DNA of 47,331 nucleotides from Promethearchaeota archaeon. Lineage in GTDB: Archaea; Asgardarchaeota; Lokiarchaeia; Sigyniarchaeales; SOKP01. Below, in pieces: positions 1-47,331 of this stretch (positions are counted from its first letter, which is position 1; each line of letters opens with the position of its first letter). Position numbers and translations under genes: made by a program. The stretch covers positions 1 through 47,331 of the forward strand of contig JABCSY010000019.1 of the NCBI GenBank assembly GCA_018238625.1, read 5' to 3'. The notes beneath the pieces were generated by a model. It worked only from the letters and a program-made list of their open reading frames with translations. It ran no database searches and was not told the origin of the DNA.

Positions 1-1
1 T

Positions 2-472
2 TGGTGGCTTGAAAGAGATATTTATTGGCCTGAGATAGATATAGATTGGTACGAGTGTAGAAAACAAATAAATAGCATCCTATCTCAAGAAAACGAACTA
101 AAAAATGTCACCCAATTAGTTGGTGAAGAAAACTTACCCGAAAATCAACAATTTATCCTTTTCATTTCAAACTTGATTAGAAATGGTTTATTAATTCAAA
201 ATGCCTTTGATTCGATAGATTGTTTCACAGGCGTTAAAAAATTAATAGGGCTCGTAAAACTCATTCTATTACTCTTTAAAGAGGGCAAGGGACTCTTAAA
301 GCAAGATTTCTTAATTGAAGATATCAAAGAACTCGATGTTGTAAATGACATTCTTAGAACTTGCCGTTCTGTTCCTAATAATAATTTTGATCAAATAGAG
401 AAATTAAGAAAGAAAATGCTACACGAAATAGAGTCGTTAAAATTAACATATGGGGTTTTTAGGAAAAAATGA
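2..472 (+). CDS. atpA: A/V-type ATP synthase subunit A, C-terminal part (gene begins before the window)
   Basis: Frame is open from base 2 ([33 protein letters not shown]...[10 protein letters not shown]) and aligns by eye with the C-terminus of the A subunit at 5398-7209. Its stop overlaps the subunit B start (ATGA). Confidence 0.9.
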
Positions 473-1860
473 GCGTAATTTATAGAAAAATAAAACAAAT
501 TGTTGGACCTTTAATATTTGTAGATAATAGGCACGATGTACAATATGGTGAAATCGTTAAAATCCATACTGAGGATGGAAAAGAACGCACAGGCCAAGTC
601 ATAAAAATGGATGAAAAGATAATAACCATTGAAGTATTTGAAGATACAGCTGGAATTTCCTCAGAAAATGCTGTAATTACTTTTACTGAAGAATCGTTTA
701 AGATAAAAATTTCCAGTGATATGTTTGGAAGGGTTTTTAACTCCTTAGGAAAACCTATTGATATTAACACGAAGCAAGTGTTAGATTCTAATTTATTTAC
801 CGAAATTGAACGAGATATAAATGGATTACCAATTAATCCTTTTGCAAGAGAATATCCAACGCAAGTCATCCAAACGGGAATATCGGTAATAGACGGTCTT
901 TTTACATTAATAAGAGGACAAAAACTCCCAATATTTAGCGGTCAAGGATTACCCCATAATTTATTAGCGGCTCAAATTGTTACTCAAGCAAAAGTTTTGA
1001 CGGAAGAGCCTTTCTTAATAATTTTTTGTGGTATTGGAATTATCCAAGATGAAGCGATCTTTTTTATGAATCGTTTTAAAGAAAGTGGAAACATCCAAAA
1101 TATCATTTCATTTATCAATTTTGCCGACGATCCAATAATGGAAAGACTAATAATTCCGCGAGTAGCATTAACTACTGCTGAATATTTTGCATTCGAAAAA
1201 GATATGCATGTTCTCGTTGTTTTAATAGACATGACGAATTATGCTGAAGCTTTAAGAGAACTAAGTGCCGCCAAAGAAGAGATTCCTAGCAGAAAGGGGT
1301 ATCCGGGTTATTTATACACTGATTTCGCATCGATCTACGAAAGAACTGGTAAAATTAAAGGTAAAAAAGGGACAATAACTCAATTACCAATTTTGACGAT
1401 GCCTAACGACGATATTTCTCATCCAATTCCGGATACAACAGGGTATATAACTGAAGGGCAGTTAGTTCTTAATCGTAACTTAGAAAAGAAGGGAATATAT
1501 CCCCCTTTTGAAGTCTTAGCGTCTATATCACGCCTTATGAAAGATTCAATCGGTAAAGATACTACTAGGGAAGACCATGCCGACGTTAACTCTCAGCTAT
1601 TAGCGTCGTATTCAGCTGCCCTTGAAGTTAGAGATCTTATATCGATTGTAGGAGAGGATGGATTAAACTTAAATCAAAAAGCGCTATTAAGATTTGGTAA
1701 CTTTTTCGAACAAAAATTTTTAAATCAAGGGCACACAGAAGAAAGGGATTTTTCAACGACTCTCAATATTGCATGGCAAGCTTTATCTAATTTGCCCAAA
1801 AATCAATTATTTAGAATACGGGAAGATTTTGTTGATAAGTATTACATTGAAGAGGTGTAA
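469..1860 (+). CDS. atpB: A/V-type ATP synthase subunit B
   Basis: 463 aa with [55 protein letters not shown] and the arginine-finger region SISRLM. Confidence 0.95.
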
Positions 1861-1866
1861 GTATCA

Positions 1867-2505
1867 ATTAGTTTTAGAGAATTTAAACCCACAAAAACAA
1901 ATTTAATGAGTCTACAGAAAAAGTTAACTTTTGCTGTTAAAGGCGAAAATTTTCTAAAATTTAAATTAGAACAAATTATATTTGAAATCAAAAAAAATTG
2001 GGACAATTATTTAGAACAACGTGAAATCTTTTTAAAATTATATAAAGAAACCATGATTAAGCTTAATCAAACATATAAAGAAATGGGTAAACGAGAATTT
2101 AATCTGATTAGTAAATTAAGTAAAATCCAATATAACCCAAAGATTGCTGTAAACTATACAAAAAAGATTGGAACATTAGTGCCAACAATAGATTACGAAC
2201 TGATACGGGAAGAATTACTTCCAGCTTACTCTTTTGAAAATACATCTCATTATCTTGATGATTTGATTATTCTTTTAATAAAATTTTTTAAAAGTCTTAT
2301 AATTGTTGCACAGACTGAAGATATATTGTTGAAACTCTCTCTAACTTTTAAAAAAATAAATCGTAGGATAAATGGTCTGAAGAACGTAATCATTCCTGAA
2401 CTACAAATAGACATCAAAAAAATTAAGGCTGTACTTGAAGAAATAGAAAGAGAGAATTATATTCGGCTAAAAAATACAAAGAATCTAATTACAAAAAATG
2501 CTTAA
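1867..2505 (+). CDS. atpD: A/V-type ATP synthase subunit D (central stalk)
   Basis: C-terminal KINRRINGLKNVIIP...LEEIERENYIRLK is typical of subunit D. The conserved N-terminal KPTKxNL lies upstream of the ATG at 1906, so the start is placed tentatively at ATT 1867. Confidence 0.85.
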   Translation: MSFREFKPTKTNLMSLQKKLTFAVKGENFLKFKLEQIIFEIKKNWDNYLEQREIFLKLYKETMIKLNQTYKEMGKREFNLISKLSKIQYNPKIAVNYTKKIGTLVPTIDYELIREELLPAYSFENTSHYLDDLIILLIKFFKSLIIVAQTEDILLKLSLTFKKINRRINGLKNVIIPELQIDIKKIKAVLEEIERENYIRLKNTKNLITKNA

Positions 2506-2522
2506 TTGAGGAATAAAAAAAA

Positions 2523-4811
2523 ATGACAAAGAAAAGCTCCATGGAATTATTTAAGGTAAATATTAACCAAAATTACAAGGATCTTCTATTACAACACATA
2601 TCTCAGCTTAATCTAGTTCACATTAAAACGAAACCTGAAATAAGTGACATAATTGAAAAAGATAAAGTTTTGTTTGATAGAATTAAGAAATTAAGCCAAA
2701 ATTTAGAAACTTTATTCAAAAACCTTAATATTACTGAAGCAGACTTCCAAAAATTAATATTTGAAAAAGAAGAAAGAAAACAATTTGAAGTTAAAGATGT
2801 AGACGATTTGTTAAATCAAATATTGAGCGAAATTAATTTTTATTCAAACAGAGTTAATGAGTTAAAAAAATATATGATCACTATCAAAGTGGAATTGGAT
2901 AAAATAAATTTGATCCATGTAAGTTACATATTTTTGGAAAAGTATAAGCTAACGCGAGATAAATTATCGAAGTTTAATCGTTTAGAATTTAAAGCCTTTA
3001 CAACCTTCTCAAAGAACCTCGAAAATATAGAAAATCTCTTTGAATTTTCTCATTTTCCAAATTTTTTTCAGTATGATTTTTTAAGCGATGAAAGAATTGC
3101 CTTTTTCGTAATATATCCAAAGGAACAAGAAGAGGCATTTAGAGAGAGAATACGCATCATTCATGCAGAAGAAGTACCGATTCTGAAAAAATATTTGCTC
3201 TCAAACGGGATAAACTTTCCCCGTATAGCAGATGAAATTAAGTTTATTGTGACTTCTTTAAATAAATATCAAAAGGAATTAGAACGATTAAGAGATGATA
3301 ATACACTACTATTTGCTGCTACGAATGAGATTATGCAAAATATAGAAGAATATAATTGGGCTTCACATCAATTCGAAGAATTATCTTTAAATCGACTAAG
3401 TTTGTGTTTTTTTGTACCACAAGAAAAAAAACAAGAAATACAAGAGGGGTTGATTGAAAAGTTCCAAGATCAAATAACGATTGAATCAATCGCTATTACA
3501 AAAAATAAATCTGTTAGCCTAGAAGACGGTATAGGTCATGTGCACTCAGGAAAGACGCTAGACTCCAAAAGGAAAGTCTCTTCATTAAAGGAAGAACCGA
3601 CGGAAAATAATAAAGAAAATAAAAAGGATTTAAGAAATACAGCTCCAACAATTATGAAGAATAATTTATTTGTGAGACCTTTTGAAACTATTACTAATTT
3701 ATACGGCGTTCCTGCCTATTCAGAAATAGATCCCACTCCCTTTTTGGCAATAACTTTTCCACTTTTGTTTGGGTTGATGTTTGGTGATATAGGACATGGC
3801 ATCATATTAATTATCTCAGGTTTGATTGGAGCAATTGTCTATAGGAACAAAAAAAGTAGAGATTTCTTAAATTTTTGCTGGATAATTCTGTATTGTGGAA
3901 TCGGTTCTATACTAGCTGGGGTTTTATATGGCGAATTTTTTGGGATGCATAACATTGAATTATTTGGAACGGTTTTTTTACACCTAGAACCTGTGACAAT
4001 TCCATATTTAAATATCACTTTATATAATCCATTAGATAATATAATGGTCGTTTTTAAGTTCGCTGTATTAATTGGAGTGATACATATTAATTTGGGCTGG
4101 TTTATACAGTTTATGAATTATTGGAAGCAACATAGAAAGTTTTTAGGTTTTACAGACTCTTTAGTTAAAATATGGTTATTAACTGGAGGAACTATTTTAA
4201 TTTTTACTTTTAGTTTTGATGTCTATGTATGGATGGCACCTCCTTACCCTATTTTGTTGCCATTGCTCCCAGGTATATTATTAATACTGTTAAAACCTTT
4301 TGGAAAACTTTTCCGCGTTTCTTATTTGAAAGAAGAGTCAATTGGAGGTCTTATTGGGGAAGGTACAATGGAGTCATTTGAAACGTTATTATCGATAATG
4401 AGCAATGTAGCATCTTATATAAGGCTACTAGCTTTAGCTTTAGCACATATCTCTTTAATGGTCGCAATTCAAGCAATGATGGATTTAATTCAAGGTGGGG
4501 GGGTTATTAACGAGATAATTAGTATAATAGGATTGGTTTTTGGTAATATAATTGTTATTTTGTTAGAAGGATTACTTGTTTTTATAAATGCTATAAGGCT
4601 CCATTTTTACGAATTTTTCTTCAAATTCTATCAAGGATCTGGGGTTACATATATTCCTTTTTATTTAGACGATACATATTCAGTTGTTTCCTTTAAATTA
4701 AGCACCTTAAAAGATGTTATTTCCGAAGAAATAGATAGAGAGATTGAATCTAAGAAAACTCATGAGGATATAATTAAAGCAGAACGATATATTTCTAAAA
4801 AATATTTGTAA
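2523..4811 (+). CDS. atpI: A/V-type ATP synthase subunit I (a)
   Basis: YGVPAYSEIDPT, FGLMFGDIGHG, SYIRLLALALAH (essential Arg) and RLHFYEFF motifs. Soluble N-terminal half and multi-TM C-terminal half. Confidence 0.93.
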   Translation: MTKKSSMELFKVNINQNYKDLLLQHISQLNLVHIKTKPEISDIIEKDKVLFDRIKKLSQNLETLFKNLNITEADFQKLIFEKEERKQFEVKDVDDLLNQILSEINFYSNRVNELKKYMITIKVELDKINLIHVSYIFLEKYKLTRDKLSKFNRLEFKAFTTFSKNLENIENLFEFSHFPNFFQYDFLSDERIAFFVIYPKEQEEAFRERIRIIHAEEVPILKKYLLSNGINFPRIADEIKFIVTSLNKYQKELERLRDDNTLLFAATNEIMQNIEEYNWASHQFEELSLNRLSLCFFVPQEKKQEIQEGLIEKFQDQITIESIAITKNKSVSLEDGIGHVHSGKTLDSKRKVSSLKEEPTENNKENKKDLRNTAPTIMKNNLFVRPFETITNLYGVPAYSEIDPTPFLAITFPLLFGLMFGDIGHGIILIISGLIGAIVYRNKKSRDFLNFCWIILYCGIGSILAGVLYGEFFGMHNIELFGTVFLHLEPVTIPYLNITLYNPLDNIMVVFKFAVLIGVIHINLGWFIQFMNYWKQHRKFLGFTDSLVKIWLLTGGTILIFTFSFDVYVWMAPPYPILLPLLPGILLILLKPFGKLFRVSYLKEESIGGLIGEGTMESFETLLSIMSNVASYIRLLALALAHISLMVAIQAMMDLIQGGGVINEIISIIGLVFGNIIVILLEGLLVFINAIRLHFYEFFFKFYQGSGVTYIPFYLDDTYSVVSFKLSTLKDVISEEIDREIESKKTHEDIIKAERYISKKYL

Positions 4812-4830
4812 AGTAGATTTATTATAAAAT

Positions 4831-5355
4831 ATGAAAACTGAAAACACGAAAGAAAGCTCATCTAAGAAAAATCTTTCTTTTAAAATGTTACTACTAATTA
4901 TTTATCTAATTGTTTTAATCTTTTTATATATTATATTGATGGAGATTGGAACAAACCCACTTCTCATTATTTTAATATTAGGATTCGTGCTGTTGCTATT
5001 TGTAGGATCCCTTTTTATTAAAAAAAAGCAAAGCCCAATTTATTCAAAAATGTTTCCTGATAAAAAAAGAAGAAGTCAAGATTTTCATCGAAAATTAGAA
5101 TTAAAGATAGAAACGGAACCAGAGAAACCAGCTCAAAAACAATTTAAAGAAGTGAATCTTAACTTTAAGTATCGCAAGTCCCTTATCAATAAATGCGAGA
5201 ATTGCGGGATGCTCATAACCGGATATAGGAAAAATTGCCCTACATGCGGTCAAGCAATTCAACTGAAAGAAATCGTTAAGAAATGTAAAAATTGTGGGAT
5301 GCTAATTACAAAGTCTGTAAAAATTTGTCCAATTTGTAGAAAACGAACAACATAA
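4831..5355 (+). CDS. Membrane-anchored protein with two tandem zinc ribbons
   Basis: Two N-terminal hydrophobic helices. C-terminal CENC..CPTC and CKNC..CPIC. Confidence 0.8.
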   Translation: MKTENTKESSSKKNLSFKMLLLIIYLIVLIFLYIILMEIGTNPLLIILILGFVLLLFVGSLFIKKKQSPIYSKMFPDKKRRSQDFHRKLELKIETEPEKPAQKQFKEVNLNFKYRKSLINKCENCGMLITGYRKNCPTCGQAIQLKEIVKKCKNCGMLITKSVKICPICRKRTT

Positions 5356-5397
5356 TAAAAAACATAATGTTTACTTGCATGGTAGGAATAGTAAAAA

Positions 5398-7209
5398 ATG
5401 GTCACAGAAACAAATAATTCTAATTTGGGTTTTATTTCTGCTGTTAATGGATCCATAGTAGAGGTTAAAGGATTAGAAAATCAGGTTCGGCTTCATGATT
5501 TAATTAAGATTTGTAACTATAATATTATTTGTCAGGTAATTCAAATCTATTCAGATCGTGTAATAGCCCAATCTTTTGAAACTACTAATAGTATAAAATT
5601 AAACGATAAAGTAATTAATCTTAACGAACCTCTATCCATGGAGTTAGCACCAGGATTGTTAGCAAATGTTTTTGATGGAATTCAGAGACCTTTAGACCTT
5701 ACTTTCAGCCACTTTAAAGAAGGAAAATTAGGAAGAGGCCTTGAATTTCCCTCTTTGTCAAGGACAAAAAAATGGCATTTTATTCCATCGAGAAAAATAA
5801 ACGATTCTTTAAGTAGTGGAGATGAAATTGGGACCGTTCAAGAAACTCTCTTTTTTAAACATAAAATAATGGTTCCTCCTGAAAATTCTGGTGTTTTATC
5901 GTTTATTGTTGACGAAGGTGATTATACAATTATCGATGAGATATATACCTTGAGAAAGGATAACGTAGATAAATCTTATTGTATGCTACAAAAATGGCCA
6001 GTTACTGTGAGCAAACCTTATAGCTCAAAAGATCAACCTAGCGAACCTTTACTAACTGGCTTGCGTATTGTAGATTTATTGTTTCCCATAGCCAAAGGTG
6101 GTACTTTTGCTGTTCCAGGAGGGTTTGGAACTGGTAAAACAATTATTTCGCAACATATTGCTAAATTTTGTAACGCAGAAATTTGCGTTTTTATAGGCTG
6201 TGGAGAGCCTGGCAATGAAATAGCAAATTTTCTAAAACAATTTACAGAAACTGTTGATCCCAAAACGGGAAGACCATTATTAGAGCATATCGTTCTTATT
6301 GCCAATACTTCAAATATGCCCGTGTCTGCTCGCGAAGCAAGCCTTTTTTCAGGTATTACAATCGCAGAATATTATAGAGATATGGGATATGATGTTGCCG
6401 TTGTAGCAGATAGCATTTCAAGATGGGCAGAGTCCTTAAGAGAAATCTCAGGTCTATTAGAGGAAATGCCTGCTGAAGAGGGTTATCCCGCGTATTTGCC
6501 TTCGAAACTATCAAGTTTTTTTGAACGAGCCGGTGTCATTACAACTTTAGGAAAAAAAAAAGGATCCATTACAATCATAGGATCGTTATCTCCACCAGCG
6601 GGAGATTTTAGCGAACCAGTTACCGCAGCAACTAAACGTGTTGTTCAAGGGATCTGGGCTTTAGACCCAAAATTAGCATATCTAAAACATTATCCCGCAA
6701 TTAGTTGGATCAGTTCATACTCCAATTATCCTGAGTATGTAGCAGAATGGTGGAGCGAGAGAGATATTGTTTGGCCTGAGATAAATTTGAACTGGTTTGA
6801 GTGTAGAAAACAAGTAAATGACATTTTAGCTAAAGAAAACGAGTTGAAATACCTTACACAGCTACTAGGGCTAAGAAATCTGGCTGAAGATCAAAGGTTA
6901 GAAATCTTTACGGCAAATTTAATAAGAAATGCATTTTTAGTTCAAAATGCTTTCAACGAAGTTGATAGTTATACAAGTAGTAAAAAATTGCTAGGGCTAG
7001 TAAAGGTAATACTTTTATTATATAATAAAACTAAATCCCTTGTAAAACGAGGTTTTCTAATTGATGAGAAGAAGTGCGATAAAGTTCTCAATGAGGTTAT
7101 GAAAATCTGCCATTACATTCCTAATGAAAATTTTAAACCAATTGAAGAGTTAAGGGATAAAATTAATAATGGATCTGTAGGTTTAGTTTTCAAAGTTCAT
7201 CGAAGATAG
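5398..7209 (+). CDS. atpA: A/V-type ATP synthase subunit A, second paralog
   Basis: 603 aa with ELAPGLL..FDGIQRPL, Walker A GGFGTGKT, NTSNMPVSAREAS, DSISRWAESLREIS and MPAEEGYPAYL. GEPGNE replaces canonical GERGNE. Confidence 0.93.
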   Translation: MVTETNNSNLGFISAVNGSIVEVKGLENQVRLHDLIKICNYNIICQVIQIYSDRVIAQSFETTNSIKLNDKVINLNEPLSMELAPGLLANVFDGIQRPLDLTFSHFKEGKLGRGLEFPSLSRTKKWHFIPSRKINDSLSSGDEIGTVQETLFFKHKIMVPPENSGVLSFIVDEGDYTIIDEIYTLRKDNVDKSYCMLQKWPVTVSKPYSSKDQPSEPLLTGLRIVDLLFPIAKGGTFAVPGGFGTGKTIISQHIAKFCNAEICVFIGCGEPGNEIANFLKQFTETVDPKTGRPLLEHIVLIANTSNMPVSAREASLFSGITIAEYYRDMGYDVAVVADSISRWAESLREISGLLEEMPAEEGYPAYLPSKLSSFFERAGVITTLGKKKGSITIIGSLSPPAGDFSEPVTAATKRVVQGIWALDPKLAYLKHYPAISWISSYSNYPEYVAEWWSERDIVWPEINLNWFECRKQVNDILAKENELKYLTQLLGLRNLAEDQRLEIFTANLIRNAFLVQNAFNEVDSYTSSKKLLGLVKVILLLYNKTKSLVKRGFLIDEKKCDKVLNEVMKICHYIPNENFKPIEELRDKINNGSVGLVFKVHRR

Positions 7210-7245
7210 TAAACTTATCGTCAATTTTAAGGGTTTATCTATATC

Positions 7246-7848
7246 TCAGGGTTTGAACCATTCAAAGAAGTAATAACTCATTGTTAATGGATTGGCGATC
7301 ACAAACTTCTTCCTTACAGAGGTCGCCAACCTTCCAGCTCGAACCATATCAATCGCAGTTATCTTTGCATCATGAGGTAACACATGAGCAATAAATGCTG
7401 AATGCTCTAACCCCGGTCCTTTTTTATACACCACAAAATCAGCGCCAAATTTTAACCCTGGACGAGGAATATATCCCTTTTTCCTTAAATCTTGGTAAAT
7501 AATATATTTTTCTTCAAATTTATGATGTATTTTTTTTCCTATTTCGTGAAATTCTTTGGGAGAAAGGTACTTATCGCTCTTAGCGTCAAAGATAGTAATC
7601 TTTTCTTTTTCCAACAAGTAAAGTGCTTCAATAAGTGATAATTCCGATGGTTTAGAAAAATATTCTAAACGGGGTTTGCTTATCCCGAGAGGAGCCCCAA
7701 AAAACTTTTGTTTAACGTACAAATAGCTTGCATGCAATGGGTTAAACACAATTACGCGATTATTAATAAATTTAGCTGGAACCTTTTCTGGGATGTCGTC
7801 GTCGTTTATATCCTCCAGCGAAATGGGAATCTCTTTTTCTTTACTCAT
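7246..7848 (-). CDS. endA: tRNA-intron splicing endonuclease
   Basis: LSLIEALYL, YQDLRKKGY..RPGLKFGADFVVY, catalytic His (LEHS) and GRLATSVRKK. Confidence 0.93.
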   Translation of the reverse strand: MSKEKEIPISLEDINDDDIPEKVPAKFINNRVIVFNPLHASYLYVKQKFFGAPLGISKPRLEYFSKPSELSLIEALYLLEKEKITIFDAKSDKYLSPKEFHEIGKKIHHKFEEKYIIYQDLRKKGYIPRPGLKFGADFVVYKKGPGLEHSAFIAHVLPHDAKITAIDMVRAGRLATSVRKKFVIANPLTMSYYFFEWFKP

Positions 7849-7920
7849 CTAATTAGATGTATAACGGATAATTTAATAACTCTTCCAATTTAACGAACAA
7901 TAGATAAAATTCTGATAAAC

Positions 7921-7950
7921 TCATTACTAATGAAAGTCCTAAAAATTTAA
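7921..7950 (+). promoter_or_regulatory. Palindrome TCATTA-C-TAATGA followed by an AT-rich TATA-like element, copy 1
   Basis: TCATTACTAATGAAA at 7921-7935, then AAAAATTTA, 70 bp upstream of the 7991 ORF. An identical 15-mer occurs at 8430. Confidence 0.5.
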
Positions 7951-7990
7951 GTTAGTAAGATTCAAATATTATTTACGTATAATCGCTAAT

Positions 7991-8311
7991 ATGACATTCA
8001 AAGTTTTATTCATTGCACATGCACCTGATGCAGATTATAAAAAACATAGAAGTGTAATTGATACTGGAATGTATAAATTGTATTCTATAGTTGTAAGAAC
8101 CCAAGAAGAGGCAGTACAAATATCCAAAGATTATCTGCAAAATGAATCAATAGAAGCTATATTATTGTGTCCTGGATTCAAACATAGTGATGTAGCTGAA
8201 ATCTTTGAAGCTTTAGAAGGTAAAGTAAGTGTAAATGTAGCAAGAGGAGATGGTCCAAGTAGCAAGATTTCTGCGGAAGCTAGGAAAAAAGCAGGATATT
8301 TTCGTTCATAA
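7991..8311 (+). CDS. DUF6506-like small conserved protein
   Basis: 106 aa. IEAILLCPGF and VNVARGDGPS recalled as typical of this family. Confidence 0.65.
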   Translation: MTFKVLFIAHAPDADYKKHRSVIDTGMYKLYSIVVRTQEEAVQISKDYLQNESIEAILLCPGFKHSDVAEIFEALEGKVSVNVARGDGPSSKISAEARKKAGYFRS

Positions 8312-8428
8312 TTCTCTTAGTTCTATAGGATGATTCTTCTAAAAATATCCTTCCCTGCGCGCTATATCGAGCTCTTCCAGTTATAGATGTAAAAGCCTTA
8401 GATAATAGACTATAGAATAAAGGATAAC

Positions 8429-8459
8429 TTCATTACTAATGAAAATTTTAAAAATTTAG
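8429..8459 (+). promoter_or_regulatory. Palindrome TTCATTA-C-TAATGAA followed by an AT-rich TATA-like element, copy 2
   Basis: Same 15-mer as at 7921 (8430-8444), then AAAAATTTA, 60 bp upstream of the 8490 ORF. Confidence 0.5.
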
Positions 8460-8489
8460 GATAATTTAATCATTCACTCAAAATTAAAT

Positions 8490-9398
8490 TTGGTATTTAG
8501 AGAATCTTCTGCCGCGGGAATTTATTATCCACGATCCAAATCGGATTTAATTAAAATGTTGGACGAATCCTTTTTAGATAAAGAATTTGGACCAGGTGAA
8601 AAATTCGACTCTTTAAACCAAAAAACAAGAACAGTTTTTGGTGGAATATCTCCACACGGGGGTTACGCTTATTCTGGTAGCTGTGCATCGCATACATATT
8701 TACATCTGTTTAAGGAAAAAATTCCAGATACGGTTGTAATATTAGCCACTGAAGATTTAGGATATAACAACATTGCTTTACTAGAAGTAGGCGAATGGGA
8801 AACTCCATTAGGTAACCTAGAGATTGATGGCGATTTGACTCAAAAATTGCTAAAAACGAGTAGCATGATTAAAGGAGACGATTCTGCTTTTGTTGGATTT
8901 CCTTTTGGAAGAGAATATTATATTGATGTACAATTGCCGTTTATTAAATATTGTGCTTTAAAGAAAGAGATAAAAATCTTGCCAATTATTATTTCTATAA
9001 TGGATTATGATAAATTAGATAAATTATCCAGAGATATAGCGAGAGCAGTTCAATCCTTAAACAAAGATATAGTATTTATAGGTTCTACAGATATGAGCCA
9101 TATTATTTGCAAAGATGAATTTACTGCTGAATTAAAAGTACAAGAAATGCTCTTAGCAGATAAAGCTGTAATCAAATCGTTTACAGAATTTAATCCAAAG
9201 AAAACTTTTTTTGACGCGTCAAGGTCTTCTATAAAAGGACCACAAATTCTTACTACATTAATGCTAATATGTAAAAGGATGGGTGCAAACGAATGTAAAA
9301 CGTTAACTTATTACACCAGTTATGACAAAGGTGGAGGATCTGGGCCATGTAAATATAATGCAGGATATTTTTCGGGGATTATTGTAAAAGATATTTAA
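8490..9398 (+). CDS. MEMO1 / AmmeMemoRadiSam protein B family, degenerate paralog
   Basis: AGIYYP, SPHGGYAYSG, WETPLG, VQLPF and STDMSH are present, but several His/Cys positions are substituted relative to the next gene. Confidence 0.85.
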   Translation: MVFRESSAAGIYYPRSKSDLIKMLDESFLDKEFGPGEKFDSLNQKTRTVFGGISPHGGYAYSGSCASHTYLHLFKEKIPDTVVILATEDLGYNNIALLEVGEWETPLGNLEIDGDLTQKLLKTSSMIKGDDSAFVGFPFGREYYIDVQLPFIKYCALKKEIKILPIIISIMDYDKLDKLSRDIARAVQSLNKDIVFIGSTDMSHIICKDEFTAELKVQEMLLADKAVIKSFTEFNPKKTFFDASRSSIKGPQILTTLMLICKRMGANECKTLTYYTSYDKGGGSGPCKYNAGYFSGIIVKDI

Positions 9399-9429
9399 TA
9401 GAAAAAGAACAATAATTATTTAGAAGAAG

Positions 9430-10326
9430 GTGACAAAATTGGTTATAAGAAAAGCATCACATGCGGGAAGTTGGTACCCTGGTAATAAAGAAGACTTAAT
9501 AAAAAACCTTGATTATATGTTTTCTGATAAAGAATTTGGGCCAGGTAAATTACCTGAAACGCTAAATCAAGACAATAGGACTATAATTGGAGGTGTGTCT
9601 CCTCATGCAGGATATACCTTTTCTGGAAGATGTGCCGCCTTTACGTATTTGAACTTATTTAAAGAAAGAATCCCGGACACAGTTATCGTATTAGGGACGG
9701 ATCATGTTGGTTATAGAAAGGTGGCTCTATTAGAAGATGGAGCTTGGGAAACGCCTTTAGGTAACTTACAAATTGATGATGAATTATCTAAAAAAATTTT
9801 AGATACAAGTGAAATTATTGTTGAAGATAGTTCTGCCTTCACCGGCATCATGGAACGAGAACATAATATTGAGATACAATTACCTTTCATTAAATATTGT
9901 GCTAAAGATAAAGACGTAAAAATAGTAACGCTAAAAATGGGAATTAGAAGGGATTATAGCGTATTTGAAGTTGAACAAATAGCTTCTGATATTTCTACAG
10001 CAATTAAGGCGTTAAACAAAGATGTAGTTATTGTAGCATCGACTGATATGTCGCATAAAGATGTTTTTGATACAAATCAATTAAGAGAGTTTAAGAAATT
10101 TGATCAAGATGTTATTGATGCTTTTATAGAATTTAATCCTAAAAAAACATTTTCAGCTGCTTCAAAAACAACCGTATGCGGACCCCAAACAATGACGACT
10201 TTAATGTTAATTTGTGAAAAATTAAACGCAACTTTAGGTGAATTGTTAAAATATTATACTAGTTTCGATATTAAGGGTGAATATGGATATTGTGTTAGTT
10301 ATTTTTCGGGTATTATAGTAGTTTAA
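9430..10326 (+). CDS. MEMO1 / AmmeMemoRadiSam protein B family
   Basis: RKASHAGSWYP, SPHAGYTFSG, GTDH, WETPLG, EHNIEIQLPF, STDMSH, TVCG and YYTS motifs. Confidence 0.92.
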   Translation: MTKLVIRKASHAGSWYPGNKEDLIKNLDYMFSDKEFGPGKLPETLNQDNRTIIGGVSPHAGYTFSGRCAAFTYLNLFKERIPDTVIVLGTDHVGYRKVALLEDGAWETPLGNLQIDDELSKKILDTSEIIVEDSSAFTGIMEREHNIEIQLPFIKYCAKDKDVKIVTLKMGIRRDYSVFEVEQIASDISTAIKALNKDVVIVASTDMSHKDVFDTNQLREFKKFDQDVIDAFIEFNPKKTFSAASKTTVCGPQTMTTLMLICEKLNATLGELLKYYTSFDIKGEYGYCVSYFSGIIVV

Positions 10327-10362
10327 TAGAAAAATAAAAAAACTAAAATTAAAGAAAAAATT

Positions 10363-11484
10363 TTGAGAAATATGCCAGAGGAAAACGAGGAGAAAGTAGA
10401 AGATTTTATCTCTCTATGGAAAAAAAAAATCACATCAGAAAATCAATCTTCTGTAATTGGAGAGTCACTAAATAAAATTGAATCATTACAAAAAGAAAAC
10501 GAAGATTTAAGAAATAAGATTTCTGCCAATATCAATTTAATAACCCGATCTGAGGAAATCCTTAAAAGCGTTGTTGCTGAAAAAGAAAAATTAAAAGTAG
10601 AGAAAGAAGAGGCGGTAGCTGAAATAAGCATAAAATTTAACAACTTACAAGTCGAAAATTCAGAGCTAAATAATAAAGTAAAAAGTATGATAAAACTCTT
10701 GCTAGAAAAGGACGAAGAGATTAAATCCAAAGATAGTCTAATATCTTATCTGCAAACAACGAGTGTTTCTGCGTCAGTACCAACAACTCCAGCAAATAAC
10801 GCGTTGGTTGAGGAGCTACAATCAGATTTAAATAAAAGAAAATCTAATGTAACAGCACTAGAGTCAAAAATTTCATCATTATCGGAAGAGATTAAGTCGC
10901 TCAATAGTCAATTAATTGAAAAAATGAAAAGCGAGCCTGTAGATTATGTAATTCAAGCAGAACCTCCTAAACCTCAAGCACCCCCCGTTATTAAACCACT
11001 CCCGCCTGAACCGTCGTCAAGGCCGCTTGAAGCATTATGTAAAGATCTTCAATCTGATTTAACCAAATACAAACGAGTGATCGAAAAGATAACCAAAGAG
11101 AAATCGCAACTTAAGAATGCTTTAGAAGAAAAAGGATTCCAATTTAGCTCTCAAGATTTGGAATCATTGAAAGAAGAAAATGAATCCCTTAAAAAGGATC
11201 TTGAAGAAATCCAAAGTTCTCTTGAGGTTAAGAAAATAGAAGCAACGCAGATTGCCACCCAAAATGTCGAACAAAAAATAAAAAACCTTGAAAGTAAAAT
11301 ACGAGAAAAGGAAGATATAATAGCCGACTTAAAATTATCACAGATATCCCCAACTTCGACTTCTGCAGGTTCGATGCCAGAATTAGTCGAAAATCTACAG
11401 AAAAATATAAACAAATTAAAATCAATTATTACTGAGAAAGATAATATAATTTCAGAATTAAATAAACAATTTAATCAAATGTAG
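10363..11484 (+). CDS. Segmented coiled-coil protein
   Basis: Heptad-rich E/K/L segments separated by S/T/P-rich linkers. The start may be ATG 10372. Confidence 0.75.
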   Translation: MRNMPEENEEKVEDFISLWKKKITSENQSSVIGESLNKIESLQKENEDLRNKISANINLITRSEEILKSVVAEKEKLKVEKEEAVAEISIKFNNLQVENSELNNKVKSMIKLLLEKDEEIKSKDSLISYLQTTSVSASVPTTPANNALVEELQSDLNKRKSNVTALESKISSLSEEIKSLNSQLIEKMKSEPVDYVIQAEPPKPQAPPVIKPLPPEPSSRPLEALCKDLQSDLTKYKRVIEKITKEKSQLKNALEEKGFQFSSQDLESLKEENESLKKDLEEIQSSLEVKKIEATQIATQNVEQKIKNLESKIREKEDIIADLKLSQISPTSTSAGSMPELVENLQKNINKLKSIITEKDNIISELNKQFNQM

Positions 11485-11606
11485 TTAATTGATTTATTGC
11501 AAATTTATTAAGTCTTGTCTCATTTTTAAGAATGAAGTTCTTTCTTAAATAGATTTTATTTTAAACCATAACCAAAAGTTTCAAATATTATAATTAAGTA
11601 AGTTCT

Positions 11607-12617
11607 TTGTGCGATAAGAAATTAAATGAAGAAAAGACGGCTACTTATATGAAAAATTCGTTATCATTTTTATTCATTGGACACATAGCTATCGACAGCA
11701 TTATTCGATTTAAACAAAAACGAAAGCCATCTTTAGGTGGAAGTGTTACTTTTGGTTCGTTAGGGCTTAGAAAATACACAAAGTCAACGAATATTGGTAT
11801 TATCTCAAATTTAGGAATTATAAATTTTGATAAATCGTTGTTAAAGCGTTTTGATAACAAGTCTATAGATATTAGCGGTGTGAAATCGTTTGAAACCGAG
11901 AACACGAATTTTGTATTAGATTATTCAAATCATTCAAGAACGCTAACCCTCAAATCTAGAAGTCCTAATCTAAGATTTGAAGATATCCCTGAATTTTACA
12001 AAACAAACCTTCCAAATATTATCGTGTTAGTTCCTTTGTGTAATGAAATTTCTTATGAATATGTATCAAAAATATTATTGGAATTTCCAAGTGCTTTTAT
12101 TGGAATTGATCTACAAGGATTTCTTAGAAATATTGATGATATTGGGAAAATAACTTACATCTCAGACGAAGCAATTATTACTAACATGAAAAAAATAATT
12201 AGCTTAATAGGAGATCGATTAGTTCTAAAAGGGTCTGAGATTGAAATGAAATTATTATCTGGTGAAACAGACCTACAAAAAGTAATGGAATCTTTTAAGA
12301 GCTTTGAAAATGAGGCTATATTCATCATGACACTGGGAGAAGGGGGATCTATGATATTAAAGAATGGAGAAAAACTGTTAAAAATCCCAGCTTTTAAACC
12401 AAAAGCGGTTGTGGATGAAACTGGAGCAGGAGATATATACTTAGCAATTCTTTTATATGAACTAATCAATTCTGATAAGTCATGGAACGCGGTCGAAAGG
12501 GCAGGATACATCGCATCAGCGGCAGCATCTTTTTTGATCGAAAAGAAAGGTCCTGCGGGGTTCGAAACGAAAAATAAAGTTTTAAAAAGGTTAGAAAGTA
12601 AAAAATATATCAACTAA
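11607..12617 (+). CDS. PfkB/ribokinase-family carbohydrate kinase
   Basis: IGHIAID, LGGSVTF, MTLGEGGS and anion-hole VDETGAGDIY. The start may be ATG 11649. Confidence 0.88.
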   Translation: MCDKKLNEEKTATYMKNSLSFLFIGHIAIDSIIRFKQKRKPSLGGSVTFGSLGLRKYTKSTNIGIISNLGIINFDKSLLKRFDNKSIDISGVKSFETENTNFVLDYSNHSRTLTLKSRSPNLRFEDIPEFYKTNLPNIIVLVPLCNEISYEYVSKILLEFPSAFIGIDLQGFLRNIDDIGKITYISDEAIITNMKKIISLIGDRLVLKGSEIEMKLLSGETDLQKVMESFKSFENEAIFIMTLGEGGSMILKNGEKLLKIPAFKPKAVVDETGAGDIYLAILLYELINSDKSWNAVERAGYIASAAASFLIEKKGPAGFETKNKVLKRLESKKYIN

Positions 12618-12637
12618 TTCACTTTAAGTATAATAAC

Positions 12638-13231
12638 ATGCATATAAATTCACATTTCAGCGTAGGAATAATCTTTGCTTCAGTATTGAATTACTATTTC
12701 AATTTTTCTTTTTTTGAATATTTCCTCGTCCTTTTACTTTCTTTTATCTGTGATTTCGACGTCTTTTTTTCTCAATATGCTAAAGATCACAATCACAGAA
12801 TGCTTATTTCACATTCAATAATACCTAGTCTATTTATTATAGTAATTGGGGTAATTACTAATTGGCCTGCATTGTACTTCAGTGGTATCGCCTATTCTAC
12901 ACATATCGTTATAGATACTTTTGATTGGGGGACTAATTTTTTCTATTTTCAAAAAAAGCAAATAGGACTGAAACTTTTAATTTCAAAAGAGGAATTTGAA
13001 AATTTACCTAAATACTTATCCAAATATAAAAGAGCAGAATCCTTTTTTGACGAAAAATATTATAGCAATAAGATTTGTTTGGGAATTGAAGTTATCTTGT
13101 TTTTCTTAATGATGGTATTTATGATTATTTTTGCGTTCCAATATTTTTTTCTTATATTCATTTATTTTATTTTTTTAAGTTTCCATTTGTATAGACACAT
13201 TCGATTAAAAAGAATTGAATCTTCAGATTAA
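12638..13231 (+). CDS. Membrane-bound metal-dependent hydrolase (YdjM-like)
   Basis: N-terminal HxxSH, CDFD, HNHRMLISHS, STHIVID and several TM segments. Confidence 0.75.
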   Translation: MHINSHFSVGIIFASVLNYYFNFSFFEYFLVLLLSFICDFDVFFSQYAKDHNHRMLISHSIIPSLFIIVIGVITNWPALYFSGIAYSTHIVIDTFDWGTNFFYFQKKQIGLKLLISKEEFENLPKYLSKYKRAESFFDEKYYSNKICLGIEVILFFLMMVFMIIFAFQYFFLIFIYFIFLSFHLYRHIRLKRIESSD

Positions 13232-13377
13232 ATTTTGCCAGAACCTAATCGATTCCTACACATTATAAATTAAATGAAAAATATTTAAGAGTTAAAAGTT
13301 AGTTTAAAATCATATCCCATAAAATGGATGCAAATTAAACTAATTACTTGAAATATTTAATGTAAATGTGATATTAT

Positions 13378-13815
13378 ATGTCTGAAGGAATGAAAACCAA
13401 AGTTGGATTGTCTTTAGAACAAGAAATGATATTTTCGTGCGACCTTGGGGATATGGAAGTAAAAGATTGCTATGTGGACGATACACATAAGGATGAAGTT
13501 GACATGCTTGGGCCTAACCCTACAAGAATGCTAGGATTAGCTTTATTAGGGTGTTTGAGTGCTAGTTTTATCTTTTGTTTAAAAAAAAGAAATCTTACTT
13601 TAGACGATTTGAAAGCTGAAGCAGAACTAACAATTGCTCGAAATAAAAAAGGTTTCTGGAGAGTTAAGAAGATCGATGTCGATCTTGATATTAAAATTAG
13701 CGATCTTGACACTCGTAAAAGAGCAGATCAATGCAGAAAGATGTTCGAAGAATACTGTGTTGTAACTCAGGCTGTTCGAGAAGGTATTGATGTTGAAGTG
13801 AATGTTAATTATTAA
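13378..13815 (+). CDS. OsmC/Ohr-family protein
   Basis: GPNPTRML.LALLGCL and FEEYCVVTQAV give the two-Cys pattern. Confidence 0.88.
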   Translation: MSEGMKTKVGLSLEQEMIFSCDLGDMEVKDCYVDDTHKDEVDMLGPNPTRMLGLALLGCLSASFIFCLKKRNLTLDDLKAEAELTIARNKKGFWRVKKIDVDLDIKISDLDTRKRADQCRKMFEEYCVVTQAVREGIDVEVNVNY

Positions 13816-13887
13816 TTTATTATTTCTTTATTACTTTTTAAACGCTTGTATAAATTCGTTTTTTGAATAATAATTTAAGTGCATAAT

Positions 13888-14886
13888 TTAATCGTTTATG
13901 CCACTATCAGTTATTGAAAACACAGCGTCTCCTTCGGGTAAATGGGGGGCATCAACCATTTTGGCTACTCTCTGTTCTGCTTTTCCTTTTCTTAAATAAA
14001 TTCTTATCGTAGCACCGTGAGCCATAATATGGCCCCCTGTATGGGTTGTTGGGTTTCCATAAAAAACATCAGGTTTCGAAGAAACTTGATTTGTAATCAT
14101 TACTGCCAACTCGTCAAAAATTTCTGTTAACCTTAATAAATCATGAATGTGAGTGTTGAGTATTTGTTGTCGATTTGCCAAAGTGCCCCTCCCTACATAT
14201 TCGCTTCGAAAGTGTCCAATTATTGAATCTACAATGATAAGTTTGATGTTCTTTTCTTTAATTATCTTTGAAGCTTCTTGTGCTAGCAGGACTTGGTGAT
14301 CAGAATTATAAGCTCTCCCAACAGTAATATTGCGTAAAACTTGATTATAATCTAAATCCTTAGCTTCGGCCATTTGGACTATTCTTTCAGGTCTAAAAGT
14401 TCCTTCCGAATCGATATAAAGGGCATTGCCTTCAAGACCGCCCTCTTCGTAGGGTAATTGGACGTTTACACAGAGCTGATGCGCTATTTGGGTTTTCCCC
14501 GTCCTATATTCGCCATAAAACTCAGTCAATGCTCCTGGCTCAATTCCCCCTGCTAATAAATCGTCTAATGTATGACTACTTGTTGTTAACCGATTCAAAT
14601 GCTTTCTTTTTTCCCATATAACATCTGCGCTTTTAAATCCCATTTTTTCAATGTCTTGAGCAGCTTTAACAATTTTTTGAGCTGTTTTTTCTCCAATTCC
14701 CGCTTTTTCCATTAATTTAGCAATTGGATAAATTGCAAGATATTTGATCGAGATAATTCCTGCGTCCTTTAACTTTTTTATCGTAACATCTCCTACTCCC
14801 GGTAAATCCTTAAGTTGGTATTTTACCTCCGTTTTTATCGCGTCTTCACTGCTACTTTCTTCAAAATCAACTTTTTTTTTTGCCAT
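13888..14886 (-). CDS. radA: DNA repair and recombination protein RadA
   Basis: N-terminal HhH (DLPGVG), Walker A GEYRTGKTQ, YIDSEGTFRPER, IIVDS, HFRSEYVGRGTLANRQQ and DAPHLPEG. Confidence 0.97.
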   Translation of the reverse strand: MAKKKVDFEESSSEDAIKTEVKYQLKDLPGVGDVTIKKLKDAGIISIKYLAIYPIAKLMEKAGIGEKTAQKIVKAAQDIEKMGFKSADVIWEKRKHLNRLTTSSHTLDDLLAGGIEPGALTEFYGEYRTGKTQIAHQLCVNVQLPYEEGGLEGNALYIDSEGTFRPERIVQMAEAKDLDYNQVLRNITVGRAYNSDHQVLLAQEASKIIKEKNIKLIIVDSIIGHFRSEYVGRGTLANRQQILNTHIHDLLRLTEIFDELAVMITNQVSSKPDVFYGNPTTHTGGHIMAHGATIRIYLRKGKAEQRVAKMVDAPHLPEGDAVFSITDSGIND

Positions 14887-14999
14887 GATTATGCCAAACT
14901 GAAAATTAGTTTAATTTAAATTATAATGTCAATAATTTATTGTTTAATATATATAAAAATAATAACAAAAAAATAAAAAATATAAAGTTATTTCTTTTT

Positions 15000-15683
15000 C
15001 TAACCTTCCTTGCCGCTCTTAGTTATCATTAGTAGTAGAATAAATAATATCACACTCATAAGAAATGTCAACATTCCCATCGCTCCCGGCAACCAAACGT
15101 AGCTTAAATAGAGAAAAGGTGGGATAAATAACCCAATTATGATAATAAAGACTGGTAATGGTACGTCCTCACCCTTTAGATCTACGAATAATGGAACAAT
15201 TACTAAACCAATCAAAAGAGACGCTGCAACTCTAAAAGCAAACAACATGGTGGGGTTTACCCAACTTTCTATTCCGAAAGCAGCTGTGTAAGTGTCTGGT
15301 AAATAGAAAAACCAATATAGAGCAGTGTTAGTTTGCATTGTAGGGAGAGATACTGGTAAAATCGCGGTAAGAATTAATTGTATTATAATTGCTAAAACTA
15401 AGTATAAAACAATGTCATTAATTTCTTTTGGATCAATTTTTTTTTTTACGCCGAATAAATCTCGTAATAAACAGAAAATCCACAGAATAAACAATATTAA
15501 ATATACGCCAAGAACATCAAATTGAAGAAACCATAAGACATTAACAGGTACCAGAGCCACGATGTACGCTAGATAACCATATCTTTCGTTCCTCTTAAAT
15601 AGATCGAAAAATAAAAAAATGCCATATATCAGAAAAAGAGTTGCTAGAATTACTATAGAATTTATTAGTTCAAAATCAGCCAC
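15000..15683 (-). CDS. Polytopic membrane protein, unknown function
   Basis: 227 aa with about 7 hydrophobic segments. GTG start preceded by AGGAAG. Confidence 0.75.
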   Translation of the reverse strand: MADFELINSIVILATLFLIYGIFLFFDLFKRNERYGYLAYIVALVPVNVLWFLQFDVLGVYLILFILWIFCLLRDLFGVKKKIDPKEINDIVLYLVLAIIIQLILTAILPVSLPTMQTNTALYWFFYLPDTYTAAFGIESWVNPTMLFAFRVAASLLIGLVIVPLFVDLKGEDVPLPVFIIIIGLFIPPFLYLSYVWLPGAMGMLTFLMSVILFILLLMITKSGKEG

Positions 15684-15834
15684 TATAAAAACTTCCTTTT
15701 ATTTAATTATTTTAATTTTATTAATAATAATAATATAGCAACATATTATTTTAAATATAATTCCATTAGAAAGGATTTAAGTTTAGAAATATTTTATTTT
15801 TTCCCATTCTAATATTTTGTAAATAATTAGAAGG

Positions 15835-17220
15835 TTATAGTTTCGAAATTATTTTGGATAAATCGTTTACCATTTTTACTGATTTGCTCTTATCTTCTGA
15901 CTCTGCCGATAACAGGATTGCGTTTCTGTTTAAAGCTACTTTAATGTTTACGTACACGTCTTCACCAATTATTTTTAGCTCATTTATTATATCTTGGTAT
16001 TTTAATTCGTGTTCATCGGCGAATTCAATTAACCTATTATGAATTGTTTCTATTATTTCTGCTGATACGGGTATTGTTTTATTAACCTTTATCCCGTTAG
16101 GAAAACCAATTGTAAGAGAACTAATTAAATCTTTTTGATGTGCCATAATTTCAAGAATTTTGAGCAAAATATAATTACCATCTGAAAATGGTGCATAATG
16201 TGGAAAATAAAATTTCAGCGACTCAGAGGCGGCAAAACAAGCTCTTTCTTGTCTAATTTGCCTCGAAAGCTCTCCTGGATAATTCTCTACAAGTTTAGTT
16301 GCATGTCCACTTTCCTCTATAAAGCTTTTAACGACGGGAGAAATCGAGGGGGTTAGAATAACGGTACTATTTCTGGATTTTTGAATTCTCTCATCGTAAG
16401 CGATAAATAACATTAATAAATTTTCATAGCTAATTTCTAATCCATTTTCATCTACTAGTAATATCCTTGATCCATCGACGTCAAAGCACACACCTAAATG
16501 GCTATTTGAGGCTTTTACGATGTCCGCAGTATTTTTTATGGTATTTATACTTGGTACTGGTACTACAGTTCTTTCTCGGTAATGAGTGTTTAAAGCAATT
16601 ACTTCAACTCCTATCTCGTTAATTAATATTGGAGTTATGTTTCCAGTTGGACTAAATGAACAATCAACTACTATCTTTAAACGCGCTTCTTTTATTAGTT
16701 TTTTATTAACAAATTGTTCTAATGATTTAATGTATACATCTTGAGTTTGAGGGATCGCAATTATGCGCCCTATCTTTCGCGGTTCTGCCCGTCTAATTTG
16801 TGTGGGGAAATTGCGGTATGAATCAATGATTTTTTTTATTTCGACGAGGGATAACTCAATCCCTCCAGCGTCTACAAATCTAATACCCACATCTTCGCTA
16901 TATAGATGCCCTCCTGAAAAATATGCCCCTCCACTTGCTCCAAATCTTCTAATCGTAAATTCTAATAAAGGAAATGTGCAGTCGGAAAGATTTAAAACAT
17001 TTACTCCTGTACTCATAACACCCGAAGTATATGCTCTTTTTAACATGCGGCTGTCGTTATGGTAATCGCGTCCAATTACGATTGTTTCGTCTAATTGAAA
17101 TGAACTTCCATGAATAGATCCAATAGAGCTGGCTATTTCAGGTGTAAATATATAATTTGCTCTTCCTACAATTCGTCCGTTTTTGTTCAGTTCATCTAGA
17201 TTTTGGACGCGCGCACACAT
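15835..17220 (-). CDS. Phosphomannomutase/phosphoglucomutase-fold protein with degenerate active site
   Basis: GRANYIFTPE, VIGRDYH..SRMLKRA..SG..STG and KIVVDCSFS are present. The catalytic TASHNP loop reads FSGGHL and the metal loop DGDGDR reads DVDGSR. Confidence 0.85.
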   Translation of the reverse strand: MCARVQNLDELNKNGRIVGRANYIFTPEIASSIGSIHGSSFQLDETIVIGRDYHNDSRMLKRAYTSGVMSTGVNVLNLSDCTFPLLEFTIRRFGASGGAYFSGGHLYSEDVGIRFVDAGGIELSLVEIKKIIDSYRNFPTQIRRAEPRKIGRIIAIPQTQDVYIKSLEQFVNKKLIKEARLKIVVDCSFSPTGNITPILINEIGVEVIALNTHYRERTVVPVPSINTIKNTADIVKASNSHLGVCFDVDGSRILLVDENGLEISYENLLMLFIAYDERIQKSRNSTVILTPSISPVVKSFIEESGHATKLVENYPGELSRQIRQERACFAASESLKFYFPHYAPFSDGNYILLKILEIMAHQKDLISSLTIGFPNGIKVNKTIPVSAEIIETIHNRLIEFADEHELKYQDIINELKIIGEDVYVNIKVALNRNAILLSAESEDKSKSVKMVNDLSKIISKL

Positions 17221-17477
17221 TTAACATCAGTATAATTTCGTATTGCAAAAAATAATTAGAAAACTAATTAATATAGCTAGTTTTGATTTAATAACTTTAA
17301 CTGTTAAAAATTAGGAATGATTTATGTTATTAAATATTATCAAAAAACTAGTAATTTCGAATTAGTTAGACACGATTATCATTCTCTTTTGGAATGAAAT
17401 CTTTTAAAATGTTCATTAGATAATCAATATTAACAAAAAATAAAAAAAAAATTCTAAGGCAAAAAAGTGAAATACCT

Positions 17478-20400
17478 ATGAAAATCTCGAGAGCCGCAAG
17501 AAATAGATATGTATTTGATGATTTCAAATTTTCTGAAAATGGAAGTATTGAATTTAATGGTGATATACATTTAGTTAGATTATTTGTGCAAAAATTGAAT
17601 CAAAAAAAAGATTTAGTGAATTATCCCGAAATGGCAATTAAAATAGGAGAATTTAATGGGATGGCATTAATATATGAAATTAAAAAGTATTTGTTTGATT
17701 TGTACAAAGAAGAAACAAAGGCTTCATCTTTAAACCGTGAACTTTTTGATTACTTGAAAAAATCAATTGGAGCTACTAAACTTAATGGTGCAATTTACTC
17801 ATTGATCGAAGAATTTCCTCCCGAAAGTGTGTATCAAGGAAAAATTGATATCGATCAATTCTTGAAAGAAAAAATCGACGGTGTTGAAAATGAAATCCAA
17901 TTCGTCGAAGAATTTTTAAATCTTTGGCTTGGGAATGTAAACCCTTCTTTCTCGCCATACGTTGAACTATTTGATGATGGATCGATAGAAAAGAGGACTG
18001 TATATAGGGAAATAATTAACGAAACAAAGGAATTTTTCAATGGTAAATCTAAATTTGGTCCAAATAATCAAAACTTAATTGAAATGTTAAATGAGCCTAC
18101 GCTCAAATATCCACATTCTATTCGGGATCAATTAGAATATATACATGAACATTGGGGCGAAAAATTAGGGAAATATATGTTTAGAATTTTGGTCGCTATT
18201 GATATTATACGAGAAGAAGAGAAGTTAAGGGGATTAGGGCCTGGTAAGTCAAAAGCTTATGAATACGACATAATGGAACTTGAAAATTACACCAGCGATA
18301 AAGAATGGATGCCTAAAGTTGTGATGATCGCTAAGAATGTTTATGTTTGGATGGATCAACTTTCTAAAAAGTATAAAAGATCTATTACAAAGCTATATGA
18401 AATACCAAATGAAGAATTAGCTCAATTAAAGGAATGGGGGTTTACAGGACTTTGGCTTATTGGACTTTGGGAAAGAAGTCAAGCATCTAAGACAATTAAA
18501 CGTTGGTGCGGTAATCCCGAAGCGGAAGCTAGCGCTTATTCAACGTATGATTACGCAATCGCGCATGACTTAGGCGGTTACGAATCCTATGAAAACTTAA
18601 GAGATAGAGCAATGACAATGGGTATTCGTCTTGCTTGTGATATGGTTCCAAACCACACGGGCATCGTTTCTAAATGGATAATAGAACATCCTGATTGGTA
18701 TGTATCTTTACACTATCCTCCATTTCCTTCTTATAGTTATTCTGGAGAAAATCTATCTGGCGATCCTAATAAAGGGATATTTTTAGAAGACAAATATTTT
18801 TCTAGAACTGATGCTGCGGTTACATTTAAACATGTAGACTTTAGAACGGGAGAAGAGAAATATATTTACCATGGAAATGACGGAACTAGTTTTCCATGGA
18901 ACGATACAGCTCAATTAGATTTTCTGAACCCTGAAGTAAGAGAAGCAGTTATACAAACCATACTTCATGTTTCCAGAATGTTTCCAATTATTCGTTTTGA
19001 TGCTGCTATGACACTTACGAGGAAGCATTTTCAACGTTTGTGGTTTCCAGAGCCAGGAACGGGAGGTGCTATTCCTTCAAGAGCTGAACAAGGCATATCA
19101 AAAGAGGATTTCTATAAGGCAATGCCGAAGGAGTTTTGGCGCGAAGTTGTAGATCGGATCAATAAAGAAAATCCAGACACTTTACTATTAGCAGAAGCAT
19201 TTTGGCTACTTGAAGGATTCTTTGTGAGAACTCTAGGAATGCATCGTGTATATAATTCTGCCTTCATGAATATGCTTCGCGACGAAGATAACGCTATGTA
19301 CCGATTAGTGTTAAAAAACACTTTAGAATTTGATCCTGAAATTCTTAAACGATTTGTTAATTTCATGAATAATCCAGACGAAGAAACTGCTATCAAACAA
19401 TTTGGAGATGGAGGTAAATATTTCGGCGTTTGCTTAATGCTCATAACTATGCCCGGTTTACCCATGTTTGGGCACGGTCAAATAGAAGGATTCAGTGAAA
19501 AATACGGCATGGAATATAGACGTGCTTATTGGGATGAAAAGATTAACTTGGACTTACTTCAACGGCACGAAGATATAATTTTTCCTATAATGAAGAAACG
19601 CTACTTATTTGCTAACGCAAATAACTTTTTATTATATGATTTTTGGAGTGGCAATGTGGTTAATGAAGATGTTTTTGCTTACTCAAATAGAGTTAATAAC
19701 GAACGAGCTTTGGTTCTTTATCACAATAAGTTTGCTGAAACAAAAGGTTTTATTAAAAATTCCGTTGGGTTTGCTGATAAGTTAGCAGAAAATAAAGTTG
19801 TAATTCAAAAGTCTTTAATAGATGGTTTAACCTTACCTAAAGAAGGATATTGCATCTTTAAAGATTATCTAACTGGGTTAGAATATATTAGACGAAATAG
19901 AGACCTACACGAACAAGGGTTGTATTTAGAGCTTCAAGCATATCAAATGTTTGTATTTATGGATTTTCAAATAGTTCAAGATAATGAATTTTTTCACTAT
20001 GCTCAATTGTATGATTTCTTAGGGGGAAAAGGTGTTTATAATATTAATGAAACTTTACACGAGATAATCTATCAACCATTACACGAGAAATTTAGAGAAA
20101 TAGTTAATATCCCTAATTTTAAAGATTTATTAAACACTAAAAAAACAGAACAAGTAGTAGAAGTTATTAGCGATAAATTAAATTCATTTTTAATAGAAGT
20201 TAAAAACTATTCTTCGAGTAAAAAGGATGTTACAAGAGTTAAAAAAGAAATAATTGAAAAACTAAAAGTAATATCAAGATTGGAACAAAGATTAAAAAAT
20301 ATAAAAATTAATCCGGAATTAACACATATTTATGAAAAAATGCTTCCTAATTCTGAAGTTGAATGGGGAATACTCTTATCTTGGCTATTTATTCATCAAT

Positions 20401-20885
20401 TAGGCAAGGTAGTTTCAGATAAGAATTATGAACTGCAAAGTCGTAGTTGGTTTGATGAATGGAGGCTCTCCCAATTTATTAAAAACATCCTAGAAGAGTT
20501 GTCCATAAAAGAAGAAGAGAAAGCGCAAGATGGAATTTCTATTATTAAACTGATGGTAACTCTACAAAACTGGTCTGCTTTAAATACTTATACTCAAAAA
20601 AACTTTTATTCTATCTTTCAATCATTTTTCAGCGAGCCCGAAGTGCAACAATATCTAAATGTCAATAGGTATCACAATCTTTTATGGTTTAGCGCAGAAT
20701 CGTTTGATATATTCGTAAGATGGATATATTTAATTGCTGTAATAGATAGACTAGCACAATCCAAAGAAAGCATAGTTATTGAAATAGAAGCGTTATTAGA
20801 AGACTATCAAAAACTTAAAAAAATTGCGGAAACCTCGAAATATCAAGTTAACAAGTTCCTAGAAAGTCTGCAAAGTCTATCATAG
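17478..20885 (+). CDS. Large GH13 alpha-amylase-family protein
   Basis: DMVPNHTG (region I), IRFDAAM (nucleophile Asp), LLAEAFW (acid/base Glu) and FMNNPDE (third Asp). Long N- and C-terminal extensions. Confidence 0.9.
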   Translation: MKISRAARNRYVFDDFKFSENGSIEFNGDIHLVRLFVQKLNQKKDLVNYPEMAIKIGEFNGMALIYEIKKYLFDLYKEETKASSLNRELFDYLKKSIGATKLNGAIYSLIEEFPPESVYQGKIDIDQFLKEKIDGVENEIQFVEEFLNLWLGNVNPSFSPYVELFDDGSIEKRTVYREIINETKEFFNGKSKFGPNNQNLIEMLNEPTLKYPHSIRDQLEYIHEHWGEKLGKYMFRILVAIDIIREEEKLRGLGPGKSKAYEYDIMELENYTSDKEWMPKVVMIAKNVYVWMDQLSKKYKRSITKLYEIPNEELAQLKEWGFTGLWLIGLWERSQASKTIKRWCGNPEAEASAYSTYDYAIAHDLGGYESYENLRDRAMTMGIRLACDMVPNHTGIVSKWIIEHPDWYVSLHYPPFPSYSYSGENLSGDPNKGIFLEDKYFSRTDAAVTFKHVDFRTGEEKYIYHGNDGTSFPWNDTAQLDFLNPEVREAVIQTILHVSRMFPIIRFDAAMTLTRKHFQRLWFPEPGTGGAIPSRAEQGISKEDFYKAMPKEFWREVVDRINKENPDTLLLAEAFWLLEGFFVRTLGMHRVYNSAFMNMLRDEDNAMYRLVLKNTLEFDPEILKRFVNFMNNPDEETAIKQFGDGGKYFGVCLMLITMPGLPMFGHGQIEGFSEKYGMEYRRAYWDEKINLDLLQRHEDIIFPIMKKRYLFANANNFLLYDFWSGNVVNEDVFAYSNRVNNERALVLYHNKFAETKGFIKNSVGFADKLAENKVVIQKSLIDGLTLPKEGYCIFKDYLTGLEYIRRNRDLHEQGLYLELQAYQMFVFMDFQIVQDNEFFHYAQLYDFLGGKGVYNINETLHEIIYQPLHEKFREIVNIPNFKDLLNTKKTEQVVEVISDKLNSFLIEVKNYSSSKKDVTRVKKEIIEKLKVISRLEQRLKNIKINPELTHIYEKMLPNSEVEWGILLSWLFIHQLGKVVSDKNYELQSRSWFDEWRLSQFIKNILEELSIKEEEKAQDGISIIKLMVTLQNWSALNTYTQKNFYSIFQSFFSEPEVQQYLNVNRYHNLLWFSAESFDIFVRWIYLIAVIDRLAQSKESIVIEIEALLEDYQKLKKIAETSKYQVNKFLESLQSLS

Positions 20886-20907
20886 GAGTCTTTAGTTTAA
20901 GCACAAT

Positions 20908-21360
20908 CTAGAAAGGAGTAAATAAATAAAAACCTTCAGTAAGCCACACACCAAGGAAAATATAGATGCTTACATATATGAATATCATTATTACTCTTTC
21001 ACTTATCACCACAATAATAGCTACTACTAGAGAACCCCAATATTCTTTCTCATAGAAAGAATGCACGATAAAAATTCCAATTATTACGTTTATTATGAAA
21101 ATTAAAAAACTGATTATTAGATAAATTAAATTTATCTCATCCATAGTAAAACTTAATTCAATAAAGAGAGGAGGTGCGATGAAAATAATCAACAAGCTCA
21201 TAACAACCAAGAAGATTATCCATATTAAATTAACCAGAAACGCCCTTCTGAAAGAGCTTTCCCATTTTAGTTTTGTCGCCAACCAGTTAGTATACAGTGC
21301 TCTTAAAATTAACATTAATATTAAAATTACGATATCTACAAGAATACCAATAGGATCCAT
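20908..21360 (-). CDS. Small 4-TM membrane protein (paralog of 21413-21862)
   Basis: Hydrophobic. Shares AxLVNxIW and FY..S patterns with its neighbour. Confidence 0.7.
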   Translation of the reverse strand: MDPIGILVDIVILILMLILRALYTNWLATKLKWESSFRRAFLVNLIWIIFLVVMSLLIIFIAPPLFIELSFTMDEINLIYLIISFLIFIINVIIGIFIVHSFYEKEYWGSLVVAIIVVISERVIMIFIYVSIYIFLGVWLTEGFYLFTPF

Positions 21361-21412
21361 AATCTCATACCTTAATTGATTTTTTATATTTGTTTAATTT
21401 AATTATTTGTAG

Positions 21413-21862
21413 TTAAAAGAATTGAAAAACATAAAACGAAATAACTCCCCCTGTTGTCAAACTGAAAATAATGCTTAATACATTAGCTATTATAATTCGA
21501 AGGAAAACTTGGATGGAAATTATAGCTAAACTTATAAAAATCGAGTCTTTAAGTCCACTTTTGTAAAAAACATTGATTAGCAATGCGATAACTATTAAAT
21601 TTATAATTAACACCACTACCGAATTGATAAGGTTAACATATGCAATTAAATCAAAATCTGCGCCAATAGTAATTAAATAATCCGTTATCAAAACGCTCAA
21701 AAATCTAATACCAAAGAACACAATTAAAAACCAGATTACATTAACCAATACTGCTGTTTTATATGGTTTACGGCACTCAAATTTGTCTGTAAAAAATTTA
21801 GTTAAAAAAATACCTCCAAAAAGGATTATATAACTAAAAATTACATATATAGCAATAAACAT
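21413..21862 (-). CDS. Small 4-TM membrane protein (paralog of 20908-21360)
   Basis: 149 aa, hydrophobic. KTAVLVNVIW matches RRAFLVNLIW of its neighbour. Confidence 0.7.
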   Translation of the reverse strand: MFIAIYVIFSYIILFGGIFLTKFFTDKFECRKPYKTAVLVNVIWFLIVFFGIRFLSVLITDYLITIGADFDLIAYVNLINSVVVLIINLIVIALLINVFYKSGLKDSIFISLAIISIQVFLRIIIANVLSIIFSLTTGGVISFYVFQFF

Positions 21863-22032
21863 TAGATCTAACTTAATTTTATGATTAGTTTGTATGAGTT
21901 CTTTGATTTCTCTTCTTTAAGTAAATTTAAAATTATTTATAAAGATTATCTTAATCAAATAATACAAAAAACCCATTAAATTCCCCATAACCCTTTAATG
22001 TATTATTTTTGAGTGGTTCTTATTATTAAATA

Positions 22033-22119
22033 AAAATAGATCTACTTTTAATTACGTATCAGTACCAAGATCAAGAGTTTTATCTCAGATTTGAATATCA
22101 TCACTGATTTTGCTATTTG
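22033..22119 (-). repeat. Decayed direct copy of the 3' end of the nucleotidyltransferase gene (24593-24679)
   Basis: 80/87 identical by manual alignment. The copy reads NSKISDDIQI*DKTLDLGTDT*, with CGA changed to TGA. Confidence 0.9.
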
Positions 22120-22141
22120 TACTTAGAATAGATTACTTTTT

Positions 22142-23344
22142 TTATAAAGATAAAATAATTCTATTTTGAGCTTTTAACATGTCTTCCATAATTAGTTCCA
22201 TAGCGTCTTGAATATCTGGCGCACTATCTGGAATACTTCTCTTAGCATTGATACTTGCCATTAACACTTCGTTTAGTCCCCGCAGAATCATGTCTGGGGA
22301 ATACCAAGGCCTTTTAGAAGCCCACCATTGCTGACAAGAATGGATCCCTCGATCTAATAAATTTCTCGCATTGTCAAAAATTGATTTTTTTTCGTCATCC
22401 ATGCTATCTCGATATTTACTCGATAAATGGATCAAAGTCAGAGCGTACATAAAAAACCGGTGCTGTTCAATGTGAATTTCATTATTAGGGTCAAACCAAA
22501 GAGGAAAAGGAACATCATGAGCTAAATCGTAAGGCATAGTTGACCAAGAAGATGCCCGTGGATTCTGTATTTTGTTTTTAGGGAACTTATCTATGATTTC
22601 TGAAACATTACATAACTTAACATCATTACGATGAGGGAGAGCATCAAAAAGAGGTATCAAAAAATTATTTATGGCGTGTTTTACATGGTGCCCAAATGTT
22701 TCTCCATCCATTGCAAGAATAATATAATAGTCCTCTGAGGTTTGTTTGTAATATAATCTATTTATAAACGCATCAACAGTATTAATTTTATCAAATGCAC
22801 AATCAATAGAGATATAATCATCTCTAAATAGTAAATTTAAACCGTTAGGATGTTGTGATATAAATGTTGTAGGAAATTCGGGTAAAGTATTTGCTATACC
22901 GCTCATAATAATCCAATCGTAACCCATTTCTTTTACAACCGAAAATACTTCTTCAGAAACAGCCATTTCAGGAGGAAAAAACCCTCTCGGTTTAAATAAT
23001 TCTCCAAAAAAATTTTGATTAGTTTCGTAATTTAATTCAATCTGTCGTCTAATTTCTGGCGTTGGAATAAGAGGTAATAGAGGATGGAATTTTCCAGAAC
23101 CAATAAATTCTACTTGACCTTTAGATGCAAGCGTTGTTAACCCTTCTATAATATCCATATATCCAAAATCATATAATTGTTCAGTCAAGGTACCATTAAT
23201 ATTCAAAGTTATTTTCGCAGAGGGATGATTACTTAAAGCTTCAATTATTGGTCTATAAGATTCATTTGCAATTTTTTTGATTACAAAGGGTAATTGCACT
23301 GGTGGTTGATAGATATGAAATAAAAACGCAAAATAAACAACCAT
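22142..23344 (-). CDS. GH57 glycoside hydrolase (alpha-amylase/amylopullulanase-like)
   Basis: FHIYQP, HPLLPL, FPPEMA (nucleophile Glu), MDGETFGHH (acid/base Asp), SSWS and HSCQQWW. Confidence 0.9.
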   Translation of the reverse strand: MVVYFAFLFHIYQPPVQLPFVIKKIANESYRPIIEALSNHPSAKITLNINGTLTEQLYDFGYMDIIEGLTTLASKGQVEFIGSGKFHPLLPLIPTPEIRRQIELNYETNQNFFGELFKPRGFFPPEMAVSEEVFSVVKEMGYDWIIMSGIANTLPEFPTTFISQHPNGLNLLFRDDYISIDCAFDKINTVDAFINRLYYKQTSEDYYIILAMDGETFGHHVKHAINNFLIPLFDALPHRNDVKLCNVSEIIDKFPKNKIQNPRASSWSTMPYDLAHDVPFPLWFDPNNEIHIEQHRFFMYALTLIHLSSKYRDSMDDEKKSIFDNARNLLDRGIHSCQQWWASKRPWYSPDMILRGLNEVLMASINAKRSIPDSAPDIQDAMELIMEDMLKAQNRIILSL

Positions 23345-23549
23345 AATACTAATTATTAATCTCCCTTTTGTATTATTTTTTAGTTAAAATTAGTGAAAAA
23401 TTATTTTAATAATTAAATAATAATTGATAATTTTCATTTTTTTTTCAATATTTTTATGTCCAGGTGCGGTTTTCAGCTTAAATTTAAAGAATTAGATATT
23501 GATAATCAATTTACTATAAAAAAAAAATGAAAAGATTTAAAATTAAAAT

Positions 23550-24311
23550 TCACTCAATTTCTTTTGATTCTTTCTGCTTAGTTAGTATGTGAACTAAGAG
23601 ATTTGGCATAAAAAAACCAAAATAATATTCTATGGCACTCGATATTAATAAAATTCGAATTAAAGCCAATGTTAAAGGTGTTAAAGGCATTATAGATTCG
23701 TAGAGTGCTGAGATAGTAAAAGATATAAATGCAACCAATAATAATTTACCTTTCAATTGAATTTTTGGATCATTTGATTCGAGTGATTTTCTTGCAAAGA
23801 GTATTCCAGTTATTAAAAATGAAAAGATAGCAAAGATTTGAAAAGTCATTGACAAAGGACCTCCAGATGCCGTGTAAAATTGCACAGAACCGATAACCGC
23901 TGTGTTTATGAATAAGAATGTAATAAGAAAGACTTCATATACGATACAAATTACTAAATATGCAATTAAAATTCTTTTCTTAGATTCATACTCAAAAAGG
24001 CTGAAAAAGGAATATATCCAACATATGACAGCAATAGGAATAAATGCATTTAAAAGAAATAAATACAAAACTGCATCAAGTGCAAAGTCGAAGAATATTA
24101 TAGTTAAAAATGATATAGATCTAGACCACCATGAGGAACAAATAAAGATCCAAGTAAGCCCTACCGTTAAAAGAGTTCTATTCTTTAATGATCGGTATTT
24201 TAATATTAATGTAACCCCAATAATTAAAGATATTATTACAAATGTTAAACTAAAACTCCCAGAGATAATTTCTAACTCGTTTAAATCTGCAATTCCCATA
24301 ATTTCTCTCAC
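23550..24311 (-). CDS. Approximately 7-TM membrane protein, unknown function
   Basis: 253 aa with about seven hydrophobic helices. No retinal-binding Lys motif recognised in the last helix. Confidence 0.75.
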   Translation of the reverse strand: MREIMGIADLNELEIISGSFSLTFVIISLIIGVTLILKYRSLKNRTLLTVGLTWIFICSSWWSRSISFLTIIFFDFALDAVLYLFLLNAFIPIAVICWIYSFFSLFEYESKKRILIAYLVICIVYEVFLITFLFINTAVIGSVQFYTASGGPLSMTFQIFAIFSFLITGILFARKSLESNDPKIQLKGKLLLVAFISFTISALYESIMPLTPLTLALIRILLISSAIEYYFGFFMPNLLVHILTKQKESKEIE

Positions 24312-24611
24312 TTAATTAAATTAATAATTCTTATATTTTTTCAAATAACCCTTGTTATTCGGAACAAATTCTTTTTCTAAATAAATAGTAAAAAAAGAAT
24401 TACCTAATAAATAAAATTTAATCTTTTTAAATCTAGCTAGTTAATAATCCCGAATTTATTATTGCCTTGAATTATTTAGACTTTAGGAATTTATTATTCG
24501 AAATATCTGATTAATATATTTTGATCACTGCGTCTACATGAAAGTGCTTTCAAAAAGGAGTTATAATATTTTTATGATTAATATCATCATAGAAAATAGA
24601 CATACTTTTAA

Positions 24612-25760
24612 TTATATATTAGTACCAAGATCAAGAGTTTTATCTCGGATTTGAATATCATCACTAATTTTGCTATTTGGGGCAACTATCGCGTTATGTA
24701 GAACAACATTATCGCCTATTTCACAATTATTACAAACGATCGAACTATCAATATGACAACCTGCTCCGATTTTTACGTTATCCCAGATAACGCTTTTCTC
24801 GATTACCGTATCTTCACCGATTTTAACTTGGGCTCCAATTGAACATAACGGTTTTATTTTTACTCGATTAAGTAATTCTACAAGTTCCCCAAAACAAGAC
24901 GGTTTTTCGATAGATACATTTTGTCCAGAACTAATAACACCCATTACGTAAATTCCATCGTATTCCTCACCATTTGGGGTGATCGGCCACGAATATTTGC
25001 GTAATAGGTCCCAATTTGCCCACAGATAAGTTTCAGCGTTTCCACAGTCAAGCCAATAATAATTCTTAACAAATCCATATAAATCGTAACTATTATCGAG
25101 AAGATAAGGGAAAACTTCTCCCCCAAAATCCATTAAGCCCGTTTCTTGTAAGATACTACCAATCTCTTTATTAAAGCAATAAATCCCTGTGTTTATTATG
25201 TTTGTATGCAAAAATAAATCGGTTCTTTGAGCCATACTGCTTAAATACAGTTCCATAGGAGCAGGTTTTTCTAAAAATAAATAAATTTTTCTATTTTGAT
25301 CGAGGAGCACAACTCCATATTGGCTCGTATGACTTTCGCTGGTTTTCATGGAAATAGTAGCAGTTCCCATTTTTTTGGAATGAAAATCCATAAATTCTCT
25401 CATTGGGAGATTTGTTACGATATCTGCCATGCTAACAACAATCTTTTCGGAATCGATGTTATTAGCTAATAATCGGTAAGCGTCGGCCGTACCCTTACTC
25501 TCTTGAATTACGCATTCAAGTTCAACATCTCCTAACTTGTCGGGAGTCCACGTTTTTTCCACGTATTCTTTTAATTCTTGACCCATATAGGCTAGAGCAA
25601 GAATTATGTGCTTAATATCCGCAAATATTAAGTGAGCAATAGAATAATCCACCATAGCTTTATTAGTTACTTTTACAAGCGGTTTTGGAACGAGTGATGT
25701 TAAAGGCATTAACCTCGACCCCTTTCCTCCCGCTAATATTATGGCAGACCATTCTCGCAT
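24612..25760 (-). CDS. Sugar-1-phosphate nucleotidyltransferase with C-terminal left-handed beta-helix (Man-1-P guanylyltransferase/GlgC-like)
   Basis: ILAGGKGSRLMPLT..PKPL, GTADA, YGVV, FLEKP, INTGIY, DFGGEVFP, YWLDCG and hexapeptide repeats. Confidence 0.92.
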   Translation of the reverse strand: MREWSAIILAGGKGSRLMPLTSLVPKPLVKVTNKAMVDYSIAHLIFADIKHIILALAYMGQELKEYVEKTWTPDKLGDVELECVIQESKGTADAYRLLANNIDSEKIVVSMADIVTNLPMREFMDFHSKKMGTATISMKTSESHTSQYGVVLLDQNRKIYLFLEKPAPMELYLSSMAQRTDLFLHTNIINTGIYCFNKEIGSILQETGLMDFGGEVFPYLLDNSYDLYGFVKNYYWLDCGNAETYLWANWDLLRKYSWPITPNGEEYDGIYVMGVISSGQNVSIEKPSCFGELVELLNRVKIKPLCSIGAQVKIGEDTVIEKSVIWDNVKIGAGCHIDSSIVCNNCEIGDNVVLHNAIVAPNSKISDDIQIRDKTLDLGTNI

Positions 25761-25890
25761 GTTGAATCTCTCGCTAAATTACACAATAACTAGATATAAA
25801 TCTAGTTTTAATTGAAATTTAAATATTGAGATTATTTACAAAAAATGAGCTACTAAAGCAAAAGACGGGAAGATAAAATTTAGATTATAC

Positions 25891-27171
25891 CTAATGGTTA
25901 AGATATTTTTCTAACGATTTCCTAATTTCTGCTGCCGCTATATGTGGTAATTTTCTTGCAACTCTCATATCATCTGCCATTTCTGCCCCACCAATAATTT
26001 CATGTGGAATTATGTCAACAAACATATGAAAATCCGCATCATAACCATATGGACAACAGTTAAATAAAATATTTCGGTTCTTATCAATTGAATTATCATC
26101 CAAAGCTTGGAAGACCATCTTAATCGCGTTTGCAAAATCGTTGATTTGATTTATTTTCAATTGAGTAAACCGTCTAATATGTTCGTGTGGATACGCACGA
26201 ATGTGATAATTCCTTACAGGACTTCCCGTTGCATAAAAAGTCCAAAACTCAGTCTTTAAAATTATCCGATCACTATCCCCATGAGTGGTTTGACATAAAT
26301 GACAATTGTCCCCCATCTCTTTAAATGCTTCGAGGTACCCTTCTAAGCGACTTCCATGACCGTCCATGTTTAAATCGATATATACTTGACTGTGAATGCG
26401 AGGTTGAGAACCACCAACCTTAGTTCCTATGTTAAAAAACGGGGAAACGGGAATATCGTAGTAGTCTTTTTCAATAGCTTCTTGGATACAATAAAGAATT
26501 GCTGCTTTCATAGATAAAAAAATTCCCGCTAAAACATCTTCTGGAATTAAATTAAAACACAACGCAGGATAAAAATGCCTTGAGAGCGTAACTAAATTTA
26601 TGCCCCGTGAGAGCTTTAAATGAGACGGCATATTAGCCTTAATCTCTTTATCAATATCAGAATCCACTATTCGAGCCATAGAAGGGTATCTATTTATTAA
26701 TGTTAGTGCTTTGCAGGAATCAGGAATTCTTTCTATTTGATGCGGTGTTTCTAAAAAGGGATTGTCTCTGTTTTTTTCGTCTTCAGTAATAATTATTGTA
26801 AAGCCATCACCAATTTGTTTCCCCCAATCATCGTTTATTGGTTTTCCCTCTGTTACCGATGTAAAAACGTCCTTAAAATTTGATTTTATTTTTCTTGAAC
26901 AATCATAAAATAGGTTTTTCTCTTCTTCAGTTTTAAAACCTTTAGGTCTTTTTCCACGAATAGGGCTTAAATAAGCGTAATGACCGTAGTATCTTTTGCG
27001 CTCTTTTCTAAGACCAAAATCTTTATTCTGAATAATAACTGTCGACAAAGGATCCCATCTCTTAATAGGCACATCGTAAGTGGTTTTACCTATAAAATTG
27101 TCCTTATTTATTATGCCCCACTCCATAAAAGCTGGGAAATCTTTTTTGTTTGAAATTATATCAACACCCAT
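25891..27171 (-). CDS. GalT/HIT-superfamily nucleotidyltransferase or phosphorylase
   Basis: NRYP, FFNIG..VGGSQPRIHSQ (compare GASxxHPHxQ), CHLC, and C-terminal FHMFVDIIP..IGGAEM. Confidence 0.75.
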   Translation of the reverse strand: MGVDIISNKKDFPAFMEWGIINKDNFIGKTTYDVPIKRWDPLSTVIIQNKDFGLRKERKRYYGHYAYLSPIRGKRPKGFKTEEEKNLFYDCSRKIKSNFKDVFTSVTEGKPINDDWGKQIGDGFTIIITEDEKNRDNPFLETPHQIERIPDSCKALTLINRYPSMARIVDSDIDKEIKANMPSHLKLSRGINLVTLSRHFYPALCFNLIPEDVLAGIFLSMKAAILYCIQEAIEKDYYDIPVSPFFNIGTKVGGSQPRIHSQVYIDLNMDGHGSRLEGYLEAFKEMGDNCHLCQTTHGDSDRIILKTEFWTFYATGSPVRNYHIRAYPHEHIRRFTQLKINQINDFANAIKMVFQALDDNSIDKNRNILFNCCPYGYDADFHMFVDIIPHEIIGGAEMADDMRVARKLPHIAAAEIRKSLEKYLNH

Positions 27172-27506
27172 AGTTTCTTGATCATATTTTGACTAGATTA
27201 CACTATTATTAAATATTTAACTATGTATTGTAAAATTTGAACTTCATAGTAATTTATCACTTTATTTGCGTATTAATTCATCAAAATTAATTAATCAAAA
27301 ACATATTTATATAAATTACAATTTATTTAACAATTGTTAAAATTTGTTCAATCTAGCAATATTCAATTATTATACAAAAATGTAATGAATCTAACCTATT
27401 TTTATACATTTTAAACCCAATAAATTAAAAAATGAAAAAAAAAAAAAGAACTCTATTCTGCTAATGGTTAAATTAATTATATTACGATACTCATTATTAA
27501 TTGTTG

Positions 27507-27797
27507 TTAGTGTTCTAACCTTTTTATAATTTTATAGGTTTTAAATTCACGTACCGGTTCAGCCTTTTCATTTATACTTTCTATTGGTACGCGAACAAAA
27601 TTTTCATCGTCGAAATCATCAATTTCAGCTTCATTGTATTTAGCCATATTGTTAGCCATTTTTAGTTCTTTTAATAAAAAATCTCGGACGGCACACCTAA
27701 TCAATTCTGAGCGGCTGGGGTACAATCCATTTTCTCCAATTAATTTATTTATAGCACCTATATAACTTTCAGGTACATTAACGGTAACAATCTTCAT
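27507..27797 (-). CDS. CopG/ribbon-helix-helix transcriptional regulator
   Basis: MKIVTVNVPESY...GLYPSRSELIRCAVRDFL. Confidence 0.88.
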   Translation of the reverse strand: MKIVTVNVPESYIGAINKLIGENGLYPSRSELIRCAVRDFLLKELKMANNMAKYNEAEIDDFDDENFVRVPIESINEKAEPVREFKTYKIIKRLEH

Positions 27798-28348
27798 CCA
27801 ATCGCCTTAACCTTTATTTTTTTAGATCTTTCTTTATATAATTATTTATTGCTAACTGATATTTAAACATTGTTTTTTAGTGGGTTAATATATTTTCATA
27901 AATCTAAATTTTACTCGATTATCGATTAAAGAGAAATATGTAATCAATCCCAAATTTTAAGCGTAATTGTAAAAGAAAATTGATTTTCCTCAATTTTAAT
28001 ACTTTTTATGAAAATATTTTTGAAAATTCTTTAAAGTATCTGAAAAATTTTTATAAAAATTATAAGTAAATAAAACTAAAAAGTAGTCAACTTTTAAATT
28101 TGAAAAAAAAATCACATATCTTTTTTTTCACAAGAATATTTAGAAATCATTAAACGACGCTAATGTATGCGCAAAATCTTAAATAACTAATTGAAATGCA
28201 TGTGTTTAATATAAAATCTCTGAAATTTAAAAAATTGTTTTCTAAAACATTAAATCTCAACCAAAAATTTGTTTTTAATTAAAATATTACAGTGTTTTAC
28301 TATTTTTGAAAATTATTGAAGCTAATTATTTTAAGTACAATACAAAAC

Positions 28349-29374
28349 TTAATACTCTTCTTCGAACTTAACAACATTAATTAACCTTTCGTGCCCCTTT
28401 GCCATACGAGTAATATTTTCTATTATTTCATTCCATCTGAACAAGTCGCTGAAAGGAGAGTATCCTCTATGCGGAGATAAGATAATGTTATCAAGCGTAT
28501 GAAAAGGAAATTTATAAGGGCGCTTAACACCGTCTTTATCTGGATTTGGATGATAATCATACCAGACATCTATAGCTGCACCCGAAATTATTCTATTTTT
28601 CAAAGCATTGTAAAGATCTTTTTGGTTAATAATGTCTCCTCTTGCGACATTGACAATCAGGCCATTTGGGCCTAATAAACTTATCTCTTTTACTTTTATT
28701 AATTCAAATGTTAAAGAAGTTACTGGAACAGCTATAATTAAAATATCTATTTCTTTCAAAAATTCATAAAGTTGGTTATATTTATATTTTTTTGCTAAAG
28801 TTGGTAAATCTCCCTTTTGTTTATTCCAATCATTTCTTAAGATGTGGAATTTTACATCAAAACCTGAGAGAAATCGATGTACCTTCCGATTAATCGCACC
28901 ATAACCCAAAAGTCCTACTTCCCTAAAACGCAAGGGAATTGACGCCGCATCATCATCACCAGTTCGCCATCTTCCTTTTTTCATCCAATAATGATGAGGG
29001 GCTGTTTTATTCATCAGAGTTAAAAGTAAAGCAATAGCATGTTGAGCGACAAAATAGGAATTTCCATGACCATTAATTAGCGTTATCTTTCTTGTTTTAT
29101 TTAAACCAATGAATAAATCTAAAAGATGGTTTACACCAGCACCGGGATTAATGAATACTTTTAGATTAGTTGCGTGATTTAAAATGTTTTTCGAAGGTCT
29201 CCATCCAATTAAAACATCCGCGTCTGGAACTATTTTTTCTAAATATTCTTCGGAAGTATTATCAGGAAATACAATTTTTACATTTGAAAGGTCTTTTAAA
29301 TTCTCTGTTAAGTAATTTTGAACTTCTTTAGATACGCTCGAAATAAAACAGACAGTGATCTTATTTGCATTCAA
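28349..29374 (-). CDS. D-isomer-specific 2-hydroxyacid dehydrogenase
   Basis: GAGVNH, GLLGYGAI, VNVARG, AAIDVW and ILSPH. Confidence 0.9.
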   Translation of the reverse strand: MNANKITVCFISSVSKEVQNYLTENLKDLSNVKIVFPDNTSEEYLEKIVPDADVLIGWRPSKNILNHATNLKVFINPGAGVNHLLDLFIGLNKTRKITLINGHGNSYFVAQHAIALLLTLMNKTAPHHYWMKKGRWRTGDDDAASIPLRFREVGLLGYGAINRKVHRFLSGFDVKFHILRNDWNKQKGDLPTLAKKYKYNQLYEFLKEIDILIIAVPVTSLTFELIKVKEISLLGPNGLIVNVARGDIINQKDLYNALKNRIISGAAIDVWYDYHPNPDKDGVKRPYKFPFHTLDNIILSPHRGYSPFSDLFRWNEIIENITRMAKGHERLINVVKFEEEY

Positions 29375-29509
29375 TTTATCTTTACATTAATCTTAAATTA
29401 ATGATGTGTAATAACTACTAGTGAAATAGCAGTGTTATAAATAAATTTTTATATTCATTTCGTTGATATATTTATAAAAGAATTTAATCAAAATAGGTAT
29501 GTTTAGAAA

Positions 29510-30934
29510 TTGTCTGAAATAAAATTGTTTGAAATCTTTGTAAATAGCCTTAACTTCGACGTGAGCGAATACTTAGTCGAAGAACTCACAGAACTTCAAA
29601 AAAAAATCGTTGACGATGCAACTTTCATTCTAAAAGAAAACATCGTAGGAGACGTGAAATCGTTTGGAGGTTCTGTTAAAAAAAATGAGGAAAAGTTCAA
29701 GGAATTAATGAAACAAGCTGAACTAGAACTAGAGAAAGATAAGTACAAAGATATTAAAAAGCATCTAAAGGATTATCTTAAAAAACTGTCAGAATTAATT
29801 ATTAAAACCTGTGTTACAATTATTCCAGTAAAAGAATTGCCATGGACCGATGTTATTTTTCGAACTATTCCACGGATTACGTTCGACGATAAAGTCCACT
29901 TCTTAGATAACGCAATTGCCTATTATGGCGAAATTAATTGTTTCATTGGTAGAACAACTATCTTTGGAAAGATGAAAGATCCTTCGAGTGAACCGCTCTT
30001 TGCTCCTTTTATGGGAAACCTTGATTTAGGTGGTTATAAGTTAGAAGAGTCTCAAGATAAGCCTAAATCTCAAGTGTTTTCTTATGTAAACGCCATAATT
30101 AATTCGTTAGATTCTGTAATAACTAAAAGCCAATTAGTTAAGTATCACGAGGAATTTGAAAGCCACGGTGATCCGATTGCAGATGTCCTAATGAAAGACG
30201 ATGAATTGCTTAATTCCATGGGAAAAATTACTACTGCTTTAGAATCAGAAAGAATTAAGTCAGACATCGCAGTTTGCAGCATTGCTGTTCCTTTACCCTC
30301 CGATAAAAGAAGTTTGATTATCACTACTGAAGAAAGTGAAGGAGATAGTCGATTTGGTAATTGTTTCGAAGCTTTATTAAAATTTTCTGCTGCGTGTTGT
30401 CAAGTGCCTTCACCAACCCAAGGAGCTACGCCTCAAGCAGGTTCTACCCCTGGACAAACTGGGAGTCCGATTAGAACTCCAGGGGGTCAAGAATTAAAAG
30501 TTTGGACGGCAGAAGACCTTGCTAATGAAGCTCAAAAAAGGTTAGCGGAGCAACCAAATATCCCTTCCTGGTCAGAAGAAGAATTAAACAAATTTGCTGA
30601 AGGTCGCGGGTCCGGAATTCCTGAAGGGATGGAAGTTTGGAAAGAAGATGAGTTGCTGGAGTTAGCCGAAAAAAGGCGAGGCGGAGGATTGAATATACCT
30701 GAATGGGAACCCGACCAAGATATGACAGAATGTTCTAACTGTGGATATGGTTTGAGACCAGGTTGGGCTAAATGTCCTGTTTGCGATACTCCTGTCGGAG
30801 AAAAACCTTCTGAAGAAGTTAAAGAGGACTTAGAGGAAACAGAAGAACCAGAGGACTTATCTGATGAAAATCAAAACGAAGATAAAAACCAAGAACCAGA
30901 GAGTAAGGAAGAAGAAGAAGAACCTGATCAATAA
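29510..30934 (+). CDS. Hypothetical protein with W-x-E-E/D-L repeats, zinc ribbon and acidic tail
   Basis: Globular N-terminal part, P/T/Q/G linker, three to four short repeats, CSNC..CPVC and an E/D-rich C-terminus. Confidence 0.75.
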   Translation: MSEIKLFEIFVNSLNFDVSEYLVEELTELQKKIVDDATFILKENIVGDVKSFGGSVKKNEEKFKELMKQAELELEKDKYKDIKKHLKDYLKKLSELIIKTCVTIIPVKELPWTDVIFRTIPRITFDDKVHFLDNAIAYYGEINCFIGRTTIFGKMKDPSSEPLFAPFMGNLDLGGYKLEESQDKPKSQVFSYVNAIINSLDSVITKSQLVKYHEEFESHGDPIADVLMKDDELLNSMGKITTALESERIKSDIAVCSIAVPLPSDKRSLIITTEESEGDSRFGNCFEALLKFSAACCQVPSPTQGATPQAGSTPGQTGSPIRTPGGQELKVWTAEDLANEAQKRLAEQPNIPSWSEEELNKFAEGRGSGIPEGMEVWKEDELLELAEKRRGGGLNIPEWEPDQDMTECSNCGYGLRPGWAKCPVCDTPVGEKPSEEVKEDLEETEEPEDLSDENQNEDKNQEPESKEEEEEPDQ

Positions 30935-31108
30935 ATATCTTTTCTAAATTTTATAAATTAGTTTAAAATACTTTTTTCTATCTATTTATTAAAGGCTTAA
31001 AAGGATAAAGTTTATAAGAAAGGATATCCGCCTAATTCCAAACTTTTTTTAAGCATTTTTTATTAACATAATTAATTTAATCCTTAAATAAATGATTAGG
31101 AAGATTTT

Positions 31109-32137
31109 TTGTTATCAAAAATATTTTTGTTAAAACGAAAAACGCATGATCTAAACCGTTTCGATATTTACAGCTACCCAGAAGATATCGTAAAGAAGGA
31201 TAACAAAGATATCGTTTCCAAAATCATCTATGGTCACGATCACGGTTCTCTAATAGAACCTTGTGGTGAAAGCATTAAAAAACTAGATGATTCTAATGGA
31301 ATAAACAACAAATCTAATCTGTTTGAAATTAGTAGCCCTATTCCGCAAATTATTGGCGACCAAAACATATATACAATTTGCGTCAATTCAAAAATGCTAA
31401 TTGGGTTGGTGTTTGAAAAAGAAGATAACCCTTTTGATTATAAAGAAATTTTTGAAGATTTGTCGAATGAGTTTTTAAATACGGAGAAAAGTTGTTCTTT
31501 CGAAGATGAGATGGAAATTGAGAATCTTTTGATAACACTATTCATCGATATAAGAAGATACGGAGACGAAATTCTTGAAAAAGTTACAGAGTCTTCCTTC
31601 CGACCGGCAGGATTATTTACAAAAGTATTCCTATTTGGAATTGACGAAGTCGGAAAAACAAGTTTAACAAGAAGATTAAAAACCGGTCAATTTAACGATA
31701 ATTTTTTTACTCCAACAAGAAAGTTCAATATAGAATACCTTCAAAAAAAGGAGGGTTTATTGTCTTGGTGGGATATGCCTGGACAAGCTTTATTCAGAAA
31801 AAAATGGCTAATTGGTCTACAAGACTCAAATATTATTGTTTACATGATAGATATAGCAAATCAATTACGATTTGAGGAGTCCAAAAAAGAATTTTGGGAT
31901 ATTATAACGCGAAATGGTATAAAAGACATCCCACTCTTGATTTTAGGTAATAAAGTTGATTTAATTAATAACCTTAATCACGACAAGAAGGAACCGCTTG
32001 AGAGGACAAGGAAAGAAATTATTGAATTTTTTGAGTTTGGTAAATTAGCTAATTGGGAATTTTTATTTACTTCTGTTAAAAATAATTATAATATTGAAAA
32101 ATTAATAAATTCGATATTCACCTTAATTTCAACTTAA
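31109..32137 (+). CDS. Arf/Sar-like small GTPase with an N-terminal extra domain (possibly longin/uDENN-like)
   Basis: G1 GIDEVGKTS, G2 PTRKFNIE, G3 WDMPGQ, G4 NKVD, G5 TSVK. About 165-aa N-terminal alpha/beta domain whose fold is only inferred. Confidence 0.88.
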   Translation: MLSKIFLLKRKTHDLNRFDIYSYPEDIVKKDNKDIVSKIIYGHDHGSLIEPCGESIKKLDDSNGINNKSNLFEISSPIPQIIGDQNIYTICVNSKMLIGLVFEKEDNPFDYKEIFEDLSNEFLNTEKSCSFEDEMEIENLLITLFIDIRRYGDEILEKVTESSFRPAGLFTKVFLFGIDEVGKTSLTRRLKTGQFNDNFFTPTRKFNIEYLQKKEGLLSWWDMPGQALFRKKWLIGLQDSNIIVYMIDIANQLRFEESKKEFWDIITRNGIKDIPLLILGNKVDLINNLNHDKKEPLERTRKEIIEFFEFGKLANWEFLFTSVKNNYNIEKLINSIFTLIST

Positions 32138-32268
32138 TTAATCCAACAATTATTTATATCAACATCATTAAATTTATAACTTAAACCAAATAAATTTCTA
32201 TTATAATAAATATTTAAGATATTGTAATTTTAAATTAAAAAATATTGAATATAGCGACAGGTAAAATC

Positions 32269-32865
32269 ATGTTCAAACGACTAAAAAAAGAGCTCCAAAT
32301 TAATATTGAAGAAAAAGAAGGACAGTTATTTTTAGGCGAAAAAAATAAAGACATGCGTCTAGTAATGCTACGCCCAAATGAAATCATGGAATTCTGTGAA
32401 TTCGCCGGAACAAATGCGGACGACATCCTAATCTGGACCGGAAAGACTTTAGGTAAAATATTTATGGAAAAATTCTTCTATAATAAAGACTGGACCAATG
32501 AATCAATGGCTACTAAAAAAGAAGTAGTTTATGGCACTATAGAAGCCTTGATGCTCATGGGATATGGTGGTTTAGCTTGTATGTTTAAAAAAAATTATAT
32601 AATTATAAACGCATACGAATCTTTAGCCGTTCAAGAAAAAGAAAACATTATGGCGAAAAATTTGTGTCTACTTTATCTAGGAATATTCGACGGCATTCTT
32701 GAAGAGTTAGGTATCGATGCCGATGGTAAAGAAGTAGAATGTGTTCTGACTGGGGGAAAAAAATGTTCTTTTAAATTCGATTTACTCACAGAAGAAATAG
32801 AGGATCGCTTAGTAGATGCAGATCTTTCTGATGCGAAAGTATCAGAGTTTTTAGCCTCTTTATAA
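32269..32865 (+). CDS. Stand-alone V4R-domain protein
   Basis: GYGG, NLCLLYLGIFDGIL and EVECVLTGGKKCSF match the V4R C..G..G / ExxCxxxGxxxCxF pattern. Start is ATG 32269 or TTG 32245. Confidence 0.82.
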   Translation: MFKRLKKELQINIEEKEGQLFLGEKNKDMRLVMLRPNEIMEFCEFAGTNADDILIWTGKTLGKIFMEKFFYNKDWTNESMATKKEVVYGTIEALMLMGYGGLACMFKKNYIIINAYESLAVQEKENIMAKNLCLLYLGIFDGILEELGIDADGKEVECVLTGGKKCSFKFDLLTEEIEDRLVDADLSDAKVSEFLASL

Positions 32866-33117
32866 CAAAATTATTTTTAAAACTCAATTACTTTCCTTAT
32901 TTGAAACGAATAAACTCAGTAAATGGAATTTCACACTAATTTTTTGAAATTAACTAACCAATTTCTATTTTACAATCTTCTAAATACCTTTAAATTCACT
33001 AAATTATTCTCTCAATAGAAAATATAAATTTTAAAATAATATCAAATATAATTCTATTTATTATTAGAATAAGTAATTATTATTCAAAAAAAAAAAAAAC
33101 AAAAATAAGTGAAAAAT

Positions 33118-35469
33118 ATGAGTAGGAAAGGCGCAAAATTAAAGATTGATAGCTACTCAGGTCCACTCGGGCAAATTAAAGGATTTGAATTGACTACGGG
33201 CAGAGTATCTTACGGTGATGAGACAGAGTGGGAGCCAGAAGGCCCTCAAATGAAGCCTCACATTCCCACGCTTAGAAGCTGGTTCTTTAAACTCATGGAA
33301 AGGTATAAACCTTTTTATATGCCGATTTGCGACATGTGTTGCTTATGCACATTTGGTAAGTGTAATCTTTCCAAGGGCAGAACTGGTGCATGCGGAATCA
33401 ACATGGAAGGTGCATGTGCAAAAATAGTAGAAGTTGCGTGCTGCATAGGCGCTAGTTGCCATTCCGCACACGGAGACCATCTACTTCATTGGCTAAAAGA
33501 AAAGTTTGGTAATGTTCCTATAGATTTCGGGAACAATATCGCAATTGAAATGCCTATGACTCGATTAATCGTCGGAATGAAGCCAGAAACTATAGAAGAT
33601 TTAGAAGAGGCTATGAAATGGGTTCAATTTAATATTACACATCTTCTAGCAGCGGGTCACACAGGCCAAGAGGCTTCTTACTTAGATTACGAGTCAAAAT
33701 CTTTTCTAGCTGGTCTTTGCGACAATGTAGGAATGGAAATAAGCGATGCCGTTCAAATTGCTGCATATGGATTTCCTTGCGGAGACTCTGATGTTCCAAT
33801 CGTCGAGTTAGGCATGGGTACAATGGATTTTGAAAACAAAGCCTCTATCTTGTTGATTGGGCATAATGTAGCTCCAGGGATTGAATTAGTCGATTATCTA
33901 AGAGAAAAAGGTTTGGAAGATAAAGTGGATGTAGGAGCAATTTGTTGCACTGCTATTGATTTAACAAGGTATTACAGTGGTGCAAAAATCGTCGGTTCGC
34001 TTTCCCGTCAGATGTTTTACATCCGTTCGGGCTTAGCTGATGTTGTCGTTGTAGACGAACAATGCGTACATCTTCGCGCTTTTGAGCAAGCAAAACTTGT
34101 TGGCGCTCCCTTCATTGCTACGAATGAAAAGATAATGGCAGGGTTACCGGATAGAACTGATGACCCCGCAGAAGAAATTATTGACGATTTAGTTAGTGGT
34201 AAAGCCCCTGGTGTATTAATTTTAGACCCAATAAAAGCAGGAAAAGTTATTGCTGAAGTTGCGGTTAAAGTGAAGCCTATAAGAAAAGGTAAAAGCGGGG
34301 TTCCAGACGAAGACGGTTGTATAACTATGGCGATGAATTGCAATGGGTGCGGAAATTGTCAACGAAACTGTCCCAACGATTTACCCATAGTAGAAGGCGT
34401 ACGATTAGCCAAAGAAGGAGACTTTTCTGTATTAGCAGAGCAATGTTATGATTCGTGTTTGGATTGTGGCCGATGCGAAGCTGACTGCATGAAAAATGTA
34501 TCACCTCTCACTCTTATAATGTATGCTGGACGAGATAAAATCAGAAATGAGACATTTAATATGAGAGTAGGACGTGGTCCTATAAGAGATACTGAGATTC
34601 GAAATGTTGGAGCGCCATTAGTACTTGGAGAAATTCCAGGGATCGTGGCTCTTGTCGGTTGTGCAAACTATGGGAAAGAAATTCAAGAGTTATATATACT
34701 TGCAGAAGAGTTCTGTAGGAGAGGTTATATCGTAGTTGTTTCTGGTTGTGCAGCAATGGACATAGGGCTCGTTAAAGACGAAAATGGTGAAACCTTATAT
34801 GATCGTTATCCTGGGGATTTCGATCGTGGCGGTCTAGTAAATGTAGGAAGTTGCGTTTCGAACCCTCACATAACAGGAGCGGCAGTTAAAGTGGCTAGTA
34901 TTTTCGCACGTCGTCCAATTAGAGGTAACTTTGAAGAAATTTCTGATTATGTCTTAAATCGTGTAGGTGCTGTTGGGGTTGCGTGGGGAGCAATGAGTCA
35001 GAAAGCTGCAAGTATCGCGAGTAGTGTTAATGGGATGGGAGTTCCTGTAATTGTTGGACCTCACGCAGCGGAATATCGTCGTATGTATATAGGGCGATCT
35101 GATGACCTAGATACGTGGAAGGTGTATAACGCAAGAGATGGTACTGGGGGCCATTTGGTTGGACCTGGACCAGAACATTTGCTTACACCAGCAGAAACTG
35201 TGGAGCAAGCAATATGTTTGGTTGCAAAATTAGCTTTAAGACCTGCGGACAACTCAAAAGGAAGGATGATTAAATTATCTCATTGGATTGACCTTGAGCG
35301 AAAATTCAAGGGCGTACAATTTCCAAACGATTTAGAAAGATTTATTCGAGTAGAAGCGGACATTCCAATCAGCATGAAAACAGAAATTCAGGAATTTCTT
35401 AAGAAGAACGATTGGCAACCAAGAGAAATCATTGACCCTACCTTGCTTAAGCGATTATGTAGAGAGTAA
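33118..35469 (+). CDS. cdhA: CO dehydrogenase/acetyl-CoA decarbonylase-synthase alpha subunit
   Basis: CDMCCLCTFGKC..GACG, HSAHGDH, IGHNV, ICCTAID, VVDEQC, two 4Fe-4S motifs (CNGCGNCQRNCP, CLDCGRCEADC), GRGPI, GSCVSNPH and WGAMSQKA. Start is ATG 33118 or GTG 33109. Confidence 0.96.
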   Translation: MSRKGAKLKIDSYSGPLGQIKGFELTTGRVSYGDETEWEPEGPQMKPHIPTLRSWFFKLMERYKPFYMPICDMCCLCTFGKCNLSKGRTGACGINMEGACAKIVEVACCIGASCHSAHGDHLLHWLKEKFGNVPIDFGNNIAIEMPMTRLIVGMKPETIEDLEEAMKWVQFNITHLLAAGHTGQEASYLDYESKSFLAGLCDNVGMEISDAVQIAAYGFPCGDSDVPIVELGMGTMDFENKASILLIGHNVAPGIELVDYLREKGLEDKVDVGAICCTAIDLTRYYSGAKIVGSLSRQMFYIRSGLADVVVVDEQCVHLRAFEQAKLVGAPFIATNEKIMAGLPDRTDDPAEEIIDDLVSGKAPGVLILDPIKAGKVIAEVAVKVKPIRKGKSGVPDEDGCITMAMNCNGCGNCQRNCPNDLPIVEGVRLAKEGDFSVLAEQCYDSCLDCGRCEADCMKNVSPLTLIMYAGRDKIRNETFNMRVGRGPIRDTEIRNVGAPLVLGEIPGIVALVGCANYGKEIQELYILAEEFCRRGYIVVVSGCAAMDIGLVKDENGETLYDRYPGDFDRGGLVNVGSCVSNPHITGAAVKVASIFARRPIRGNFEEISDYVLNRVGAVGVAWGAMSQKAASIASSVNGMGVPVIVGPHAAEYRRMYIGRSDDLDTWKVYNARDGTGGHLVGPGPEHLLTPAETVEQAICLVAKLALRPADNSKGRMIKLSHWIDLERKFKGVQFPNDLERFIRVEADIPISMKTEIQEFLKKNDWQPREIIDPTLLKRLCRE

Positions 35470-35474
35470 TTGAA

Positions 35475-35510
35475 TTTTTATTTTTTTTTTATTTTTTTTT
35501 TATTTAATTT
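35475..35510 (+). terminator. Oligo-T archaeal-type terminator after cdhA
   Basis: Consecutive long T runs immediately after the stop codon. Confidence 0.6.
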
Positions 35511-35617
35511 TAATCTAATAAAAATTTAGAACGCAGAATTTAAAATTGCATATTAATTTTTATTGATTAATTATATTATAAATTGAATCTAATTGATTAA
35601 TTTCAGGCTTAAAAAAT

Positions 35618-35827
35618 ATGGTTGATAAACAAATATTAAAGCTTTCAAAATTATGCGAGCATTGGGCAAATCACAACGATTCACACAAAGAAAGTTTTGC
35701 AAAATGGCGAGACATCGCAAAGGAAAAAAGCCTAACTTCAGTTGTGGAAAATTTAAACAACGCGATTGAAATGATGGATAAATGCACCGAATACTTACTT
35801 TCGGCAAAAGAAAGTATGAACGAATAA
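35618..35827 (+). CDS. Small helical His-motif protein (HWxxHNxxH), putative metal-binding
   Basis: 69 aa, KLSKLCEHWANHNDSHKESFAKW. Directly downstream of cdhA. Confidence 0.72.
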   Translation: MVDKQILKLSKLCEHWANHNDSHKESFAKWRDIAKEKSLTSVVENLNNAIEMMDKCTEYLLSAKESMNE

Positions 35828-35929
35828 AGAAAATAATTTTAAATTTCTAAATCTTTTTATTTTATCTAATTTAAGGAATTCGGTATTTAATCGCAAATAT
35901 TAACGATTTAGAATTAAAAAGAAAAATAA

Positions 35930-37138
35930 TTAGAGGAATAAATTAATTAAGGGTAATAGTTGTTGCTTGAAGTATTCGATTTTTTCGTAAAGAAGATCGA
36001 CATTTTCAGATAAGACCCATAAATATACAGGGATGTTCAATTTTGAATATTCAAATAATTTTTCTCCTCGAATAGTAAACCCATTTAGTGGAAAATTGAG
36101 CGTTATCGAAGGCTCTCTAATTAATCCAATTGAACTGTGGAAGTTTGAGAGAGTTTGCATAATTAAAGCGGTATTATTTAACAATGCCGTGTCAGTCTCT
36201 GAGTCAGTGAAGTTTCCAAAAATTAGTCCATCCATGGAAATTAAACTTGCAGCTTTTCCTTCAATTGTATGGGTGAAATCTTCGAGGATGTTTTCGATAA
36301 TTTCAGATGTGTCAGAGACCTTTTTTAACGCCTCACTGAACATTTGCATTATCGTTTCTTTTTGAAATATTGTTGTATCGGAATAACTAATAGACATTTT
36401 CTCAAATTCCCCAGCAATTTGATTAAATTTAGATTTTATAGTAGATATGTTATTCTGCCATTCGAGCGAGGTGCGAACATCCTGATCGCTTTTTGAAAGT
36501 ACAATTAAAATTGGAGGAAACTCATTTAATTGTTCTAAAGCTTTCAATACTTGACGGAAGTAATTTGCTGATTCTGTAAATCGTTCAGTCTCTTGGGTGT
36601 CGACAACGTACAAAATTATATCAGCTTCAGTAAAAAATAACTCTGGTTTATTAAAGTATAGTTTCTCTCTATACTGAACTTGACCACCTAAATCCCATGA
36701 GAGTATTGGATATCCGAAAAAGTCTAATCTTTCGCGTTTAACCCCCCTTGTTGGCATCAAGGACTTAATTATAGAATACTTATCCTGAAGAACTGCCAAA
36801 ATACTGGTCTTTCCGCCATTATCGAGCCCAATCATTAATAATTTTTTATGAGCTCTTAACTTTTCTCTAATCGCTTTCTCTAATACTTGAGCTATTTTAA
36901 CCCATTTTGTAAGAATGTTTATAGGAATCTCTTCTATCTTGGGAAGATTGTCTAATGGAACTTTGGCTAACGCTTCAATATTATTTATATTATGTTCAAT
37001 TAATTTTTCGCTAGAAATCTGATCAATCCCAATAAGACTATTCGGCTTGAACTTCAACGCTTCATCTAGTTCATTAATAAGAACAGAACTTTTGAAGAAG
37101 TCTTTAATCACAACCTTTCTTATCTCCTCTTCAGACAT
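35930..37138 (-). CDS. Rag/Arf-like small GTPase with N-terminal HhH-like and C-terminal roadblock-like domains
   Basis: G1 GLDNGGKTS, G2 PTRG, G3 WDLGGQ, G4 SKSD, G5 TTIF. N-terminal LIGIDQISSEKL..NINNIEALA..KWVKIA. C-terminal AASLISMDGLIFG. Confidence 0.87.
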   Translation of the reverse strand: MSEEEIRKVVIKDFFKSSVLINELDEALKFKPNSLIGIDQISSEKLIEHNINNIEALAKVPLDNLPKIEEIPINILTKWVKIAQVLEKAIREKLRAHKKLLMIGLDNGGKTSILAVLQDKYSIIKSLMPTRGVKRERLDFFGYPILSWDLGGQVQYREKLYFNKPELFFTEADIILYVVDTQETERFTESANYFRQVLKALEQLNEFPPILIVLSKSDQDVRTSLEWQNNISTIKSKFNQIAGEFEKMSISYSDTTIFQKETIMQMFSEALKKVSDTSEIIENILEDFTHTIEGKAASLISMDGLIFGNFTDSETDTALLNNTALIMQTLSNFHSSIGLIREPSITLNFPLNGFTIRGEKLFEYSKLNIPVYLWVLSENVDLLYEKIEYFKQQLLPLINLFL

Positions 37139-37340
37139 TTTTTGTCAACGAACCTAATATCAATTATGCTTTTTAATAGTCTATAACTTTATTTTATAGT
37201 AAAAGATCTAATTAATAAAACTTTAGTTTTGTGAAAAACACATAAAACACATAAAACCATAAATATTTATTCTTATTGTTTCATATTAAGTTTAGAAAGT
37301 AATTAAGGGCATATTTAAAAGTAATAAGGGTATTTAAACG

Positions 37341-38534
37341 TTGTCTGAACGGACTCCTGAGAACATTGTTATTTGTATTGATACTTCGAGATCTATGTAT
37401 CGAACAGATTATCAGCCAAACCGAATGAAATGTAGTGTTGATGCGGTAAAGAAGCTAATCAGCGAAAGGCTTGCTGAAGATACTTCGAGTGCCTTCGCGA
37501 TCATTACTTTTTCTGATAAACCAAAGAAAATCGTTGAATTTACGAACATAAAGGGTCAACTTTTTGACGCTATAGATTCTTTAAAACTTTCAGGTAAGTC
37601 AGCAATGGGAGAAGCTTTAGGTCTTTCAATAAAACTTATTATTTCAGAATTGCGGAAAATTGCAGCTAAAATTCCTCGAATCCTTGTTATTTCTGATGGG
37701 AATTACACAAAAATGTCAATAGATCCTTTGAAAATGGCGCGTCTTGCTCAAGGATTAAACATTAAAATAGATTCCTTTCGTTTAGGAGAGCTTTCTACTC
37801 AAAATATTCTAAAAAGAATGTCAGACATAACGGGCGGTAATTATTACTACAATAACGATGCTCAAACTTTATTGCAATCAGCTCACGATCTAGCAAGTTC
37901 TAACGTCAAAACTTATGGTGGAGGGGATAATTCGCTAATCGAAAATCCTGCGTTTTTAAGAAAAATAGCTGCTGATTTATTAAGAGTTCAAGATTTAACT
38001 AAAGACCAAGAACAGCGATTGTTACAGATTAGAGGTTTAGGAGATTATAAGAAATGTTCGATTTGTTTTTCCGACACGAACCCCTATACAAAAAGTTCTT
38101 TTTACATTAGTGGACGATATTGCCCTAACTGTCAAACGCCCTTTCACATTCATTGCTTAAATTCATGGGCAGACGCCCAAAAAGATAAAAAAATGAGACA
38201 GGCCGGGACCGTAAGGTGTCCACATTGTTTTTATCTATTAAAAATTCCCACTGAAGTTTCTCAGGCTCAAAAATTAACTTCTTTGATTAAACCACGAATA
38301 AAACGAAAACCTGCTCCGACAGAACCAGAAATATCTCACGTAGAAAAAGTACATTTTAAGGATTTAGATTCTGACGAGTTGTTTAACTCATGCCCCGTGT
38401 GTAATCTAATTTTTGAAGAAGAACAAAATCTTGTAAGGTGTAGCAATTGCAAAACTTTGTATCATGAGCATTGTTTTAAAGATTTAAGAAATAATCGTTG
38501 TAAAAATTGTGGTGTAAAATTGCATAAATATTAG
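37341..38534 (+). CDS. vWA-domain protein with two C4HC3 RING-variant/PHD-like fingers
   Basis: MIDAS DTSRS and ISDG. CSIC..CPNC.PFHIHC..W..CPHC and CPVC..CSNC..YHEHC..CKNC. Confidence 0.87.
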   Translation: MSERTPENIVICIDTSRSMYRTDYQPNRMKCSVDAVKKLISERLAEDTSSAFAIITFSDKPKKIVEFTNIKGQLFDAIDSLKLSGKSAMGEALGLSIKLIISELRKIAAKIPRILVISDGNYTKMSIDPLKMARLAQGLNIKIDSFRLGELSTQNILKRMSDITGGNYYYNNDAQTLLQSAHDLASSNVKTYGGGDNSLIENPAFLRKIAADLLRVQDLTKDQEQRLLQIRGLGDYKKCSICFSDTNPYTKSSFYISGRYCPNCQTPFHIHCLNSWADAQKDKKMRQAGTVRCPHCFYLLKIPTEVSQAQKLTSLIKPRIKRKPAPTEPEISHVEKVHFKDLDSDELFNSCPVCNLIFEEEQNLVRCSNCKTLYHEHCFKDLRNNRCKNCGVKLHKY

Positions 38535-38599
38535 TTTTAAATAATGTTAGTGCTATAAATGATACTATCTTATTATTGAATTTTTAAAATGATCTAAAT

Positions 38600-39484
38600 A
38601 TGCCGCAAGAATATTTTTCATATGGTGAAAATATTAAATTAGGTTATGGTGGTTATGATTTACCGCCCATAATGATTGGAACGATGTTTTATCAAAGTCA
38701 AACTTTGGTTGATCGTAAAAATGAAGAAAATTTTGACGAAGAAAAAGCTGTTAAAAGAATTAACGCTCAAAAAGATCTAGCCAAAAAATATAAAATTCCT
38801 GATTTAATTGAGATTTCAGCAGTTACACCTCGAGCTATGGTAAAATATCTGGAGTTTTATTTTGATAAATTTGAGCCTCCTTTTGTGTTAGGAGGGACTT
38901 TTGGAGCTAGAGTTGCGGGTCTTGAATGGCTTTCCGAAAATGGGATTAAACCAAATGAATTTATATATAACGCCGTTTCAAACCTAAAAAATACGAAAGA
39001 AATTGAACTTCTCCAAAAGAACAAAATTACTTCTGCTGTGGTTTTAATCCTAGCTTCAAGTAATATGAGCTCTACGCAAAGATATTCTTATATTACCGAA
39101 AACAACCAACCGGGAAACACAAATATTATTGCTGGTTTGAAAAAAATTGGCATAGAGAACATTTGGGTCGATGGAGGGGTAATTGACATCGAAAGTTTAG
39201 CCCACATCCTTGAGACGCAACAAATTATTAGTAGCTCTCTTAAACTCCCTGTTGGTACCGCGCCTACTCTTTTTCTTTTTAAATATAGTTCACCTAGGCT
39301 TAATATAAGATTTCATACTAAATATCGAAAAGCTAGTATAATGGCTATAGCATCGTGGTTTTCTAACTTTTTGTTCTATGGCGCGATAGAGGACGCTAAA
39401 GAGTGCTTCGCGTCTGTCTATCAAGCGTTAGAGTTTAAGAAAGTGTTGAAAAATAATAATATCAAGTTGTTAGATAAATTATAA
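38600..39484 (+). CDS. MtrH-family pterin-binding methyltransferase, divergent
   Basis: PPIMIGTMFY..LVD....FDEEKA..IN.Q, AMVKYLEF, IYNAV, LPVGTAP and FYGAIEDA. Confidence 0.8.
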   Translation: MPQEYFSYGENIKLGYGGYDLPPIMIGTMFYQSQTLVDRKNEENFDEEKAVKRINAQKDLAKKYKIPDLIEISAVTPRAMVKYLEFYFDKFEPPFVLGGTFGARVAGLEWLSENGIKPNEFIYNAVSNLKNTKEIELLQKNKITSAVVLILASSNMSSTQRYSYITENNQPGNTNIIAGLKKIGIENIWVDGGVIDIESLAHILETQQIISSSLKLPVGTAPTLFLFKYSSPRLNIRFHTKYRKASIMAIASWFSNFLFYGAIEDAKECFASVYQALEFKKVLKNNNIKLLDKL

Positions 39485-39656
39485 AATACAGAAAAAGAGC
39501 CAAATATCACATAATCAAAATTTAAATAAGCTTAATTTTTTACAATAACTATAGCAATTACACATTTGGATAAAATTACTAATTCAGCAATTAGTAAAAA
39601 AGATATACTTTATAACGAACTCATAATAATTTACGAGTAAATAGGAAGGTGCGCAT

Positions 39657-40796
39657 ATGTATAACAATGACCTTAAAGAAGAACAAGAAATTGAAGCAAT
39701 TAAGTTAATTGATTGGGCCGAAGAATTAGTTGATAATGGAGAGGGCGGAAAGGCTATAGACGAGTACGAGAAAGCAGCCCAAATTTATCTTGATATTGGA
39801 AGTTATATCAAATTAGATGAATTATATATAAGAATAACATTTCTATTATCCCAATTTAAAAACAATATTCAAGCAACATATCGGCTAAAATCGATAATCC
39901 GTAAAACTGAAGAATTAAAATTATACGAGATATCAGCTAAATTACTTATTCAATTAGGGAATTTATCTTTTAGGATGAAAGATTGGGAAACTGCTGGTGA
40001 AAGTTGGAATAAAGCTGCGGATTATTTCTATAAAGTAGATCCTGAAGATTATAATAGTTTAGCTTCCATCCTTTTGTTGAAAGCGGGACAATCGTATGAA
40101 CGGTCACATATAACAAAAGATTTAGGCAAACAATTAATTTTAAAGGCAGTAATGAGAATCAATAAATTTGATGAACTTTATCAACAGGAAGAAAAACAAG
40201 CACAAAACTTACTTATCAATAAAGAGTTTGAAGCTGCTGCTAATAAATTTTATACTATTTCCACTTATTTTAAACAATCGATGGATAATTTAGGAGATTT
40301 ACTAGACGAGAAAGAATCTAAAGATACCGCGATTAACGCTAAAGCTAGATTTATTCATTTTGTCGCTGAATATCAAACCGTCTCAGCAGTATGCCTAACA
40401 GCAACTAAAAATCCGAATTTCAAAGAAAAAATCGAAGACCTTGCCCGTAATTCGCTTGAGCTCTTTAAGGAATCGATATCATTGCTAAAAGAATATTTGA
40501 AAAATATAAAAAAGGATTTTGATAGGGAAATTATATTAAGAATTACATTTGATACAATGCTATTAGCAATTATCCAAACTATTTTAGGTGTTGAAGAAAT
40601 AAATTGTACTGAGTATTTACTTAAAAATCTCGAGGAAAACAATGCTTTAACTAAAGAGCTGAAAAAGAGTCCCTACTTCAAAATTGTGAGGAAAATTGAA
40701 AAAGCTGGCCTAACCGAGACTTTAGACAACATTAAAAAAGTAAACTTAGGGCATTTTGAAAAAATCAAAAATACATTAGTTTCTCACTTCCAGTAA
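39657..40796 (+). CDS. TPR/alpha-SNAP-like helical repeat protein
   Basis: YEKAAQIYLDIG, GNLSFRMKDWETAGESWNKAADYFYK, LLKAGQSYER and FEAAANKF. GGAAGGTG lies upstream of the ATG. Confidence 0.72.
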   Translation: MYNNDLKEEQEIEAIKLIDWAEELVDNGEGGKAIDEYEKAAQIYLDIGSYIKLDELYIRITFLLSQFKNNIQATYRLKSIIRKTEELKLYEISAKLLIQLGNLSFRMKDWETAGESWNKAADYFYKVDPEDYNSLASILLLKAGQSYERSHITKDLGKQLILKAVMRINKFDELYQQEEKQAQNLLINKEFEAAANKFYTISTYFKQSMDNLGDLLDEKESKDTAINAKARFIHFVAEYQTVSAVCLTATKNPNFKEKIEDLARNSLELFKESISLLKEYLKNIKKDFDREIILRITFDTMLLAIIQTILGVEEINCTEYLLKNLEENNALTKELKKSPYFKIVRKIEKAGLTETLDNIKKVNLGHFEKIKNTLVSHFQ

Positions 40797-40848
40797 TTGT
40801 ATTTCTTATTTGAGTGATTTCTCCACGTAAAAAAAGAAAATAAGAAGG

Positions 40849-41235
40849 TTAGAATTTTATTACTAATTTTTCGAATTTTAATTTGCTGATTTTTCGAACT
40901 CCGTGCTGACCCGAACAATACTCACAATAAATTAAATCTGCTTCCTGTAGTTTTTTAATTTGGGCAGATATGTTAGCTTCGGTCATGCCTAAAATTGAGG
41001 CGATGTCAGAAACATCCAATTCTTCCTTTGAGCTTTGGATTTGGTTAAGTATCGAGCGTCTTGTATTTGAAGAGAGTGCTTTTACAACCTTTTCGATCTG
41101 TTTGTCAGATCCTATCTCGACCAAATTATGATTATTATCGAACAATTCTAATTCTAACGGTCCATGGATTTCTGATTTTTTTAAGTCTGAATTTATTAAT
41201 TCAGAACTTGATAAATTAGTTTCGCTCATCTCCAT
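40849..41235 (-). CDS. ArsR-family winged HTH regulator
   Basis: KALSSNTRRSIL..LDVSDIASILGMTEANISAQIKKLQEADLI..GQHGVRKI. Confidence 0.88.
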   Translation of the reverse strand: MEMSETNLSSSELINSDLKKSEIHGPLELELFDNNHNLVEIGSDKQIEKVVKALSSNTRRSILNQIQSSKEELDVSDIASILGMTEANISAQIKKLQEADLIYCEYCSGQHGVRKISKLKFEKLVIKF

Positions 41236-41852
41236 ATAATTTTTTCAACCCTAAATAAAATTTTTAAGTCTTTTTTTATTTTGGAATACATTATTACAAA
41301 ATCTACTTCGCCTTTTAAGTCTATTTCAATATTCATTTGATAACTTTTTACTAAAAAAGTTACTATTTACTACATTTTATGCCATACAATTAAATCAAAA
41401 TAAAGTTTCTCAAATTAGCTTACTCTTCAAGATGGTATTCATTTATTTGAAAGTTTTTTGTTATCTCTTTGATTCATATATATAATAAGAATATATTTAA
41501 ATCATTTTAAAATATTGACCATCCCTTTTAATCAAAAGGTTGTTTATTTAATATATCACGTTTTAAAACGATATTAAAAAAAAAACTAAATGTTATTAAT
41601 GTCAAAATAATATAACAAAATTTTAGAACTGTTAACGGTTGTTTTAGGATCTGAGCAATTAAGCGTCATTCCATTGATAAAATGGTATATTTCTTGCGAA
41701 GTAATCGAAGAAATAAGAGATAATAATTTACCATAAATTTCCCACTTAATTATCCCAAAAATACATTAATTAAAATACAAGAATTACATTATTAACATAT
41801 AATGTTATATGCATACAAAAAATACAATTAAGGAAATAAGAGGCGATCTTAA

Positions 41853-42455
41853 ATAAGCGAAGTTTTTAAGTCAAAAAAACCAACTAAGGTAATTACAATT
41901 AGAATAGATGAAGAATTGAACGAACATTTAGACAACATGAAAGAAAGGATGGGTATATCTAAAACTAATTTAATTAAAAACTATTTAGAGCTTTCCAAAT
42001 ACTTAATTAAACATAAAACCGCAATTCAGTCGCTAAATGATCGTGATTTGGTTGTTGTTAAAAAAAGTTTTCTACGAAATTTAATTGAACAACTAGAAGA
42101 AAAGGAGCAATTAATTTCTGGCGATAAATTAGCGAGGTTCGTAAACGATATAGCAAGAATCTACGGTAAGCAAGAGGATTTACGATATAAGATTGATTTT
42201 TGCGATAATTTAGGATTTTTTAACAGTTTTTTTGACGATGATAATTACCTATTAACCACTAAAAAATTTGGTCCGAAAAAATTCGTTGAAGCTTTTCTAT
42301 GGAGGTTGTTTAAGCAAAAAGAGTTAAATTCTAATTATAATAAAAACGAAATGGAAGGTAATAAGAGCTTACGCCAAAAATATAAAAGTGAAATCAAAGT
42401 GTTGGACATTTCTTCGTCTCATTATTCTTTCGAATTCGCGAAAATTCCTAAATAA
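41853..42455 (+). CDS. Ribbon-helix-helix-domain protein
   Basis: Frame is open upstream of TTG 41916 and encodes the RHH strand KPTKVITIRIDEEL, then helices MGISKTNLIKNYL. Start placed tentatively at ATA 41853, after GAGGCG. Confidence 0.7.
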   Translation: MSEVFKSKKPTKVITIRIDEELNEHLDNMKERMGISKTNLIKNYLELSKYLIKHKTAIQSLNDRDLVVVKKSFLRNLIEQLEEKEQLISGDKLARFVNDIARIYGKQEDLRYKIDFCDNLGFFNSFFDDDNYLLTTKKFGPKKFVEAFLWRLFKQKELNSNYNKNEMEGNKSLRQKYKSEIKVLDISSSHYSFEFAKIPK

Positions 42456-42480
42456 CAATAGAATGGAATTTAAGGAAAAA

Positions 42481-44229
42481 TCAATTTTTATCTATAATTT
42501 CTTTTAGCCCTAAGATTGGAATAATTGTATCATTTGGCCGAAAGAGAAGCTCGTAATTTAATTCGTGTAGTGTTCTTTCTATTGTAAAATAATTAATTAG
42601 AGCGAAGTGAAGTTTAAGTCTTTTGCTTTTATCAAATATTTTTCCCATTAATTTATTCTCCCATAAATTAAGGAGGCTCAACACAATTTCCAAAGTTTTA
42701 TGTTTTTTACTGATTTTTGAAGCCTTTCTAAAATAAAGGCTAAAAAGGAATTCTGCGGGAACTTCAAATTTGTTTTTATCGACAATTTTTTTTTCAATGA
42801 AGTTAATTAGAGTGTTAAATTTAATGTAGCTCAGAGATCTTAGAAAGCTCGCTAAATCTTTTTCGATGGGGAATTTAGCCTTCCTTTCTTCTTGAGAAAG
42901 CTGAGGATCTCCTTCAAAGTCGATAAAATAGAACATATAATCGCCGTTGCTTTTGTTGTATAGAATCTGTTGAAAATGGAGGTCTTGGTGAACTGGTTGT
43001 ATAGTGATTTTTTCAATATCAAATTCAGAACGTAATTTATCGATAATATCCTTAACATCAAGGAAGATCGAAGTAATTTTAGGCGAATTATAAAATGCTC
43101 CTTCAGACTTTTTGCTCGTATAATTCAGGATTTTACTTACCATGGAATTTAAATTATCCGTATATTCTTTCAAATAAATTTTACTATCAACCATCTGTTT
43201 CGAATAAAGTGGATCATCCGTTAAGATCAAAGCCTTGTGTAATTTCTTAATCTGAAATCCAATTTTCTCAGAGATTTTTAGCGATTCAACGCAATGTTTT
43301 TTTATTATGTTGGACATTTCCTCTTTATTATTAAGATAGGAATAGTCGTCATTTACTCTTTTAAAAACATCATTTACCATTTCATTAACCTCGTTCCAGT
43401 AAATGTCACCGAGGTTTCCTATATTTGAAACATCTTCCAGTATACCAATTGTTTCTTTACCTTGGAGTTTAATGGTTCCATATATTTTGGGAGCATTTGG
43501 AAAATTATTTTTAACTAGTACAAACAAAGTTCTCGGCTCTAAACTTCCCGAATAATCTTTATATGATTTTAAAATGTACGATATAGGTTCTTTATTGGCA
43601 CTTTTCTTGTAAATCTTTAATGAAAATAATAGATTTGTGGTATTTCCCCCACCCAATTGTTCTAACCCATATTCATATCTTTCAGGATACAAACTAGCTT
43701 CTATGAGGTTGGTTACTTTAGACATGTTAATGTCATCTTCAAACTGATCAGAATAAAGCGTAAGCTCCATAGACAAACCGGGGAATGTTTCGGTTATTTT
43801 CTTATCAAATAACATTTTTTTCCAAAAAAATACACAATACTCCGCCTCAACGAGGTTAAGGGAGATAATTTTTTCTTTCTGTTTATCAAAAACATTTAGC
43901 GCAACCATCTTACTATACGTATTTTCTGTTAATTTTACTATGTTGTCGCTTGTTTTTTCCCTAGGTTCAAGTATTTCTTGAATTTTTTCGTAAGATATCA
44001 TAGGTAGAAAATAGGATTTTGTATATTCTTGAGTTGTAATTACGATTATTGTTAAAAAAATTCTTTCCGATACAATCTTGAAATAGGATATTGTAACTTT
44101 AAATGCTAAATTCGATAGCGAAGATTTATCTCCAAACCATCTTCTCGAAAGAAGCCATCCTTTAAATTCGTTTGAGTTAAATACTTGTTGAATCAAATTT
44201 TTATCAAAGTAATTTCTCATATTCATCAT
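42481..44229 (-). CDS. Maltokinase (Mak/Pep2)-like phosphotransferase
   Basis: N-terminal WLLSRRWFGDK, GGGNTTN, LKSYK, HQDLHFQQIL, IDFEGDP, DLASFLRSLSY and ELNYEL..RP. Confidence 0.85.
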   Translation of the reverse strand: MMNMRNYFDKNLIQQVFNSNEFKGWLLSRRWFGDKSSLSNLAFKVTISYFKIVSERIFLTIIVITTQEYTKSYFLPMISYEKIQEILEPREKTSDNIVKLTENTYSKMVALNVFDKQKEKIISLNLVEAEYCVFFWKKMLFDKKITETFPGLSMELTLYSDQFEDDINMSKVTNLIEASLYPERYEYGLEQLGGGNTTNLLFSLKIYKKSANKEPISYILKSYKDYSGSLEPRTLFVLVKNNFPNAPKIYGTIKLQGKETIGILEDVSNIGNLGDIYWNEVNEMVNDVFKRVNDDYSYLNNKEEMSNIIKKHCVESLKISEKIGFQIKKLHKALILTDDPLYSKQMVDSKIYLKEYTDNLNSMVSKILNYTSKKSEGAFYNSPKITSIFLDVKDIIDKLRSEFDIEKITIQPVHQDLHFQQILYNKSNGDYMFYFIDFEGDPQLSQEERKAKFPIEKDLASFLRSLSYIKFNTLINFIEKKIVDKNKFEVPAEFLFSLYFRKASKISKKHKTLEIVLSLLNLWENKLMGKIFDKSKRLKLHFALINYFTIERTLHELNYELLFRPNDTIIPILGLKEIIDKN

Positions 44230-44572
44230 TATTTCTAACTAGCCATCTTATATATATTTTCTAAATTAAATACTATCTTAAAATGTTTAAGATTTTTGGA
44301 GTTTAGAAAAAGCTAATTTATAAAATATTAATTCCATCTTACTTTAGAACGATTAATACCTTAAACCTTTATATCTAATAAGGGTTTGTCAAATAAAGCT
44401 TTTAATTTCTTCAATAAAATATTAGAAATAATTTCAAATATACCAAATAATTATAAAAAATTGGAAATAGGGGATTCCTTTTTATCTACAACATTTTACC
44501 AAATAAATTTAAAGTCATCAAATCTTAATTTTTTTATAGTAATATAGTAAAAAAAATTGTAATTTACTAATT

Positions 44573-46408
44573 ATGAGCGAAATACAGATTCACCTGCCTA
44601 TAGTTTTCCACTTTCACCAACCTGTAGATAATTTCGATTTTGTTATCGAGGATGCCTATGAAAAGTCATACAAACCCTTAATTGAGAATATTTTCAAAAA
44701 TCCTAAGGTAAAGATTACCCTTCACTTTTCAGGGAATTTATTGGAGTGGTTCTTAAATAATAAGCCAAAATTTATAGAAATGTTAAAAGTTATGGCAAAA
44801 AGAGGGCAGATTGAAATAATTGGCGGGGGTTACTACGAACCTATTTTTGCAATTATACCTAATAGAGACAAAATAGCCCAAATTAAGAAGCTATCCGACC
44901 TAATAAAAAAAGAGTTTGGATTAGAAGTAAAAGGGGCTTGGTTATCAGAAAGAGTTTGGGAACCAAATTATCCCTCGTTTTTAAGTGAACTAGGGTTGAA
45001 ATACACAATCGTTGACGATAATCATTTCAGATCTACTGGAATTACGGAGAGTGATACACTTTATTCGTACATTACTGAAGACGAGGGGAAAACGCTCAGA
45101 ATCTTTCCGATTAATGAGGCGTTAAGATATCTAACGCCATGGAAACCAACTTACTTATCCATTGAATATCTAAGGAAGATAGCTGACGAAAAAGGAGATA
45201 GAGTTGCTCTTTTAATTTCTGACGCTGAAAAGATGGGCGTTTGGGGCACTACACACGAGTTCTGTTACGTTGAGGGCAAGGGGCATGAAGAGGGTGACGA
45301 AGGTAAACCCTTCATTCCAGCGTTTTTTGAGCAAATTGTAAACAATAAATGGATCAAATCGATTACTCTTTCTGAATATATGGAAAAGTTTCCAGCAAGA
45401 GGATTAGTATATCTACCTACAGCAAGCTACGATAAAATGGAAGAATGGGTTTTACCAACTAAAGAAAGGAGAGTTTTTGAGAAAATTAGAAAAATTCTTC
45501 GAGACGATCCCCAAAAACAAGACGAATACCTATTTTTAAAGGGAGGTTTTTGGCGATACTTCTTGGTTAAGTATCCAGAATCTAATAATATGCACAAGAA
45601 AATGCTTTATGTGCGAGAAAAACTCATTCAAGTTGAGAAGCTTGTAAATAAAGTAAAGAGCAAGGAAAATAAAAGCGAAATTAAAACTAAGATAGTGAAA
45701 GCTTGGGAAGAAATATATAAAGCGCAATGTAACGATTGTTACTGGCATGGATTATTCGGTGGCGTTTATTTGCAATTTTTGCGGTTTTCCGTGTATACTC
45801 ATCTTATTAACGCTGAAAATATTATAGATAGCTTGAATTCAGAAATCTTTTCGATCGCAAACAATTACATTTCAATTACTCCTTTAGATTTCAATAAAGA
45901 CAGTAAAATGGATGTTATAATTGAATCTGACGTATTAAACTTATATATAAACCCCTCGGATGGAGGGACTATATTTGAATTAGACTATAAACCAAAATCT
46001 TACAATCTTTTAAATACATTAACTAGGTGGCCTGAAGCGTATCACGATGACGACGAGATAGATAAAGACGAGGTACTAATTGATCGTTACAAGAAAAGCA
46101 TGTTGCGGACGAGATTTTTTCAAAACGATATATCACTTGACCAAATTGAAACTGACCAATACGTCGAATTCGGATCGTTTATTGATGGAGAATTTAATGT
46201 TATCAGAAATGAAAAAGACGGGAAATCCGCTACATTAGAATTAGAACACTTTGGAACGGTAAAAGACCCAGAATCTGATCAGTATTACCCTTGTAGGATC
46301 CTTAAGATAATCGAGGTTGAGGAAAATCAGATTGTTATTACAATAAAAGGTAATTTTCAAAAAATTTCTGGAAAAGAAGAGGTGCTAAAAAGGATACTAA
46401 AAAAATAA
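44573..46408 (+). CDS. GH57 4-alpha-glucanotransferase/alpha-amylase (AmyA type), probably C-terminally truncated
   Basis: HFHQP, GGYYEPI, WLSERVWEP, DDNHF, SDAEKMGVW, YLPTASY, KYPESNNMHK and AQCNDCYWHGLFGG. The C-terminal beta domain starts near DFNKD and ends abruptly. Confidence 0.9.
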   Translation: MSEIQIHLPIVFHFHQPVDNFDFVIEDAYEKSYKPLIENIFKNPKVKITLHFSGNLLEWFLNNKPKFIEMLKVMAKRGQIEIIGGGYYEPIFAIIPNRDKIAQIKKLSDLIKKEFGLEVKGAWLSERVWEPNYPSFLSELGLKYTIVDDNHFRSTGITESDTLYSYITEDEGKTLRIFPINEALRYLTPWKPTYLSIEYLRKIADEKGDRVALLISDAEKMGVWGTTHEFCYVEGKGHEEGDEGKPFIPAFFEQIVNNKWIKSITLSEYMEKFPARGLVYLPTASYDKMEEWVLPTKERRVFEKIRKILRDDPQKQDEYLFLKGGFWRYFLVKYPESNNMHKKMLYVREKLIQVEKLVNKVKSKENKSEIKTKIVKAWEEIYKAQCNDCYWHGLFGGVYLQFLRFSVYTHLINAENIIDSLNSEIFSIANNYISITPLDFNKDSKMDVIIESDVLNLYINPSDGGTIFELDYKPKSYNLLNTLTRWPEAYHDDDEIDKDEVLIDRYKKSMLRTRFFQNDISLDQIETDQYVEFGSFIDGEFNVIRNEKDGKSATLELEHFGTVKDPESDQYYPCRILKIIEVEENQIVITIKGNFQKISGKEEVLKRILKK

Positions 46409-46419
46409 ATGCAATGATT

Positions 46420-46929
46420 TTAATTATCTTCATAAACCTGGACCTCCTCTAATAATAAATACGGCATATCAAAATTCTTAAACTCTGTATCGTTTTCCCG
46501 AATCTTAAAGATTAAGTCGCCTTTTAATCGCAATTTTAAATAGCAGGATTTATTCGAAAGAAGCTCCTTAAGATCAGAATACACAAATGAATCCGCTGGG
46601 ATTAAAACAAAATCTTTTGAATTATTGAAATCAGCATCTGTAAATGGCCGATTCTCCGGCATCTCCTCAAGTAAAATCACATTTAAGAATGCTTCAACAC
46701 CATCCTTCTTTAATTGTTTATCAAAACCCAAACCTAAAGATACGACTCGAAAATCTCCGTCAATCCGTTTCTGAAACTTATATGTACAAGTAACACCATT
46801 TCGAATGATTATAATCTCCTGATCGTTCTTGCTGATCTCAAGGTCTGAATATGAACTTGAACAACCCATGATAACAATGGTAAATAAAATTAGGACTACC
46901 ATTAAATTATAACGAAATAGTACCTTCAT
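46420..46929 (-). CDS. Putative lipoprotein, bacterial-like
   Basis: AGAGGAG ribosome-binding site before ATG 46929. Signal peptide MKVLFRYNLMVVLILFTIVIMG-CSSS has a lipobox-like Cys. Confidence 0.6.
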   Translation of the reverse strand: MKVLFRYNLMVVLILFTIVIMGCSSSYSDLEISKNDQEIIIIRNGVTCTYKFQKRIDGDFRVVSLGLGFDKQLKKDGVEAFLNVILLEEMPENRPFTDADFNNSKDFVLIPADSFVYSDLKELLSNKSCYLKLRLKGDLIFKIRENDTEFKNFDMPYLLLEEVQVYEDN

Positions 46930-47048
46930 CTGATTTCTCCTCTTATGTTTTTTCACAGAAAACTGTTATTTATCGAATAATATGATATTTATAAAAAATT
47001 AACCACTGAACACACTGATCACGCCGCAAAAAAAAACAAACAAAAGAG

Positions 47049-47116
47049 AAAAATTAGGGTGCCGGCCTATGACTTAGGACTCCGAAAACTTGACAAAAAA
47101 AATTAGGGTGCCGGCC
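47049..47116 (+). repeat. Two exact 19-bp direct repeats AAAAATTAGGGTGCCGGCC
   Basis: Copies at 47049-47067 and 47098-47116, 30 bp apart. Confidence 0.85.
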
Positions 47117-47165
47117 ATTTACTTTTTACTTTAATTATTATCCTGTAGGGATAAAGTGATAGTAG

Positions 47166-47185
47166 CCCCGCAATTTATTGCGGGG
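47166..47185. repeat. GC-rich REP-like hairpin CCCCGCAAT-TT-ATTGCGGGG
   Basis: Perfect 9-bp inverted arms preceded by GTAG, in otherwise AT-rich DNA. Confidence 0.7.
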
Positions 47186-47331
47186 TAAAGTTACCCCCCT
47201 ATATCACGATTAGTTCAATATCCATTCCGCAATAATAATATTAAAAATGTAATGTTGAAATATCGCACTAAACAGATGCATCATAATACCTAATGCAAAA
47301 TCAATCTTAAATTAATAATTATCAATCACAA

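Follow-up and report, generated by a model that had tools for sequence, protein, structure and literature searches.

A conserved paralog of rotary ATPase subunit A with proline in place of the GER-motif arginine in one Lokiarchaeial family

The only rotary ATPase operon of the Promethearchaeota archaeon studied here ends in a second, full-length gene for the catalytic subunit A, which we call A2, with a proline at the position of the GER-motif arginine. A2 is neither an artefact nor a pseudogene. With moderate confidence we read it as a selected, family-specific paralog of the catalytic subunit that would bind nucleotide, be near-dead in turnover, pair with subunit B and brake the enzyme. The textbook rotary ATPase is a motor with three sites, all built on a single kind of catalytic subunit. 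A selected second catalytic subunit without an essential residue would be a new way of controlling the enzyme from within, through a 'poison' or gear subunit encoded in the genome.

The window, the whole stretch of 47,331 nucleotides that was analysed (contig JABCSY010000019.1), opens inside the gene for the ordinary subunit A, A1, with its last 156 codons. The genes for B, D, I, X174 and A2 follow downstream in that order, and the features used below are these:

2..472, + strand, 3' end of A1, C-terminal domain of catalytic subunit A (PF22919 match)
Contig C59 of the same genome, 14967-16454, first 496 codons of A1 (ORF with PF02874, PF16886 and PF00006; GCGERGNE)
469..1860, + strand, non-catalytic subunit B (Pfam; NF003235 677 bits, cut-off 349)
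1906..2505, + strand, central-stalk subunit D (PF01813, E 1.9e-30)
2523..4811, + strand, membrane subunit I, a-subunit homolog (PF01496; single locus in the genome)
4831..5355, + strand, X174, 174 aa (weak zinc-ribbon Pfam matches; sequence inspection)
5398..7209, + strand, A2, full-length catalytic-subunit A paralog, 603 aa, last gene of the operon (Pfam architecture, NF003220, tree, dN/dS)
6118..6141, + strand, A2 Walker A GGFGTGKT, intact
6196..6219, + strand, A2 GCGEPGNE, with the catalytic Glu270 retained and Pro271 (6208-6210) in place of the GER-motif gamma-phosphate Arg
6391..6414, + strand, A2 Walker B region DVAVVADS, intact
6748..6783, + strand, A2 segment WWSERDIVWPEI, common to A1 (window 2-37)
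7246..7848, - strand, tRNA-intron endonuclease gene, convergent with the operon (PF01974/PF02778; synteny)

The end of C59 overlaps the start of the window by 106 exact bases, and contigs from three of the four public runs compared carry, upstream of the window start, 12 bases identical to C59. The K, C, F and E genes sit directly upstream of A1 on C59, giving a full operon order of cc213-K-C-cc103-F-E-A1-B-D-I-X174-A2. X174 has two predicted TM helices (hydrophobic, N-terminal) and four CxxC pairs, which make up a double zinc ribbon. It lies between I and A2 and is found at this place in all mapped loci of the genus, including those without A2. The tRNA-intron endonuclease gene forms a conserved right-hand border of the operon, with or without A2.

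A2 has the complete architecture of a subunit A. PF02874, PF16886, PF00006 and PF22919 each match above their cut-off, the A-specific barrel-sandwich insert is present, and a score of 692 bits on NF003220 (cut-off 470) places the protein within the A/V-type subunit A family. The stricter equivalog model TIGR01043 is reached neither by A2 (685 vs 972) nor by the 496-residue fragment of A1 (667). The solved A chains matched by A2 include 3m4y_A and 1vdz_A (E about 1e-165), 3a5c_A (1e-153) and 3vr2_A (1e-147). B subunits typically have a degenerate P-loop; the P-loop of A2 is intact, and A2 scores 133 bits on the B model NF003235 against a cut-off of 349. Among the hallmarks of an A/V-type subunit A it retains the Walker A GxxxxGKT, the Walker B Asp and the catalytic Glu, and it is encoded, as the last gene of the operon, together with B, D and the membrane sector; the GER-motif Arg is the hallmark it lacks, having Pro instead. 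The WWSERDIVWPEI segment holds an insertion of about 6-7 residues that is absent from distant single-copy A subunits. Databases label A2 genes plainly as 'V-type ATP synthase subunit A', and because of this label, counting gene copies or typing by best hit can mislead where 'two ATPases' are called in Lokiarchaeota.

The exchange of arginine for proline is completely consistent. In an alignment of 149 sequences, Pro occupies the position in 103/103 A2-type sequences and Arg in 46/46 A1-type or single-copy sequences, with Glu270 invariant in all 103 of the former. The genome genes follow the same division, with GCGEPGNE in 11/11 A2 and GCGERGNE in 19/19 A1 or single-copy A. One other site alone separates the groups as consistently, L/I at 316, and the alignment revealed no compensating basic residue fixed in A2. 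Site 414 was considered as a compensating Arg and rejected; it is Arg in all A2 sequences, yet also in 20 of the 46 others. Residues 230-330 of A2 align without gaps to 228-328 of 3vr2_A, so that Pro271 falls on chain index 269, which we take, from a 7-residue tag, to be Arg262. On this alignment the A2 position maps onto the Arg that binds the gamma-phosphate in the solved chain.

According to PMC5095293, Arg262, part of an 'arm' of residues 261-275, binds the gamma-phosphate together with the P-loop Lys238 and the Arg finger Arg350 of B. The effect of losing the equivalent residue in E. coli F1 is described in PMC3268026, where betaR182Q and betaR182K support no ATP synthesis, Pi binding is abolished, and the ATPase values are 0.020 and 0.25 compared to 42 for the wild type (Table 1 therein), about 2000-fold (Gln) and 170-fold (Lys) lower. 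PMC4415626 further reports a dominant effect in the PS3 enzyme, in which one dead site of three abolished ATPase activity. These cases, the engineered hybrid F1 with one incompetent beta (betaE190Q) and the betaR182Q/K mutants of E. coli F1, illustrate the consequences of crippling the phosphate site of a head subunit: multi-site catalysis is lost in a dominant manner, and both synthesis and Pi binding disappear. They are, however, laboratory mutants of F-type enzymes, with Gln or Lys where the Arg was changed, whereas A2 is a natural, conserved A/V-type gene with Pro.

A2 and A1 share about 65% identity, and in the tree the A2 sequences form a monophyletic clade (100/99). The C-termini of the two proteins share 51% identity over 155 residues and the motif WWxERDIxWPEI, as the initial annotation had observed; its description of two divergent A paralogs flanking B-D-I is likewise confirmed by the ORFs, the Pfam matches and this C-terminal identity. 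At the DNA level the genes are 56-82% identical per 60-codon window and 33-65% at third positions, with a longest identical run of 20 nt. The pair is therefore not an assembly repeat, and the proposed old duplication is upheld by the tree. Gene conversion as a source of the shared WWxERDIxWPEI was rejected, as early-branching A2 copies (G017 and G018) have the segment and no tract of raised DNA identity was seen.

The dN/dS of A2 was 0.102, 0.110 and 0.098 in three unsaturated pairs, compared to 0.126, 0.119 and 0.146 in three such pairs for A1; the possibility of a value near 1 for A2, raised earlier, is contradicted by the measured 0.10-0.11. Per-site conservation of A2 tracks that of A1 (Spearman 0.75), with 171 of 600 sites near-invariant in both, which is the pattern expected if A2 remains in the same complex. 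Since the split A2 has evolved about twice as fast as A1 (path lengths of about 0.61 vs 0.31). Twenty-three sites fixed in A1 are relaxed in A2, nine of which lie in the C-terminal domain, a trend by count alone. The most conserved part of A2 is the nucleotide-binding domain (mean entropy 0.44; 85% consensus identity to A1).

The motif GCGEPGNE was found in 75 of 400 Asgard genomes, all within one Lokiarchaeial family of 135 genomes, and in 0 of 265 genomes outside it. In the mapped loci A2, where present, is always inside the operon, and every copy has the four domains and full length. The order A1-B-D-I-X174-A2 occurs on single contigs in nine other genomes of the genus and in seven of eight loci from four further genera. 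A misjoin between I and A2 is thus excluded. Five members of the genus lack A2, their intact operon ending with I-X174 next to the endonuclease gene, and within the genus A2 has been lost at least three times; one public run contains an A2-less contig that omits exactly 5367-7245. The initial annotation had counted absence or pseudogenisation of A2 in relatives as evidence against its proposal. Absence holds for these five genomes, but the mapped A2 frames are all open. Since A2 is strongly constrained where it is present, its absence seems to reflect repeated losses of an accessory gene and not decay.

At least 115 metagenome stretches matched GEPGNE, 80 of them with DNA among the matches listed. 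Independent origins of the motif elsewhere were rejected, as 51 of these 80 are A-like, each of them sharing 62% identity or more with A2; the remaining 29 among the matches listed are chance matches outside A genes. Two apparent irregularities were also resolved: a TGA noted in the A2 of G011 is the gene's own stop codon, and a seeming rearrangement, with a joint going back from 6734 to 1, is an A1 contig partly aligned on the paralogous A2 stretch. None of the 24 public runs listed is on record as RNA, and X20, labelled RNA-Seq, is probably DNA.

The genome is a MAG, 97.9% complete with 7.6% estimated contamination. It contains three PF00006 genes only (B, A1 and A2), with one B, one subunit I (PF01496) and one c subunit (PF00137), and the operon is therefore the organism's sole rotary ATPase, carrying a spare A at its end. 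The presence of two A genes had led to the proposal that this cluster is an additional, non-canonical rotary ATPase, possibly an ion pump, with the canonical main synthase encoded elsewhere. These counts contradict that proposal; no separate canonical operon, and no further PF00006, PF01496 or PF00137 gene, was found in the 97.9%-complete genome, and K, C, F and E upstream of A1 complete one operon, which leaves a second enzyme very improbable. The accompanying idea of an alternative or mixed A/A' head is still the most plausible reading. The estimated contamination and the contig break inside A1 could likewise point to a misassembly, a strain chimera or a decaying duplicate, yet the same order recurs on single contigs in many independent assemblies, contigs of other public runs bridge the X174-A2 junction, and the open A2 frames have a dN/dS of about 0.10, so we regard the chance of such an artefact as negligible.

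In the reading that we favour, the brake, A2 probably keeps binding nucleotide and would pair with the single B, standing in for an A1, or for several, within the A3B3 head; contact with B, D or the stalks we infer from conservation. A site based on A2 would be unable to hold phosphate or to reach the transition state. As each of the three sites has to work in sequence during rotary catalysis, a single A2 in the head would already be enough to halt or greatly retard the enzyme in either direction, hydrolysis or synthesis. A2 may then serve as a built-in brake or dose-dependent throttle, for example against ATP wastage in an energy-starved sediment fermenter; the Asgard archaea carrying A2 live at the thermodynamic limit. 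A brake would also suit the accessory character of the gene, which some lineages have dropped. Against it, a dominant-negative subunit co-transcribed with its target is an odd design unless the dose is set post-transcriptionally, the enzyme might cope with the proline if the P-loop Lys and B's Arg finger are enough, and the relaxed sites could equally mean that A2 has left a rotor-contacting role.

It is possible, but in our view unlikely, that A2 is instead an active isoenzyme whose proline variant turns over with altered kinetics (weaker phosphate binding, less product inhibition), providing a second gear or directional bias. Its remaining catalytic motifs are all intact, conservation is highest in the nucleotide-binding domain, and A2 is under purifying selection of the same strength as A1. 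The severe effect of Arg loss in F1 beta argues against turnover, as do the retention of Arg in all 46 non-A2 sequences and the finding that only two sites differ consistently, neither supplying a fixed basic residue. We are similarly doubtful of a role outside the rotating head, whether as a nucleotide-binding chaperone or a factor assisting the assembly of B or the stalks, as a plug of free membrane sectors, or as a nucleotide sensor. Such a role would be consistent with the dispensability of A2 in several lineages, its faster evolution, the relaxed rotor-facing C-terminal domain and its place at the end of the operon, behind the membrane subunit and away from B; it sits poorly with a constraint that tracks A1 over the whole length, with four domains and full length in every copy, and with the finding of no A2-specific new domain or partner gene, X174 occurring without A2 too. 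An obligate mixed head, e.g. of two A1, one A2 and three B, appears more unlikely still; here A2 would be fixed relative to the two peripheral stalks and the three-stroke motor gated or re-geared. If true, this would be an independent, recent replay of the ancient catalytic/non-catalytic head split, in close relatives of eukaryotes.

Among known systems A2 is closest to the A/V-type subunit A (AtpA/NtpA), with which it shares the four domains, Walker A and B, the catalytic Glu and the operon context; it differs in having Pro for Arg, in accompanying a normal A as an additional copy and in its restriction to one family. According to PMC10656485, the catalytic/non-catalytic pair (A/B, beta/alpha) goes back to an ancient duplication, after which one of the copies ceased to be catalytic. 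Like the latter, A2 is a duplicated P-loop head subunit that has kept the nucleotide-binding motifs and lost a turnover residue. B and alpha, however, have lost the catalytic base or P-loop and alternate obligatorily, whereas A2 keeps both, is A-like throughout, stands beside a normal B and can be lost. A2 would be a young and tractable case of ring complexes gaining non-equivalent subunits through duplication and partial loss of function. No description of this paralog appeared in the literature found, including main-text passages of PMC10656485, bioRxiv 10.64898/2026.10.01.756066 and PMC7997004. The extra F1-like alpha/beta pairs of mycoplasmas (the MMOB1660/1670 and MSC_0618 families) are also head-subunit paralogs recruited beyond the main synthase; they comprise their own alpha-like and beta-like proteins in separate clusters, whereas A2 lacks a dedicated B partner and lies in the main operon. 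On the models of these families A2 scores 88-105 bits, against cut-offs of 570-850.

The operon at the start of the window (contig C58) belongs to a 4.29 Mb assembly of 201 contigs, 97.9% complete with 7.6% contamination. The ORF listing together with Pfam gave the following genes.

Genes of the ATPase operon in the window, and the convergent gene that follows
2-472, + strand: A1, C-terminal 156 codons of A/V-ATPase subunit A
469-1860, + strand: subunit B
1906-2505, + strand: subunit D
2523-4811, + strand: subunit I
4831-5355, + strand: X174, 174 aa, N-terminal hydrophobic helices and a double zinc ribbon
5398-7209, + strand: A2, full-length subunit A, 603 aa
7246-7848, - strand: tRNA-intron endonuclease gene, convergent with the operon

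A1, the normal catalytic subunit, is whole, though divided between two contigs. Contig C59 ends with its first 496 codons, the last 106 bases of C59 are the first 106 of the window, and contigs from three of four public runs match C59 over the 12 bases preceding the window start. Upstream of A1, C59 encodes a 213-aa coiled-coil protein, the c subunit K, C, a 103-aa coiled-coil protein, F and E, and the operon therefore reads cc213-K-C-cc103-F-E-A1-B-D-I-X174-A2. Whole-genome family searches found three PF00006 genes, namely B, A1 and A2, with a single subunit I and a single c subunit; the A1-B-D-I-X174-A2 operon is the only rotary ATPase of this genome. The initial annotation had proposed a second, non-canonical enzyme alongside a main synthase, which these counts contradict, and we regard a separate second ATPase as very improbable.

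The c subunit (C59, locus L005, 12088-12459) is the one-hairpin form and not a duplicated V-type proteolipid, with a single PF00137 hairpin, a glutamate in the last helix (LCEALAVYG) and an N-terminal extension of ~50 aa. X174, a small membrane protein, contains four CxxC pairs and follows subunit I in all family operons mapped, with or without A2 (the window; L053, L138-L141, L052), and could represent an accessory or assembly component of such ATPases that has so far gone unrecognised. In G024, a genome of another family, K and the coiled-coil gene flank an ORF 31% identical to X174. G025, also from outside the window's family but within the order, carries two different complete-looking ATPase clusters (L048, L049), one with a window-type A 56% identical to A1 and the other with a distant-type A (47%). 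Two lineages of ATPase therefore coexist within the order.

A1 and A2 are ~65% identical as proteins. Their C-termini share the WWxERDIxWPEI segment, as originally noted, with 51% identity over 155 aa. The DNA is 56-82% identical with third positions near saturation and no identical run longer than 20 nt, which bears out an old duplication and not an assembly repeat. Among 18 other members of the genus, both copies lie ~6.7 kb apart on one contig in nine and on two contigs in two, with identical gene order wherever both are present; the order is also kept in seven of eight loci drawn from four more genera of this family, and the remaining stretch contains runs of N. In a maximum-likelihood tree built from 30 A sequences, from which the A2 of G008 was omitted because the gene is in two pieces, all 11 A2 proteins form one clade (100/99), with a branching order parallel to that of A1. 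Measured from the node that joins the two groups, paths to A2 have roughly double the length of paths to A1 (~0.61 vs ~0.31 in the window's genome, G000). Pairwise dN/dS (Nei-Gojobori) for A2 and A1, respectively, was 0.102 and 0.126 for G000-G016, 0.110 and 0.119 for G002-G004, and 0.098 and 0.146 for G014-G013, values that exclude decay towards a dN/dS near 1. On this sequence evidence A2 is a real, old and selected paralog, and we give almost no credence to an artefact or pseudogene.

The ~6-7-residue insertion that follows the WW motif (ERDIxWPEI; window 2-37 and 6748-6783) occurs in A1 and A2 of the family and in one G025 copy; neither the order's distant single-copy A subunits nor the best solved chain has it. 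Between G014 and G013 (L038 vs L039), synonymous divergence climbs along the operon (A1 0.05, B 0.07, I 0.13, X174 0.14, A2 0.31), which suggests that recombination swapped one operon end between close species.

The change that defines A2 is the replacement of an arginine by proline next to the catalytic glutamate. All 11 A2 genes encode GCGEPGNE, whereas GCGERGNE is found in 14 of 14 A1 genes and in each of the five A genes that are single-copy in other families. There is no change in Walker A, Walker B or neighbouring motifs. With A2 as query, the best 120 database clusters comprised 90 of the proline form, 27 of the arginine form and three outside the pattern used, every named entry being 'V-type ATP synthase subunit A' apart from a single record from marine sediment, labelled a hypothetical protein. 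An alignment of 149 sequences (the 30 tree rows and database matches of at least 560 aa) held 103 with proline and 46 with arginine. Only two columns separated the groups consistently, 271 (Pro/Arg, 100% in each group) and 316 (Leu/Ile), and the catalytic Glu270 was invariant. Full-text literature searches found no description of an arginine-less A2 paralog. In one related MAG contig (L061, 8995-10821) an A in the A1 position has a GER-region motif outside both patterns used, and its operon, within the stretch examined, ends with X174.

Residues 230-330 of A2 align ungapped to 228-328 of 3vr2_A, placing Pro271 at index 269 of the 600-residue construct. We take this index to be Arg262, assuming a 7-residue tag, and βArg-182 of E. 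coli F1 to be the residue right after the catalytic glutamate. Arg262, within an 'arm' of residues 261-275, binds the γ-phosphate together with P-loop Lys238 and Arg350 of B, as stated in PMC5095293. PMC3268026 reports that βR182Q and βR182K abolish ATP synthesis and Pi binding, with ATPase units of 0.020 and 0.25, respectively, against 42 for wild type (its Table 1). In the PS3 enzyme, crippling one of three β subunits abolishes ATPase entirely, a dominant effect, according to PMC4415626.

Per-site conservation in A2 and A1 is correlated (Spearman 0.75), the two share 171 near-invariant sites out of 600, and the most conserved part of A2 is its nucleotide-binding domain. Relaxation in A2 affects 23 sites that are fixed in A1, nine of which fall in the C-terminal domain; the reverse holds for only two sites. 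G000 offers just one B as a pairing partner for A2. We infer from these patterns that A2 still belongs to the ATPase complex; a role outside the ring, as chaperone, sensor or plug, seems unlikely to us. In the reading we rank as most likely, at about even chances, A2 would bind nucleotide and occupy an A position adjoining B, and the site it forms would be unable to hold phosphate or attain the transition state, so that the three-site cycle is stalled or slowed. On this view A2 would act as a brake whose strength depends on its dose. The intact Walker motifs and invariant glutamate could also suit an active isoform with altered kinetics, and the proline stands where the F1 substitutions are so damaging; this we consider as doubtful as a role outside the ring.

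The back-translated GCGEPGNE pattern matched once each in 75 of 400 genomes of the phylum, and a reversed control pattern had no match. Every matching genome belongs to the family of the window (G000 and 74 of 134 others), with 0 of 265 genomes outside it; by genus code the counts were g1 25/41, g20 42/54, g10 3/5, g19 2/10, g13 1/6 and g17 1/1. Among the metagenome matches listed, 51 of 80 stretches were A-like, all sharing 62% or more identity with A2, and the remaining 29 were chance matches. Conservation of A2 in relatives held in part: gene order is kept in carriers, but five genus members, G003 (81% complete) and G257, G268, G274 and G258 (91-100%), lack A2 and have a full operon that ends I-X174 directly against the endonuclease gene. 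A search for subunit I in one further genome gave no match. A2 is dispensable. On a concatenated A1+B+D+I tree (21 rows, quick search), which is an operon tree and not a species tree, its presence needs at least four changes, so a single origin implies at least three losses; G017, which carries A2, has the A2-less G268 as its sister (support 99). In the public run X20, one contig joins 5366 to 7246, omitting exactly the A2 gene, and other contigs retain it.

Beyond the operon, tandem Memo-like (PF01875) genes (8490-9398 and 9430-10326) sit downstream of a DUF6506 gene (7991-8311). On the - strand of C59 (L005), adjacent ~125-aa ORFs at 8501-8872 and 8938-9315 correspond to the first and second halves of a BcrAD/BadFG activator ATPase and adjoin a 2-hydroxyglutaryl-CoA dehydratase D-component gene; the pair is evidently a split or frameshifted activase.
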